Below are positions 1 to 64,000 of a stretch of 64,000 bases of DNA, one piece after another. Position 1 is the stretch's first letter. Every line of letters begins with the position of its first letter. A model generated the notes under the pieces. The model was given only the letters and a program-made list of their open reading frames with translations. It did no database searches and was not told where the DNA came from. Both the position numbers and the translations under genes were made by a program. The stretch lies in IMG/VR virus record IMGVR_UViG_3300028833_005986, positions 1-64,000 of that record. One strand, 5' to 3'. This DNA comes from a virus. Its lineage: Duplodnaviria; Caudoviricetes.

Positions 1-3000
1 TTATTTTACAGCTTCTAAAACTTCTTGTAAATCATTTTTATTCTTTAATATTTTTTGCTGTTCTTTAAATAATTCTAATTCTTTACGCAGAGGATCTAAA
101 TAATCAGTATCTGCAGTATATTTATTTTTTTCAATAGATGCAATATATAAAGTCTTTTCTTTTTCTAAATTTTGTGGCTGAGAATAAAATAAAATTCGAT
201 TATTAGAATAAAATGTTACTGAACCACGATTATTTTTAGTTCCTGAATAATATATATAATTACCAACTATAAAATCTTTTTTATATTTATTAAATGTTGC
301 ATTATTAAAAGTTTGAGTAATAATTTCATATGGTGTAATAATTTCTACATGATATAAATGAACAATTTCTTTTATTACACCTTGTTCATCTTTTCTTGCA
401 TAATCGAAGGGTGCGATTTCTGTAATTAATCCACCTATATTACAAACTGTAGAAGCAGGAACCATTTGTACATGAGTAATTGATTTAGCTCCTACCATGG
501 GATGATATTTAAAGGATACTTTATCATTATTAAGTATATCATTTGCATACATTTGAAAATTAGTTAATTTACTATTTAAAATTGAATATTCATTATTAAT
601 AAATGGCTTTAATAATGAAGTAAGTTTATTATTTTCTTGAACTTTTTGCAATCGTCCTTTTGCTTTTTTTCTAGTAGAAATTAACTTAGCTAAATCATTT
701 TCATTAAATGTTTTATCAGCATTTGATCCATATATACCGAATTCATTTAATTTTGAAAATGGTACAATAATAGTATTATCTTTTTCAAATACTAATTGTC
801 TATCTTCTTGTAAAAATTTAGGTAATTGAATTTTTTCTAATATGTAATTTTTTTCAGCTTTTTGATTTTTATAATCATAATAAAATTCAAACCATGTAAG
901 TAATTCTCCTCGACTTAAATATATTGGCATTCTACCAAATAATTTATTTTCTTCAGTTAATGTTTTATCTTCGAAAATAATAGGTAATCCTTCAAAACAA
1001 TCATTATTAATTAATGTTTCAATTATTTTTTTATTAACTGCGCCTTTTGCCGCACGTGCAAAAAAATCATTAATGGAATCATAAGGTTGATTTTCTAAAA
1101 TAATCTGAATTGCTGCATTACCAATACCTTTTATTTGACCTAATCCAGTACGAATATAATCATCAGTAATAATAGCCTCAGATTGAGATAAATTTATATG
1201 AGGACCTAATATATTTATTCCTTTATGTTCTGCTTCTTGTTTATATAAAGCAAATTTAGAATTATCAAAAGTAATCATCGCTGCATAAAATGCGATCGGA
1301 TAATTAGCTTTTAACCAAGCCATTTGCATAGTTATTATTGAATATGCGTAAGCCGTTTAAAATATGGACTATATTTTAATATATATATTAAAGATTATTA
1401 GTCTCTGATATAATTTATTATATAAGTTAATAAGTATTAATTTAATTTATCATATAAAATATTACCTTTACGCAATATTCCAATATTATTATAATATATT
1501 TCATTTTTTAAAATTTGCATATTAGTAATTATACTTGTACTTAATTGATAAAATGGCATAGAATACTTTTTTCCTTGAATATTATGTAAATTTAAAGATT
1601 GCATATTAAACCAATTCTCTAATATATTTTTACACCAAGCTAAAAATTCTTTTGATGTACTTACAATATAAAATAACTTTCCATTATGTAATATGCAACC
1701 ATCACCATCAATAATGCCTTGAAATATATAAGGTAAAAATTGATATTCTTCAGGATATAAAATAGGTGGATATAAATTATATGTTTTATGATATACAATA
1801 CCAAATCGTCTTAGCTGTGATACTAATAATTGATTACCTAAAGTAAAATAATATATATTTTTTTTATACTTTATCAATTTATTAGATGAATTACAATTAT
1901 TATATGATCTGATTTTATACTTTATATTAAAATTATTAGCAAATAATATTACAGCTTCAAAATCAGTCATTCGTAAATCAATCTGATTTCTACAATTTAT
2001 ACAACCGTCAGTTAACATAATACCAATAAAATATGCTTTCCAAGCACAATCTAATAACGAAAAATCATAAGCATTATATATATATGTATTTAAATGATTT
2101 ATTGTTAACAAATATTTATTTACTTCATATGGTAATAAAATTTTTATAGGTGATACAATAGTTTCTAATTTATTTGAATGTCTAATAATATTACTATTAG
2201 TAATATTTTCATAGGTATGAATAATATTATATATACTATTACGTGTTTTATATTGATATTTTATACATAAATTTTTAACTGACATACCTGCTTTATAATC
2301 ATTAATAATATTTATAATCTTTTTATTTTGTAAAAATTCTTTATTTTGCATATTAATCCCATTCATTATATTAACTTATATAATTTTATTATATACTGAT
2401 TAATTTAAAATTATAAATTATTCCAGTAATTTTTCTTTTTAAGTCACACTAAATGACTTGCATTACTATAAATTATTATTAATTTTTTAAATTAATACTT
2501 TTTCATAAAAAGTATAGATTATATCATTATGTATATATTTAACAATTAATCGTTGATATTAATATATACTTGTATATATTAATATACTAATTATTACTAT
2601 TAAGTAATTTTTTAGTAAAATATTAAATCAAAAAAGTTCTAACAATTAAAACCATAACCTGATGATGCAAGAATAGTTTCTAACATATATTCTGCAACAT
2701 CTTTACTAAATCCGTTATTTATACTTTTTTCAACAAATGTATTAATAAAATCTTCATATTGTTCTGGAAATTTCTTCTTTTTTTCAATATATCGGCGTAA
2801 TTGATCTGCTTCGCCGAAGCTAATATTTAACATTGTACTTAATATTTGCATATATTTATATTTATAATTAATATTATATTAATTATATTAATTTTCATTA
2901 ATAATTTGGAATATATCTTTATCATTAATATTAAATATTTATTCTCTAGAGTAAATATATAATAATATATATTTACTTTGATATTAATATATATAATATA

Positions 3001-4748
3001 TTTCATCAAATTAAATTAATTAACAAAGTATATTATCTTTGTTCTTGAAATAAAATTACTCCGTAAGTACGATTTAAATAACGATCAATACGTGGATCTA
3101 TTTTTACTCTAAATTTCTGATCATTTTTTGCTTTAATATAAGTATCAACTTGACCTGAACCGGGGCGAATTAATGCTGTTACAGCTGCAACTTCATGAAT
3201 ATTATTAGGCTGTATTTTTCTTAGTATTGGTTTTGAAATTTTAATATTATCCATCTGAAAAATCCCAATAACATCTAAATCACATAATAAATTATAAGCT
3301 TTAGAATCATCTAATGGAATATTTTCTAATTTTATTTCGCCATGCATTTTTTGTGCAGCATCTACAGCATAATATTTTTTAATTAATTGAAGAACTAAAT
3401 CCATTTGGGATAAAGCCGAAAGTTTTAATCAATTATATATAGACTATATTTTTTTTCAATTATATATTTACTAAATATTAGTCGTTAAATACATATTAAT
3501 TTATGAATTAATATGTATTACTGATCTATTAATTCCAGTAATTAATAATATTAACCGACGCATAAACTTTACGTCTATCTTAACTAATCCAAAATTTTCA
3601 AAATTTTCTTTTTCTGCTTGAGCTAGATATCCTGGTTCAGTATCTGCATTAATTACTTTTGCTTGAGTAACTGGTAATAAATCTGTTACTGGTATTGGAG
3701 ATACTCCAACACCAGATGGATGCATTGATATTTGTCTAACTGTACCTTCTAATAATTTAGCATATTTTATTACATCTGGATATTTTTTAATAAATTCCTG
3801 TGCACCTGGTAATTTTTCTAAATTATCTATATGATCTATTGGATTTCCGTCTAAATCTCTATCAGGAATATTTTTAGTAAAATTATTTACTTCATCATAT
3901 GGTATACCTAATACACGACCAACATCTTTTATACATTGTTTCATTTGCATTTTCATAAATGTACATACATTGGCTACATATTCTTTCCCATATTTATCAA
4001 TTAAATGCTGAAATACTTGAGGACCTTTTAACATACAATAATCTGTATCTATATCCATTAACATTTATATTTTCATATAAAATTAGACTATCTCTTTTAA
4101 CTTTTATATAAAGCTAATTAAAACGCTTCGAATAGTAACTCATCTTCTATTCTACTAAAATTAGTCGTTACACATTTAATAAAGATAAACTTCAATAATA
4201 ATTCTTAAATAAACATTGATATTTAATAGTTTTATTTAATTGAGTATATTCTTTTAAATTTAAAAAATCTAATATTTTATTATTAATTGTCATATATCCA
4301 AATTTATCTTTATTATTTTGCACGGTATCACCAGCTATTTATTTTTTTTATATATAATATATTAAAAAAAAATAAACCTTAGGCTTTCTTAGTTAGCTAT
4401 TTATTATTTAATTATTAAGAATTAATTTTATTTTGCTAATACCGTTAGCAACAAAATTTAATATTTGTTACACTGCTGAGTTATGGCATTCATTTTAAAT
4501 GCCCAATATCGTTTAGGCAAATGCTTTCGAGTAGGATTTAAAAAACGTTCAAAAATAAGATCATAATCAATAGGATCCATTTTTGTTATTCCTAATAGAT
4601 TATTAACTACAGATCCTCCGCCAGAATTATGTACTACTAAGCCATCAATATTATATGAATGAATATCATCTATTTCTAAATCGTATACTTTACCTTTATA
4701 ATGATATTCTTTTTTATTGGTAATTTTAATTAATTTAATAAATATCAA
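1..4748 (-). CDS. dnaE: DNA polymerase III alpha subunit, C-terminal half, with N-terminal split-intein (IntC) leader; 6 exons (4748-4515, 4055-3571, 3429-~3041, ~2856-2644, 2460-2453, 1353-1), ~893 aa
   Basis: Removing five introns joins the DnaE motifs in frame: FERFLNP..LP|DIDTD, GLVKIDV|LKL, YGVILFQEQ|YMQI, GYGFN|SSH|AYAY..AWLKANYP, plus HhH GLGQIKGIG. The exon sum is 2682 nt, divisible by 3. The PHP/N-terminal half is absent from the window. Confidence 0.9.
1354..2452 (-). mobile_element. Group I intron dnaE-I5 (1099 nt) carrying a LAGLIDADG endonuclease ORF
   Basis: P1 AAGUCAU/GUGACUU with terminal U-G; AAUUACUGGAA P4-like element; P7 CAGAGACUA/AUAUAGUCC; ends AAACG before GCT TAC GCA TAT. 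Confidence 0.9.
1437..2366 (-). CDS. Intron-encoded LAGLIDADG homing endonuclease / possible maturase
   Basis: Two motifs, YFIGIMLTDG and IFQGIIDGDG, with an N-terminal HTH-like segment; lies inside dnaE-I5. Confidence 0.88.
   Translation of the reverse strand: MNGINMQNKEFLQNKKIINIINDYKAGMSVKNLCIKYQYKTRNSIYNIIHTYENITNSNIIRHSNKLETIVSPIKILLPYEVNKYLLTINHLNTYIYNAYDFSLLDCAWKAYFIGIMLTDGCINCRNQIDLRMTDFEAVILFANNFNIKYKIRSYNNCNSSNKLIKYKKNIYYFTLGNQLLVSQLRRFGIVYHKTYNLYPPILYPEEYQFLPYIFQGIIDGDGCILHNGKLFYIVSTSKEFLAWCKNILENWFNMQSLNLHNIQGKKYSMPFYQLSTSIITNMQILKNEIYYNNIGILRKGNILYDKLN
2461..2643 (-). mobile_element. Miniature group I intron dnaE-I4 (183 nt)
   Basis: Short P1 AAUU/GAUU; UCAACGAUUA...GAUAUAAUCU (P7 GAUUA/UAAUC); P9 hairpin AUACUUUUU-AUG-AAAAAGUAU; terminal G at 2461; restores GFN-SSH. 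Confidence 0.8.
2857..3040 (-). mobile_element. Miniature group I-like intron dnaE-I3 (184 nt, boundaries +/-2, non-canonical ends)
   Basis: 5' hairpin AACAAAG/CUUUGUU; CUAGAGAAUA...AAGAUAUAUUCC (P7 GAAUA/UAUUC). Removal restores FQEQ-YMQI, but the intron then ends in A. Confidence 0.7.
3430..3570 (-). mobile_element. Ultra-small group I intron dnaE-I2 (141 nt)
   Basis: P1 GACGU/GCGUC; P4 UUACUG/CAGUAA; 12-bp P6 hairpin; UUUAACGACUA...AUAUAGUCU; terminal G at 3430; GT|A restores KIDV-LKLSAL. Confidence 0.88.
4056..4514 (-). mobile_element. Group I intron dnaE-I1 (459 nt, ORF-less)
   Basis: P1 UGCCU/GGGCA; UGCUAACGGU; GUAACGACUA/GAGAUAGUCU; terminal G; restores HLP-DIDTD at the catalytic aspartates. 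Confidence 0.9.
4626..4748 (-). mobile_element. C-terminal fragment (IntC, 41 aa) of a naturally split intein
   Basis: KLIKIT...VYDLEIDDIHSYNIDGLVVHN followed by Ser+1 (SGGGS, the DnaE GRG-S site); no intein N-part or DnaE N-half upstream. Confidence 0.85.
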
Positions 4749-4754
4749 TCCCTT

Positions 4755-5786
4755 CTATAATAATTTATTTCGTAAATCAATACTATTTAAAATATCTAAT
4801 TCATCAGGTTCAAATGAAATATGACTTTTTACATATGCTATTTTTGATGCTCGAGTTTTCGCTTTTAATTTTTGAATTAATAATAACCTTTCTGATTTAT
4901 GTAACCATTTATTAAATGTTAAACAATTATAATAAAATTTTTTAAATGATGAAGTATCATTAAAAATATCATTATAAAATTTATTACAAATTAATTCTAA
5001 TTCAGATGAACTTAATTTACGTAATTGATTTTCCCAAAATTCAAAATCCATTGTATGTTCATATACATATTTAAATAAAATATCTCTAATTATATCTTTT
5101 ATTTCATTATTATAAAATTGTGCAAATAAATCATAATATAAATCAAAATGATCTTTGTATACAAATTGAAATATTTGTATACGAAATTCTAAGGGAATTT
5201 TCGTATTTAATATAGAACGTTGTGCTCGATAATTAGATATTAATAAATCTTGTAATATTATTCTTTTATGAATATTAGTTAACTTATCATAAAATTTTAT
5301 TAATACATCATCATAATAATAATTATCATTAATCGCATATAATAATATCTTATTTAATTCATCTGTTGTTAATTCAAGTAGTTCTATTAATCGTTCGCAG
5401 TTTAACAATTGCGTTCCATGAGTTGCACAATTATTAATAATACTTGTACGTAGCATTTTTTTATCTTCATTATTTATATATAATTTCTGTTCAAATAAAT
5501 CACAAGCTAACTCAAAATTTAATTTTGCAATATTCATATATGCATTATATAATTTTTGTTCATTTTTATCAAGTTGTAATGGCAATTTATGTAAATTTAT
5601 TAAATCAGCTCTAAGTATATATTTTAAAGTAGAACTTTGACATTGTGCTAATACTATAGTTGCTTTTTTGTTATTATCATAATAACCATATTGATATTCA
5701 TACGTAATTGTTTCATTACTATCTTTATATAATTTACATATTTGTGAAGAAAATATATCATATAATTTATCTAAATCATACCTCAA
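4755..5786 (-). CDS. Hypothetical protein (343 aa)
   Basis: Long ORF with GAGG RBS, abutting sppA; no recognisable motif. Confidence 0.75.
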   Translation of the reverse strand: MRYDLDKLYDIFSSQICKLYKDSNETITYEYQYGYYDNNKKATIVLAQCQSSTLKYILRADLINLHKLPLQLDKNEQKLYNAYMNIAKLNFELACDLFEQKLYINNEDKKMLRTSIINNCATHGTQLLNCERLIELLELTTDELNKILLYAINDNYYYDDVLIKFYDKLTNIHKRIILQDLLISNYRAQRSILNTKIPLEFRIQIFQFVYKDHFDLYYDLFAQFYNNEIKDIIRDILFKYVYEHTMDFEFWENQLRKLSSSELELICNKFYNDIFNDTSSFKKFYYNCLTFNKWLHKSERLLLIQKLKAKTRASKIAYVKSHISFEPDELDILNSIDLRNKLL

Positions 5787-6611
5787 TTATATCAATCCTT
5801 TCATATTATTAATAGCTGATAAATCTAACATTGATGTCATATTAATATTAAATAATTTAGATAATAATGATGCTTTTTTCGTATATGTTTTTATTTTTAC
5901 ATATTGTCTATTAGTTTTTAATAATTCTATTGCATATTCAACAGTATCATCAAAATCTTTATAATCATCAATTAAATTATTATTTAAAGCTATATTTGCT
6001 GTAACAAAACGCCCATCTAATAATTCGACATTATCTATTTTACGATATTTTGTTACCATTTTTATAAAAATATTATGTGAATATAATAACATCTGTTCAA
6101 TATATTCTTTTTCTTCAAGAGTCATATCTCTAAAAGCATTACCGATATCTTTCATTTTTCCTGATTTTAAATAATTAATTTTTATACCAATTTTATCGCT
6201 TAAATCTTTTACATTAGGTATTGGCATAATAACACCAATACTTCCAAGTAATGACATTTTATTAGCAAAAATATAATTACATTGACTTGCTATTAAATAA
6301 GCTGCAGAACAACCGATATCACCAATACTTGCAATAGTAATTATATTTTTTTGTCTAAGTTTATTAATTATGTTTGCAATTTCTTCACCTGCAGCTGCAG
6401 TACCACCTGGAGAATTAATTTTAAATATAACTAAATGCTGATTCGCAGAATCTTCTAATATATTTCTGCATTGTTTAACAATTTCTTGAGATACACAATT
6501 ATTATTAATATTATGATTATTGGCATAAGAAATATTACCAATTATATCAATAATATCAATAATTTTATTAGAAGATTTGAAAAAATTTAATTTAAACAAA
6601 ATAGAATTCAC
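5787..6611 (-). CDS. sppA: Signal peptide peptidase, S49 family
   Basis: INSPGG, SAAYLIAS, GSIGV, KSGKMKD motifs. Confidence 0.88.
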   Translation of the reverse strand: MNSILFKLNFFKSSNKIIDIIDIIGNISYANNHNINNNCVSQEIVKQCRNILEDSANQHLVIFKINSPGGTAAAGEEIANIINKLRQKNIITIASIGDIGCSAAYLIASQCNYIFANKMSLLGSIGVIMPIPNVKDLSDKIGIKINYLKSGKMKDIGNAFRDMTLEEKEYIEQMLLYSHNIFIKMVTKYRKIDNVELLDGRFVTANIALNNNLIDDYKDFDDTVEYAIELLKTNRQYVKIKTYTKKASLLSKLFNINMTSMLDLSAINNMKGLI

Positions 6612-6614
6612 TCC

Positions 6615-6857
6615 TTACTCTAATAAACCTACTTGAACTGCTTCTTCAATTGATAAATTATAAATTTTATGATTAACAATAATTGAATTAACTCTATGTA
6701 AGAATTTTTTATGATTTTTTTCTTCTTCTGTTAATTCATCTTCATCCCTTAATGATTTTAATAATCGCTGTACAGAATCTAATATAAGTCCGCCAGAATA
6801 AAATAATGGTCTATTAAAAGATAGTACTTCTGGTTCTTTAGGTAAAAAACTACTCAT
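6615..6857 (-). CDS. Hypothetical protein
   Basis: ORF with AAAGGA RBS in an operon-like run. Confidence 0.65.
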   Translation of the reverse strand: MSSFLPKEPEVLSFNRPLFYSGGLILDSVQRLLKSLRDEDELTEEEKNHKKFLHRVNSIIVNHKIYNLSIEEAVQVGLLE

Positions 6858-6875
6858 ATAATTAATATTTCCTTT

Positions 6876-7241
6876 CTATTTAATATTTGATATTGATGAT
6901 AAAGGTACTTCGATAATATCTAATTGATTATTATTACTAATTGCTACTTTAATTAATCCATTAATATCACTAACACCAATAATAATACCGTCTATTGTAT
7001 TAGTAGATAAATCATTAATATTTAAATCAGTAACTTGACAAAATTTACTAACTAAATTATGTTGTTTATTCTTATAAATATTAATTCCTTGTAATTGTAA
7101 TTGTTCATTAATAGTATCAAATAATTCATCGATTATATATTTATATTTATCAGCTAAAGCTACATCTTGATATATGGCTAAAGCTTCTAAAATATTAACA
7201 ATATGCTGAGGTGAAACTTCTAAAAATATTTTTTTTTCCAT
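6876..7241 (-). CDS. Hypothetical protein
   Basis: ORF with AAGGAG RBS. Confidence 0.7.
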   Translation of the reverse strand: MEKKIFLEVSPQHIVNILEALAIYQDVALADKYKYIIDELFDTINEQLQLQGINIYKNKQHNLVSKFCQVTDLNINDLSTNTIDGIIIGVSDINGLIKVAISNNNQLDIIEVPLSSISNIK

Positions 7242-7282
7242 ATTTATTACTCCTTTTTATTTAATTTATATTATTAATTAAA

Positions 7283-7325
7283 ATAAAATAAAGACTAGAT
7301 TTAAAAAATCTAATCTTTATTATTT
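7283..7325 (-). terminator. Probable intrinsic terminator
   Basis: Near-perfect hairpin AUAAAGAUUAGAUUU..AAAUCUAGUCUUUAU followed by a U-rich run, downstream of the 3D gene. Confidence 0.55.
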
Positions 7326-7370
7326 TATTATAAGAAAAAATTAATAAATTTTTCTTTCTCGTTGAAAAAT

Positions 7371-7853
7371 TTATAAAACTGTAACATAAATAGTTCTTCG
7401 TCCAAATTCATAACATTCATCAATATTATTCATTGCAATATCAATTATGCCATAACCCATTCCACCAGTATCTAATACTGTATAAGTACCATTTATCCAT
7501 GGAGCTGAAGGACATTCAATCCATAATTGTGTACCAATTGGAAAATCGTTTGAAGCTACTCCCCAGCCAATTACATCATATAAATTATGTCCTGATGCTG
7601 TATAAGATCCACCTTCATCCGGAGAATATGCAGTAGCTTCCATACATATTTCTGATGATACATATTGTATTGATAAGGTATTAGCTAAAGATGGTATATC
7701 ATCTGCAACATTTAAATTAGTATTAATAACATGTGCAGAAGATATATTAGGAATATAACAGAATATACTACAACTAACAATACTAGCTAAATATTTTAAA
7801 TTTTTTTTAAGATTATTTAAATTAACAATATTATTAAATTTTTCTTTAAACAT
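7371..7853 (-). CDS. 3D-domain (MltA-like) cell-wall protein with signal-like N-terminus
   Basis: MEATAYS, TASG, FPIGT, LDTGG, IDIAM motifs. Confidence 0.85.
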   Translation of the reverse strand: MFKEKFNNIVNLNNLKKNLKYLASIVSCSIFCYIPNISSAHVINTNLNVADDIPSLANTLSIQYVSSEICMEATAYSPDEGGSYTASGHNLYDVIGWGVASNDFPIGTQLWIECPSAPWINGTYTVLDTGGMGYGIIDIAMNNIDECYEFGRRTIYVTVL

Positions 7854-8218
7854 TTTTAGTGTTTAAACCGAGAAAATAAACATTCGCCTCTTCTTATTAT
7901 AAAATTATTAAATGATAATATTTTCCGTGATATTTTCACTTTTTAGAAAATATTTTATTTTAAGCAACTAAAGATTCGACTCTCGGTTATGTTATATATA
8001 TTTTAAGCATTACCAAAATTTATATATAACAGCCTACAATCTTATTTTCGTCACAAAAAATATCATTTAATTATATATATAATAAAAAAAGCTATAAAAA
8101 AAATTAATGATTAGATATTTAAATATCTAATCATTAATAATTCTTATTGATATAAAAGAATATTTTTCTCATATTAATTATATATTTATTTTATTTAATT
8201 TGATAATTAATTATATAT

Positions 8219-9004
8219 TTATTTTGATAATAAAGAACGCCATTTATTTCCTAAATTATATAAATTATTCCAACGCTCTTCCTGCGGATCATTAAAATTT
8301 TTCCAAGGTTTCCCACAGGTTAATTTACTTTCACTACATTTACCTGTACAAAAACAATTCGGGCCACTTAATTTAAATATTTCAGGACACTCTTTAACTA
8401 AAGCTTCTCTAATTTTATATGTAATATATCTAATTTCAGTAGTATTTCGGAAGCATATACGTAAAGCTATAAGATTTAACAGGGTGCGAATATTCGCAGT
8501 AATTAATAAGTTGTTTCTCATAGCTTGCGGTGTAACAGCTCTAGTAACATCATGAGTTAATTTATATTGATTTTGCATTTCTTGATATACATCATGCGCT
8601 TTATTACATATATTAAAGAAGTCTTTTAACGGCTCTATAGAATTTAATTCTTCACATTTTTCAAATATTTCTATTGGTACTACAAAATCTGGTTTTTTCC
8701 AGTTAGAATAATGTTGACTACCTGAAGAATATGAAATTCCTATACGCGATCTAGTAACTTGTGCTAAAAAAGCGCGTGAAGCACCAGATATTAATATTGA
8801 ATATGAACAATGTTCTAATGGAGAATGTTTGCATTTTATTAAATTAGTAATTATATTTAAATCTTTATCATCATGATTATTTAAATTAGAATTAATAAAA
8901 AAATCATCATTGGTTTTAAAATTTAATCTAGTAGAATTAGCAACAAATTTGATAGGATCTACATTTGGTTTTTGTATAATTTCAATTTTTATCTGATCCA
9001 TCAA
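8219..9004 (-). CDS. thyX: Flavin-dependent thymidylate synthase (divergent motif)
   Basis: HSPLEH, SRAFLAQVTRSR, SQHY, N-x-R..LR, CF..GKCSE motifs. Confidence 0.82.
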   Translation of the reverse strand: MMDQIKIEIIQKPNVDPIKFVANSTRLNFKTNDDFFINSNLNNHDDKDLNIITNLIKCKHSPLEHCSYSILISGASRAFLAQVTRSRIGISYSSGSQHYSNWKKPDFVVPIEIFEKCEELNSIEPLKDFFNICNKAHDVYQEMQNQYKLTHDVTRAVTPQAMRNNLLITANIRTLLNLIALRICFRNTTEIRYITYKIREALVKECPEIFKLSGPNCFCTGKCSESKLTCGKPWKNFNDPQEERWNNLYNLGNKWRSLLSK

Positions 9005-9557
9005 TTAACTTCCTTTCATAACCTAATTGATTTAATATATCATCATTAGTATAATTAATAATTTGCTTTAATTCAGTCCATGATATATTTTGATAATTAA
9101 AATTATCATTAAATTCTTTTTCTGGAATAAATTTATTAGGATTAATAGAAATTAAATTCAACATTGATAATTCTTCTTCAGATAATGAAAATAATATTTC
9201 AGCTAATTGATTAATAGTTAATGAGTTATTATAAAATGTCATATTTAATACGAATATTTCATTTATAATTGTTCCACAATCAAAACCGAATGTAAAATCA
9301 ATAACTTGTAATTTATATTGTTCAACAAAATTTATAAAATCAGATTCATTACCTTTAATAATTATTAAAGGATAAATTGTATAATTATTTTTTATAATAG
9401 CACCAATATATGGATATTTATTATTTATTAGCATATTTTTAATTTGTGATATCGATAAGTTTTGTTTTATTTTTGGTATACGATACATAGATACATCCTG
9501 CTTTCTATAAATTATATAAATCATTTTCTTGCTTGTATAAATCTTGTCTAATTGCAT
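8982..9557 (-). CDS. Hypothetical protein
   Basis: ORF between dCMP deaminase and thyX; start uncertain. Confidence 0.6.
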   Translation of the reverse strand: MQLDKIYTSKKMIYIIYRKQDVSMYRIPKIKQNLSISQIKNMLINNKYPYIGAIIKNNYTIYPLIIIKGNESDFINFVEQYKLQVIDFTFGFDCGTIINEIFVLNMTFYNNSLTINQLAEILFSLSEEELSMLNLISINPNKFIPEKEFNDNFNYQNISWTELKQIINYTNDDILNQLGYERKLIDGSDKN

Positions 9558-10077
9558 CTAATAATTGTATTTCTTGTATATTAGTATCTTTAAAGATATT
9601 TATTTTAGGCTCATGTACTTGATCATAAATTACTTTTATAATACCGCTATTAATAATAACTGCAGCACAATTAGAACAAGCTTGACAAGTTATATACATA
9701 GTAGCATTTTTTCTTTCTTCAGGAGTAGCAAATATGCAACTATTTACTTCAGCATGAATTGGAAATCTACCGCATTTACCATTTTCTAAAAGAATACAAT
9801 TATTATTTGTACAATTATCACAATTATTAGCTAATCCATTATATCCAGTCGATACTATCTTTTTATCTTGAACAATAATTGCGCCTACTTGTCTTTTAAT
9901 ACAAGTAGAACGAGATGCAACTTGATATGCAATATTCATAAAATATTGATGAATATGTTGTCTATTATAAATATCACGGTAATTCTTTATATCTTCATTA
10001 GTTAATTTTAAAGCAAAATGCGTCATATAAGCTGAAGGATGTTGTAAATTTTGATTAAATAATTCAATATTATTCAT
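9505..10077 (-). CDS. dCMP deaminase
   Basis: RSTC..RQVGA, STGYNG, HAE, CxxC zinc motifs. Confidence 0.9.
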   Translation of the reverse strand: MNNIELFNQNLQHPSAYMTHFALKLTNEDIKNYRDIYNRQHIHQYFMNIAYQVASRSTCIKRQVGAIIVQDKKIVSTGYNGLANNCDNCTNNNCILLENGKCGRFPIHAEVNSCIFATPEERKNATMYITCQACSNCAAVIINSGIIKVIYDQVHEPKINIFKDTNIQEIQLLDAIRQDLYKQENDLYNL

Positions 10078-10097
10078 ATAAAAACAAATCCTTTTTA

Positions 10098-10871
10098 TTA
10101 ATGTACAAATAAATAATCAGGAATATTTAATATATTAATATTATCTATGTTATTTGTATAAAAATATTTAGTATAATCTACTAATTCTACTGTTTTATCA
10201 TAATATACAATATAATCATTATCCAGATTAATTTCATCATTTTTAATTTTTAATTTATATTGAATATCTTGTTGATTTAAAAAATAATAATTATGCATAT
10301 TATGTATACTATTTAAATATACAATAGCTTTTTTAGCTTGAATATTTCCAAAATATTCACCTTGCAGATTATAATTATTAATTATCGATATACATGTATT
10401 AATATTTTTTTGTAAATCGGTAAATGAATTATTATTTAAAATAATAAAAGGTAATTGAATATTTTGCATATATTGTTCAAAATTATAACAAATTTGTTCA
10501 ACATCTTTAATACTGACTAATTCATCACCAACATCATTTATTCGTTGTTTTATAATATCTAAATCCGCGCGAACATAAATAAATAATACTTTTACTTTAT
10601 TGCGTAATAATTTATCAAAATCATAATTATATTGAATATTATAATTACGATATATTGGACCATATACTTTTTCACTTTCATAAAAACGGTCAATAATATA
10701 TAATTTATTAGGATTTAATTGATTAATAAAATTTAAATATTTATTATATGCTTCTTGCTCAGTTTTCGGTGCAGTAAAATGAATATATTCATAATTAATT
10801 AATTTAGATTTTAATTGATTACAAAAAGTAGTTTTTCCAGTTCGATCGCATCCAGAAATAATAATAACCAT
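10098..10871 (-). CDS. Thymidylate/dNMP kinase-like protein
   Basis: P-loop GCDRTGKTT; IIDRF..SEKVYG. Confidence 0.8.
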   Translation of the reverse strand: MVIIISGCDRTGKTTFCNQLKSKLINYEYIHFTAPKTEQEAYNKYLNFINQLNPNKLYIIDRFYESEKVYGPIYRNYNIQYNYDFDKLLRNKVKVLFIYVRADLDIIKQRINDVGDELVSIKDVEQICYNFEQYMQNIQLPFIILNNNSFTDLQKNINTCISIINNYNLQGEYFGNIQAKKAIVYLNSIHNMHNYYFLNQQDIQYKLKIKNDEINLDNDYIVYYDKTVELVDYTKYFYTNNIDNINILNIPDYLFVH

Positions 10872-10969
10872 TAATTAATTCTCCTTAATAATTATTTTTT
10901 TTATTTATATACTTATTAAAATTAGTAATTTTTTAATTAGATATTTTTAATAATATTAATTAAAATTAA

Positions 10970-11296
10970 TTATTTATTTCGATTTAATTGTTCATTAAAC
11001 CAAAGTCTTTCGTCTTTTGCTGAAGAATCATCCGTAATAATTTTATCAATATTTAATGATAATATATATTTTGATTCTTGTTTATCTTGAGACAAATTAT
11101 TTTGATATAAAAAATGTTGTAAAATTGTATCATTCCATTTGGAAAATTCATTAGCTATCCAATTTCTAAATAATTTTATATCTCCTTTCGCGTCTATATC
11201 ATCATTACTAATTACTTCAAAATCAAATTTTACTGTTAATTTTATTTCTTTTTTCTTTTTACGGGGTTTAGCAGTTAATCTTTTTATAATACTCAC
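10970..11296 (-). CDS. Hypothetical protein
   Basis: ORF only. Confidence 0.55.
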   Translation of the reverse strand: MSIIKRLTAKPRKKKKEIKLTVKFDFEVISNDDIDAKGDIKLFRNWIANEFSKWNDTILQHFLYQNNLSQDKQESKYILSLNIDKIITDDSSAKDERLWFNEQLNRNK

Positions 11297-11313
11297 CTCT
11301 ATAAAAAAATATT

Positions 11314-11997
11314 TTATTGTGAACGAGTATAAATTAGTTGTTGAATATATTTAGATGAATATATTATTGCTGATTTTTTTTTAGTAAAATTAATAGTACG
11401 ATTTAAATATTCATGAAATTTATATTGTACTTTTTTATTATTTCTTATTGATCTAATATGATTATATATTGTCATTATATTAACATTTAAAATATTACTT
11501 ATTTCATCAAATGTATAACCACATAAATATAATTTTATAATAGCAATATGAGTAGGCTTTAAATATTGATAAATGTCTGTTTCCAAAAAAGTATAAAATT
11601 CCATATCATTATTAAATTGTGCAATACGTTTATCTTCAATAATATCTATTAAATTAATCGTTTCATCTGAAGTATCTATAGGCTTATCTAAATAAGCTAA
11701 TGGCAAAGTTGGTATTCGTTTTTTTGCATTATTATAATATATAATTACATGAATATAATTTCGTGCTATTTTCCAAAAAAATGTATTAAATTTAATATTT
11801 AATAACGGATTATATTTATGTATTGCTTGAATTAATGCAATACATAATTCTTGAGATAAATCTTCATTATGAAATTTAAAAGCAATATAATTAAATTTAG
11901 GACGATAATATCGATAAATCTTGTTAAATATATCATTTTTTATAGTTTCATTATCTTCTTGCTGATATTGTATTACTAATTGATTAATATTATTCAT
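11314..11997 (-). CDS. Sigma-70 family (group 4/SigH-like) RNA polymerase sigma factor
   Basis: EDLSQE..AL..AIHKYNP..KFNTF region 2; GYTFDEIS.ILN..TIYNHI region 4 HTH. Confidence 0.82.
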   Translation of the reverse strand: MNNINQLVIQYQQEDNETIKNDIFNKIYRYYRPKFNYIAFKFHNEDLSQELCIALIQAIHKYNPLLNIKFNTFFWKIARNYIHVIIYYNNAKKRIPTLPLAYLDKPIDTSDETINLIDIIEDKRIAQFNNDMEFYTFLETDIYQYLKPTHIAIIKLYLCGYTFDEISNILNVNIMTIYNHIRSIRNNKKVQYKFHEYLNRTINFTKKKSAIIYSSKYIQQLIYTRSQ

Positions 11998-12154
11998 TAC
12001 TTTAGCCTTCTTTCATCTTAAAATTATTTTTATCATTAATATTTACTATATTTAAAATAGTATTTTAAAAAATATAAAAGTAAATAATTAGATTTAGATA
12101 AAAAAAATAATCCGCTAAAAAAATTTTAAAGGATTATTTTCTAATAAATAATTT

Positions 12155-12397
12155 TTAAATAGAATTTATTTTAAGGCATGCTTTACAATAGTTAACTTCA
12201 TTTTCTTGTAAAGCTTTATTACAGCAATTACATTTTTTTTCATTATATTTTGCTGCAGTTTTAGACATAAAATTATCTGGTATTATATCTTGTGATTCTT
12301 GTAATTTATTAAAAAAATCGTCATTCATCCAATTAGGAATTTTATCTTGAATATTATTTCCTTGTGTAAAAGAATATTTATTTGTATTATAAATCAT
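12155..12397 (-). CDS. Small protein with C-terminal zinc ribbon
   Basis: CNCC...CKAC; GAGG RBS. Confidence 0.6.
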   Translation of the reverse strand: MIYNTNKYSFTQGNNIQDKIPNWMNDDFFNKLQESQDIIPDNFMSKTAAKYNEKKCNCCNKALQENEVNYCKACLKINSI

Positions 12398-12418
12398 TAT
12401 ATTTTACCTCAAATAATA

Positions 12419-13186
12419 TTATTTTTCATCATTTTTTTCTTCTTCTAATAATGAATTTAAATTACCATTATCTTCATTTTCGTCCTCGTCTGCTTCATTC
12501 ATTTCTTTATCTATATTCGTATCAATGTCTTTATCTTCAAACATATCATCATCGTCATCAGTAAATAAATCAGATAAATCATCATTAAATTCATTTTCAT
12601 TATTTTCTTCTTCTGGATTATTATCTTCTGCTTCATTATTTAAATCTTCTTCATTTTGTTGATCTTCTTCTGCGTCATTAATAGTATCAACAGGTGTATA
12701 ATTTTCAACTACTTCGTTATCCGTTAATGCCTGTAATCCAGTATCATATGGAAGTTCTTTTTCGTCTTCGCTTTCAGTTTCATCAATTATTTCATCAATA
12801 TTTGGCAATGCAGGTATTTTAAAATCATTAAATTGCATGGACGGTTCCTCTGGTCTATCTCCCGGCATTTCTGCTAATAAATTATCATCAATTAATAAAT
12901 CGTAGATTTTATCCATGCGATAAGATCTAATTTCACCTGTATCTTTATAACACATTAATAAAATATTACCGTCTTTTGACGAATTCCAGCCATATGGTAA
13001 TATTGTTCTCCAACCGTTATTTTTATAATTAATTTGAACTGTAGCTCCATAAGACATTGCATCAGTTAATACTTGAATTGGATTGCCGGTTTTCATATCA
13101 ATTGGGTTCCAACGTGCAATTTTTTTTCGTAATAATCGTGTATTATAATTATTTATTTTTTTTAATAATCGAGTAAGTTTTAACAT
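12419..13186 (-). CDS. WYL-domain protein with long acidic tail
   Basis: INY..WRTILPY..LMCY..GEIRSYRMDKI fits the WYL pattern; D/E/N-rich C-terminus. Confidence 0.7.
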   Translation of the reverse strand: MLKLTRLLKKINNYNTRLLRKKIARWNPIDMKTGNPIQVLTDAMSYGATVQINYKNNGWRTILPYGWNSSKDGNILLMCYKDTGEIRSYRMDKIYDLLIDDNLLAEMPGDRPEEPSMQFNDFKIPALPNIDEIIDETESEDEKELPYDTGLQALTDNEVVENYTPVDTINDAEEDQQNEEDLNNEAEDNNPEEENNENEFNDDLSDLFTDDDDDMFEDKDIDTNIDKEMNEADEDENEDNGNLNSLLEEEKNDEK

Positions 13187-13203
13187 TCATAAATTCACTC
13201 TTT

Positions 13204-13545
13204 TTATTTGGATTTAATATAAATTTGCATTGAATCACGATATAAAAATCCATCATTTATATTTTTTAAATTAGGATCAATATATGCATCATTAAATTCA
13301 ATTATTCGAATATTACCATTATCTAGTGCAACAATTGCATATATTTTATTATTATTGTATTGAATATTTAATATTTTATATTTTTCTAGCGAATGCGGAA
13401 CAATATGAGTAATATTAATATCATCAGTATCATTAGCTACTGGGTCAATAATATGTATTAGTTCATAATTAATTAACAAATATATTCCCGCAACGATTGT
13501 AATAATTAATAATATTGCTACAAGAACTTTTTGCTTTAAACTCAT
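13204..13545 (-). CDS. Membrane-anchored hypothetical protein
   Basis: N-terminal hydrophobic helix. Confidence 0.65.
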   Translation of the reverse strand: MSLKQKVLVAILLIITIVAGIYLLINYELIHIIDPVANDTDDINITHIVPHSLEKYKILNIQYNNNKIYAIVALDNGNIRIIEFNDAYIDPNLKNINDGFLYRDSMQIYIKSK

Positions 13546-13918
13546 GGAATCTTCTATTATTATTCAACTCTTTATAAAAGTAATTTTTTAATAAAAAAAA
13601 TAATAAACATAAAATAATCAATTAATAGCTTTTATATAATATTTATTTATGTTTTTATAATCTTCGCAGAAAAATTATAAATAGCATTTTTATAATAAAA
13701 ATATATAAAATAGTTAATTCATTATTTATATTTATTATTTTTGTATTAAGTATTTTTATTATATGAATTTTAAACTACTTATGAATTGTCACTTTTATAT
13801 ATAATTTATATTCATTAATATATCATCTGCGATTAGCAATTTTAATATTAAAATGTTATACAAATATCAATAAACAGCTTACTTCTTTGTTCGTTTAAAA
13901 TCCATATAAATAATAATA

Positions 13919-15100
13919 TTATTTATTCAATTTATTAATATATTTTTTTGTGCATGAAATTATATTATCTACAATTTGATAAATATTATTTGATGCTATT
14001 ACTGCACCAGCAGCATGAGGAAAACCATTTCCGCCAAAATAAGACATGATTTCATTAACAAATATATTTCCCCGGCTACGGGCTTTAATTTTTGTATTAT
14101 TATTACTTTCGATAAAAAGAAATGCTACATCGGCTTCTTGTATATTTTTTAATTCTTCCATTAAATATTCTACTACATCATATGTAACATTATATTTTTT
14201 TAAATCTTCTTTCATTAATACTAAATATATAATATTATATTGATTATCATGAATAATATGTGTAAATGCATTATTAATTAGTTTTAATGCTGCTAACGGT
14301 TTTATTTTACATATTTGATTAATTATATTAAGATCTGCATTATTTTTTAATAATAATGATGCATAATATAATGCTAAAGCAGTAGTATTAGAATTTGTAA
14401 ATCCAGATCTAATAATTTATTAAAAAATCATTTTTAATATATTTTATATACCTCTTATAATAAGAGTAAAGACTAAATCATTAATAATATATTAACAATT
14501 TCAATAAATATTTACTATATATTAGCCGTTAATTTAGTATATATTATAATTAATATATGTTAAATATTGATAATATTCTTAAAGATTAAATACCAATAAT
14601 AAAATTAATTATGATATTAATTTAGTATCTCCAAAAATTCCTAAATATAAAGCTGTTGCGATTTGAGGAGTAATATTAATATTCATTTCTGATAAGAAAT
14701 CAAAAATTATCATTGTATTAGCAGGCCAAGAAATATTATAATAATAATTTCCAATTGATTCGTTATTATTATGATGATCTATAACAATTAATAATTTAGA
14801 TATGTTATCTAAATTAATTGTTCTATTCCGTGTAGAACAATCTACTAAAATGCATAAATCGTAATATTTTTTTGCTGTTTTTATTATATTAACATTTTTT
14901 AAAATTAAATTAAATATAGATGAATGTGAAGGCGCAATAATATCTACTTGCTTATTTAATGTTTGTAATGCTAAAGCTAATGCTACAGCAGATCCAATTG
15001 CATCGGCATCTGGAGAAAAATGGAAAGTTATTGCAATATTTTTAATTTGTTTATTATTAAATATATTTATAATTTTTTGCTTAATCTGAATTAAATCCAC
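13919..15100 (-). CDS. nrnA: DHH/DHHA1 phosphoesterase (NrnA-like), 2 exons (15100-14624, 14407-13919), ~321 aa
   Basis: H.SPDADAIGS, VD, IDHH, GIFGDT|SGFTNSNTT, GGNGFPHAAG; frame is open from 14407 to the stop. Confidence 0.85.
14408..14623 (-). mobile_element. Miniature group I intron in nrnA (216 nt, +/-1)
   Basis: P1 AGAUACU/GGUAUUU; UUAACGGCUA...GAUUUAGUCU; removal restores DT-SGF. Confidence 0.82.
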
Positions 15101-15229
15101 ATTAAATTATATATCTCCTTTTATTTATATATTCTCTTTAAAAAAATACAAAATTATTATATAATTATGTAAGAAATAAAAAATAGTAGATAAATGTTAA
15201 TTATTTATCTACTATAACATATTAATTAT

Positions 15230-15496
15230 TTAAGCAAATATTAATTGTATACATAAGCTTTGAGCATAATTATCTTTATCTAAATCAATAATATAATCAA
15301 AATCATTTTTATCATTATCAGATATAACATGAATATATGCTTTTTTTACGTTTGCATGCTTAGTAAGAAAATATACAATATCATCATTAATTTTTCGACA
15401 AAAATATTCACCAAATCGATTTTTATAATCTAGTGATTCATTACAATATTTTATAATTTCTTGTTTTGATAATTTTGAAAAATCTAAATTCTTCAT
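15230..15496 (-). CDS. Hypothetical protein
   Basis: ORF with AAGGA RBS. Confidence 0.6.
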   Translation of the reverse strand: MKNLDFSKLSKQEIIKYCNESLDYKNRFGEYFCRKINDDIVYFLTKHANVKKAYIHVISDNDKNDFDYIIDLDKDNYAQSLCIQLIFA

Positions 15497-15541
15497 ATAT
15501 TTTTTATCCTTTTTAATCTAAAAAAAATGTTATTATAAATT

Positions 15542-15808
15542 TTATTTTATCTCTCGATAAGTAAATTGAATTTCTTTAGTATTTAAAATATTTTTTATTC
15601 GTTTTTCAATTAATGCTAAATCATCAGTTAAAAGTAATATTAATCTTTGTTCATTATTAATAAATATATCAACATTAATTATTGATTTTCTATTTTGATT
15701 AATAATGTATGCATTATATTTTAATTTATATTCAAATAATAAAAATTTCAATTTATCATTTAAAGATATATTCTTCTTCCCAGATAACGATATAAATCCA
15801 CCCGTCAA
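15542..15808 (-). CDS. Hypothetical protein
   Basis: TTG-start ORF with GAGGT RBS. Confidence 0.55.
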   Translation of the reverse strand: MTGGFISLSGKKNISLNDKLKFLLFEYKLKYNAYIINQNRKSIINVDIFINNEQRLILLLTDDLALIEKRIKNILNTKEIQFTYREIK

Positions 15809-15835
15809 ATTATAATTACCTCTATATTAAAGAAT

Positions 15836-17563
15836 TTATTGATAAAAATTTATATCTAAAGTATTATTATTATCAATATTTACTGGATGAATATCTATAA
15901 TTTGTAATTGAATTGCATAATTATCTTTAGGCCATTCATTTAAATCAATTGAACAAATAATATCGATATTTCTCATATTTTCTTTATATATAGAAATGAT
16001 ATTATTAAATCCAATTGCTTTAATTTCTTTTCCGTTTTGTTCTAAAATAAACTTAATTGCATTTTCTCCAGTACCTATAATATAGGCTTCTTTTACAAAA
16101 ACATTATTTATAATAAATAACGGTTTAGAATTACCAAATCCAAATGGTTCCAATAACCGCAAATTATTTGCTAAATTCATATTAATAATATCAAAATTTA
16201 ATTCGCATAAAGCATATATACTTTTATCTAAATTATTACTATTAGCTTTTTTCCATTGCTGAAAATGTTTAATACAACGTTGACGTAATAAATCTAGATT
16301 TTCTTTTAAAATAGATATTCCACATGCTGCTTCATGTCCGCCACCGCGAACAAAATCTTTAGAATCTTGAATAAAGCTTAAAATTGGATATCCTAATGCT
16401 GAACGTCCACTGCCTGTTAATCGTACTTTAGAATCTTTATCTTCTTTCCCACTTAAAACAAAACAGGGCTTTTGATATTTTTCTGTGATTGCAGACGCAA
16501 TAGTTCCTAAAATGCCAGTAGTTACTGTAGGATCATATATTACAATAAATGGATCTTGTAAAATCTGTTCAGGAATATTATTCATTACTTCTTTTTGAAT
16601 TTTTCTTCGCTGACTATTTAATGAAATTAATCGTTTAGCTAATTTTTCGCATTCATTAATATCTTCCGCAATTAATAAATTAAAAGCTAAATATGGTGTT
16701 TCCATTCTACCTGCTGCATTTATAATTGGTCCAATTACATATGCTATACTTTCTACATTTAATGTAATAATTTCTGTTTTCTTAATTAACGTTTTTAATC
16801 CCAAATTTTTTGTATGTCGTAATTTTTGTAAACCTATTCCAACATAAAATCTATTTTCATCAGTAATTCGCATTACATCTGCAATTGTAGCAATTGCATT
16901 TAATGATAATAATTCATCATATAAATCTATATTATAATCTTTTAGTGATTGTTTAAAAGTTTCACTAAATAATTGTTCAATAAATTTAAAAGCTACACAA
17001 GCACCGCATATAGATTTATAAGGGTAATTATCTATTTGCGGGTCTATTATTAAGCAATCAGGTAATAATATTTGATTATTTACTGGATCAATTTGCGGCT
17101 GATGATGATCTGTAATTATTACATCAATTCCTAATGAATGTGCATAATTAACTGCATCAATAGCAGCTATTCCATTATCTACAGTTAATATTACATCCGC
17201 GTTTTTTTCTGCAGCTTGATCAATAATTTTTTTAGATAATCCATAACCATCTTGACGTAATGGAATAATATAATCTATATTAAAATGATAAAATTTAGAT
17301 AATTCTTGCAATCCTATATATAAAATAGCACAACCGCATACACCATCACAATCATAATCTGCGGCTATTACGATATTTTTATAATTTTTTATTTCTTGAA
17401 TTACTTCTTTCATATTATCCATTAAATATGGATCATGTGTTTTTACTCTACAGTTTAAATAATCTTTTAAATTCGCTTTATCAATATGTTTTTCTTTTAT
17501 TATATTTCTTAAAATTTCTTTTATATCAGTTGGTTTATTATATAATGATTTCCAAATAGACAT
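15836..17563 (-). CDS. recJ: ssDNA exonuclease RecJ
   Basis: DYDCDG, TVDNG, TDHH, TIAD, INAAGR, GSGRS, GGH motifs. Confidence 0.93.
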   Translation of the reverse strand: MSIWKSLYNKPTDIKEILRNIIKEKHIDKANLKDYLNCRVKTHDPYLMDNMKEVIQEIKNYKNIVIAADYDCDGVCGCAILYIGLQELSKFYHFNIDYIIPLRQDGYGLSKKIIDQAAEKNADVILTVDNGIAAIDAVNYAHSLGIDVIITDHHQPQIDPVNNQILLPDCLIIDPQIDNYPYKSICGACVAFKFIEQLFSETFKQSLKDYNIDLYDELLSLNAIATIADVMRITDENRFYVGIGLQKLRHTKNLGLKTLIKKTEIITLNVESIAYVIGPIINAAGRMETPYLAFNLLIAEDINECEKLAKRLISLNSQRRKIQKEVMNNIPEQILQDPFIVIYDPTVTTGILGTIASAITEKYQKPCFVLSGKEDKDSKVRLTGSGRSALGYPILSFIQDSKDFVRGGGHEAACGISILKENLDLLRQRCIKHFQQWKKANSNNLDKSIYALCELNFDIINMNLANNLRLLEPFGFGNSKPLFIINNVFVKEAYIIGTGENAIKFILEQNGKEIKAIGFNNIISIYKENMRNIDIICSIDLNEWPKDNYAIQLQIIDIHPVNIDNNNTLDINFYQ

Positions 17564-17583
17564 ATTTATTCCTCATTTTAATA

Positions 17584-19988
17584 TTATTTTAAAATTAAAT
17601 TGTTTGCTATTTTATCAGTAATAATTATAGAATTAATATCATTTCTATCTGGAATATCATATTCAATTTTTGATAAAGCAGAACTAATAATACTTTTTAA
17701 TCCTCTAGCATTTGTTTTTTTATTAATAGCAAGTTTAGCAATTAGTTGTAATACTTCAGTAGTAAATTGTAAATTAACCTTATCCATTTGAAATAATTCT
17801 TGATATTGCTTTATAATAGCATTATTAGGTTCTGTTAATATTTTTATTAAATCATTTTCAGTTAAATGATTATAAATTACTATTTGCGGAATACGCCCTA
17901 CTAATTCTGGAATTAATCCATAATTAATTAAATCATTAGTAGTAACTTGTTTTAATAATTCATCTACTGTATATTTTTTATCTTCATATCCAAAACCAAT
18001 ATGTTTTTTATTAATACGATTTTTAATAACTGTATCTAATCCTACAAATGCACCAGACAATACAAATAAAATATTACTTGTATCAATTTCTACAGTATTA
18101 TCTAATAATGGTGTATGTTTATTACCCAATTGCACTTGTATTTTATCGCCTTCTAATAATTTTAAAAATTCTTGTTGTAAAGCAACACCCGCGACATCTC
18201 TGCCACTAGTAGTTTGCATATTTCTAGCTGTTTTATCAAATTCATCAATTAATATAATTGCTTTTTCAGCCTGAGATATATCATTATTACATTCTTTAAT
18301 TGCATGTGCAAGAATATCAGTTATATCTCGTCCTACTATGCCTGATACTGTTACAGAAGTTATTGATTCTAATATTAACGGTCTATCTAATAATTTTGCG
18401 AGTGCTTTAAATGTCGCCGTATTATGTGTAACAATAAAATCTTTACATATATATGTATGAGTAGGAGAATCAACAGTTATACATTTCATTTCTGCTTTAG
18501 TATTTAATTTTTGAACATTTTTAATTTTTAATATATCATATGTATGTTTTTTATTAGGACATTTTCTTTGATTAAATCTTTCTTTATGTTTTTTAGAAGT
18601 AAATAATACATCACTATCAGAACATATATATATAATATATGCTTGATTATCATGTCTATTATCTACTCGTAATTTAACTCTATAACCTAACGAATAAATT
18701 AAAAATTTAAAATCTTCTGCTAATTGTTTCGATACAGTACAAAAACTAATATGTCCTTTATTATTAATATGGCCATCAGTATCAATTAATCCTCGTACTA
18801 ATTCCAATCTATCTTCTATTGAAGAATATTTATATTCATTAGGAATAAATTTATCTTTAGCTAAGCAATATCCAAATGTATTTTTTATATAATTTCTTAA
18901 TTTAGATGAATCTGTATTTCGATATGTATGTCTTAACGGATATTTAGGATTAGTAACAAATTCGCCTAAATCATTATCTACAGTTAAGCATTTTATTTTT
19001 TCAATTAAATCATTTTCCGGGTTCGTAAAAACAATATCTTTACCAAAATGTCCATCACCTAATAATAGACCTAATAAATAAGGCGGTATTTCTAAATCTT
19101 TTTTATCAAATTGAATTGGTTTATTAATAGGAATAGCAATATTATATGTATAAGATTTTTTAGATTGAACTTGTATCCGCTGAATTATATTTTTAATTGA
19201 ATCAACACACCATTTACTTAAATTAAATCCATTATGATATCGTGTTTTAAACATCCATAAATGATCTTCACAACATTTTATTGATGTATTATCAATAAAT
19301 GTAATAAGCCATTCTTGCTTTAATTCATTTTGTGGATATTCTGCAATTACAGTAGTTAATTGTCCCATACTATCATAAACTACTGATCCAACATGAATAT
19401 CTTTTAACTGAACAAATCCAGAAGGAGTTAAAATCGGCGTATCTATAGGTAAACATTTTCCAACGCCGCTTTCCCCAATACAAAACATATTAGTACGATC
19501 TAAAGCATCTTTTTCACCATCTAAATTACTATTATACTGTATTTGTTTTTGATGTTCATATAATAATGTTGCTACTGTTTTTTTAGCATCTTCTTGACTA
19601 ATAATATATTTATCTAACCAAGCTTTTATTTCACTGGGCTTTTTTAATTCGTTAGTATTGTAAATTTCTTCATCTTTTTCTTGACTAAGAATTGTATCTA
19701 TATATTTTACTTTATTTTTACATAAAGTATAGACTATATCTTTTATTTCAATTATTATAATTTACTGTATTATAGTCGTTGAATAATATTTATTACTAAT
19801 GAAATTTTATTAAAACTATCTTAGTAATTATTTTCACATACAAATGCAATTAATTTTTACATCATAGATATACAATCAGAACAAACGCAAACATCGGCTG
19901 TTAAATCCATACCTTGCGAGACAATCATTTTTTTACTATCATCATGAGATTTACCACAAAAACTACATACATATTTTTTCTTTTTCAT
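17584..19988 (-). CDS. clpX: ClpX ATPase; 2 exons (19988-19859, 19697-17584) plus intein; ~402 aa mature
   Basis: Unannotated exon 1 encodes the CSFCGK..CVCSDC zinc finger after an AAGGAG RBS. Exon 2 has PSEIKAWLDKYIISQ, Walker A, DEFDK, GRDV, IGF loop and PELVGR. Confidence 0.92.
18421..19455 (-). mobile_element. Intein (345 aa) with LAGLIDADG domain in the ClpX Walker A motif
   Basis: GVGK|CLPIDT...FIVTHN|T; LLGLLLGDG and VRGLIDTDG. Confidence 0.92.
19698..19858 (-). mobile_element. Miniature group I intron in clpX (161 nt)
   Basis: P1 GAUGU/GCAUU; UUACUAA/UUAGUAA; UUCAACGACUA...AAGAUAUAGUCU; terminal G; T|AT restores CISMM-Y-TIL. Confidence 0.9.
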
Positions 19989-20017
19989 ATTAGACTCCTT
20001 ATATTTTTTAATATTAC

Positions 20018-20168
20018 TAATTACTTTTTATTCTATAATGCTTTTTAATTAAAATAAAAAAAAAGACTAGATAAATTTTATCTATATTTTCTAATATTGT
20101 TAATTATTTTTTATTCTAAAATACTTTTTAATTAAAATAAAAAAAAATTAGATAAATTTTATTTATCT
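20018..20168. repeat. Imperfect tandem duplication (~80 bp unit) between gyrA and clpX
   Basis: taattac/tttttattcta..tttttaattaaaataaaaaaaa..tagataaattttat occurs twice. Confidence 0.6.
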
Positions 20169-20170
20169 CA

Positions 20171-23100
20171 TTAAAAATTAATAATTGCTGGTTCATAATT
20201 TAATTTTATCGGTTTTGAAATTTTCGTTCCTGATTCTAATTGCGCAGTATCAATTAATCTAATTCTCCCACGATTATCAAGATTAACATATTTATCTGCT
20301 ACAATTATCATTTTATGAACATATCCTGGATCTTTATTCGCAAATTGTACATAAGATGATCCTTTATTAATTCGAGATTTTATTCCTACAATAGTATTAT
20401 CTAGCATTTTATATCCAAATCCGCCATTAATCTGTTTAGTATATATAATTATTTTATAAGCCGCGTTATATTTAGTAATACTTACACTATTAACAATATC
20501 TTCGTTTTTTAATGAAATAGCCGGAATGCCTTTCTTATTTGCAGTTAATGATTCTTTAAATGATTGTTCATAAAACCGATTAATAATTCCCTTTTGCGAA
20601 ATTAATGTAATAATATTATCTTTATCACTATTAATTCGCTGCGCATGAATAATTTTATCTGAATTTTCAAAATTACTAAAAATTGGTGCTAATTTTTTAT
20701 TCCGAGCTTTAAAACCAGATTCATTAATTTTTAACATTAAACCATTTTGAGTAAAACATGTAATATATTGATTATTATTGTTTAAGATAAATATATATAT
20801 AATATTTTCTTTACTATTCCATGCTAATAAATCAGTAAATGTTAATTTTATATAATTATTATTTTCTAAAATAACTAAAAATAAATCATTAGTTTTACAT
20901 TGAATTATTTGCTTATATATTTCATTTTTTTCTTTTAATACACCTGAACGAAAATTACTATTATATATTTCTTGTGAAATAAGATATATATTATTTTTAT
21001 GAGTTAATATTAATAATGCATCTTGTACTTCAACTTTTTCTATTACTTCATTATTAATTAATTGCGTACGACGATTATCACCGAATCTTGTTTTTAAATC
21101 TTCTAATTGATTAATAATTTTTTGATCTACTAATGCTGGAGTATTTAATAATTGATTGGTATCAGCTATTTCTATAGTTAATTTTTTAATATTATTAAGA
21201 ATATCATTTTTATTTAATTTAGTTAATCGTCGTAATTTAAATTCTAAAATAGCTTCTGCTTGATTATCATCTAAATTAAAATAAGATTTTAATTGTTCTT
21301 TCGCATCTTTATCAGTTTCTGCTTGCTCAATTAATTTAATCGCCGTGGATAAAGAATTAACAATTATATTTATTCCATTTTGAATATGTAATTTATCATT
21401 TAATCTATTCAAAATAATTTTATTTTCTTTATTAATGCATTCTCTACGATGCTGTAAATAACAATTAAAATATTCTTTTAAAGAAAATACTTTCGGAGTA
21501 TTATCTAATATTGCTCTTATTATAAATGAACAATTTTTTATTAATTCAGTCTGATTAAATAATTCATTTATAGTCAGATCTATAATAGCATTTTTTGATA
21601 ATTCAATAATTATATTAGTATGTATAGTTGATAAATCTTTTATATTACTAACGCCAGGAATTTTTTTATCAATTAAACATAATTGTTGTAATTTTTCTAC
21701 TAATTTTTCTCTATTAACTTCTGGAGGCAATTCATTAATAATAATATTATTATTTTTTAACTCATATTTAGCCTTAAATGTTAATTTTCCTTGTCCAGTC
21801 TCATATAATTTTTTTATTTCGTTGTTATTAATTAATAATGAACCTGATGGAAAATCCGGACAAGGCATAATTTTCATTAATTCATCTAATGTAATATTAT
21901 TATTTTTTATATAAGCAATAATAGCATTACATAATTCATTTAAATTATGCGAGGGAATATTTGTAGAATATCCTACAGCAATGCCTTGGGTGCCATTAGC
22001 CAATAAATTAGGAAATATTCCAGGCAAAGTAATAGGTTCTTGTGTAATATCAGAATAATTAGATTTAAAATCAACAGCTTTATTATTAATTCCATCCATA
22101 TTAAATTCAGCTAATTTATTTAATTTTGCTTCGGTATTATGATTAATAAATCCATTAGCTGTAAATGAATGACATTCGCTATTTACTTTTATAGAATATA
22201 CGTGTTTTTCTTTAATTGATAATTTTTTATTAATAATTTTAGAATATACAAAATCTCTATTAGTAATTAAATCTTCATTATATAAATTAATTATTTCACG
22301 AAGTATATTTATTTTTTCGTCAGATATAAAATTAATATTTTTATAAAACCAATATAAATCTTGATATTGATTAATTTTTAATTTAAAGGTTTTCTTCTTC
22401 TTATTTGGTATTTCGTATACAGTTGATACAATTCCAAATTGTAATAATAATATTTGTATTTGTTGAAGAAAATATTTATATTTAGACGAATATAAAATAA
22501 AGCACTTTTTACCTTGTTTTGCATCATTAAAAATACTAACTTGTGCGTGATTTTCGAATAAATATAATAAGAATATTTTTTGAATATATTTTGACGATTT
22601 TAAAATAACAGACGGTATGGATATGTTATTAATAACATAATCATAATTTTCTCGTAAAAATTGATATAATATTTTACTATTAATAGTAATTTCATATAAA
22701 AATTGACGTTTTAACTTTCTAATTTTTACATTTAATTTGCTAGTAATATTTAAATCTATTATTAATCTTTGTAAATAATTAAATAAAAAATTATGTAAAT
22801 ATTGATTATAAGTTCGTATTTTACAATGCCAATATCCGCCATTAGGTAAATGTCTGATAGAAGAATTAGCTAAAAAAGTACCTATAAATTGAGCTTGTTC
22901 TTCATTAGCTATATCCCAATCTGCACTAATTTGATCTTGTTTACAATTGATTACTGCAATATCTCCTTCTTTAACTTCTTCTAATAATTTCCATTTATAT
23001 AAATTATTATCTAATACTAATATAGGATGATTATATGTACCTGATAATTCAAAACCATGTTCAGTATTTATAGTAAACACTGAATGCATATCTGAATCAA

Positions 23101-23632
23101 ACCATTTATTTGCTCTATTATGTTGATTAATTGATTCAACATATAATCCTCGATCTACATAATCTTGTAAATTTTGAATTGGAATTAAACCATAATTAGT
23201 ATTTACTAACGTACCTTCAACTACACAATAACGCATATGAGCAGCTGGATCTCCTACATCATTGCCAACATTTCCATGAAAAGAAATTAATGGATAACGA
23301 TTAGTCCAAGGCTGTGCCATAGCTACTAATGCTTGATATATTGAAGCATCACCATGGGGATGAAAATCACCCATTACATCACCGACATATTTAGCACATT
23401 TTATAAATGGACCATTATATAAATATTTTTTATTCCAACCAGTATATAAAATGCGTCGTTGAACAGGCTTCATACCATCATTGATTAATGGTAATGAACG
23501 ATCTTTTATTACTTCAATTGCATAATTTAACATTGCCAGTGATAATTCATCTGCTAAATCTACATCTTGTATATTTTCTTTTTTTAATAATTCATTTATA
23601 TTTATTTCTTTATGCTTCGATTTTTTACTCAT
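20171..23632 (-). CDS. gyrA: Type IIA topoisomerase subunit A (GyrA/ParC-like) with intein
   Basis: DGMKPVQRR, HPHGD, AHMRY|TEAK, GIAVG..TNIPSHN, PDFP motifs. Confidence 0.92.
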   Translation of the reverse strand: MSKKSKHKEININELLKKENIQDVDLADELSLAMLNYAIEVIKDRSLPLINDGMKPVQRRILYTGWNKKYLYNGPFIKCAKYVGDVMGDFHPHGDASIYQALVAMAQPWTNRYPLISFHGNVGNDVGDPAAHMRYCVVEGTLVNTNYGLIPIQNLQDYVDRGLYVESINQHNRANKWFDSDMHSVFTINTEHGFELSGTYNHPILVLDNNLYKWKLLEEVKEGDIAVINCKQDQISADWDIANEEQAQFIGTFLANSSIRHLPNGGYWHCKIRTYNQYLHNFLFNYLQRLIIDLNITSKLNVKIRKLKRQFLYEITINSKILYQFLRENYDYVINNISIPSVILKSSKYIQKIFLLYLFENHAQVSIFNDAKQGKKCFILYSSKYKYFLQQIQILLLQFGIVSTVYEIPNKKKKTFKLKINQYQDLYWFYKNINFISDEKINILREIINLYNEDLITNRDFVYSKIINKKLSIKEKHVYSIKVNSECHSFTANGFINHNTEAKLNKLAEFNMDGINNKAVDFKSNYSDITQEPITLPGIFPNLLANGTQGIAVGYSTNIPSHNLNELCNAIIAYIKNNNITLDELMKIMPCPDFPSGSLLINNNEIKKLYETGQGKLTFKAKYELKNNNIIINELPPEVNREKLVEKLQQLCLIDKKIPGVSNIKDLSTIHTNIIIELSKNAIIDLTINELFNQTELIKNCSFIIRAILDNTPKVFSLKEYFNCYLQHRRECINKENKIILNRLNDKLHIQNGINIIVNSLSTAIKLIEQAETDKDAKEQLKSYFNLDDNQAEAILEFKLRRLTKLNKNDILNNIKKLTIEIADTNQLLNTPALVDQKIINQLEDLKTRFGDNRRTQLINNEVIEKVEVQDALLILTHKNNIYLISQEIYNSNFRSGVLKEKNEIYKQIIQCKTNDLFLVILENNNYIKLTFTDLLAWNSKENIIYIFILNNNNQYITCFTQNGLMLKINESGFKARNKKLAPIFSNFENSDKIIHAQRINSDKDNIITLISQKGIINRFYEQSFKESLTANKKGIPAISLKNEDIVNSVSITKYNAAYKIIIYTKQINGGFGYKMLDNTIVGIKSRINKGSSYVQFANKDPGYVHKMIIVADKYVNLDNRGRIRLIDTAQLESGTKISKPIKLNYEPAIINF
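22136..23227 (-). mobile_element. Intein (364 aa) directly after the catalytic Tyr of GyrA; endonuclease motifs degenerate
   Basis: RY|CVVEGT...TYNHP...VYSIKV..FTANGFINHN|T. Confidence 0.92.
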
Positions 23633-23636
23633 ATTT

Positions 23637-23882
23637 TTAATCCTTTATAATTTGATAATATTTTGAATTTAATATATATGCTTTTTTATTTTTATCTGCT
23701 GCAGCAAAAATATCATTACGTAATGAATAAGCTTCTTTATTGGTAAAACAATAAAGATAAATATTTTCATTTATTAATTCAATAATCAATTGTGAATTAA
23801 TAACTCGAGTACCAATAGCATTATCAAAATTGCAAATTATTTGTTTATCTTTAGTCTTAACAATCATATTAATCACGCTCAT
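23637..23882 (-). CDS. Hypothetical protein
   Basis: ORF tightly packed upstream of gyrA. Confidence 0.6.
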   Translation of the reverse strand: MSVINMIVKTKDKQIICNFDNAIGTRVINSQLIIELINENIYLYCFTNKEAYSLRNDIFAAADKNKKAYILNSKYYQIIKD

Positions 23883-23883
23883 C

Positions 23884-24606
23884 TTATATATATCGTAAAA
23901 TTTCAGCTAAGCCTCTGGATATTTGTAAGTCTTTTAATATATATATATTATTCATAAAGACTTCAATAATATGATCTAAATCTGTAATACAATCTTGTAA
24001 TACATCATATTCACTAGATGAATATAATGTATCATATCTTAATAAATTATACTCATCTATATCTTTATATAATTTATTATATTGTAAATCTGTTCCTACA
24101 TTAATATTTCTTTTTCTACGCCAGTCAAAATGATCATATAAATTGTATTCAATTAAAGTATCTACAATATATAAAAATTCATTAATATGATTTTTAAAAT
24201 AATCATTTAATTCTTGTGCAATAATTGCTGGATTTTTACGTATAAATATGCGTAAATTTAATTCTTCTTCAATAATATTATTTAAATCAACTATATATTT
24301 TGCATTATTAGTAATAAAATATGGTATATCAGCTTGTTCTTCTGTTCCTATGAATAATACAATTATATCTTTTATATTGCATGAATTTAAATCATTTAAA
24401 GAATTCACAATTTTAATAATACTATTATAATAAGTAGTAGTAAATTCATTTACTGTTGAATATTTATTATATAACGCTAAATAATAATCCGTAAAATTAT
24501 AAATTTTACATTTTGTATCGATTGATTTATAAGCTTCTAATAAATCTTCATATTCATTAATAATAACAATTTGATTATTATCATTATACTTATATGTTTG
24601 ATACAT
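23884..24606 (-). CDS. Hypothetical protein
   Basis: ORF with GGAG RBS. Confidence 0.7.
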   Translation of the reverse strand: MYQTYKYNDNNQIVIINEYEDLLEAYKSIDTKCKIYNFTDYYLALYNKYSTVNEFTTTYYNSIIKIVNSLNDLNSCNIKDIIVLFIGTEEQADIPYFITNNAKYIVDLNNIIEEELNLRIFIRKNPAIIAQELNDYFKNHINEFLYIVDTLIEYNLYDHFDWRRKRNINVGTDLQYNKLYKDIDEYNLLRYDTLYSSSEYDVLQDCITDLDHIIEVFMNNIYILKDLQISRGLAEILRYI

Positions 24607-24786
24607 TAATATAAATCAACTCCATTTTATTAAAATTAACAATAAAAAATTATTTAAATATTTTTTATTCTTCAAAAAAATATATACTAATAATTGATAT
24701 TAATAATAAGAAGTAAAAAGATAAAAAAAAATAATTAGATTTAAAAAGCCTAATTATTTCTAAATAATAATTTATCTTAAAGTAAA

Positions 24787-25704
24787 TTATTTTTTTGTAG
24801 GATCATTATTATCTTTATTATTTTTCTTATTATTTGTATTATTATTTTTCTTTTTAGCTAATACTTCATTTAATTTATTCTGAAAATCTATATATAATTT
24901 ACTTTTTTTCTCAGCATTTACATTTTTAGATTTTTTTGCTTTATTTTTTAATATATCTTTAAAATCTATTATATTTTTATCTTCTTGAAAGTCTTCATTA
25001 GTTTGTGACTGAACTACATTTACCATTTGAGGCATTCTAATTGCAATTCCATTATTAGTAATTCCAGTAGTTAAAGATTCTAATTCTTGAGAAAAATCGA
25101 TATTTACACCAGCAGATTTATAAGCATCTAGAATTTGATGTATTACTGCCTTTAATCCATTAATATAACCATTATTATCAATAACGCCTTTAGATAATAA
25201 TTCAATTGTTAATACAGTAATAATTGCAGTATTCATTATACGTTCTTTAGTAAGCATTTCATTAAATGTATCAAACATATATCTAGTATTATATAAAGCT
25301 TGAAATAAAAGATTTTGGTCGTTAGATAATTCTTGTAAATGTTGATCAGCATGATGAAGCCAGTTTTCTATATTAATAGAGTCTTTAATTAAATCTTTAT
25401 TATCACGCTGTAATTGATCTATATTTTGTATCATATCTGCTTGATGTTGCTTTAATTGATCTATATCTTGTACCATATTGATATTTTGTACTTCTTGATT
25501 AACATAAGCTTGATTAACTTTATTACCGAATAAAATAAATTTTTGTAACTCATAGTTTTTAATATAATCTATATCACATATTATATTTTTTATTTGTTCT
25601 TTAATTTGATCGTCTTGTATTTGATTATTAAATAATATATTATCAATTTGCATTTTGAGATTTTGTAATTGCTCTTTTAATAAAGACAAATCATTATCTG
25701 ACAT
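24787..25704 (-). CDS. Coiled-coil hypothetical protein
   Basis: Heptad-like Q/L/I pattern; basic tail. Confidence 0.7.
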   Translation of the reverse strand: MSDNDLSLLKEQLQNLKMQIDNILFNNQIQDDQIKEQIKNIICDIDYIKNYELQKFILFGNKVNQAYVNQEVQNINMVQDIDQLKQHQADMIQNIDQLQRDNKDLIKDSINIENWLHHADQHLQELSNDQNLLFQALYNTRYMFDTFNEMLTKERIMNTAIITVLTIELLSKGVIDNNGYINGLKAVIHQILDAYKSAGVNIDFSQELESLTTGITNNGIAIRMPQMVNVVQSQTNEDFQEDKNIIDFKDILKNKAKKSKNVNAEKKSKLYIDFQNKLNEVLAKKKNNNTNNKKNNKDNNDPTKK

Positions 25705-25844
25705 ATATAAGTTTCACTTCTTCCTTTTTATTATTTAAAAAATTTTATATTAGCTTTAAAAAGACATATATAGAAAATAAAAAATATCCTTATTAAATAT
25801 TATATAATTTAATAAGGATATTTTAATTTTTTATTTAGATATTA

Positions 25845-28537
25845 TTAGATATTATTAATTAAATATGCGTTATCTTCAATAAATTTTTTACGTAATACTG
25901 TATCAGTTCCCATACAAATTTTTAATGTTTCTTCAGCTTTAAGTGCATCATTAATTGTTATACGTTTTAAAATGCGTTTTGCAGGGTCTAAAATCGTTTC
26001 TTTTATTTCGTCAACCGACATTTCACCAATCATATATTATATACTGACTATCTCTTCACTATTAATAATAATAGGTTAACTTTTTCAAAAAGCGTACTAA
26101 TAACTTTCTTACTTATAATTAGTCGATACAGATTTGATTCCAATTTATACCATACCAAATATTACTAAAATATTTTTAAATTGTCCAATATTATATTACT
26201 TAGTAATATTATTAGTAATTTTATAAATTCCACATTTCATTTTTAAATACTTCGCCTTAGGAATAATATAAAATTATGTATAAATTATAATCACTTTCCA
26301 CGGGATTAATATTATCATCTTCCCCGTTAGCATATATTATATTTTTTATATTTAATATATACCCTAATAGTAAATTAGAAAAATTAATACAGGCTGGTTT
26401 CTGTCAACCTTTGAAGCGCTGTAGTTCAAAATTTAATGTAAAATTTTTATTTTTCCATTGCTGTAAAGCATTATCATCTCTTAAATATATACTTTGATTT
26501 TTATTATAAATTGCTCTATATAATGGCGGAATCGCAGCATATAAATGTCCTCGATTTATTATATCACGCATATATTTATGTAATAGAACAATTAATAATG
26601 CTTTTATATGCAGGCCATCCGAATAATTATTATATTTATTATAATAAATATATTCATATTATAATATGAATTTAGATTATATCTTTTTTATATAAAAATT
26701 AATATATAATCGTTGAATTTATTTTATATTATAATATATAAAAATTACTAATTTAATTTATATAGAAATTATTCTTAGTAATTAAATAATTTTTTAATGT
26801 CAATAATCAACATCTGCGTCAGTTAAAATTATAATTTTATCATATCGTAATTTAGCAACATCAAAATTTTTTCCAAATCCTGTACCAAATGACTGAATAA
26901 TACGTTGAATAGAAGGCGAATTAACAATTTGTTCTAATGAAGCTTTTTCAACGTTTAAAACTTTACCTCTTAATGGTAATACAGCTTGAAATTCTGTACT
27001 TATTCTTCCTGCAACAGTTGATCCAGCTGCTGAATTCAATTTTATATTATATACTAATTTTTAGTATATTCTTAATTTTTGTATTAAGTTAAGATTATGT
27101 CTTTATTCTATATTTTTTTTATAATCGTTAAATTATTTTTCATAATTAAATTTTATTACATAAAAATTATTATGAAAATAAATTATAAGTATATATAATT
27201 TTATATATTTCTTATAATTAAAAAATTATAGGCAATTATTTACCTTCTACAATGAAAATTTCTGAATATTGATTAGTACCTGCATTAATACAATCAGATA
27301 ATTGTGCTGGTAATAATGATTTTTTAGTTACTTTATTACTAATTCTTTTTTCAATTCGAGCTTTTCTTGCAGCTTCATCCGCGTCTTTTAATTGAATTAC
27401 ATAATTTATAATATTTAAAATTAATTGTTTAAATTCGTTATTTTTTAATTGCTTTTTAAAATATTCATTTAATACATTTTCTATTACAGGTATTATTTCT
27501 ACAGAATTTAATTTAATTTTTGTCTGGCCTTCAAATGAAGGATTAGTCATTTTTATATTAATAATTAAATACATATTATCTAAATAATATTTTTGATCTA
27601 TCGGTGTTTTAAATAATTTATTTTTTATTCCAAAATTATTTAAAATTTCTACTAAACTTTTAATAGTAGTATTAACATGAGTTCCACCTGTATATGTATT
27701 TATATTATTACAAAATGATTTAATAAATGATAATGATTCCAATTCTTTATTTATTAAAAATATAATTTCTACATTATTACCATTAATATATATTGGTTCT
27801 TCAAATAATAATTTTTTATCTTTAACTAATTGCTTTATATAAGAATTTAATCCATCAGCATAACAAAATTGTTCTTTACTATTATTTAATTCATTAATAA
27901 AATTAATTGTTAATCCTGAATTTAAAGCTGCTAATTCTTGTAATCTATTTTTTATTTCATTACTAGGAAATATAGTTTGTTTAAATATAGACTTATCCGG
28001 TTTATAATAAATTTCTGTTCCAGTTATTTTATTATTATTTTCGTCTAATTCAGTTTGACCAATAACTTCTACATCTGTAATGGGAATACCTTTTTCAAAC
28101 TTTTGCTGATATATATTACCATCTCGATGTACTGTTACAATAAAAAAATCACTTAAAAAATTAACAGCAGATGATCCTACACCAAATTGACCAGAACTAA
28201 ATTTATATTGATCATTATTATATTTCCCACCTGCCATAAGTCGATTAAATGCTAGAGTCAAACTATTTATATCATTACCATCAGCGTCTTTAGTCATAGA
28301 ACATGGTACTCCTCGACCATAATCTCTAACTCGTACTGATCCATTTTTATATATATGTATATTTATAATATTACCATATCCAGCTAAAAATTCATCAATG
28401 GAATTATCAACTATTTCATATAATAATTGATTAATACCATGTTCATTAGTAGACGCAATATACATTGACGGTCGTAATCGAACATGCTCTCTATCCGTTA
28501 AAGCTTTTATAGATTCTGCATTATATTCATTGTTCAT
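25845..28537 (-). CDS. gyrB: Type IIA topoisomerase subunit B (GyrB/ParE-like); 4 exons (28537-27242, 27036-26809, 26619-26407, 26030-25845), 640 aa
   Basis: Splicing restores VEG|NSAAGS, PLRGK, TDADV|DGLHI and QRFKG|IGEM. Exon 3 is missing from the ORF track. Exon sum 1923 nt. Confidence 0.93.
26031..26406 (-). mobile_element. Group I intron gyrB-I3 (376 nt)
   Basis: P1 AGGUUG/CAGCCU; UGCUAACGGGGAA..CCCGUGGAAAG; GUAUCGACUA/GAGAUAGUC; terminal G. Confidence 0.9.
26620..26808 (-). mobile_element. Miniature group I intron gyrB-I2 (189 nt)
   Basis: P1 AUGUU/GACAU; UUCAACGAUUA...AAGAUAUAAUCU; ends AUUCG. Confidence 0.88.
27037..27241 (-). mobile_element. Miniature group I intron gyrB-I1 (205 nt)
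   Basis: P1 AGGU/GCCU; UUUAACGAUUA...AAGACAUAAUCU; ends AUUG. Confidence 0.88.
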
Positions 28538-28605
28538 TTAAGCTATTCCTTTCTTCAAAAAAATTTTTAAGAACTTTTAAAAAATTTTTATTTATAAATT
28601 AATAT

Positions 28606-29958
28606 TCAACTCCATATATATTTACCACACTTCTGTATCAACTCCACCTTCCTATACATAGGCCTTATTTCTCTACGCTTCTCTATCTTATCTCCTTTAC
28701 TCTTCCTCGGTATTCTTACCCATCTTTCCTGCCGCATTTTTAATGCTAATGGACCATCTTCCATCCTACCGTCTATATACCAATATCTATTCAGATATCT
28801 AACTATATCATAGCGCCTATATCTATTCTTCTCATAACTCTGTATATTTCTCTTCTTCACATTACCTTTTAAAATTTTATCTTTATATATCTTCCTATTA
28901 TGATTTCTTACTTTCTTCATATAATATACCTGAACATCATGTCTACTACGCTTATAGCAGTTATCTGCTATTATTCTCGCATCTATATGATGGTCTTTTT
29001 CTAGTCCTAATTGTATACGTTTCATTTTAGTTTCATATCCATATGTTTTCTCTATTTTCAGCTTTGCTGATACGCCTTCAGCGTCCGAGCGTGCTCGGAA
29101 ACCTACTTCATATCCTAATTTTTTTAATTCATTATATATTCTATCTTTCAAGATATTTAATTTTGTATCTTCTTTATATTCTTTTATTTTAAATGTTACT
29201 GTCTTATTTTTCTTTAAATATTCATGTACTTGTTTATGACAATGCTCACATAAAGTAACTAAATTATTAGGTACGTTAGTACCTCCTTGACTTCTAGGTT
29301 TTATGTGATGTACTTGTAATTGTATATTCTTTTTCTTTAAATCTTCTATATGTTTATTACATTTTTGACAAGTATAATTATCTCTTTTTCTTACATATAA
29401 TTTTATATTTTCTTCTTGATATAAATTACCTTGTTGATACTGTATACCTTGTATATTAGGATCTTTTAATTTTTGAATATCAAAAATATTATATTCATAT
29501 CTTACTTTATCTATATTTACATATTTATTAAAAAATTTAACAATATTAATATAAGTTAATAAACTAGCTTGTATAGATGGTGGAATCCATCCATCAACTT
29601 GCTTATTATATATTTTTCTTCTATTTTGCCACCTAGATGGTCTATATCTTAATCTATTTCTTCTTGTTCTGCGTGCACTTCTTCTAGCTTCTAGCAATTT
29701 AGGTATATCTGTTCTTTGTTCTAATTGTGCTTCTAAAAGCACACGTTGTTTAGTAGTAATAGAAATACCTATTGTTTTACCAGGATCTATGCCAATAGTA
29801 ACATCTTGAAATTTAGGATTATCAATTTGATAATTAAGTTTAATAGTGAAAGGAAAAGTTTTAACTATTTTTGCTTTTTTCTTTTTTAAGAGAATTCTAG
29901 CTTTAGCTGGGTGACAAGGCATAAGCCTTGTACCGTCTTTATTAAAAACCAAGACCAT
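28606..29958 (-). CDS. iscB: IscB RNA-guided nuclease (OMEGA), copy 1
   Basis: PLMP-like N-terminus (RLMPC), RuvC-I IGIDPG, Arg-rich bridge helix, HNH (HHIKPRSQGGTN..LC..CH), RuvC-III HHIDA. Confidence 0.92.
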   Translation of the reverse strand: MVLVFNKDGTRLMPCHPAKARILLKKKKAKIVKTFPFTIKLNYQIDNPKFQDVTIGIDPGKTIGISITTKQRVLLEAQLEQRTDIPKLLEARRSARRTRRNRLRYRPSRWQNRRKIYNKQVDGWIPPSIQASLLTYINIVKFFNKYVNIDKVRYEYNIFDIQKLKDPNIQGIQYQQGNLYQEENIKLYVRKRDNYTCQKCNKHIEDLKKKNIQLQVHHIKPRSQGGTNVPNNLVTLCEHCHKQVHEYLKKNKTVTFKIKEYKEDTKLNILKDRIYNELKKLGYEVGFRARSDAEGVSAKLKIEKTYGYETKMKRIQLGLEKDHHIDARIIADNCYKRSRHDVQVYYMKKVRNHNRKIYKDKILKGNVKKRNIQSYEKNRYRRYDIVRYLNRYWYIDGRMEDGPLALKMRQERWVRIPRKSKGDKIEKRREIRPMYRKVELIQKCGKYIWS

Positions 29959-29959
29959 T

Positions 29960-30300
29960 TAATATATACCTTCCTTTGTGAAAAGGATTTATAATCATAA
30001 TACTTATTTATATTAATTTAATACTTATATGAAATATTCATATTAAATTGCCATAAATAGTAAATAAACTCCCACGCTAAAGTTATCTCATGTTTTAATA
30101 TACCTTGTTAAGGGCATATATGACTATAACACTATTACTTTATATATTAAGAGATACTCAAGTAGGAATATATAAAATAACTGTTTAATTATAATCCGTA
30201 GTGTTTTAAGCTGGAAGAACACTTAAAAGTACCTATGATATAATGAGATAACGTAGTCTACAGGGTAGACTTAAGCTGGTAGGTTAATTGAGTATTAGCC
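29960..30300 (-). ncRNA. omega-RNA (HEARO-like) of IscB copy 1
   Basis: Non-coding region conserved in front of both iscB copies, with typical elements CCAGCUUAAG, CUACGUU, AUAGGUAC, CCAGC, CUACGG. Confidence 0.82.
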
Positions 30301-30614
30301 TATAAATTATGTAATAATTGATATGCTGAAACGCAATCTTTTATGTAATCATTTATTTCTTGACTATTAGATATATATTCTTCAGCTCCAATATGAACAG
30401 AAATATCACTTTCACTATAAAAACAAGGATATGCAAAAATATATATAAATAAATGACTTTTATTAATATATAACTGATGTATACGGTATAACTCATTTCG
30501 TATTTCTTCACGCAATTCTTTATTAATTATACAATTATAATAATGTGATAATATTGAATCAATATCATTAATATATTTATTAATTAATTCCTTATCTTTT
30601 TCCGTTATATACAT
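30300..30614 (-). CDS. Hypothetical protein between the IscB loci
   Basis: ORF with GAAAGG RBS. Confidence 0.65.
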   Translation of the reverse strand: MYITEKDKELINKYINDIDSILSHYYNCIINKELREEIRNELYRIHQLYINKSHLFIYIFAYPCFYSESDISVHIGAEEYISNSQEINDYIKDCVSAYQLLHNL

Positions 30615-30659
30615 GCTTTTTTCCTTTCATAATGCATATAATAATTTATATATTAATAC

Positions 30660-31961
30660 TCAATTCCATATATATTTTCCACATCTCTGTATCAACTTCA
30701 CCTTACTATACATAGGCCTTATTTCTCTACGTAATTCTATCTTATCTCCTTTACGCTTACTCGGTATTCTTATCCATCTTTCCTGTCGCATTTTTAATGC
30801 TAATGGGCCGCTTTCTGCCCTACCATTCACATACCAGTATCTATTCAGATATCTCACTATATCATAGCGCCTATATCCATTCTTCTCATAACTCTGTATA
30901 TTCCTCTTCTTCACATTGTCTTTTAAAATTTTATCTTTATATATCTTTCTATTATGATTTCGCACTTTCTTCATATAATATACTTGACTATCATGCTTAC
31001 TTCGCTTATAGCAGTTATCTGCTATTATTCTTGCATCTATATGATGGTCTTTTTCTAATTCCAACTGTACTCTTTTTATTTTAGTTTCATATCCATATGT
31101 CTTCTCTACGTCATATCCTAATTTTATTAGTTCCTTATATATTCTATCCTTAAGTATATTTAATTTTGTATCTTCTTTATATTCTCTTATATTAAATCTT
31201 ACTGTCTTATTTTTCTTTAAGTATTCATGTACTTGTTTATGACAATGTTCACATAAAGTAACCAAATTTTCTGGTACATTAGTACCTCCTTGGCTTCTAG
31301 GCTTTATGTGATGTACTTGTAATTTTATATTATTCTTTTTTAAATCTTCTAAAGATTTTTTACATCTTTGACAAGTATACTTATCTCTTTTTCTTGCATA
31401 AGATTTTGCATTTTCTTCTTGATATAAATCACCTTGTTGATACTGTATACCTTGTATATTAGGATCTTTTAATTTTTGAATATCAAACTTATTATATTCA
31501 TATTTCATTTTATCTATATTAATATATTTATTAAAAAATTTAACAATATTAATATAAGTTAATAAGCTAGCTTGTATAGATGATGGTATCCACCCATCAA
31601 CTTGTTTATTATATATTTTTCTTTTATTTTGCCACCTAGATGGTCTATATCTCAATCTATTTCTTCTTGTTCTACGTGCACTTCTTCTAGCTTCTAGTAA
31701 TTTAGGTATATCAGTCCTTTGCTCTAATTGAGCCTCAAAGAGGACGCGTTGTTTAGTAGTAATAGAAATACCTATTGTTTTGCCAGGATCTACGCCTATA
31801 GTAGCGTCTTGAAGTTTAGGATTATCAATTTGGTAATTAAGTTTAATAGTAAAAGGAAAAGTTTTAATGATTTTAGCTTTTTTCTTTTTTAATAATATTC
31901 TAGCTTTAGCAGGATGAGTAGGCATTAATGCCTTACCATCTTTATTAAAAACGAAAACCAT
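30660..31961 (-). CDS. iscB: IscB RNA-guided nuclease (OMEGA), copy 2
   Basis: Close paralogue of copy 1 with the same motifs; start moved to MVFVF at 31961 (AAAGGAG RBS, alignment to copy 1). Confidence 0.92.
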   Translation of the reverse strand: MVFVFNKDGKALMPTHPAKARILLKKKKAKIIKTFPFTIKLNYQIDNPKLQDATIGVDPGKTIGISITTKQRVLFEAQLEQRTDIPKLLEARRSARRTRRNRLRYRPSRWQNKRKIYNKQVDGWIPSSIQASLLTYINIVKFFNKYINIDKMKYEYNKFDIQKLKDPNIQGIQYQQGDLYQEENAKSYARKRDKYTCQRCKKSLEDLKKNNIKLQVHHIKPRSQGGTNVPENLVTLCEHCHKQVHEYLKKNKTVRFNIREYKEDTKLNILKDRIYKELIKLGYDVEKTYGYETKIKRVQLELEKDHHIDARIIADNCYKRSKHDSQVYYMKKVRNHNRKIYKDKILKDNVKKRNIQSYEKNGYRRYDIVRYLNRYWYVNGRAESGPLALKMRQERWIRIPSKRKGDKIELRREIRPMYSKVKLIQRCGKYIWN

Positions 31962-31962
31962 C

Positions 31963-32323
31963 TTTAATACTCCTTTGTGAAAAGGATTTATAATCATAAT
32001 ACTTATTTATATTAATTTAATACTTATTTATATTAATTTAATACTTATATGAAATATTCATATTAAATTGCTATAAATAGTAAATAAACTCCCATGCTAA
32101 AGTTATCTCATGTTTTAATTTTACCTACATAGTAGGTAAAATATGACTATAACACTGTTACTTTATATATTAAGAGATACTCAAGTAGGAATATATAAAG
32201 TAACTGTTTAATTATAATCCGTAGAGTTTTAAACTGGAAGAACACTTAAAAGTACCTATAATATAATGAGATAACGTAGTCTACTCTGTAGACTTAAGCT
32301 GATAGGTTAATTGAGTATTAACC
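31963..32323 (-). ncRNA. omega-RNA of IscB copy 2
   Basis: Near-identical to 29960-30300, with one swapped hairpin and a 21-nt tandem duplication near the 3' end. Confidence 0.82.
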
Positions 32324-32350
32324 TATAATTCCTCATACATATTTTTCTCC

Positions 32351-32626
32351 TTATAAAATATTTAATAAATACTTAGATTCATATACAATTTTTAATATTT
32401 TATATACATATTCTGCACGAATATGTTCTACTTTAATTATTAATTCAATATTATTATCTTCATGTATACATTTTAATGCTGTAAATAAAGAATTTTTTTT
32501 AACATAAATTTTAAGTAATTTATTTATTCTATCAGTTAAATCATACATATCTATATATTTACATTTACTTTTCATTATTTCTATTTCATTTAAGAATATT
32601 GTCATATCTTTTATATCTTTATCCAT
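32351..32626 (-). CDS. Hypothetical protein
   Basis: ORF with GAGGA RBS. Confidence 0.6.
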   Translation of the reverse strand: MDKDIKDMTIFLNEIEIMKSKCKYIDMYDLTDRINKLLKIYVKKNSLFTALKCIHEDNNIELIIKVEHIRAEYVYKILKIVYESKYLLNIL

Positions 32627-32641
32627 AATTTTAATATTCCT

Positions 32642-33466
32642 CTATACTTTTTTAATTGCTTCGCGAATTGATATTATATAATCATCAAAATATATTTGTC
32701 CTTTATCAAAATTTATTTTTATATAATTAATATTATTATAAAATTTATGTTTAGCGAATATAAATAATTTCCTTAATACAAAATTATTACTAATATTATC
32801 ATCTTTTGATATTAATACTAATAATTTCCAACCATTAGATAATAAAAAATTTTTTCTATTATTTTCATGAATTATAAATTCTTCTTCTGTCATACGATTT
32901 TTTTGCACATTTAAATCATGACCACTTCCATTATATTCTATCGCAATTTTTTCATCAATTAATGCTATATCTATTGCTAAACTATCATATACATAATTTA
33001 AAATTCCTCCAAATAATTTATGTAATCGCTTCTGCTGTTTACTAGCAGGAATATAATTATGTTTTTTAGAAGTGACTTGTATTTTTTCATAAATTCCTGG
33101 TATATCACTAATTTTATCTACACCATATTTTTGTTTTATAATGTCAACAATTTTTTGTTTTACTTGCTTAGCTTGAAATACATGCTTCACACCATATTTT
33201 TTTAAATTAGTTAATTCTTTGCGTTTTTGAATACATTCTTTATCATTACAATTACATATATCAATACATCTACAATAAGATTTTTTTAAAATCTTATTAC
33301 AAAAATCACATTGAATAATAACTTCATGAGTTGATTCTGAAGATAAATCTTTAACTAATACTTTAAATGAATCATGAAATTCAGTAAAAGTATAACCTTT
33401 ATCTTCATAATATTCTTTATTTTTTAATGTCCATTGAATTCTAGTTACTTGTTGTAATATAGGCAT
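32642..33466 (-). CDS. Putative free-standing endonuclease (Zn ribbon, KKYGV repeats, Vsr/PD-(D/E)xK-like domain)
   Basis: CDFC; KKYGV/QKYGV repeats; DIAL..KIAIEYNGSGH; GWKLLVL. Confidence 0.68.
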   Translation of the reverse strand: MPILQQVTRIQWTLKNKEYYEDKGYTFTEFHDSFKVLVKDLSSESTHEVIIQCDFCNKILKKSYCRCIDICNCNDKECIQKRKELTNLKKYGVKHVFQAKQVKQKIVDIIKQKYGVDKISDIPGIYEKIQVTSKKHNYIPASKQQKRLHKLFGGILNYVYDSLAIDIALIDEKIAIEYNGSGHDLNVQKNRMTEEEFIIHENNRKNFLLSNGWKLLVLISKDDNISNNFVLRKLFIFAKHKFYNNINYIKINFDKGQIYFDDYIISIREAIKKV

Positions 33467-33539
33467 TTTTTCTCCTTTCTATAATTAATTTATAATATTA
33501 ATTATTTTTATTTTAAAAAATAGATTAAAAAAACCTATC

Positions 33540-33580
33540 ATTATAAAATAAAAAAGACTAATTAATATAATTAGTCTTTT
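33540..33580 (-). terminator. Probable intrinsic terminator
   Basis: AAAAGACUAAUUA-UAU-UAAUUAGUCUUUUUU hairpin just after a stop codon. Confidence 0.6.
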
Positions 33581-33722
33581 ATGCAAGTCTAATAGCCAAA
33601 CGCTGTTTTTTGGTACGTAATTTAGAATTTAAATCAGCTAAAGCTTTAGCTTCAATTAATAAAGTTTCTTTATTAATTTCTTTCTTATTATTTTTATCAA
33701 TTTTCTTTTTATTTTGTTCCAT
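33579..33722 (-). CDS. Small basic protein (47 aa), absent from the ORF track
   Basis: AGGAGA RBS, ATG GAA CAA...AGA CTT GCA TAA, followed by a terminator. Confidence 0.65.
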   Translation of the reverse strand: MEQNKKKIDKNNKKEINKETLLIEAKALADLNSKLRTKKQRLAIRLA

Positions 33723-33732
33723 TATTTTTCTC

Positions 33733-34161
33733 CTAACCTATTCGTTTCTTTTTTACTATACTCTTATTATCATGTTTAAAACATGATTGATATAAATAAT
33801 CCAAAATATTAATTGTTTCTGGCGAATCTATAATTATGTTTATTATTTCGTTAATTTGTTCTTTATTTAAATAATCATATAAATTTAATGAAATATTTAA
33901 ATTATTAGCATCATTTTGTATAGTTTGTATTTTATTTAATATAAATGATTTTATTTTATTTTTATCATTACTTTTTAATAACGAATATAATTGATAATCT
34001 TGACAAATATATTCATATGCTGAAATTTTACCAAAAATATTTTTATATTCTCCATATTTTTCTTCAAATTGAATATTATTTTCTGCATTATCTTCATCAA
34101 TTTTAAATATACGCATTAATTGTAAATTCTTATGTCTTTTTCTAGAAATAATAGTAATCAT
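33733..34161 (-). CDS. Hypothetical protein
   Basis: ORF with AAAGGA RBS. Confidence 0.65.
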   Translation of the reverse strand: MITIISRKRHKNLQLMRIFKIDEDNAENNIQFEEKYGEYKNIFGKISAYEYICQDYQLYSLLKSNDKNKIKSFILNKIQTIQNDANNLNISLNLYDYLNKEQINEIINIIIDSPETINILDYLYQSCFKHDNKSIVKKKRIG

Positions 34162-34182
34162 TTATATTATCCTTTCTTGTAT

Positions 34183-37100
34183 TTATTGATCTTCTTCAAA
34201 CATTTTTTCGCTTACTAAATCATTATACAGTTTATTTTCAAGTTTTTTTCTAGCGTCTCCGTCCTCAACGGTATTTTGCTTTTCAATAACCCATTTAGGC
34301 GGATATTTATATATAGAAGTTTTTATTCCATTAGCATATTTAGTTTTAGCAGCTTGTCCCATAGATGCTTGCATAAAATTTATATATGTTTCCATTATAC
34401 CTTCTATAGTAATTCCTGTATCTCCGTTTCTTCGTTCTTTCCCGCGTTCATTAGCAGCCATATTATACCACTTAGATATAAATGATTTAGGAGTTCTAAT
34501 ATAAGCTAAACCATGACACAATTTAGCATCTGAACTTTTTAAATATCGTTTTACTTCTTCTTTTATGTCTGATAAATCTTGTAAAGCAGCTAATCCAATT
34601 GAAGATAATAAAGTATTAGCATCACTTACAGCATCTGCGATATACTGTAATTCTTCATCAATATTTATATTTTTAAATACTGTAAGTTTTCCCTTAAAGC
34701 CTTCTGCTTCTGCTTCTACTTGTTCCTTTTCCATTTCTGTATGAAGTTTATTAAAACGATTACTAATATTATATTTACCAGTTCCAAAAAATGCTACAGC
34801 AAATGGAGAAATCCTACCATATTGATCACAACAGCCTTCAATATAAGGCTCGACTCGAGCATGAATTGCTTTTATTTTTTGTAAACCTTCGTCAGTATTA
34901 ATATCAATATTATATAAAGTATTTATAAAATAAAATAATACTGATTGTCGTTTTTTATTATCTAATTCTAATATCGTATTACGTAATCTTTTTTGTATTC
35001 CTAATAAAATTTGTTCTTGTATTTTACCTAATTGATTTATTTTAATTAACCAATTTTTATTTAATTGGTGTAAATCTTTATCATAATAATCGTCTTCATA
35101 TTCTTTTTGAGTATCATATAATTGATTAAATATATTATTATATATCTGTTTTGCGGTACATTTTCCCCATACCGAATCTTTATATATAATATCAATAGAA
35201 TTCGCAATATTAAAACGCTTAAATGTTTTCCATAAATTTATATTTTCTCCGTATTTTATTAATAAGCATGTTTGAGTTTTTGTGCTATTATAAATTTTTA
35301 TATAGAATTGAGTATTTTCTTCTTCTCCAAAATTTTGCATTATTGAATTATTAGCTTCATTTTCATTGTTATCTGGATTTCTTGCTGCTATATTTTGATT
35401 TGATATCCATGTTTGAATTAAGCTATAAATATTATGCGGGTGATTACCGGATTTATTATTTTTTAATAATTTTCTGAATAAATATTAAAATTATATTTTT
35501 AATATTAAAATAAAATATTTTTAATATCTTTTAAAATAGATTTTAATATATTATACTTATATTTATGTATAAGCATAGATTATATCTTTATATAAAAATT
35601 ATATAAATAAAATTCAACAAAAATATTTACTATATATAATCGTTATATTATTTATTATAAATTTATAATGAATAATTATGAATTTTAATATAATTATTAT
35701 ATTTTCATAAATTATATTAATTATGCTACTTTATATATAAATAGCTTCATTAATATCATTAATTCTTTCGGTTGAGCATAATTCATTTATTTGATTTATG
35801 AAACTACCAATACTCGTACGATAGCTAGTTAATAAATTTGATATACGCTGTTTAGGATGCAGTTCTTCCCATGTTGCTATATTATCTTTAATAATTTGTG
35901 TACTAGATTTTAAACTGCATAAATCATCAATCATTTTTCGAAGATATTTTATAACTGTATGCCATCTTTCTGGAGAAAACTTTTTTTTAGCTTGTGCAGA
36001 ATTAGAATCGCGCTTTTTCATATATACGTCATTTAATTTTTGTAAAGTTTCTTCTAACGATGAAAATCCGCCATGTGATAATTCTAAAAAATCATCTAAT
36101 TTTTGATTATTAATTACATTTATAATTTCTCCAAAAGACTGATTCGTTACAGGTGTAATAAAATTATTTTTAGAATTTAAGGCCTTATATTTATTATTAA
36201 AGCATGTGTTACGGTATCTTTGTAATTTACTAGTATTATTTTTAATAGCATCAGTTAATTCTTTTAAAGTAGTAATATCATTTAATATAGGATTATTACT
36301 AAATGTTGAAGCTAAATTTAATGCTAATTGTCTAGCTCGTAAAAAGACATTATTATCGAATTCTTCTAATTTAGCATTTTCTTCAATAGTTAAATTCAAA
36401 TTTAATAAATTACGGCGTATATTAACTATACTACGTAATTGAGAAATAATAATATCAGCTTGTTTTGAAGTTAACTCCTTATCTTTTACGCGTTGATATA
36501 ATTTTTCAATTATATCATTACCAAAATATCTATGACATTCTTCTAAATTAAATTGCTCAATACCTTGTGGATCTAATAATATTTTACGATTATTAACCTT
36601 TTTAATAACATCTGGATCTGTTAATGCTGATTCGTCATATTTATCATAAATATTTGAATTTTTTAAAATTGTATCAAAAATAGCTCTTTTTAAATTATCA
36701 AATAATTGTTGATATTTATTTATATTAATAGATGCAAAGGAATTTAAACCTTCAACTATAGCTTTACGTAATTCGGTATACTGTTCAGATGCCAATGAAT
36801 TAACTTGTACTTGTTGATATTTTTTAAAAAAAATTTCAATTCGTCTTATTAAGGCAAAAAAACCATATACTTTGTTAAGCGTAGCTTCGCTATCTTGTGA
36901 ATCTTTTACGCCTTCTTTATAAATTTTATATATCTGATTAACAATACGTTCTTTATTAACATTAGTATATTCATTATGCGCACGATTTAACCAAGAAAAA
37001 GATGTAGCATAAATTGAATCTTTAATAATTGGTAGTAAATCAGCATAATATTTAGCTTGTTTTAAAAATTGCCTTATAAATCGAGCGAATCGCAATTGAA

Positions 37101-37488
37101 ATATTTCAGGCTTAAATTGCGCTATAGTATCATACCACACTGAAATTACGAACCCACTAACTGCAGAAATATATACATTTCTAAATGCTTTATATTTATC
37201 GTTATTTTTAATATCATTTATAAATTGAAGAACTTTAGAAAATATATTTTTATTATATTTGATTATATTAGCAACATTTAAATTTATATCTGAATTTTCT
37301 TTCGTTGCTTTTATGTAGCTATCAAATAATAATTTTTCTGTTCGCTGCCAATCAACTGGAAATGTATTATTATCAATACCTATATCTTTACTATCTGCTT
37401 TTAATTGTTCAACAATACTTTTTATTTTTTTTCTAATTTCTAAATCAGTATCTTTAATTTTTGAATCAGTTGCCATATTTTTATTCAC
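34183..37488 (-). CDS. Large hypothetical protein, 2 exons (37488-35741, 35473-34183), ~1012 aa
   Basis: The 585-aa and 385-aa ORFs join in frame (GCT AT|A AAA) after intron removal; the downstream frame is open ~45 codons before its ATG. Confidence 0.78.
35474..35740 (-). mobile_element. Small group I intron (267 nt) in the hypothetical gene
   Basis: P1 GCUAU/GUAGC; UAACGAUUA...AAAGAUAUAAUCU; ends UUCAG. Confidence 0.8.
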
Positions 37489-37526
37489 TTCTCCTATATA
37501 AATTTATAAATTTTTTAAAATTATAA

Positions 37527-40500
37527 TTATGTCATTGCAGATTCAAAAATTTTATTTAATTCATAAGTAATATTCGCACGCGTCCATTGAATATTTAATT
37601 CTGGAATATCTTTATAATTATCTTCATTAACAGGATTATAATCTTTTTTTGCGCCGCCATATTTATTAATCATATTTTCTAATAAATCTATACAATATGC
37701 AACATTAAAATTTTTATATGATTTTTTATCAATACGTGCTTGTATCACTCTAACCATTTGATTTAAATATCTTTGCCAATTAGCTGGATTTTCTATAAGT
37801 GCACGAGTAACGCCGAGTTTATCATTATCTTTTACTTCTGCTAACATATCACCGAAAAAATTAACATGATCAATAAAAGCATTAACAATTTGATTTAATT
37901 TTACTGTACGATCTATTAAAGTAGTTTGATATAATTTATCTTTTTCTTTATCAAATTCTTTAAATAGATTTTCAAAGACATTTTCATATTTATTATGCAG
38001 TTGCTGAATTTGAGCTAATCTATAATCTTTATCTATTGTTTCATTTCGTATTGAAGCTATATCTATGCCCAGCATTTGTTTAATAAAACGTTTTTTATCT
38101 ATTTCGGAAATATTATTATCTATTGATAAATTATTAATATCAGTCATTATATTATTTTTTAAATTTTGAACACGATTATTAAATTCTTGCTTAGTTTTCA
38201 TTAATTGTTGTTTAATTGTATTTAATCGCTTATACCAATCTTCTCTCTGAGCATTATATTTATGATAATATTCAGCCCAAGTAATCATAATTGGATCAAT
38301 TTTTTTATGAAAATTTTTATATATATCATAATCATATTTTGCGACAATTTTCATATTTGTTGTAGGATTTGAATTCATTAAATTATTAATTCTATCAATA
38401 TTATTTACATTGCGATTATATAATTGTTCATTTATGAATTCATTAGAATTAGCTTTAACATATTTACCAATAATAGCTAACGTTATCTTATCAGCATTTA
38501 ATTGAGCATTATTTATTGAAATAGCTTTTATAAAATTATCAAATTTATTTTTCCATTGATCATCAATAATATCTTTTTTGGGATCTGCATCATCAATCAT
38601 TTTTATCCATTTTACATAATTTTTTAAATCATAAAGGAAATGATTTACATTTTCTTTTGTATCTTCTACATTTGCATATTTTTCGCGTAAATAAGTTACT
38701 ATAATAGGATCAATATATCCGTCTTTATTATAATATTGTTTTTTTACTAATTGTCTGGTAAAAGATAATATTCTACCATCAGCAAAATAAGAATCATTTT
38801 TATTTGATGAATTATCAGATTGGACTCGAACAAAATTCCCCCCCTCGGGAGCATACTCGTATCGTTTAGTAGTTGCATTATATATATAATTTCCTTTTCC
38901 AGATTCTACTTGCTTAAATATATAGTTATTACTGCTTCCAAAACTTTGTTCTAATTGATGCCTAAAATTATTATTATTTTCTAATACTGTTACACGTTTA
39001 TACATATCTTTAGATACTTTATGAAAATTTCCATTAGATATTTTTTGATATTCACCTGAGGGTAATTGCATATAATCGCCACGAGCATCTTGTTTATATT
39101 GATTTGTCGTAGAATCATAACTATATTTATATTTTGCTGGAATATAAATATAATCTCCTTTTGGATTTAATTTATATTTTTTAGTAGATTCATCATATTC
39201 ATATCTATCCATAGGCATTGGCATAGAAAACTGAGTATGAGCATTTAATGGTTTAATTTCACGCGTAAAATTACCATTTTCATCATAAATATAAGTTTTA
39301 GTTTCATCATCATAAGTATAATTTCCCTCACCAGGTTTAGTTGGTGTATATGTTACTACCTGAATATTATTATACTGATAATTTGTAGGATCAAAATCTT
39401 TATTAAATGCAGGATATCGACTATATTTATCATAAATATCATCTATAATTTCGCGATAAATACTAGGCATTGCATTAGATAAAATATTTAGAGCTTGCTG
39501 AAATGTGTGCAATTTATTATATTGATATGTTGGTGATTGATTTACTTTAATAGTATCTGATATATTAGCAACTTTACCACATTTATTCTGAATAAATTCA
39601 CAAGCATATGCATATGGGCAATATTGTTCATATAATCCATTATCAATTAATTTATGTAATAAAGCACGTGTATCAGTCTTTCGACGTTTTTCTCGATCAT
39701 TTTTTACTTGTACTATTTTTTTATTTAAATCGGATATTTTTTGCTCTAATACTTGTTTAACTGTATTATATTCTTCCATTGATTTACGTTCATCTTCAGG
39801 TATATTATCTATATTGTTTGTTGCTAATTGCTGCATATAAAAATCTATTTTTTTTAATTCTTTATCTGTTTCGTCTATTTTAATTTTAATTTTATCTATT
39901 ACTTTTGTAAATGCGTCAGCTTGTGTATTTTGATTATTAAACATATCTTCATCAAATATATTACTATTATCATTATATCGTGAAAGAGTATATCTAATTT
40001 GTCGATCAAACGGAGATCCTTGCTCTTGTAAAATTCTTAAATCTTTTTTCAACTGTTTGCGTTGTTTTATTAATTCATTAATTTTTTCTCGACTATTTAC
40101 CAAGCTTGTACGTGTTATTTGGTTACGTTCACTAATTAATAATCTAAATTTTCTAAGTTCATTTTCTAATATGCGTTTTTTTGCTTGTGTTTGTTCAGAT
40201 TGATCTCCACTATCATGTATTTGCTTTAATTGCTGTGTTAATACTTCTTCATAATCAGGAACTTTATTAGAAGTATCTTCGTCAGATGTATCTTCATCTT
40301 CATTATTTTGTCGATTTTTTAATTTGCTTAATTCTTTTACAAATTTATCAGCAAATTCTTTTGAATCTATATCATTTTCAATATCATTTTCATTTGAATT
40401 ATTAATATTAGTTGCATTAGGATTACTCATTTTATTAATTTGTGTTGTAATAATAGCTAATCTATTATTAATAGCAGTAAATTCGCGTTCCGCTTTTGCT

Positions 40501-41075
40501 ATAGCTTTTTGAAGATCTTTTAAAGCATCTTCTAATGCTTGCTTTTTATCCTCATATCTTTTATTAGTATTACGACGTACCTTATGCATTACAAAATCTA
40601 ATGCATCAATATCGTCAACAGAATAATTATCATTATCGACAATATCTGTATTTACTTGATTTGCTTGCACTTGTAAATCATTATATATGTGATTAAAAAA
40701 TTCGTATAATTCATTTTTAGTTTTTTCATGATTTAATCTACTTTTAGCTTTTAATGCTGAAATAAAATTATCATAAGTCATATAAGGAACTAATTTCATT
40801 AATTTTAATAATATTTCATTATCTTGACCGGGAAATACTGCAGTACCCATTTTAGGACTTTTACTAGAATCCCAATTTGCAGCTTTATCCTCGTTTGCTG
40901 CTGCTAAAATAGATTTTAATCTTGGATTTTGAAATGAATTAATGAGTAAAATTCGATTCAATATACTATTCAAATATTTTTCACCCTTTTTATAATTCAT
41001 TTTGTAATAATTTATTTTTTTATTAAAAAATAAAAATATATAATAAAAAAAGAATTCATATATTTTAAGATACAT
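37527..41075 (-). CDS. Large coiled-coil protein with internal Tyr-rich repeats (possible virion protein); true start probably ~100 nt downstream
   Basis: 1182-aa ORF; repeated YxYD..T..Y....G[DN][YF] units. Confidence 0.75.
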   Translation of the reverse strand: MYLKIYEFFFYYIFLFFNKKINYYKMNYKKGEKYLNSILNRILLINSFQNPRLKSILAAANEDKAANWDSSKSPKMGTAVFPGQDNEILLKLMKLVPYMTYDNFISALKAKSRLNHEKTKNELYEFFNHIYNDLQVQANQVNTDIVDNDNYSVDDIDALDFVMHKVRRNTNKRYEDKKQALEDALKDLQKAIAKAEREFTAINNRLAIITTQINKMSNPNATNINNSNENDIENDIDSKEFADKFVKELSKLKNRQNNEDEDTSDEDTSNKVPDYEEVLTQQLKQIHDSGDQSEQTQAKKRILENELRKFRLLISERNQITRTSLVNSREKINELIKQRKQLKKDLRILQEQGSPFDRQIRYTLSRYNDNSNIFDEDMFNNQNTQADAFTKVIDKIKIKIDETDKELKKIDFYMQQLATNNIDNIPEDERKSMEEYNTVKQVLEQKISDLNKKIVQVKNDREKRRKTDTRALLHKLIDNGLYEQYCPYAYACEFIQNKCGKVANISDTIKVNQSPTYQYNKLHTFQQALNILSNAMPSIYREIIDDIYDKYSRYPAFNKDFDPTNYQYNNIQVVTYTPTKPGEGNYTYDDETKTYIYDENGNFTREIKPLNAHTQFSMPMPMDRYEYDESTKKYKLNPKGDYIYIPAKYKYSYDSTTNQYKQDARGDYMQLPSGEYQKISNGNFHKVSKDMYKRVTVLENNNNFRHQLEQSFGSSNNYIFKQVESGKGNYIYNATTKRYEYAPEGGNFVRVQSDNSSNKNDSYFADGRILSFTRQLVKKQYYNKDGYIDPIIVTYLREKYANVEDTKENVNHFLYDLKNYVKWIKMIDDADPKKDIIDDQWKNKFDNFIKAISINNAQLNADKITLAIIGKYVKANSNEFINEQLYNRNVNNIDRINNLMNSNPTTNMKIVAKYDYDIYKNFHKKIDPIMITWAEYYHKYNAQREDWYKRLNTIKQQLMKTKQEFNNRVQNLKNNIMTDINNLSIDNNISEIDKKRFIKQMLGIDIASIRNETIDKDYRLAQIQQLHNKYENVFENLFKEFDKEKDKLYQTTLIDRTVKLNQIVNAFIDHVNFFGDMLAEVKDNDKLGVTRALIENPANWQRYLNQMVRVIQARIDKKSYKNFNVAYCIDLLENMINKYGGAKKDYNPVNEDNYKDIPELNIQWTRANITYELNKIFESAMT

Positions 41076-41128
41076 GAATTCTTCATAATTATATATTAAC
41101 CTCTATTTAATAGAAGACTTTTTAAAAT

Positions 41129-41419
41129 TTACACTTCAGCAGTTTTATTATTAAGGTCTGCCTTAAATGCATTACTTAATTTTAATTTAATTGTCTTTTT
41201 AGGCTCAATCCATAAAGTTTCGCCCGTAATAGGAGAACGTCCATTTCGTCCAGCTCGCATAACTGGTGTAAATGTACAAAAACGACTAATAGAAAATGTT
41301 TCATCATTTAATAATGTCTTTTTAAGATTATCAAATACTGCATTTACAGCTGCAGCGGCATCATGTTGAGTTAAATCTGCATCACGAGCTACATTTTTAA
41401 TGAATTCTGCTTTTGTCAT
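41129..41419 (-). CDS. hup: HU-like DNA-binding protein
   Basis: MTKAEFI..VA; F.TF; R.GRSPITGE; K.K.S..FK. Confidence 0.9.
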   Translation of the reverse strand: MTKAEFIKNVARDADLTQHDAAAAVNAVFDNLKKTLLNDETFSISRFCTFTPVMRAGRNGRSPITGETLWIEPKKTIKLKLSNAFKADLNNKTAEV

Positions 41420-41576
41420 AATTGGTATATATCATCATTAATAACAATGATAATATACTACACTTCCTTTCATAATATAATTATTTTTATTTTAATAATA
41501 TAACTTAATAAATAATTTTATCACTGCACAGTTAATAAATTATTTTCTTTATTAATAATATAATAATTTTATAAAT

Positions 41577-43598
41577 TTATTTTAATAGATTATTAAAATC
41601 TTGCTCCGTAATGATCTGAGCTTGATATTTTTTAGCTTTATCTATTTTAGGTTGTTTAGCACCATTACCAATAATTAAATAATTCAATCCTTGCTTAATA
41701 GATGAATTAATACCGCCATTTTCTTCAATTAATTCTTGAATTTTTTTGCGAGAAATAGATAATGCTCCAGTAAAAGCAAATGTTTTATTCATTAATTTGC
41801 CTATATGATTATTATCATTATCATTACCTAAATTCAATGCAATTAATTGATCTAATAAATTATTATTTTGATTAATCCAATTAATAATATTATTAGCTAC
41901 TGTAGATCCAATATTATTAATCAATATTAATTCTTGATATTTAGCATTTTTAAAATTACTTAATGACTTATAAAATTTTGCTAAATCTTTACCTGCAATT
42001 TCACCAATATTAGCAATTCCTAAGCCTGCAATAATTTTTGCTAAAGATGTTTTTTTTGATTTTTCAATATGATCAATTACTTTATTAGCTGATACTAAAC
42101 CCTGTTTATCTAATACTGATATATCACTAACTTTTAAATAATATATATCTGCAATATTATTTAAAACATTTCTATTAACTAATGCAGTAATTAATTTTTC
42201 GCCAAAATCTTTAATATCTAATTTAGTAACAAAATCTACAATTTTACCTATAATACGACCTTTACAATTGCTATTATTGCAGCGAATATAAACTTCTTCA
42301 AATTTTAATTTACTACCACATACTGGACAAGTTTTAGGAATTACTATATCTTGTTCATTACCTGTACGTAAATCAGTTAATACATTAATAATTTTTGGTA
42401 TTACATCACCGCGACGAGTTACTGTTATATGATCACCAATTTTAATATTTAATCTATTAATTTCTTCAATATTATGTAAAGTCACGTTACTAATATCTGC
42501 GCCTAAAATATTTACTGTTTCAATAATAGCTACAGGTGTTAACGTACCTTTAGAACCTAAATCCCATCTAACATTCTTTAAAATTGATACTTTTTCTTCT
42601 TGTGGAAACTTATAAGCTATAGCCCAATTAGGAACAGTTTGCTTATTACCTAATTTTTTTTGTTCTGCATAATAATATACTTTTATTACTAATCCATCAA
42701 TTTCAAAATCTAAACTATCACGCATATCATTAATATCTGTTAATTTCTTTTTTAACTTAGCCATTAATGTATTAAAATTTTTTCCATAAAAATCAATAAT
42801 AAAATTAGTAACAAAATCATTAGTTATTTTAAATCCCAATTCTTTTAAAAATTGCATAGAAGCTTTATGGTTTAAACATTCATTATCTAATGACATATAT
42901 GCTGCAAATTGTAAATATTTAGATTTTTCAGCATTGGGATTTTTATCATTTAATAATCCACTCGCTGCATTTCTTACATTCTTTTTTATTAATTCTTTAG
43001 GAGAATATTTCTTTATATATTCATTAATTTTTTCTAATCCAGATTTAGTTAAAAAAATTTCTCCACGTACTTCTAAATCTTTTTTATAATCTATTATTTT
43101 CGGGATAGAATCTATTTGCCAGCATATTTTAGTTACATCTTTACCTACTAAACCATTTCCACGAGTAGCAGCTTGTATAAATCTTCCTTGTGAATAATGT
43201 AATACACAAGCTAATCCGTCATGTTTAGATTCAACAAAGAATGTATTAATTCCGAAATTATTTAAATTCTTTAACCATTTTTGTAATTCATCAAAATTCA
43301 TAGCTTTAGCTAAAGATAAACACGGTATTTTATGAGTTATTTCTTTATCAGTTGTATTAATAGATCCCATAATTCGTTTTGTAGGTGAATCTTCACGTAT
43401 CCAGTCTTTATGGTTTTGTTCTATAAATTGAGCTTCATAATATAATGAATCAAATTCAGCATCTGTTAAATCTATTAATTCGGAATTGTAATATTGATTT
43501 TCATATTTTATTAACTGATCTATTAATAAATTATATTTTTCACGCGCAGTTAACTCTGACTGAATCTCTACATCTTTTGCTTCTGCTGGTAACGTCAT
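41577..43598 (-). CDS. ligA: NAD-dependent DNA ligase
   Basis: KHDG, ATRGNG..G.DVT, EVRGE, DGLVIK, WAIAYKF, Zn finger, BRCT. Confidence 0.95.
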   Translation of the reverse strand: MTLPAEAKDVEIQSELTAREKYNLLIDQLIKYENQYYNSELIDLTDAEFDSLYYEAQFIEQNHKDWIREDSPTKRIMGSINTTDKEITHKIPCLSLAKAMNFDELQKWLKNLNNFGINTFFVESKHDGLACVLHYSQGRFIQAATRGNGLVGKDVTKICWQIDSIPKIIDYKKDLEVRGEIFLTKSGLEKINEYIKKYSPKELIKKNVRNAASGLLNDKNPNAEKSKYLQFAAYMSLDNECLNHKASMQFLKELGFKITNDFVTNFIIDFYGKNFNTLMAKLKKKLTDINDMRDSLDFEIDGLVIKVYYYAEQKKLGNKQTVPNWAIAYKFPQEEKVSILKNVRWDLGSKGTLTPVAIIETVNILGADISNVTLHNIEEINRLNIKIGDHITVTRRGDVIPKIINVLTDLRTGNEQDIVIPKTCPVCGSKLKFEEVYIRCNNSNCKGRIIGKIVDFVTKLDIKDFGEKLITALVNRNVLNNIADIYYLKVSDISVLDKQGLVSANKVIDHIEKSKKTSLAKIIAGLGIANIGEIAGKDLAKFYKSLSNFKNAKYQELILINNIGSTVANNIINWINQNNNLLDQLIALNLGNDNDNNHIGKLMNKTFAFTGALSISRKKIQELIEENGGINSSIKQGLNYLIIGNGAKQPKIDKAKKYQAQIITEQDFNNLLK

Positions 43599-43623
43599 TG
43601 TAAAATCCTTTCATTAACAATAA

Positions 43624-43974
43624 TTATAATTGTTGTAATAGCAAATAACTATTATATTTAACATTAGGAAATTTTTGACATAATTTTTGTAAAATTTCAC
43701 AAGCCATATATTTATAATATATATCAATAAATATTAATTCATTAGGAGTTAACATATCTTTATTCAATAAATAAAAATATGTTACATTATTAACAAACAT
43801 ATCTTTACAATCAATATATGAAGTTATATCTGCAACTTCAAACTCATAAGTAGATACAATTAATTGATCATTAATATAAATAGCATCTGCTGATAAATAT
43901 TCATTATTAATTTTTACTATTGATATATTAAAATATTGTTTAAACTCCTGATATAAATCCTTCATAATTGTCAT
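43624..43974 (-). CDS. Hypothetical protein (shared C-terminal motif family)
   Basis: LTPNELIFI ... NSYLLLQQL*. Confidence 0.65.
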   Translation of the reverse strand: MTIMKDLYQEFKQYFNISIVKINNEYLSADAIYINDQLIVSTYEFEVADITSYIDCKDMFVNNVTYFYLLNKDMLTPNELIFIDIYYKYMACEILQKLCQKFPNVKYNSYLLLQQL

Positions 43975-43998
43975 ATATATGCTCCTATTAAATAAAAA

Positions 43999-44385
43999 TT
44001 ATAATTGTTTTAATAATAATTTACCACATATATTATGATAAAAATCGGAAATAAAATTATTATACTGCTGAAAAGACATTATATCAGATACAAATTTAAA
44101 TGTAGACTGTATAAACGATTTTAATGATACTTTTGATATAGTCTGATTATAATAATTAAATATTAGACTGACTTGATTTATGTCTTTTATATATAATAAG
44201 CATATAGATTTAAATTGATTAATAACTAATTTATATTGATATATATTATTAGTTAATTCACATACTTGATATTTATCCATTTCTAACAAATTTATTAATA
44301 TATTCTCGATCTTTAGCAAATACCGGAATATCATAGTCAATAACCCAACGATAGCGTTGAATATCTTCATTTTTATATTCATCAT
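43999..44385 (-). CDS. Hypothetical protein; likely true start near 44280 (MDKYQ)
   Basis: The annotated start overlaps the Thg1-like gene by >100 nt; ends GKLLLKQL*. Confidence 0.55.
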   Translation of the reverse strand: MMNIKMKIFNAIVGLLTMIFRYLLKIENILINLLEMDKYQVCELTNNIYQYKLVINQFKSICLLYIKDINQVSLIFNYYNQTISKVSLKSFIQSTFKFVSDIMSFQQYNNFISDFYHNICGKLLLKQL

Positions 44386-45070
44386 GTACTATATATCCTT
44401 CTTTTTTAGTACACACTCCACGTTTAAAAAATGTAGGATATTCATTCCAATTAATTCCTATATTTTTTAATTTTTCTTGAATATTAGTATTACTTAAATT
44501 TCTTATTTTTTCAGAGCTAAAATAATAATTACCTGCTAATTGAACTGAATTTTTAGCACATTCAGTTTGTCTATAAAGAAAATAATTAATAACTTCACTT
44601 TCAGGAATATTAAATACTACAGATTCGAATGACATTCGATTAATATTAGATGAATATTGATTTGTTGCTTCTGCATCTAATTCTGCATGATTTAAAATCG
44701 CATGAGTATATGCGGCATTAAATGCTATAGTAGCAATTGAAGAGGATATTGACGCAATTTTTTGTACATTACCATTTTGCCATTGACCTAAAGTAATTTT
44801 TTTATAATCAGTTAATAATAAATTAATTTCATCTGCTTGAATATATGCGAATTCTACATTAGTTAATTGTTCACATAAAGTCAAAGCAGTATTATGCATA
44901 CTTTCCATAAAAAGTGGATCAAACGGTTTTTTCATAAAAGACATAAAATTATGAGCATTTAACATATCAATACGAATAATAACAGGAGTACGCTTAGTAA
45001 GAAAAAAACGATATGGAAATTCATAATTTTGACGCATTCTTTCGCCTAATAAATCTTTATTATTTTGCAT
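44273..45070 (-). CDS. tRNA(His) guanylyltransferase Thg1-like protein
   Basis: PVIIRID, KKPFD, YIQADEI, QKIAS, YFLYRQ..C.KNS, GINWN.YP..FKRG. Confidence 0.88.
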   Translation of the reverse strand: MQNNKDLLGERMRQNYEFPYRFFLTKRTPVIIRIDMLNAHNFMSFMKKPFDPLFMESMHNTALTLCEQLTNVEFAYIQADEINLLLTDYKKITLGQWQNGNVQKIASISSSIATIAFNAAYTHAILNHAELDAEATNQYSSNINRMSFESVVFNIPESEVINYFLYRQTECAKNSVQLAGNYYFSSEKIRNLSNTNIQEKLKNIGINWNEYPTFFKRGVCTKKEGYIVHDEYKNEDIQRYRWVIDYDIPVFAKDREYINKFVRNG

Positions 45071-45098
45071 AATTAATAAATTTACTCCTTAAAAATCA

Positions 45099-45524
45099 TT
45101 ATTTTTGCCAATATAAGGCTGATAAATAAATACAATGACTTAATGCAATACTAGCTTTAGTAGGATAATCATTTAATTTGTATAATAATAAATAACTTTC
45201 TATTTCATTTTTATAATCATTATTTAATAACGCACATAAAATTTTATTTAAAATAGAAATACCACAATATTTATAATTTTTATAAATAAAATCTTGTTCT
45301 TCAATTGTTAAAGCTTTACAATTGTTACATAAATATAATACAATTTTATTAATAGTCATAATATATAATGGTTTAAACGTCCAATTACAAGTACATATTT
45401 TTTTTTCATTATATATTAATTTAAAATTATAATATAAGCCTTTTTCCCAATTAACAGATATATAACGAAAATTAGGTAATTGCTTAGATATACTTTTATA
45501 CATTTTTTGAAAATGCTTATTCAT
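45099..45524 (-). CDS. Hypothetical protein (shared motif family)
   Basis: LTIEEQDFI ... ESYLLLYKL. Confidence 0.65.
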   Translation of the reverse strand: MNKHFQKMYKSISKQLPNFRYISVNWEKGLYYNFKLIYNEKKICTCNWTFKPLYIMTINKIVLYLCNNCKALTIEEQDFIYKNYKYCGISILNKILCALLNNDYKNEIESYLLLYKLNDYPTKASIALSHCIYLSALYWQK

Positions 45525-45534
45525 AATTTTTTCC

Positions 45535-45999
45535 TTATAATGTATATAACAAAATTAAACTATTAATATGAAATTGATATTTTTCAATAAAATATTTTTT
45601 AAAATCTTTTAAAAATTGAATTTTATCATCATTATTATTGATTTTATTTAAAAATAAATCTATATGTTCTAAAATAAATAACTGTTCAAATTCATCAGAA
45701 GTATTATTTACTACATAAAACAAAAATCTTTCAGCTAATTCTTTAATAATATAATCTTCACTAATATTAATTACGTATTTTTTATTATATGGAAAAAACC
45801 ATGAAAGAAATCCTTTTTGTCTATAAAAAACTTCAAATAATATTCCAATTTGAGGCTTTTTATTTTGTAAAGTATATTCATTAATAATAAATATTATCTT
45901 ATCATTATTAACATATTTTAAAATAATCATTTGTGCTTCATGTATTATATCTAATATATCATTTTTAACTAAACATTGAGATAATTTTTTCTTTCTCAT
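45535..45999 (-). CDS. Hypothetical protein (shared motif family)
   Basis: EFEQLFI ... NSLILLYTL*. Confidence 0.65.
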   Translation of the reverse strand: MRKKKLSQCLVKNDILDIIHEAQMIILKYVNNDKIIFIINEYTLQNKKPQIGILFEVFYRQKGFLSWFFPYNKKYVINISEDYIIKELAERFLFYVVNNTSDEFEQLFILEHIDLFLNKINNNDDKIQFLKDFKKYFIEKYQFHINSLILLYTL

Positions 46000-46436
46000 T
46001 ATATTAATTTATGAATTGCTTGCTGAATTTTTTGCGGTAAAAAATAATAATATTTTAATATTGTATCTGTATAAACATTTTTAGAATAATTATATATAAA
46101 TTGTAAAATATAGTTTTCTTCATTTTCTGTTAATATATCATTTTTTGCCTGTTCGCAAACAATATAGCATAATATTTTATGTATATCATTAAGATAAATA
46201 TGTATATCTATTAGATCATCTATATTATTAATAGAATATTTTAATAATATATTTTGTCTATATAAACATAATACTTTATATTCATTATTAAAATATAATG
46301 TATAATTAAAAAATCGTTTATCTGGAATAATTTTTAATAAAATTTCTTTTTCTTGCTGACAAAATTTTTGAATTGCTTCTTTATCCAATTGTATATTTTT
46401 TTCTATTTTTTTTATTTTAAGCACAATTTTTATCAC
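45999..46436 (-). CDS. Hypothetical protein (shared motif family)
   Basis: LTENEENYI; coupled stop/start with the next gene. Confidence 0.6.
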   Translation of the reverse strand: MIKIVLKIKKIEKNIQLDKEAIQKFCQQEKEILLKIIPDKRFFNYTLYFNNEYKVLCLYRQNILLKYSINNIDDLIDIHIYLNDIHKILCYIVCEQAKNDILTENEENYILQFIYNYSKNVYTDTILKYYYFLPQKIQQAIHKLI

Positions 46437-46890
46437 CTAGTCTTTCAATTGATTTAATCCAATTAGTATTAAACCACACAGTAGATTCACAATCCCAACC
46501 ATAAAGTTGCGGAAGTGTATAATCAATACAATGAATTCCATCGAATAATTTAGAAACTTTATTAAAATTAATCATATATTTGCCAAGAAATGAATCAAAT
46601 TGTTTCGGTAAAGAATTTAAATCCTCTTCATTATTAATTTCAAAAACTTTTAAATTATTTTTAGGTATAATTTTATATTTAATTTTATGATTTTTAATAT
46701 TAAATTCATTAATTTGGCACCACAAATCCCACTGACTACTATTTGTATCAATTAATGTTGATGTCCATAAAGCTTTATATGGTTTATTTAAGCTATTAAC
46801 AAAATTAAATTTTACCTTAGAAATACAAAAATCAGATGAATGAATTAATAATTGAGTATTAATTTTATTAGTAATCATTTTGTACCTCAA
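46417..46890 (-). CDS. Hypothetical phage protein
   Basis: Trp-rich motifs LWTST, FDGIH, YGWDCES. Confidence 0.65.
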   Translation of the reverse strand: MRYKMITNKINTQLLIHSSDFCISKVKFNFVNSLNKPYKALWTSTLIDTNSSQWDLWCQINEFNIKNHKIKYKIIPKNNLKVFEINNEEDLNSLPKQFDSFLGKYMINFNKVSKLFDGIHCIDYTLPQLYGWDCESTVWFNTNWIKSIERLGDKNCA

Positions 46891-46950
46891 TTTCTAAAAT
46901 ACTCTTTATTAAAAATATTTTAATATATTAAAAATTAAATAAAAAATAAA

Positions 46951-47274
46951 TTAGATTTTATTTAATAATAGATACGCTTTTAATTTATCTTGATATACTT
47001 CAGAAAATTGAGATAAATTACGTTCTAAATGAATATAATCAATTCGATGTTTATATTTATAAATGAATTGCTGCTCTATATTTGTAAATTTAAAACTGAA
47101 AAATAAATATAATAATAATTCATTAATTGCATACTTTAATGAATTATTATTTTCAACAGCTATATTAAAATCAAATACAACATTAGATTTATTGTAGCAG
47201 AAATATTCTTCCTTTAATTCTAATAAAGGAAGATCTCGATGTAAAATATTAAAAATATGATTAATTTTAATCAC
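46951..47274 (-). CDS. Hypothetical protein (shared motif family)
   Basis: AAGGAGG RBS; FTNIEQQFI ... KAYLLLNKI*. Confidence 0.68.
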   Translation of the reverse strand: MIKINHIFNILHRDLPLLELKEEYFCYNKSNVVFDFNIAVENNNSLKYAINELLLYLFFSFKFTNIEQQFIYKYKHRIDYIHLERNLSQFSEVYQDKLKAYLLLNKI

Positions 47275-47332
47275 TAAAATTCCTCCTTAAAAAAATTAAA
47301 AAAACATTAATTAATAATGTTTTTTTTTATTG

Positions 47333-48934
47333 CTATACAAGAGTACTTCGTATAAATGCATCAAATAATGGCTCAGAATTAATAGGAGTACTTAATAATT
47401 CAGGGTGTCCTTGAATTCCTATATAAAATTTATTTTTATCATATTCTATAATTTCTACTAATTCATTGTCATTATCATTTTTATTATATGATGATGTTCC
47501 GACAATTTTCATTCCATAATTAGTAAATAATTCTCGATATTGATTATTAAATTCATATCTATGCCGATGACGAATATTAATAACATCTTTTTTATAAATA
47601 TTATATATTTGTGAATTTTTTTCTAATTTACAAATATAATCACCGAGCCTTAAAGTTTGGCACATTTCGGTTAAATTACGCTGTTGTTCCATTAAATGAA
47701 CTATTAAATTATTACTACTTTGTTTAGTCTCACTAATAATTTCTTCTGAGTTAGCATCCGATAAATTTAATACATTTCTAGCAAATTCAACGAACATTGC
47801 TTGTGCACCAAAACATATACCTAAACACGGAATATTATTTTCTCGTGCATATTTAGCTGCTAAAATTTTTCCCTCAAAGCCTCTGCTACCAAATCCGCCA
47901 GGAATTAATATCCCATCTGATTCTGATAATTCATTAATATTAACTGCTTCAGCATTAATCCATTTAATATTAATATTAACATTATTTTTCCATCCAGCAA
48001 ATCTTAAAGCTTCAGTAATAGATATATATGAATCTTTTAATTTTAAATATTTGCCAACAATTCCAATTGTAACAGTATTATCGCATTGATTAAATATAAT
48101 ATTATTCCATGGATCATCTTGATAATTAAATTTTAACTTTAATTTATATTCTAATGCAGGAATAATATTTTCTTTAATTAACATAGACGGAACATAGTAT
48201 ATAGAATTTGCATTTAAATTTTTAATAATAAATTTAGATTTTATATTAGTAAATAAAGATAATTTATTCTTTATAGCATCATCAAAATCTTGATCCGCTC
48301 GGCAAATTAAAATATCTGGATTTATACCCAATGATTTACAAGATTCAACGCCTTGTTGAGCAATTTTAGTTTTTATTTCTTGCGTAGTTTGCAAAAAAGG
48401 TAAATATACTAATAAACAAATTAAACAATTATTAACTGATAATTCATATTGTAATTGTCTAATTGATTCAATATATGGCAAAGCTTCTATATCTTTTATA
48501 TTTCCACCAATTTCATGAATAACAATATCATATTGATTATTAAATAATTTAATATATCTTTTTATCTCATTAGTAATATGTGGAATCATTTGAATAGTTT
48601 CTCCGAGATATTTACCTTGTTTTTCATTAGTTAATATATTATCATATATTACTCCAGAAGTAATAGAATTATTTTTTTCTAATAAATATGGATCATTTAA
48701 AAAATTAGCATAATTTAATAGATCCATATCACCTGTCCAGCCATCTTTTAATGGAATACTTTCTCCATGAGATTCAGGATTAATATTGCTCGCGGAAATA
48801 TTATAGTACGGGTCAAATTTTTGAATTGTAACTGTATAACCGCAAGATTTTATAATATGTGCTAAACTAGCAGAAATAATACCTTTACCTAATCCGCTTA
48901 AAGACGCGGATAAAACAAATATATGTTTAGTCAA
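47333..48934 (-). CDS. pyrG: CTP synthase
   Basis: SGLGKG, KFDPY, GKYLG.T.Q.IPH, PGGFG.RG.EGK, GICFG.Q, RHRHRYE, HPE. Confidence 0.95.
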   Translation of the reverse strand: MTKHIFVLSASLSGLGKGIISASLAHIIKSCGYTVTIQKFDPYYNISASNINPESHGESIPLKDGWTGDMDLLNYANFLNDPYLLEKNNSITSGVIYDNILTNEKQGKYLGETIQMIPHITNEIKRYIKLFNNQYDIVIHEIGGNIKDIEALPYIESIRQLQYELSVNNCLICLLVYLPFLQTTQEIKTKIAQQGVESCKSLGINPDILICRADQDFDDAIKNKLSLFTNIKSKFIIKNLNANSIYYVPSMLIKENIIPALEYKLKLKFNYQDDPWNNIIFNQCDNTVTIGIVGKYLKLKDSYISITEALRFAGWKNNVNINIKWINAEAVNINELSESDGILIPGGFGSRGFEGKILAAKYARENNIPCLGICFGAQAMFVEFARNVLNLSDANSEEIISETKQSSNNLIVHLMEQQRNLTEMCQTLRLGDYICKLEKNSQIYNIYKKDVINIRHRHRYEFNNQYRELFTNYGMKIVGTSSYNKNDNDNELVEIIEYDKNKFYIGIQGHPELLSTPINSEPLFDAFIRSTLV

Positions 48935-49076
48935 TTTTATTACCGACCTTGATATAAAAATTCTGTATAATTATACTTTTTATTTATCAATTATTTAATA
49001 AATTAATATCAAATAAGTAAAATTCAATAATAAGTTTAATCATTCTGTTGAGTAAAAATCTATATAAAAAATACTT

Positions 49077-49775
49077 TTATAGTTTTAATAAAAGTTGTAA
49101 AGCTTTCCACTGTTCATTATTAAATGAAATCCGTACTGAAGAACTATTTAAATATTCTGCAATATAACCACGATTATATAAACTGCTATGTAATTTTTTA
49201 TACATAGATTGTATAAAAGTTGTAATCATTTCCGCCGTAAAATATTCTTGAAATAAAAGAAAAAATACAAACATTTTATTATATCCACGCTTACATTTTT
49301 TATATAATTGATCTCCCCAACGATTAAATATATCTTCTAAATGCGGTTCAAGTAAAAATAAATGCTCTGATTTAATTAATTTATTTGCATCTTTCTTTTT
49401 ATAATATAAAGCTGGATATACCAAATACCAATAATTTGATTTAAACAAACAAATATATAAATATTCTATATTATTAGATAATTTATTAATCATAAGCGGA
49501 AAATATTTTTGATATAATTCATTCTGTCGTGCATCTTGCGAAGATAAAGAAGAACAATATAAAAATGCGATTTCGTCATTTGCATTTATTAAATATTGTT
49601 CTATTTGTTCTTCAGATAATCCTTGTTCTTGAGCAATCACAAAAAATCTATCAAAATGACCATATAAACTAATACTTTGTCTATATTTATTACGTAATTT
49701 TTGCTTAGATAAATATACATTCATTAATGTAGAATTAAAATCTAATATATCTTTCATATAAAAATCACCTTTCAT
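49077..49775 (-). CDS. Hypothetical protein
   Basis: ORF; start probably at the second Met (AAAGGTGA RBS); ends LQLLLKL*. Confidence 0.68.
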   Translation of the reverse strand: MKGDFYMKDILDFNSTLMNVYLSKQKLRNKYRQSISLYGHFDRFFVIAQEQGLSEEQIEQYLINANDEIAFLYCSSLSSQDARQNELYQKYFPLMINKLSNNIEYLYICLFKSNYWYLVYPALYYKKKDANKLIKSEHLFLLEPHLEDIFNRWGDQLYKKCKRGYNKMFVFFLLFQEYFTAEMITTFIQSMYKKLHSSLYNRGYIAEYLNSSSVRISFNNEQWKALQLLLKL

Positions 49776-49868
49776 TATTTTTTTTATAATAACGAAAGGC
49801 TAATATATTTTTTTATAATATAGATTTTATTTATCTATCAATAAAAATTTTTACAATAAAAGAATTAA

Positions 49869-50585
49869 TTAAAGATCACGTAATAAATATTTACTATTAA
49901 ATTCATGTTTATATTCATTAGGACATGTAGAATCATTAATATATTGTTTTATTAATTGTATACGATCTAAATTTATATCATTTTTAATTAATTTATCATA
50001 ATAACGAATCATTTTATCAATTAAAAGTTGATATTGATCGCTAGTAAAAAAAGGTTCAAAATATATAAAATATATAAATGTATCTATGCTTCGTTGTTGT
50101 GCTCTCGTCCAATAATCTTGTCCATATTGATTATAAATTTTTATTAAAAATGAATATAATAAATCAAAAAAACGTTCTCTTAATAAAAATTTTTTAAGTG
50201 ATTCATTATGATATATAATAGTTAAATTATTCATAAATAATATATTATAATTAGTAAATAATAAATCATATAAAGTACGTTCAAAATATAATAATTGCTT
50301 TAAACAATATATAAAATATTCACGATATGTATTATATGTACTAGATATAATTTTCTGATTATTCATCATATTATATGGTACTTTTTTTAACTTTACTTCT
50401 GTATTAATAACTAATTCATTTTCGGTAAAATCTTTATTAAAAAAATTGCAAAAATATAAACAATATAAATAATAATCTTGTTTAGAAAACTTTTTAATTA
50501 TTACAGGATTTATTTTTAATAAAAAACATAATTCATTAAAAATACTGTCATAATTAATAGTACTAATTGCTGGAAATACTGCCAC
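49869..50585 (-). CDS. Hypothetical protein
   Basis: GGAGG RBS; ends NSKYLLRDL*. Confidence 0.68.
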   Translation of the reverse strand: MAVFPAISTINYDSIFNELCFLLKINPVIIKKFSKQDYYLYCLYFCNFFNKDFTENELVINTEVKLKKVPYNMMNNQKIISSTYNTYREYFIYCLKQLLYFERTLYDLLFTNYNILFMNNLTIIYHNESLKKFLLRERFFDLLYSFLIKIYNQYGQDYWTRAQQRSIDTFIYFIYFEPFFTSDQYQLLIDKMIRYYDKLIKNDINLDRIQLIKQYINDSTCPNEYKHEFNSKYLLRDL

Positions 50586-51183
50586 TTAATTTTCGCCTCC
50601 TCTCCTTTAATTTTTTTTGTATTGTATTATACAATATATCCGCTTCATAATTATTGCAATTAGGCATTATATAATCTATAAATCTATAATAATGATCAAT
50701 TAAATTTTTTTCATATTCATAATATGACGGTAATTTATATTTTATATATTCTAAATGCTTTCGGCATATTATAGAAATTAATAAATTAATTTCAGAAAAT
50801 GATAATAAATTAATAGATCTATTATATATTCTTTTTAATTCATTTTGTAATAAAGAAATATTAATATTATCTGGATTAATTCCAAATTCATTTTCTAATC
50901 TAATAATCGCTTCTTCGCGCGATACATGATTTAATAATTCATAAAATTTTATTATATCGCCGCCAGCATTACAGCCAAAGCAATAAAACGAATCATGATC
51001 TTGCGGACCTAATTGAGTCATAAAGCCTTTAGGATAAATAGTAAATGATGGAGTTTTTTCATTATGAAACGGACAACAAGCTTTATAACTAGTTCCAACT
51101 TGTTTAATATTAGTTACATATTTTGATATATAATCTACTCCATCAATATAATTATATAATTTTTGAATTCTTAACTTATTCAT
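50563..51183 (-). CDS. Stand-alone primase-type CHC2 zinc-finger protein
   Basis: CPFHNEKTPSF, FYCFGC..GGD; no TOPRIM domain. Confidence 0.85.
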   Translation of the reverse strand: MNKLRIQKLYNYIDGVDYISKYVTNIKQVGTSYKACCPFHNEKTPSFTIYPKGFMTQLGPQDHDSFYCFGCNAGGDIIKFYELLNHVSREEAIIRLENEFGINPDNINISLLQNELKRIYNRSINLLSFSEINLLISIICRKHLEYIKYKLPSYYEYEKNLIDHYYRFIDYIMPNCNNYEADILYNTIQKKLKERRRKLSGSISSN

Positions 51184-51215
51184 TTAATCGCTTTCATATA
51201 AAAAAAATAATGAAA

Positions 51216-52619
51216 CTAAATTAATACTTTTCCCCAAGTAGTTTCATTATTAATATTTTCAGCTACTGGAATCATTTGCATCATTGCATAATTCTTTTTA
51301 AAAGGAATTGAAAATGGTGCAGCATCCCTTGTTTTAAAACTTTCTAATATAGCATAATCTGATTCGGGATTTACAATTTTTATAGAAATACCCCAATCAA
51401 TATGATCGCCTACTTGATCAGATTCAGCTATATAAGCAGATTCTGCATGTCCTCCCTTCTGTTGCATATCATTTTTTCCTTGCCTACTCATTTGGGCAGC
51501 TGAATATACTACACAATTTCGCTTTCTAGCAATACGTTTTAAACTTAACGCAATATTACCTTGTTGATGACGTTTTTCTGGTACATCTATATCAGGCATC
51601 ATTAATCCTGCATAATCAATTACTACAATGTCAAATTGTATATTTCGTTTTGTCTGTTCTAACGCTAAAGTCGAATCTATAAATGCAGGTTTACATTGAT
51701 TAGGTACGTCTATAATTACAAATGCTCCCATTTGATTTCCATCAATAGTTTTATTATGTTTTAAATTATCGATATATTGTTCAAAACGTTTATAATCTGC
51801 AGTATTTAAAGTAGCGCGTTTTAAATTATTAGATGAAATAGAACAAGCACAGGCAGCTAAACGTCTTTCATAATCTTCTTTAGAAATTTCTAATGAAAAT
51901 AATAATACATTATAACCTACTTTACAAGCATTATAAGCAAGATTTAATAATAATATAGATTTACCAGTACCTTTACGCCCAATAACATAAACTAATTCAG
52001 TACGTCTAAACCCGCCTTCTACTTGATCAATAGCTTCGAATCCTGATGGTATATATTCAATACTATCAGGATGATCACGAAGATAATTATATCTTTCTAA
52101 TTGTTCTTTAGCTGATTCTTGAAGTGATCCGCTTTTTAAAATAATGTTATTATCAATAGATAAATCTGTCAACTTCGTTAATAATTCAGTGTTTAATGTA
52201 TCTACTTCAGCTTCACTTAAAGTAGTATTAGATTTTTCAGTAATTTCTTGCGCGATATGTGTTAATTCTTCTCGTTTATATTGATATTTTAATATTTGTA
52301 TAGTTTGTTTAAAACTAGCTTCATCAGGCTCTATTTCAATTAAATCATCATTATACAATGAATTATATATAACCATATCGTCATCTGAAATATATTGACT
52401 ATATATTTCACTATAAAATATATTTGATAAAGTAGTGGGAATTAATACATCATTATTATGATGATAATAAAATTTTAATAATTTAAATATTCTTTGATAT
52501 TTTTTTGAAAAATATTTAGAATGTAATTCATTATCACTTAATTCTAAGTATTTTTTGTCAGTTAATAAATATTTTAATATTTTTTGTTCATTTTGTAATT
52601 TTAGTTCAGCTAAAGTCAT
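51216..52619 (-). CDS. dnaB: Replicative DnaB-like helicase
   Basis: IPSGF..ID..GG, GRKGTGKS, FSLE, VIDY..LM, Q.SR. Confidence 0.9.
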   Translation of the reverse strand: MTLAELKLQNEQKILKYLLTDKKYLELSDNELHSKYFSKKYQRIFKLLKFYYHHNNDVLIPTTLSNIFYSEIYSQYISDDDMVIYNSLYNDDLIEIEPDEASFKQTIQILKYQYKREELTHIAQEITEKSNTTLSEAEVDTLNTELLTKLTDLSIDNNIILKSGSLQESAKEQLERYNYLRDHPDSIEYIPSGFEAIDQVEGGFRRTELVYVIGRKGTGKSILLLNLAYNACKVGYNVLLFSLEISKEDYERRLAACACSISSNNLKRATLNTADYKRFEQYIDNLKHNKTIDGNQMGAFVIIDVPNQCKPAFIDSTLALEQTKRNIQFDIVVIDYAGLMMPDIDVPEKRHQQGNIALSLKRIARKRNCVVYSAAQMSRQGKNDMQQKGGHAESAYIAESDQVGDHIDWGISIKIVNPESDYAILESFKTRDAAPFSIPFKKNYAMMQMIPVAENINNETTWGKVLI

Positions 52620-52637
52620 TCAAATCACCTAAAATAT

Positions 52638-53249
52638 TTACACTGAAGAACAAATTAATTTACAATTACGTTGTATAATATCATTTATTGACTTAGTATA
52701 AATATTACTAATTTCATTTATATCTATATTAGTAGTAATCCAAGTTAATTTTCCTGACATTTCACGATTACGTAAAATATTATCTAATAAAGACACAGAT
52801 GATCTAGCTTGTGTATATAAACCAGTTTCACTACCAATATTATCTAACACTAATATTTCTGGTAATTTAATTATTGTTTCTAATATAGTAAATGATTTAT
52901 CACTTAATGATAAACGTACTAAATCATCATATAAAATAAATCGTATACAATATAAATTTAATAATAAAGGATTTTTAGCTCGATATATATTTTTAGCTAA
53001 TGTATGCACAGCAATAGTTTTACCTGTATTTGCTTTACCAAAAATAAATAATCCTTTACCTTGCCGTTCATATTCAAGAAAATTATTAAAATATTCTTGA
53101 ATAAATTTTTGTAAATGTGAATTATTCATTTGCTTATTTAAATAAGCTCTACCAAATCCATTTAATTCACATTCAACTAATGCATTTATTAATGTTTCAT
53201 CTTTATATAAATTAGACCAATATATATATTTTTCATCATTTTTAGTCAT
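52638..53249 (-). CDS. DnaC/IstB-like helicase loader ATPase
   Basis: GLFIFGKANTGKT, LVLDNIG.E, TWITTN; adjacent to dnaB. Confidence 0.8.
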   Translation of the reverse strand: MTKNDEKYIYWSNLYKDETLINALVECELNGFGRAYLNKQMNNSHLQKFIQEYFNNFLEYERQGKGLFIFGKANTGKTIAVHTLAKNIYRAKNPLLLNLYCIRFILYDDLVRLSLSDKSFTILETIIKLPEILVLDNIGSETGLYTQARSSVSLLDNILRNREMSGKLTWITTNIDINEISNIYTKSINDIIQRNCKLICSSV

Positions 53250-53287
53250 GTTTATATTTTCCTTTTAAAAATAATTTAAATAAAAAC

Positions 53288-54487
53288 CTATACTTCAAAT
53301 TTTTGTTTATAATTTTTTAACCAAGATTTAAAATTTTGAATATCTATATCATTAGTAAAATGATATAATTTACCATTAATATTAGATTTAGCTAATAAAT
53401 ATAAATCTTTTGTTAGTGGTACTTTTATATTATATAGCCATTCAATTGCTGAATATTGTTGATTGAATTGATTATCTTTTAAAGCTTGTATAATTGATGA
53501 AATAAATATATCTTGTATTCCATATATATTTATGAGATCAATATATGTCATTTCTCCGCGCTTTAATTGATCAATTGCAGAAGATAAATAATTTTTTTCT
53601 GCTGTCGCTTGTTTAATTTCTTTTGCTTGATATGACGATAGAATTGTAATAATTTTACTTTGAATATATGTTAATGGTATAACTTTTTTATTAATTGCAT
53701 ATTGTAATATAAATTGTATTTGTTCTTCATTTAATTTATAAGCTGATTTAATTTTTTGTACGAATTGATAATCTTTAATTGTTTGATATATAGGTATATG
53801 TAAATTTAAACTATCATAATATTGTGTTATAAAATATGGAATAGTATTTTTTTCTTGTAAAAATGGTTTTATTTCTTCTAAATATATTTTTGCATCATGT
53901 GCTTTAAAATTACTCACACCTTTTATATTACATTTTCCCTCTTCTACTTGCATTAACAATGCAGTTTTAACGCATTCATAAGAATAATTATGTAATATAT
54001 TTTTTATAATCACTACTTCTATTCTATAATTATTACATTCTTTATTAATACTATTATAAAATTCTTGTAATAACTGTTTTGCTTGATGATTAATATTTAA
54101 TTGTATTTTATGTAATTTAGCTTTTCCTTTTTTATATATATTATATTCTAATTTAATACAATCATTAATAAATTGACAATTATAGCATTTATATTTATCA
54201 CAGCCTAAACACTGTAATTCTTGAATAGTATCAATATCATTATATGTTTTTTCTAATAAATCAATTTTTTCTCTATATTTATTATGTAATTCATCTTTTT
54301 TCAATCGTAAATGCGCTTTTGCTTTCGCTTTTGTTTCAAATACTTGATTACATATATGACATTTGTATACTATTGTAGGCTTTATTTTATGACTATCCAT
54401 TACATCATCAATATGTTTAATCACATTAATCACCAATCCTATTAATCTGTTATATATTGAAAATAAATTCTTCTCACTTTTATACAT
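53288..54487 (-). CDS. C2H2 zinc-finger protein, possible replication initiator
   Basis: YKCHICNQVF...HLR; additional Cys cluster; upstream of loader and helicase. Confidence 0.55.
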   Translation of the reverse strand: MYKSEKNLFSIYNRLIGLVINVIKHIDDVMDSHKIKPTIVYKCHICNQVFETKAKAKAHLRLKKDELHNKYREKIDLLEKTYNDIDTIQELQCLGCDKYKCYNCQFINDCIKLEYNIYKKGKAKLHKIQLNINHQAKQLLQEFYNSINKECNNYRIEVVIIKNILHNYSYECVKTALLMQVEEGKCNIKGVSNFKAHDAKIYLEEIKPFLQEKNTIPYFITQYYDSLNLHIPIYQTIKDYQFVQKIKSAYKLNEEQIQFILQYAINKKVIPLTYIQSKIITILSSYQAKEIKQATAEKNYLSSAIDQLKRGEMTYIDLINIYGIQDIFISSIIQALKDNQFNQQYSAIEWLYNIKVPLTKDLYLLAKSNINGKLYHFTNDIDIQNFKSWLKNYKQKFEV

Positions 54488-54569
54488 ATTATTACTGAAT
54501 AAATAAATTCATTTATTTATTTATAGCAAAAGGATTTTATAAAAATTTTAAAATTAGATTTAAAAATAG

Positions 54570-54596
54570 ATAAAAAAAAGACATTAATGTCTTTTA
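54570..54596 (-). terminator. Probable intrinsic terminator
   Basis: AAAAGACAU-UA-AUGUCUUUUUUUU after the helicase stop. Confidence 0.5.
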
Positions 54597-54616
54597 CTAA
54601 AGATAAGCAAAAAATA

Positions 54617-56972
54617 TTAATGCCTCAACGGCTTTAAATTATAATCTAATAAATTCATAGGAAACATTTTTATATTAAACGCTGGTTCTTGCTTATATAA
54701 TCTATTACGTACTTGAGCTTGCCGTAATAACATTGGAGTAGAATCTCTAAAATCATACACAAATGCTCTATTTTTACCTTCGCATTTACGAAGTACACGG
54801 CCAATTCTTTGTAGAGCACGTGTAGATGATTTTCCTCCTCCTGCAAGAATCAGACAATCAGCTGATGGAATATCCAAACCTTCATCTGCAATAGTAGTAC
54901 AAATTAGAATTTTGCATAATTTTTCTCTGAAAGCTTGAATAGTAGCATTTCGTTTTAAAGAAGCATCACTACCTGATAAAAATTCTATTTCACTAACTTT
55001 AGCTGGTAATTTTTTATTACTACCAGTTTTTGATGCTTCAATCATAAATGCTTCATTACTAATATATTGTTGTAATAATCTTAAAATCATTTCACCATGT
55101 TCTATACGCTGAACTAAGATTAATATAGTTGCATTCTTTGCTTTACGCATTTGATAAGCAATTTTTACTATATCCATATTACGTTCACGATTACAAACAA
55201 TAGCTTCACGATATAGATCATTATAATTTTTTTGTGGAAATACTCGTTGATGCTTTACCCAAAAAATATCACAAGGCGTTATATAGCCTTGATTTATTAA
55301 TTCACTAGCTGTAACTTTATTATTAGGCAGCGGCCGGGCACATATAGCATCAATTAATAAATCAGAATTATCTGACCTCCACGGAGTGGCAGAAACTCCA
55401 ATACGATAATAAGCATTTACACACCATTTACTTACATCATTTAAAGTATTACATGGTAAATGATGACATTCATCAAATAATAATAATTTAGTATCTTTTA
55501 CCATTTCTTCTGTAGCTGATTGTGCAGAAAAAACAGTAATATCTTGTACATCTCTTGTTCCACCACCAACTAGACCAATCGGTTCGCCTAAAAATTTTTC
55601 AAATTCACTTTTTAATTGAGTACATAAACTAATTTGATTTGCAAAAATTGAAACTGGCTTTACATTAAATTTTGCAACTAATCCTGCCATCATTAATGTA
55701 TTATGTGTAACAATAAAATCTTTACATATAAATGTATGCTTAGGAGAATCAACAGTAATACATTTCATTTCCTTTTTTATATTTAATTTTTGAATATTAA
55801 CAATTCTTAAAGTATTAATATTTAATATTTGAAATATATTATTACCTTGTTTAGAAACACGATATCCTAATGAATATAATAAAAACTTAACATAATTCAT
55901 TAAATTATCATTATAAATATAAACATGATTTTCATCTATATAATGTGCTTGCATTAATCCTTTTAAAAAAGCTGTTCGTTCATCAACAGATGAATAAAGA
56001 TAATTTTTAATATTATATTGTTTTAATATATCGCGATTATTTTCTCTATTAACTAAAAATCCAAAATCATATGGAGATAATATAAAATATCTTCGATAAT
56101 ATTGAATTGGCTTATTAACTGGAATTTGCATATCTATAACTAAATCTTTACATGCAATAATTTGTTCTTCTGATCCATTAATAACTTTCCATAAATGATC
56201 TTGACAACATTCTATTTTAGTTGCATCAGCAAAAGTAATTTCATATATTTCTTTTTCGCCTTGATAAAATTCTTTTAATACTCTTGTTTGGTTGCCATCT
56301 TCATCATATACTATACTACCAGGATGAATATCTTCTAACTTAACCCACCCGTTGGGTGTAAGAATATTCGTATCTAATGGCATTGCTTTACCCAAATTTA
56401 TTATTATAAATAAAATTTATACTATTTATTAAAATATTTTAAAATAAATAGGTTAGTATATATCTTCTTTATTAAAGTTATAATTAATATACGTTGATAT
56501 ATTAATAAAAATTTTTATTAATATATTCTGATTATTATATTTTTCAGAAATAATTATAATTAAGTAGCAATAAATTACTACTAGTTGCAGCTTGAATAAT
56601 ATCTCTCGGACGACAATTATCTATAATTTTTTGCTGATAATCTCTAACTTTTAATTCTTGAGTTCTTTCTTTATCTAAATATTTAACTAATGAATAATCA
56701 GCATTCGGTTGCCAAGCAACTCTTTTATCAATAATTTTATATTCTTCTTTATTTTCTTCTAAAATTTCAATAATATAATCTAATAATCCGGTATAACTCT
56801 TTTTTGTAATACGATTAAATAAATGTCTAACTTGTGGAATTGAATTGGGATTATATTCTTGTATTTCAAAAGATAATTTATCCCAAATTTTAAATTCTAT
56901 ATTATTACTTGCATATTTTACTTCTACATATACATTATCTATGTGCAATTCAATCAAATTCATCACTTCCAT
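54617..56972 (-). CDS. SF2 DEAD/H helicase (UvsW-like); 2 exons (56972-56577, 56392-54617) plus intein; ~494 aa mature
   Basis: RDYQ, AATSS|GK-[intein]-T, DECH, SATP, EGLDIP, QRIGRVLR. Confidence 0.9.
55700..56386 (-). mobile_element. Class 3-type intein (229 aa, Ala1) in the helicase Walker A motif
   Basis: GK|AMPLDT...DHLW...MKCITV...VTHN|T, giving the W/C/T signature; endonuclease eroded. Confidence 0.88.
56393..56576 (-). mobile_element. Miniature group I intron in the helicase (184 nt)
   Basis: P1 AGUAGU/GCUACU; UCAACGUAUA...AAGAUAUAUACU (P7 GUAUA/UAUAC); ends UUUG. Confidence 0.87.
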
Positions 56973-56975
56973 TTT

Positions 56976-57359
56976 CTATTTCATCAATATTTTTTCATTT
57001 ATATCATTTTCATTTATAATTGGATCAATATCAATTTGCGGATCAAAATCAAAATATAAATTAATTTTATTTTGTTTCACATTAATAAAATTTAATGGTT
57101 TAAACATACTTTTATGAACAGATATTTTTAACCAAATCGGTAATTGTAAATTTCGTATACTATATAATTGATCTAATACTTGTTCCGCTAAAAGAAATTT
57201 TTTATTAATAGAAAAATTAGATTCTAATATGATTTTATCATTTATTATTTGAATTGATTTAATTGCACGATGCATATAATTGATATTTAAATAAACATAA
57301 TCATTGAAATCAAATATATTCTGATCGATATAATCGATTATTTTCTTTATAAAAATCAT
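56976..57359 (-). CDS. Hypothetical protein
   Basis: ORF only. Confidence 0.6.
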   Translation of the reverse strand: MIFIKKIIDYIDQNIFDFNDYVYLNINYMHRAIKSIQIINDKIILESNFSINKKFLLAEQVLDQLYSIRNLQLPIWLKISVHKSMFKPLNFINVKQNKINLYFDFDPQIDIDPIINENDINEKILMK

Positions 57360-57365
57360 AAAATA

Positions 57366-57497
57366 TGCACGGCAGATTCCCCCTCACTTTAACTGTGGGC
57401 AGGAACCGTGCTCCTCCTTTCCGCTAAATATGTCTTGCGCCTAGAAATTAGAAAGAGCTTGTATGAGCTCACATTTTTAGGCGTGGGATTACTGGCT
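57366..57497 (-). mobile_element. Miniature non-autonomous IS200/IS605(IscB)-type element
   Basis: GC-rich island with left-end-like GCCAGTAATCCCACGCCTAAAAATGTGAGC and right-end-like GAAAGGAGG-GCACGG..CCCACAGTTAAAGTGAGG..CCGTGC palindromes; no ORF. Confidence 0.65.
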
Positions 57498-57546
57498 AAA
57501 ACTATTCACCAAGTTTTAAATAAATCTTAATCAATATTTAATTTTT

Positions 57547-58803
57547 TTACAAGAATTTTTCTTTAATTTTATAATATGCTTTAATAATATTACTAGGATC
57601 TATTTGATTAATACAATGTGCTTCAGTTGATATACATCCATTATATGTATTATATTCTAAGCATTCGCCTAATGAACTATCGGGCTGTAAAAGAATATAT
57701 TTATTATGTGTTGGATGAAATCTTGCTTTAGCTGATAATGATCCAGTATGTATATTATTTTTATCTTTTGCCTGCGGTAAATAATAAATTATCGGTTTAT
57801 TAAAAACTTCTGCTATATGCATTAATCCAGTATCATTACCAATATATAAATCGCTTTGCTGAATTACCGCTATACTTTCTAATACTGAAGTTTTATTAAC
57901 TAAATTAATACATTCTATATGCTTATTTAAATATTCCGCATCTTTTTTTTCTTGTTCTCCTGCCCCAAGTAAAATAAATGTATTATTATCTTTTACTATT
58001 TCTTTTAAAGCAATTAATAATTTTCGAGCCGAATATCGTTTAGTATTATTACTACTAGCTAAACCAATAATTATTTTTCTTTTTGCATCTTTTAAAATAT
58101 TTTTTGCATATATTATACTTTTTTGATCAAGAAATAATTCTAACTTTTTACTAGTTACTTTTAATCCGCAAGCTTCTAATATATACATTTTTCTATCTAA
58201 TTCATGATACATATAAAAAGGATTAACTATTGGTTTAGTTAATATAAATTTATCTATTTGAATTAAATCTAAAAAACTTTGTAAACTAAAATCTTTATGA
58301 TAATATTGTCTTTCTGCTTCAAAAGAATATCCAATATTTTCTTTTGTTATACTTAACCATTGTATAATTGATCCTATAAATACATTACAACTAAAATGTA
58401 AATTAATTGCTAAATCATATGTTCTATTCCATAAATATTTATAACAAAAATTTATAGAATGTAATAAAAAATTTAATAAATTAATATGTGATATATTTGA
58501 TGGAATAAATTCATCAACATATGGCAAATATTTAACTATATCTTTAAATGTTTCAAAATAAACTAAAGTAATATGTGCATCTGGATAATTTTTTCTTATT
58601 TCTCTAATTGCTGGTATAGCTAAAATTAAATCACCCATTGCATTTAATTGAGTTAATAATATATTTTTACGCTTATTTTCCTTTTTATAAGAATTTAATA
58701 TTTTATTAATATTATTAATAGTATTATCTAAATCATTAGATGTTAATATAGTATTAATAATTTCTTGTTTTAATTTATCTTTATTAATCATTATATTTAC
58801 CAC
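57547..58803 (-). CDS. Glycosyltransferase family 9 (ADP-heptose:LPS heptosyltransferase-like)
   Basis: MGDLIL..PAIREIRKNYPDAHIT, INLVNKTS, YIGNDTGLMHIA. Confidence 0.88.
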   Translation of the reverse strand: MVNIMINKDKLKQEIINTILTSNDLDNTINNINKILNSYKKENKRKNILLTQLNAMGDLILAIPAIREIRKNYPDAHITLVYFETFKDIVKYLPYVDEFIPSNISHINLLNFLLHSINFCYKYLWNRTYDLAINLHFSCNVFIGSIIQWLSITKENIGYSFEAERQYYHKDFSLQSFLDLIQIDKFILTKPIVNPFYMYHELDRKMYILEACGLKVTSKKLELFLDQKSIIYAKNILKDAKRKIIIGLASSNNTKRYSARKLLIALKEIVKDNNTFILLGAGEQEKKDAEYLNKHIECINLVNKTSVLESIAVIQQSDLYIGNDTGLMHIAEVFNKPIIYYLPQAKDKNNIHTGSLSAKARFHPTHNKYILLQPDSSLGECLEYNTYNGCISTEAHCINQIDPSNIIKAYYKIKEKFL

Positions 58804-58837
58804 TAAAAACTAAAAAAACCAGAAAAAATTTCTGGAA

Positions 58838-59095
58838 TTATAGTTTTTCTTTCGCTTCATTAAATAATTCATTAAAAGCATTTTGTAATTTATTAATATC
58901 TTCTAAAGAAGTAATTTGAGTAATAAAACCATTTTTAGTAGGTCCATCATAATCTGCCGTTTTTTTAAATAATCTTGCAGAAGCATGTAATGTTCCGCGC
59001 TTTTTATGTTCTTCCAATCTAAACTGCCAAGTAAATACTTCATCAACAGGTAATTCTTTCACATAAATTTGATTGTAATTATCGGACCAAGCCAT
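58838..59095 (-). CDS. Small conserved-looking protein (possibly PC4-like)
   Basis: AAAGGA RBS; R.F......GPTKNG motif. Confidence 0.55.
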   Translation of the reverse strand: MAWSDNYNQIYVKELPVDEVFTWQFRLEEHKKRGTLHASARLFKKTADYDGPTKNGFITQITSLEDINKLQNAFNELFNEAKEKL

Positions 59096-59188
59096 TAAAA
59101 ATCAATTCCTTTCAATAATATTAATTAAAAATACTTTCAACAAATCTTTAATAAAATATAAAAACTTAAATAATATATAATTTATAAA

Positions 59189-62100
59189 TTAGATTTTTAT
59201 AGTAGGTAATCCAGATAATTTAAATAAATCACCATATACCGGTTCAATTATATTATGTGTAGTTTTATTATTATATGTTAATTGATTATTATTAATAGAT
59301 CCAATAATAAATAATAATAATTGTCCTAATTCATCAACTACTATACACGCCATTCCTGTATATTTACTAATTCCTACTAATGAATCCGGTAAATATACTT
59401 TAAAATTATTAAATGTATATTTTAAAGTATCATCTTGGTACCCTATAGTTTGTTTATTAATTTCAAATGAAGTATCTAATTCAAAGAAATAATCATCAAA
59501 TTTATGATCCACAGAAGTAAATAATGCATCATTTAAAAATCTTAATTCATAATTGCCATCAGATTTTAAATATTTTTTAATCTTATCCGCAATATTTATT
59601 TCTACATCTGTATTATTATTTAAAACTAAATTTAATTCATCAATACTATCAATATCATCATTTAATTCTTGATTAGTCATTATATAATTATTATATAAGT
59701 TTTGTGATTGTCCTATAGGTATATCCGTGTTAAAAATAATTTTTTCTCCTGTTAAATATGATGCATAAGTATTACCACCTGGTAATCTATTTACTAAATT
59801 ATTTAGCGAATTAACATTATCATATTTAGCTGATAAAGCTTCTCCACCTGAAGATAAAGTAGTAATAAAATATTTCCAATCAGTTAAGCGTTTTAATTTT
59901 TTAGTATTATTACTTAATATTCCTTGATATGGCGTATATGTATACCAAAGTGATAATACATCATATTGAGTTGGTTGATAACTAACCAATATAGGAATTT
60001 CAACTTTTGCATTTTCTGCGGGAGTATAATTAAAAGTAATTTTTAAAAATGGCGTATGCCATGAAGTATTATTAATACTTAATTGAGCTAATTGATATGC
60101 GCCTATTGATGTTTGATATTCTTGCGAATTATCCTGTATAGGATCTGTTGATACATTTACAGATTCATCTGCATTCCTTATAGCACGAAATGGATACATT
60201 TCTCCATCAACATAACAAGCATATTTAAATATTTCATTGCCTTCATCATCAATATCAATTATACTACAAACTGATTGTAATACACCGCCATTTTGTGTAT
60301 AAATAGGTAATAAATATTGATTATGAATTCCATCAGTATTAAAAGAAATAATTTGCGTACGTAATATATTCGAAACTAAAGTTTTAGTATGCACATCATA
60401 ATCAAAAGTAGTTCCACCTAGTGCTAAAACGAATTCGATATTTTCTCCTAATGTAACAGATTGTTGTAAATATACAATAAATTGTCCACTTTTTTCTTCT
60501 GTATCATTTATCTTTTTTATATTTCTTACTTGTTTATTAGATACATATAATACATATAATACTGGATAACCATATAATTTATTAGGAATAAAATATTCAT
60601 TTGTGCCATTACCAATTTTATGATAATATAATATACGTGCAAAACTTTGATGCGTAGTACGATCAGTATGATAGTCATATAATTGATCTATACTATCTTC
60701 TAATACTGTAGAATGAAAATAATTTACTAATCTAAAATTAGTATCATTTTTTCTTGCAAATGAACATTCTTCATAAATATCTGAATCCGTAACATATCCT
60801 GCTGCTAAAATTTCCTCTGGCATATCACTAACGCCATTTCCAGCAGGAACTTCAATAGTATACTGCACTACTACTGAAGTAATAGTAATATCATCTGCTT
60901 GAAAAATCCATTCTTCATCAAATGAATACCATGTACCTGATACTGTTAAAATATTACCATCTAAATCGACTTCACCAGTAGATTTATAAACAATTGGCTC
61001 TGTATTAATTTTAATATCTATAGATATAGGTAATGAAAATAATCCATTTTCACCATTTAATACTTGAATTATTTCATTTTGTTCTAACCTAATATCGCCA
61101 AATCCACGATATAATGAATTAAATGATGGTAATATTTTAGCTGATCCTTTAATAAAATCATTAGGTAAACCAGGCCAATATTCATTAATAAAATATGCTG
61201 TATTATCTGTAGTAATATTTTGTTCGTATGTATTATTATATAATACTAATTCTTCAATTATAAAGCCATAATTATGATTAACACGCTTTTGATTAATTTT
61301 TTGTAAATATATCTTTTTTTCATTCTTTCTAAAATTTTTTAAACGATTTAATAATAATATTCGTGTTTTTTCATTATTTAATAATGAATTAATATCATTA
61401 TCTGTTAAATTATCTACATCTAATTGTAAATCATTATTATCTTCATCACTACTATGTATATCATTATTAATATTTTCTGCGTTTGTATTATTAGATTCTT
61501 CATCAGTCACATCAATAGTACCAATAGGATATCGTTGCCCAGCAATATTCGCAAATACAATATTATCATTTAATAATAACTTACCTGTTAATTGCTGAAT
61601 TTGTTCTTCAGATAAATCACTTATATCTATATCTTGATTATTAGTTATATAAAAATTTTGATCTTCTTCTTTTTCTTCATCAGTAATAATTAAATTAGCA
61701 TAATTTTTAGCGTCATTTTTATCTCCAATAATTAAAGCATGTGGAATTAATACTGAACCAATATAAGAAATTCTAGCAATAAATGAGCCATTAATATAAA
61801 AAATTATATAGCTTTTTGATGGATCACTATCCCATGCAATACGGAATATATTAATTTGCTTAGCAAAAATTAAAGTATTTTTTAAATCTATAATTAAACT
61901 ACCGTCTTTATTATTATCATCATTTAATATATCATATGTTCTATTAACTTTTAATATTAATTGATCATTTTCTTTTATACATTTAAATATAATATTACCA
62001 TTCACATCAACGATAGTAAATAATGTTTGATTAATATCAGTATGGCCATTATATAAAAATTGTGTATAAAAATCTAATGTACCTTTATTAATATTACAAG

Positions 62101-63424
62101 CATCAATAATATATTTATATTCAGCTCGACCATCTATATATAGTCCTTTCGCAATAACTGCATCCTTATATATTGGTTCATATAATATTTCATTAGATTC
62201 CATAGATACTGTAGAAGAATAATCATCTAATTCATCAGGGTCAATATTACCATCAAATTCCACATGCAATATAACATTATCATTTTCAGAATAATCTACA
62301 TATTGTCTACCGAATTGTACACGTCGTACTTGTGCTTTATCTTTAGTACATAATTTTCCCGTAAATAATTCTTTCAATCCTTGATTTAAATAATGTGTAT
62401 ATGAAACATTATTTAATACTGTTTTTCTTAAATCAACTATATCATTTTCTGCAATAACATCATAATAATAATGATCAGGACGGATATTATTTAATAAATC
62501 ACCATATGCCGATGACGGAATATCATTATATTGATATATAATAGTTCGTGATCCGTTATAATTTTGTAATGAATATGCTTGTTTATTACGGCGTTTAATA
62601 CGAAACATTGGTAATGCAAAAATAAAATTACCAATTACTTTATTACTATTTAAATCATGATTGGGTAATCCTGCTATATATAAATTATTATCTTTATAAA
62701 ATGGTTGATCTCTAAAAGCTAAAAAATCAGCTGGTTTATAAATTAATTCTCGATGATATGTATTAAATTCACCATTAGCTGTAGCTTGTATATTAGAAAA
62801 ATCGTTAATGCTATTATATCCAAATCCATTAGGAAATTTATTAAAATTTATATTTTGTGCGACTTTTATCGAATAATGTACTATTACGCGGCGAGAAGTT
62901 TCATCTTGTACTCGAGAATCTAAAATATTATAATTAACATAATTACCATTAATATTACCTTCAAATTTAAAAGTATCTTTATATGATGCACGTTCTAACC
63001 ACATTTCTAAATATACTAAATCTTCTCTCGTACCCGTTTCAGGCGCTTCACCTAAATTTAACAATAAATAATTACCTGCTTGTTGTGTGGTAAAATTACC
63101 TACTAAATTAACAGGTATACCATTAATTATGGCTTTACAGGGTGCAATAGCGATAGAATTTAATATTACATTATTTAAATTATCTGTTGGCTGATATATA
63201 ATAGCCGATGATAAAAAACTTTTATCCACTAATTCAATAAATCCGCTAGGAATTAATATTCTAGCTAAATTTTGACGATTTTTATTTTGTATATCTTGTA
63301 ATTCATTTAATTCTAACTCTAATAATGGAGAATTATTAGAAAAAATTATACTTTGTAAATTAACATGATCATTAAAAGCACTAAAATAACGAAATCTTTC
63401 AGCATCTTGTGACAATTTATTCAC
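59189..63424 (-). CDS. Large probable virion structural protein (tail/baseplate-like, LamG-like middle)
   Basis: 1411 aa; ELELNELQDIQ, REDLVYLEMW, beta-rich region with FYING. Confidence 0.65.
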   Translation of the reverse strand: MNKLSQDAERFRYFSAFNDHVNLQSIIFSNNSPLLELELNELQDIQNKNRQNLARILIPSGFIELVDKSFLSSAIIYQPTDNLNNVILNSIAIAPCKAIINGIPVNLVGNFTTQQAGNYLLLNLGEAPETGTREDLVYLEMWLERASYKDTFKFEGNINGNYVNYNILDSRVQDETSRRVIVHYSIKVAQNINFNKFPNGFGYNSINDFSNIQATANGEFNTYHRELIYKPADFLAFRDQPFYKDNNLYIAGLPNHDLNSNKVIGNFIFALPMFRIKRRNKQAYSLQNYNGSRTIIYQYNDIPSSAYGDLLNNIRPDHYYYDVIAENDIVDLRKTVLNNVSYTHYLNQGLKELFTGKLCTKDKAQVRRVQFGRQYVDYSENDNVILHVEFDGNIDPDELDDYSSTVSMESNEILYEPIYKDAVIAKGLYIDGRAEYKYIIDACNINKGTLDFYTQFLYNGHTDINQTLFTIVDVNGNIIFKCIKENDQLILKVNRTYDILNDDNNKDGSLIIDLKNTLIFAKQINIFRIAWDSDPSKSYIIFYINGSFIARISYIGSVLIPHALIIGDKNDAKNYANLIITDEEKEEDQNFYITNNQDIDISDLSEEQIQQLTGKLLLNDNIVFANIAGQRYPIGTIDVTDEESNNTNAENINNDIHSSDEDNNDLQLDVDNLTDNDINSLLNNEKTRILLLNRLKNFRKNEKKIYLQKINQKRVNHNYGFIIEELVLYNNTYEQNITTDNTAYFINEYWPGLPNDFIKGSAKILPSFNSLYRGFGDIRLEQNEIIQVLNGENGLFSLPISIDIKINTEPIVYKSTGEVDLDGNILTVSGTWYSFDEEWIFQADDITITSVVVQYTIEVPAGNGVSDMPEEILAAGYVTDSDIYEECSFARKNDTNFRLVNYFHSTVLEDSIDQLYDYHTDRTTHQSFARILYYHKIGNGTNEYFIPNKLYGYPVLYVLYVSNKQVRNIKKINDTEEKSGQFIVYLQQSVTLGENIEFVLALGGTTFDYDVHTKTLVSNILRTQIISFNTDGIHNQYLLPIYTQNGGVLQSVCSIIDIDDEGNEIFKYACYVDGEMYPFRAIRNADESVNVSTDPIQDNSQEYQTSIGAYQLAQLSINNTSWHTPFLKITFNYTPAENAKVEIPILVSYQPTQYDVLSLWYTYTPYQGILSNNTKKLKRLTDWKYFITTLSSGGEALSAKYDNVNSLNNLVNRLPGGNTYASYLTGEKIIFNTDIPIGQSQNLYNNYIMTNQELNDDIDSIDELNLVLNNNTDVEINIADKIKKYLKSDGNYELRFLNDALFTSVDHKFDDYFFELDTSFEINKQTIGYQDDTLKYTFNNFKVYLPDSLVGISKYTGMACIVVDELGQLLLFIIGSINNNQLTYNNKTTHNIIEPVYGDLFKLSGLPTIKI

Positions 63425-63432
63425 CTCGGTAT

Positions 63433-64000
63433 TTAAAAAATTCGTTTAGCTAGTCGTGCTTGTTTTAATATTCCGCTTTGATTTCTTGGAGCGGAAGAAA
63501 TAAATACTTTTAATATATTTGGTTCTTCTCTTTTAATAATATCTGCTACTTCTTGTAAAGAATTATATCCATTATGTTCATTAGTTGATAAAATAGCTAT
63601 TAACCCATGTAAATATGCACAATTAAATACTTCAACACCATCTTTATTTTTACAATTATTTCTTAATTCTGGATATTGATTCAATACATCATTATGATGC
63701 TGTCCATAATCGCCAATTAATACATGATCAGTATTATCCTTAAAATTGTGTATAACAACAATTGGTGCATCACGTAAAAACGGTATTTGTGGGTCAAAAT
63801 CAATATATTCTTTTCCATTATTCGAATCTTCTAACTTATTTATTTTTAATCTATGGTTTCTACGTTTATTTATTATATTGTTATTTTTTTCTTTTATGTA
63901 ATTTTGCAAAATACTATTAATTTGTGCAAATGTCTTATTCCAATTAAATTTTTTATATAATGTATTAATTCCAAAATTAACATATCTTAGCTTTTTATAA
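63433..64000 (-). CDS. Hypothetical protein, truncated by the window edge
   Basis: The frame stays open upstream of 63909 to the window end. Confidence 0.65.
   Translation of the reverse strand, partial: YKKLRYVNFGINTLYKKFNWNKTFAQINSILQNYIKEKNNNIINKRRNHRLKINKLEDSNNGKEYIDFDPQIPFLRDAPIVVIHNFKDNTDHVLIGDYGQHHNDVLNQYPELRNNCKNKDGVEVFNCAYLHGLIAILSTNEHNGYNSLQEVADIIKREEPNILKVFISSAPRNQSGILKQARLAKRIF

Follow-up and report, generated by a model that had tools for sequence, protein, structure and literature searches.

Is the dnaE gene at the very start of this phage record the C-terminal half of a polymerase assembled by protein trans-splicing, and if so, where is the other half? The window analysed here is the whole stretch of 64,000 nucleotides with which an IMG/VR record of 166,990 bp (IMGVR_UViG_3300028833_005986) begins; the GC content of the window is ~22% on average. 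The record is classed as a provirus and rated ~34% complete, which would imply a whole genome near 0.5 Mb. Since position 1 coincides with the final base of the dnaE stop codon (1–3), trimming of the record at a gene boundary is probable. Because the relative L115 continues past its dnaE C-half into phosphatase and glycosyltransferase genes, the provirus boundary at window positions 1–3 looks like a trimming artefact.

The earlier note had placed at the start of this gene a 41-aa IntC ending VHN|SGGGS and had taken the gene for a DnaE C-half broken by a split intein at a GRG|S site. Reading of the ORF, together with Pfam matches, bore out both points. Exon 1 is made up as follows.

4458..4748, minus strand: dnaE exon-1 ORF, TTG start, 96 aa
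4746..4748, minus strand: start codon TTG; the aligned position in relatives is also a start codon
4626..4748, minus strand: IntC, 41 codons from the TTG to the terminal Asn, with blocks F and G, ending HN
4623..4625, minus strand: Ser+1 codon (TCT), first C-extein residue and Ser of the GRG-S palm motif
4515..4622, minus strand: rest of exon 1, a DnaE palm segment running to ..FERFLNP.., last exon residue Pro78

ORF residues 6–41 correspond to positions 120–155 of the 155 in Pfam Intein_splicing (E = 0.0023; IntC alone scores 18.2 bits, below the Pfam curated cut-off of 35.8), and residues 42–78, straight after IntC, to positions 66–102 of DNA_pol3_alpha (E = 6.6e-12). The intein/extein junction reads ..VVHN|SGGGS, with ..VVHN|S at 4623–4637, and the intein ends as class-1 inteins do, with blocks F and G and His-Asn followed by a Ser+1 nucleophile. 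Residue 78 (coordinate 4515) closes exon 1, after which the frame enters an insert. Judged by its sequence, the ORF at 4458..4748 is confirmed as the C-terminal piece of a split intein fused to the DnaE palm.

Intein-less relatives (L011–L018) carry an uninterrupted GRGSGAGS across the window's break point, which places the break at G-R-G|S. We take the Gly-Ser found there to belong to the Pol-beta-like motif that contacts the phosphates of the incoming nucleotide in Pol III alpha structures. The window's IntC aligns with the IntC of G001 and G002 and with the contiguous intein of L009. Relative to its counterparts, third codon positions in blocks F and G have changed and a Ser codon has switched between TCN and AGT with the residues kept, a pattern that points to purifying selection on IntC. 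Further along the gene, palm (DNA_pol3_alpha), fingers and HhH follow one another on successive exons (Pfam) in the order of DnaE (Pol III alpha, a family C polymerase), and the window's DnaE lacks what a C-half would be expected to lack, the PHP domain and palm positions 1–65.

The start of the C-half and its upstream neighbour are arranged as follows.

4749..4757, minus strand: SD-like motif AGAAGGGA, abutting the start codon and overlapping the in-frame TAG of the upstream ORF (4755–4757)
4755..5786, minus strand: upstream ORF, 343 aa, a conserved neighbour with no Pfam or PHROG match

An unusually close RBS at the TTG start had been remarked on, and does exist: the SD-like motif abuts the start and is kept in relatives. 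The suspected reliance of this start on coupling to the upstream stop is unlikely, since the motif is also kept in relatives whose upstream stop lies at least 24 nt away (the distance is 6 nt in the window and 24 nt in L120, and in L115 two further ORFs lie in between). In the alignment, the homologous start position is ATG in L120/L121, GTG in L115 and TTG in L118, and five independent ENA/Logan assemblies share the same gene start, as TTG, ATG, ATG, TTG and GTG, each after GAAAGGA-like purines. IntC and its extein thus have their own start with a stop upstream, as in a naturally split intein encoded by a gene of its own. By synteny, the 343-aa ORF has counterparts of 339–341 aa in relatives, and it contains no recognisable endonuclease (Pfam, PHROG). 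Read-through of its TAG, fusing it to IntC, was considered and rejected: code 11 fits, the ORF is not intein-like (Pfam, PHROG) and the spacing differs in relatives. Among the genome's long ORFs, 70 end in TAA, 12 in TAG and 8 in TGA, and treating TAG as sense barely lengthens ORFs.

These starts bear on whether the break at ~4750 is an assembly artefact, a risk the earlier note had raised, or whether the C-half is a decaying remnant that has lost its partner; the absence of a partner from the record would suit either. A start position shared among independent assemblies, whether as TTG, ATG or GTG, argues against misassembly, and the junction is common to five independent assemblies. Nor does the gene look decayed, as its exons keep DnaE motifs and open frames, the substitutions in IntC are conservative, and no other replicative polymerase was found in the record, neither a PolA nor a PolB gene. 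We regard a remnant or an artefact as highly unlikely.

A genuine C-half calls for an N-half, and the type predicted was a PHP-DnaE ORF ending GxGRG followed by an IntN of ~100 aa. Exactly this occurs in complete relatives. A PHP search gives one match only in G001 (rated complete at 504,279 bp), whose N-half is a 528-aa PHP-DnaE ORF that ends GRG and runs on through Cys1 and a 99-residue IntN to a stop. The 812-aa C-half lies ~23 kb downstream on the same strand, and coverage of DNA_pol3_alpha by the two is complementary (positions 7–70 in the N-half, 66–259 in the C-half; Pfam). The window's IntC and flank are 62% identical to those of G001, tblastn aligning G001 C-half residues 1–76. N-half/C-half pairs like that of G001 are also present in G002, G005, G006 and G008, and Cys1 and T-x-x-H are kept in the IntN of six of six aligned members. 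The PHP domain of the G002 N-half (L091 1036–3147) harbours a further intein, a contiguous one, so that this half-gene has two. The same GRG|S site also holds contiguous mini-inteins (L009/L010, L019) and contiguous inteins of greater length that seem to include an endonuclease domain (L007/L008, L030). The N-half and C-half of G006 flank a 311-aa ORF that has a GIY-YIG-like start and four NUMOD3 motifs; this is the layout of the fractured gene of Dassa et al. 2009.

We searched an IntN profile built from six sequences against 1.84 billion representative proteins (50% identity clusters) and obtained 5,032 matches at E <= 1e-3. At least 72 of the best 150 end 88–111 residues past a G-x-G-R-G|C junction. 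The regular length of these tails argues that most of the ends are real stops, although some may be truncated gene calls. A split at this site is common and widespread.

Where, then, is this phage's own N-half? The earlier note had seen no PHP domain or IntN in the window, and this extends to the entire 166,990-bp record, from which a PHP domain is absent even at E <= 10. A tblastn search of the record with a relative's N-half returned nothing; a search of the record with P0149, a candidate partner described below, gave no N-half, and blastn and tblastx with the contig encoding it (L133) gave a shared repeat only. The N-half is absent from the 162 kb upstream of the C-half on the record and from the 7 kb downstream of the C-half in L115. 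The genes preceding the C-half are the 343-aa ORF and one for an S49 peptidase; the adjacent N-half of a fractured gene is not among them. The G001 genes just upstream of its N-half (292–296 kb) match window positions 9.8–11.2 kb, so the N-half is gone from its syntenic slot and would have to sit elsewhere. The proposed search of the rest of the genome for a PHP-DnaE with IntN was therefore empty in the record, with the predicted partner present in complete relatives; since the record covers only about a third of the genome, the missing N-half neither refutes nor proves a split intein.

The one weak IntN-like tblastn match, at 122.9 kb, was rejected as a partner, because the intein there is contiguous and belongs to a helicase gene. 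In this SF2-type helicase gene (record ~122,840–124,500; L183 1338–2999, plus strand) the intein sits in the P-loop, GTGK|...HN|S, and because its first residue reads as Ala, not Cys or Ser, it may be a non-class-1 intein. The record holds another contiguous intein, with a LAGLIDADG endonuclease domain, at ~residues 159–499 of the 1,153-aa product of the GyrA gene (window 20171–23632, minus strand).

Searches beyond the record gave a similar picture. Scans of IMG/VR and JGI metagenomes with P0149 returned nothing, and a JGI scan with the IntN alignment returned the source contig of G001 only, not this phage's own N-half, which was likewise absent among contigs encoding the last dnaE exon. A viral scan with the full N-half alignment, covering two narrow patterns only, found little. 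In a scan of genome contigs, nearly all matches were to the extein, and one Ureaplasma match was intein-less.

P0149 comprises 116 aa, in which G-A-R-G is followed by Cys1, a 104-residue IntN with T-K-D-H and a stop; its composition is strongly biased to residues with AT-rich codons. Its contig, L133 (20.3% GC), comes from the Logan sample SRR16606036. L120 stems from the same sample, and exon 1 of its C-half and exon 1 in the window are 94% identical. At its end, L133 is 89–98% identical to four repeat copies located at 158.5–158.75 kb of this genome. These copies, at record positions 158,465–158,756, are tandem repeats of a ~62-nt element with a spacing of ~81 nt. P0149 is thus a candidate partner, linked to the clade of this phage by shared sample, base composition and shared repeat, not by contiguity. 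On L133, a piece of DnaE N-extein lies upstream in frame, separated from the IntN exon by ~220 nt with stops (257–475), and the N-half gene is probably intron-split too. This insert lies a few codons before the intein junction; the exon ends are ambiguous, as an I-P/x-G-like motif is present in both flanks. Counted from the sequences, the net charge is about −6 for IntN and about +5 for the first 20 residues of IntC. Such a polarity, IntN negative and IntC positive, has been described for cyanobacterial DnaE, IMPDH-1 and NrdJ-1 (PMC2677866).

Beyond exon 1, the C-half continues in pieces. Exons were delimited from Pfam, tblastn with the G001 C-half and three-frame reading.

4056..4514, minus strand: intervening sequence 1, 459 nt; the ORF continues 18 codons into it, to a stop at 4458–4460
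~3571–4055, minus strand: C-half exon, bounds approximate
~3039–3429, minus strand: C-half exon, bounds approximate
~2645–2851, minus strand: C-half exon, bounds approximate
1437–2366: LAGLIDADG ORF inside one insert, between C-half exons
4–1356, minus strand: last C-half exon, bounds approximate, with the stop codon at 1–3

In the three-frame reading, the inserts between the exons have many stops in all three frames, and recoded stops in place of introns were rejected on this ground. Maturation of the C-half mRNA by removal of several small introns is inferred, given that an Rfam search of window positions 1–6000 matched no insert to an intron family. Insert 1 falls after ..FERFLNP.. at the same codon in the window, in phage G gp329 (L132) and in L011–L018, a group of ~100-kb phages. 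The read-through tails of this insert are alike (K-x-Y-W-A ...) in the window (4458–4514), phage G and L011–L018, and this resemblance at one codon suggests a single mobile intron family at the site.

In a genome so crowded with small introns, the break could instead lie at the RNA level, with IntC being an internal exon that a cis- or trans-splicing group I intron joins to upstream exons for N-extein plus IntN, so that the intein would be contiguous in the protein; the ~220-nt insert of L133, so close to the junction, also fits this picture. However, no N-half lies within 162 kb upstream on the strand of the C-half, and relatives have TTG, ATG or GTG starts with an SD-like motif at one position. 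Moreover, the IntN ORF closes with a stop at the canonical split point in P0149, and likewise in relatives that are free of introns and whose half genes are plainly separate. An RNA-level break is therefore extremely unlikely.

In our preferred reading, which we hold to be very probably correct, the C-half gene and a separate N-half gene elsewhere give two proteins that trans-splicing joins into DnaE. Once the small introns had been removed from the mRNA, the C-half would be made from a start codon of its own, giving a protein in which IntC (41 aa) precedes the palm, fingers and HhH region of a DnaE-type replicative polymerase. A second gene, presumably in the part of the ~0.5-Mb genome outside the record, would encode the PHP domain and first part of the palm, ending in G-x-R-G followed by Cys1 and an IntN of ~100 aa. 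The acidic IntN would dock with the Lys-rich start of IntC, the two folding into one HINT domain, and class-1 trans-splicing (Cys1, TxxH, terminal HN, Ser+1) would ligate ..GRG to S.. and so restore the GRGS motif that binds nucleotides.

The intein pieces might alternatively act only as a clasp, holding the halves together as a non-covalent two-chain enzyme that is never spliced. Yet the residues needed for catalysis are all in place: the window supplies the terminal HN and Ser+1, and the IntN of relatives and of P0149 has Cys1 and TxxH. With the break inside GRGS, a retained intein mass would probably block the active site. We consider a clasp very unlikely, and return to trans-splicing in comparing the locus with known systems.

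The +1 residue of the cyanobacterial DnaE split intein is Cys, unlike the Ser+1 here. The two systems (Ssp and Npu on the cyanobacterial side) are otherwise alike in host protein, in having halves at separate loci, in the canonical split point within the intein and in charge polarity; PDB searches with the IntN profile gave no match to cyanobacterial DnaE inteins. As the earlier note had stated, the break in the host protein differs: cyanobacterial DnaE is split in the fingers, at PolIII-alpha insertion point a (Novikova et al., PMC4760082), and this DnaE in the palm, at GRG|S.

Split PolB inteins are known in phages, and in 2009 split inteins were described in phage-like metagenomic DnaE, at three loci and at non-cyanobacterial points (Dassa et al., PMC2677866). 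Those fractured genes, with an IntN of 88–105 aa and an IntC of 33–54 aa (PMC2677866), resemble the present locus in being phage-type DnaE, canonically split, at a non-cyanobacterial site. In contrast to them, the window's C-half adjoins neither an endonuclease gene nor an N-half, and its halves are at least 162 kb apart in the upstream direction or on another part of the genome.

The DnaE-like gp329 of Bacillus phage G (JN638751) is interrupted by an intein at exactly this site (GRG|C ... HN|S), and window IntC plus extein are 59% identical to it. Past ..FERFLNP.. it shares the position of insert 1, and the GIY-YIG homing endonuclease gene gp330 comes next. Its intein differs in being contiguous, ~290 aa long with an inserted region, and JN638751 annotates no intein. 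The sheep and goat gut phages G001 (504 kb) and G008 (416 kb) share the intein family and site with this phage, whereas their dnaE halves are free of introns and lie in one region (~23 kb apart in G001), and their exteins are ~26–30% identical to those of this phage (tblastn). Solved inteins are matched weakly by the IntN profile; among characterised split inteins its top match is gp41-1 (PDB 6QAZ), and a very weak one (E = 9e-4, 22.6 bits). This is likewise a Cys1/Ser+1 class-1 split intein from phage-like DNA, in a different host protein. Of the earlier proposal of a new split intein with Ser+1, the Ser+1 stands and the novelty is overstated: the family is widespread, the kind was published in 2009, and gp41-1 already combines Cys1 with Ser+1. 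What sets this locus apart is how far its halves lie from each other and how many small introns are layered on top of the split.

Taken jointly, it is possible, and we put it forward tentatively, that the polymerase needs three self-splicing layers and that the IntN/IntC pair could give a new orthogonal Cys1/Ser+1 ligation tool. If so, the layers would be at least five small introns in the C-half, at least one in the N-half (L133, ~220 nt) and a split intein whose halves lie more than 160 kb apart. To protein engineers the family offers a rich supply of uncharacterised Cys1/Ser+1 split inteins; the best 150 matches include at least 72 clusters (50% identity). These findings leave current understanding unchanged. 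They do offer a natural series at one point, the GRG|S site, running from a contiguous mini-intein, through a contiguous intein with an endonuclease and a fractured gene with a free-standing endonuclease-like gene, to halves a few kb apart and halves far apart. The series fits the 2009 gene-breaking model and makes that model testable by comparison. For the biology of the phage, the preferred reading would mean that an essential enzyme is predicted to need both RNA and protein splicing.
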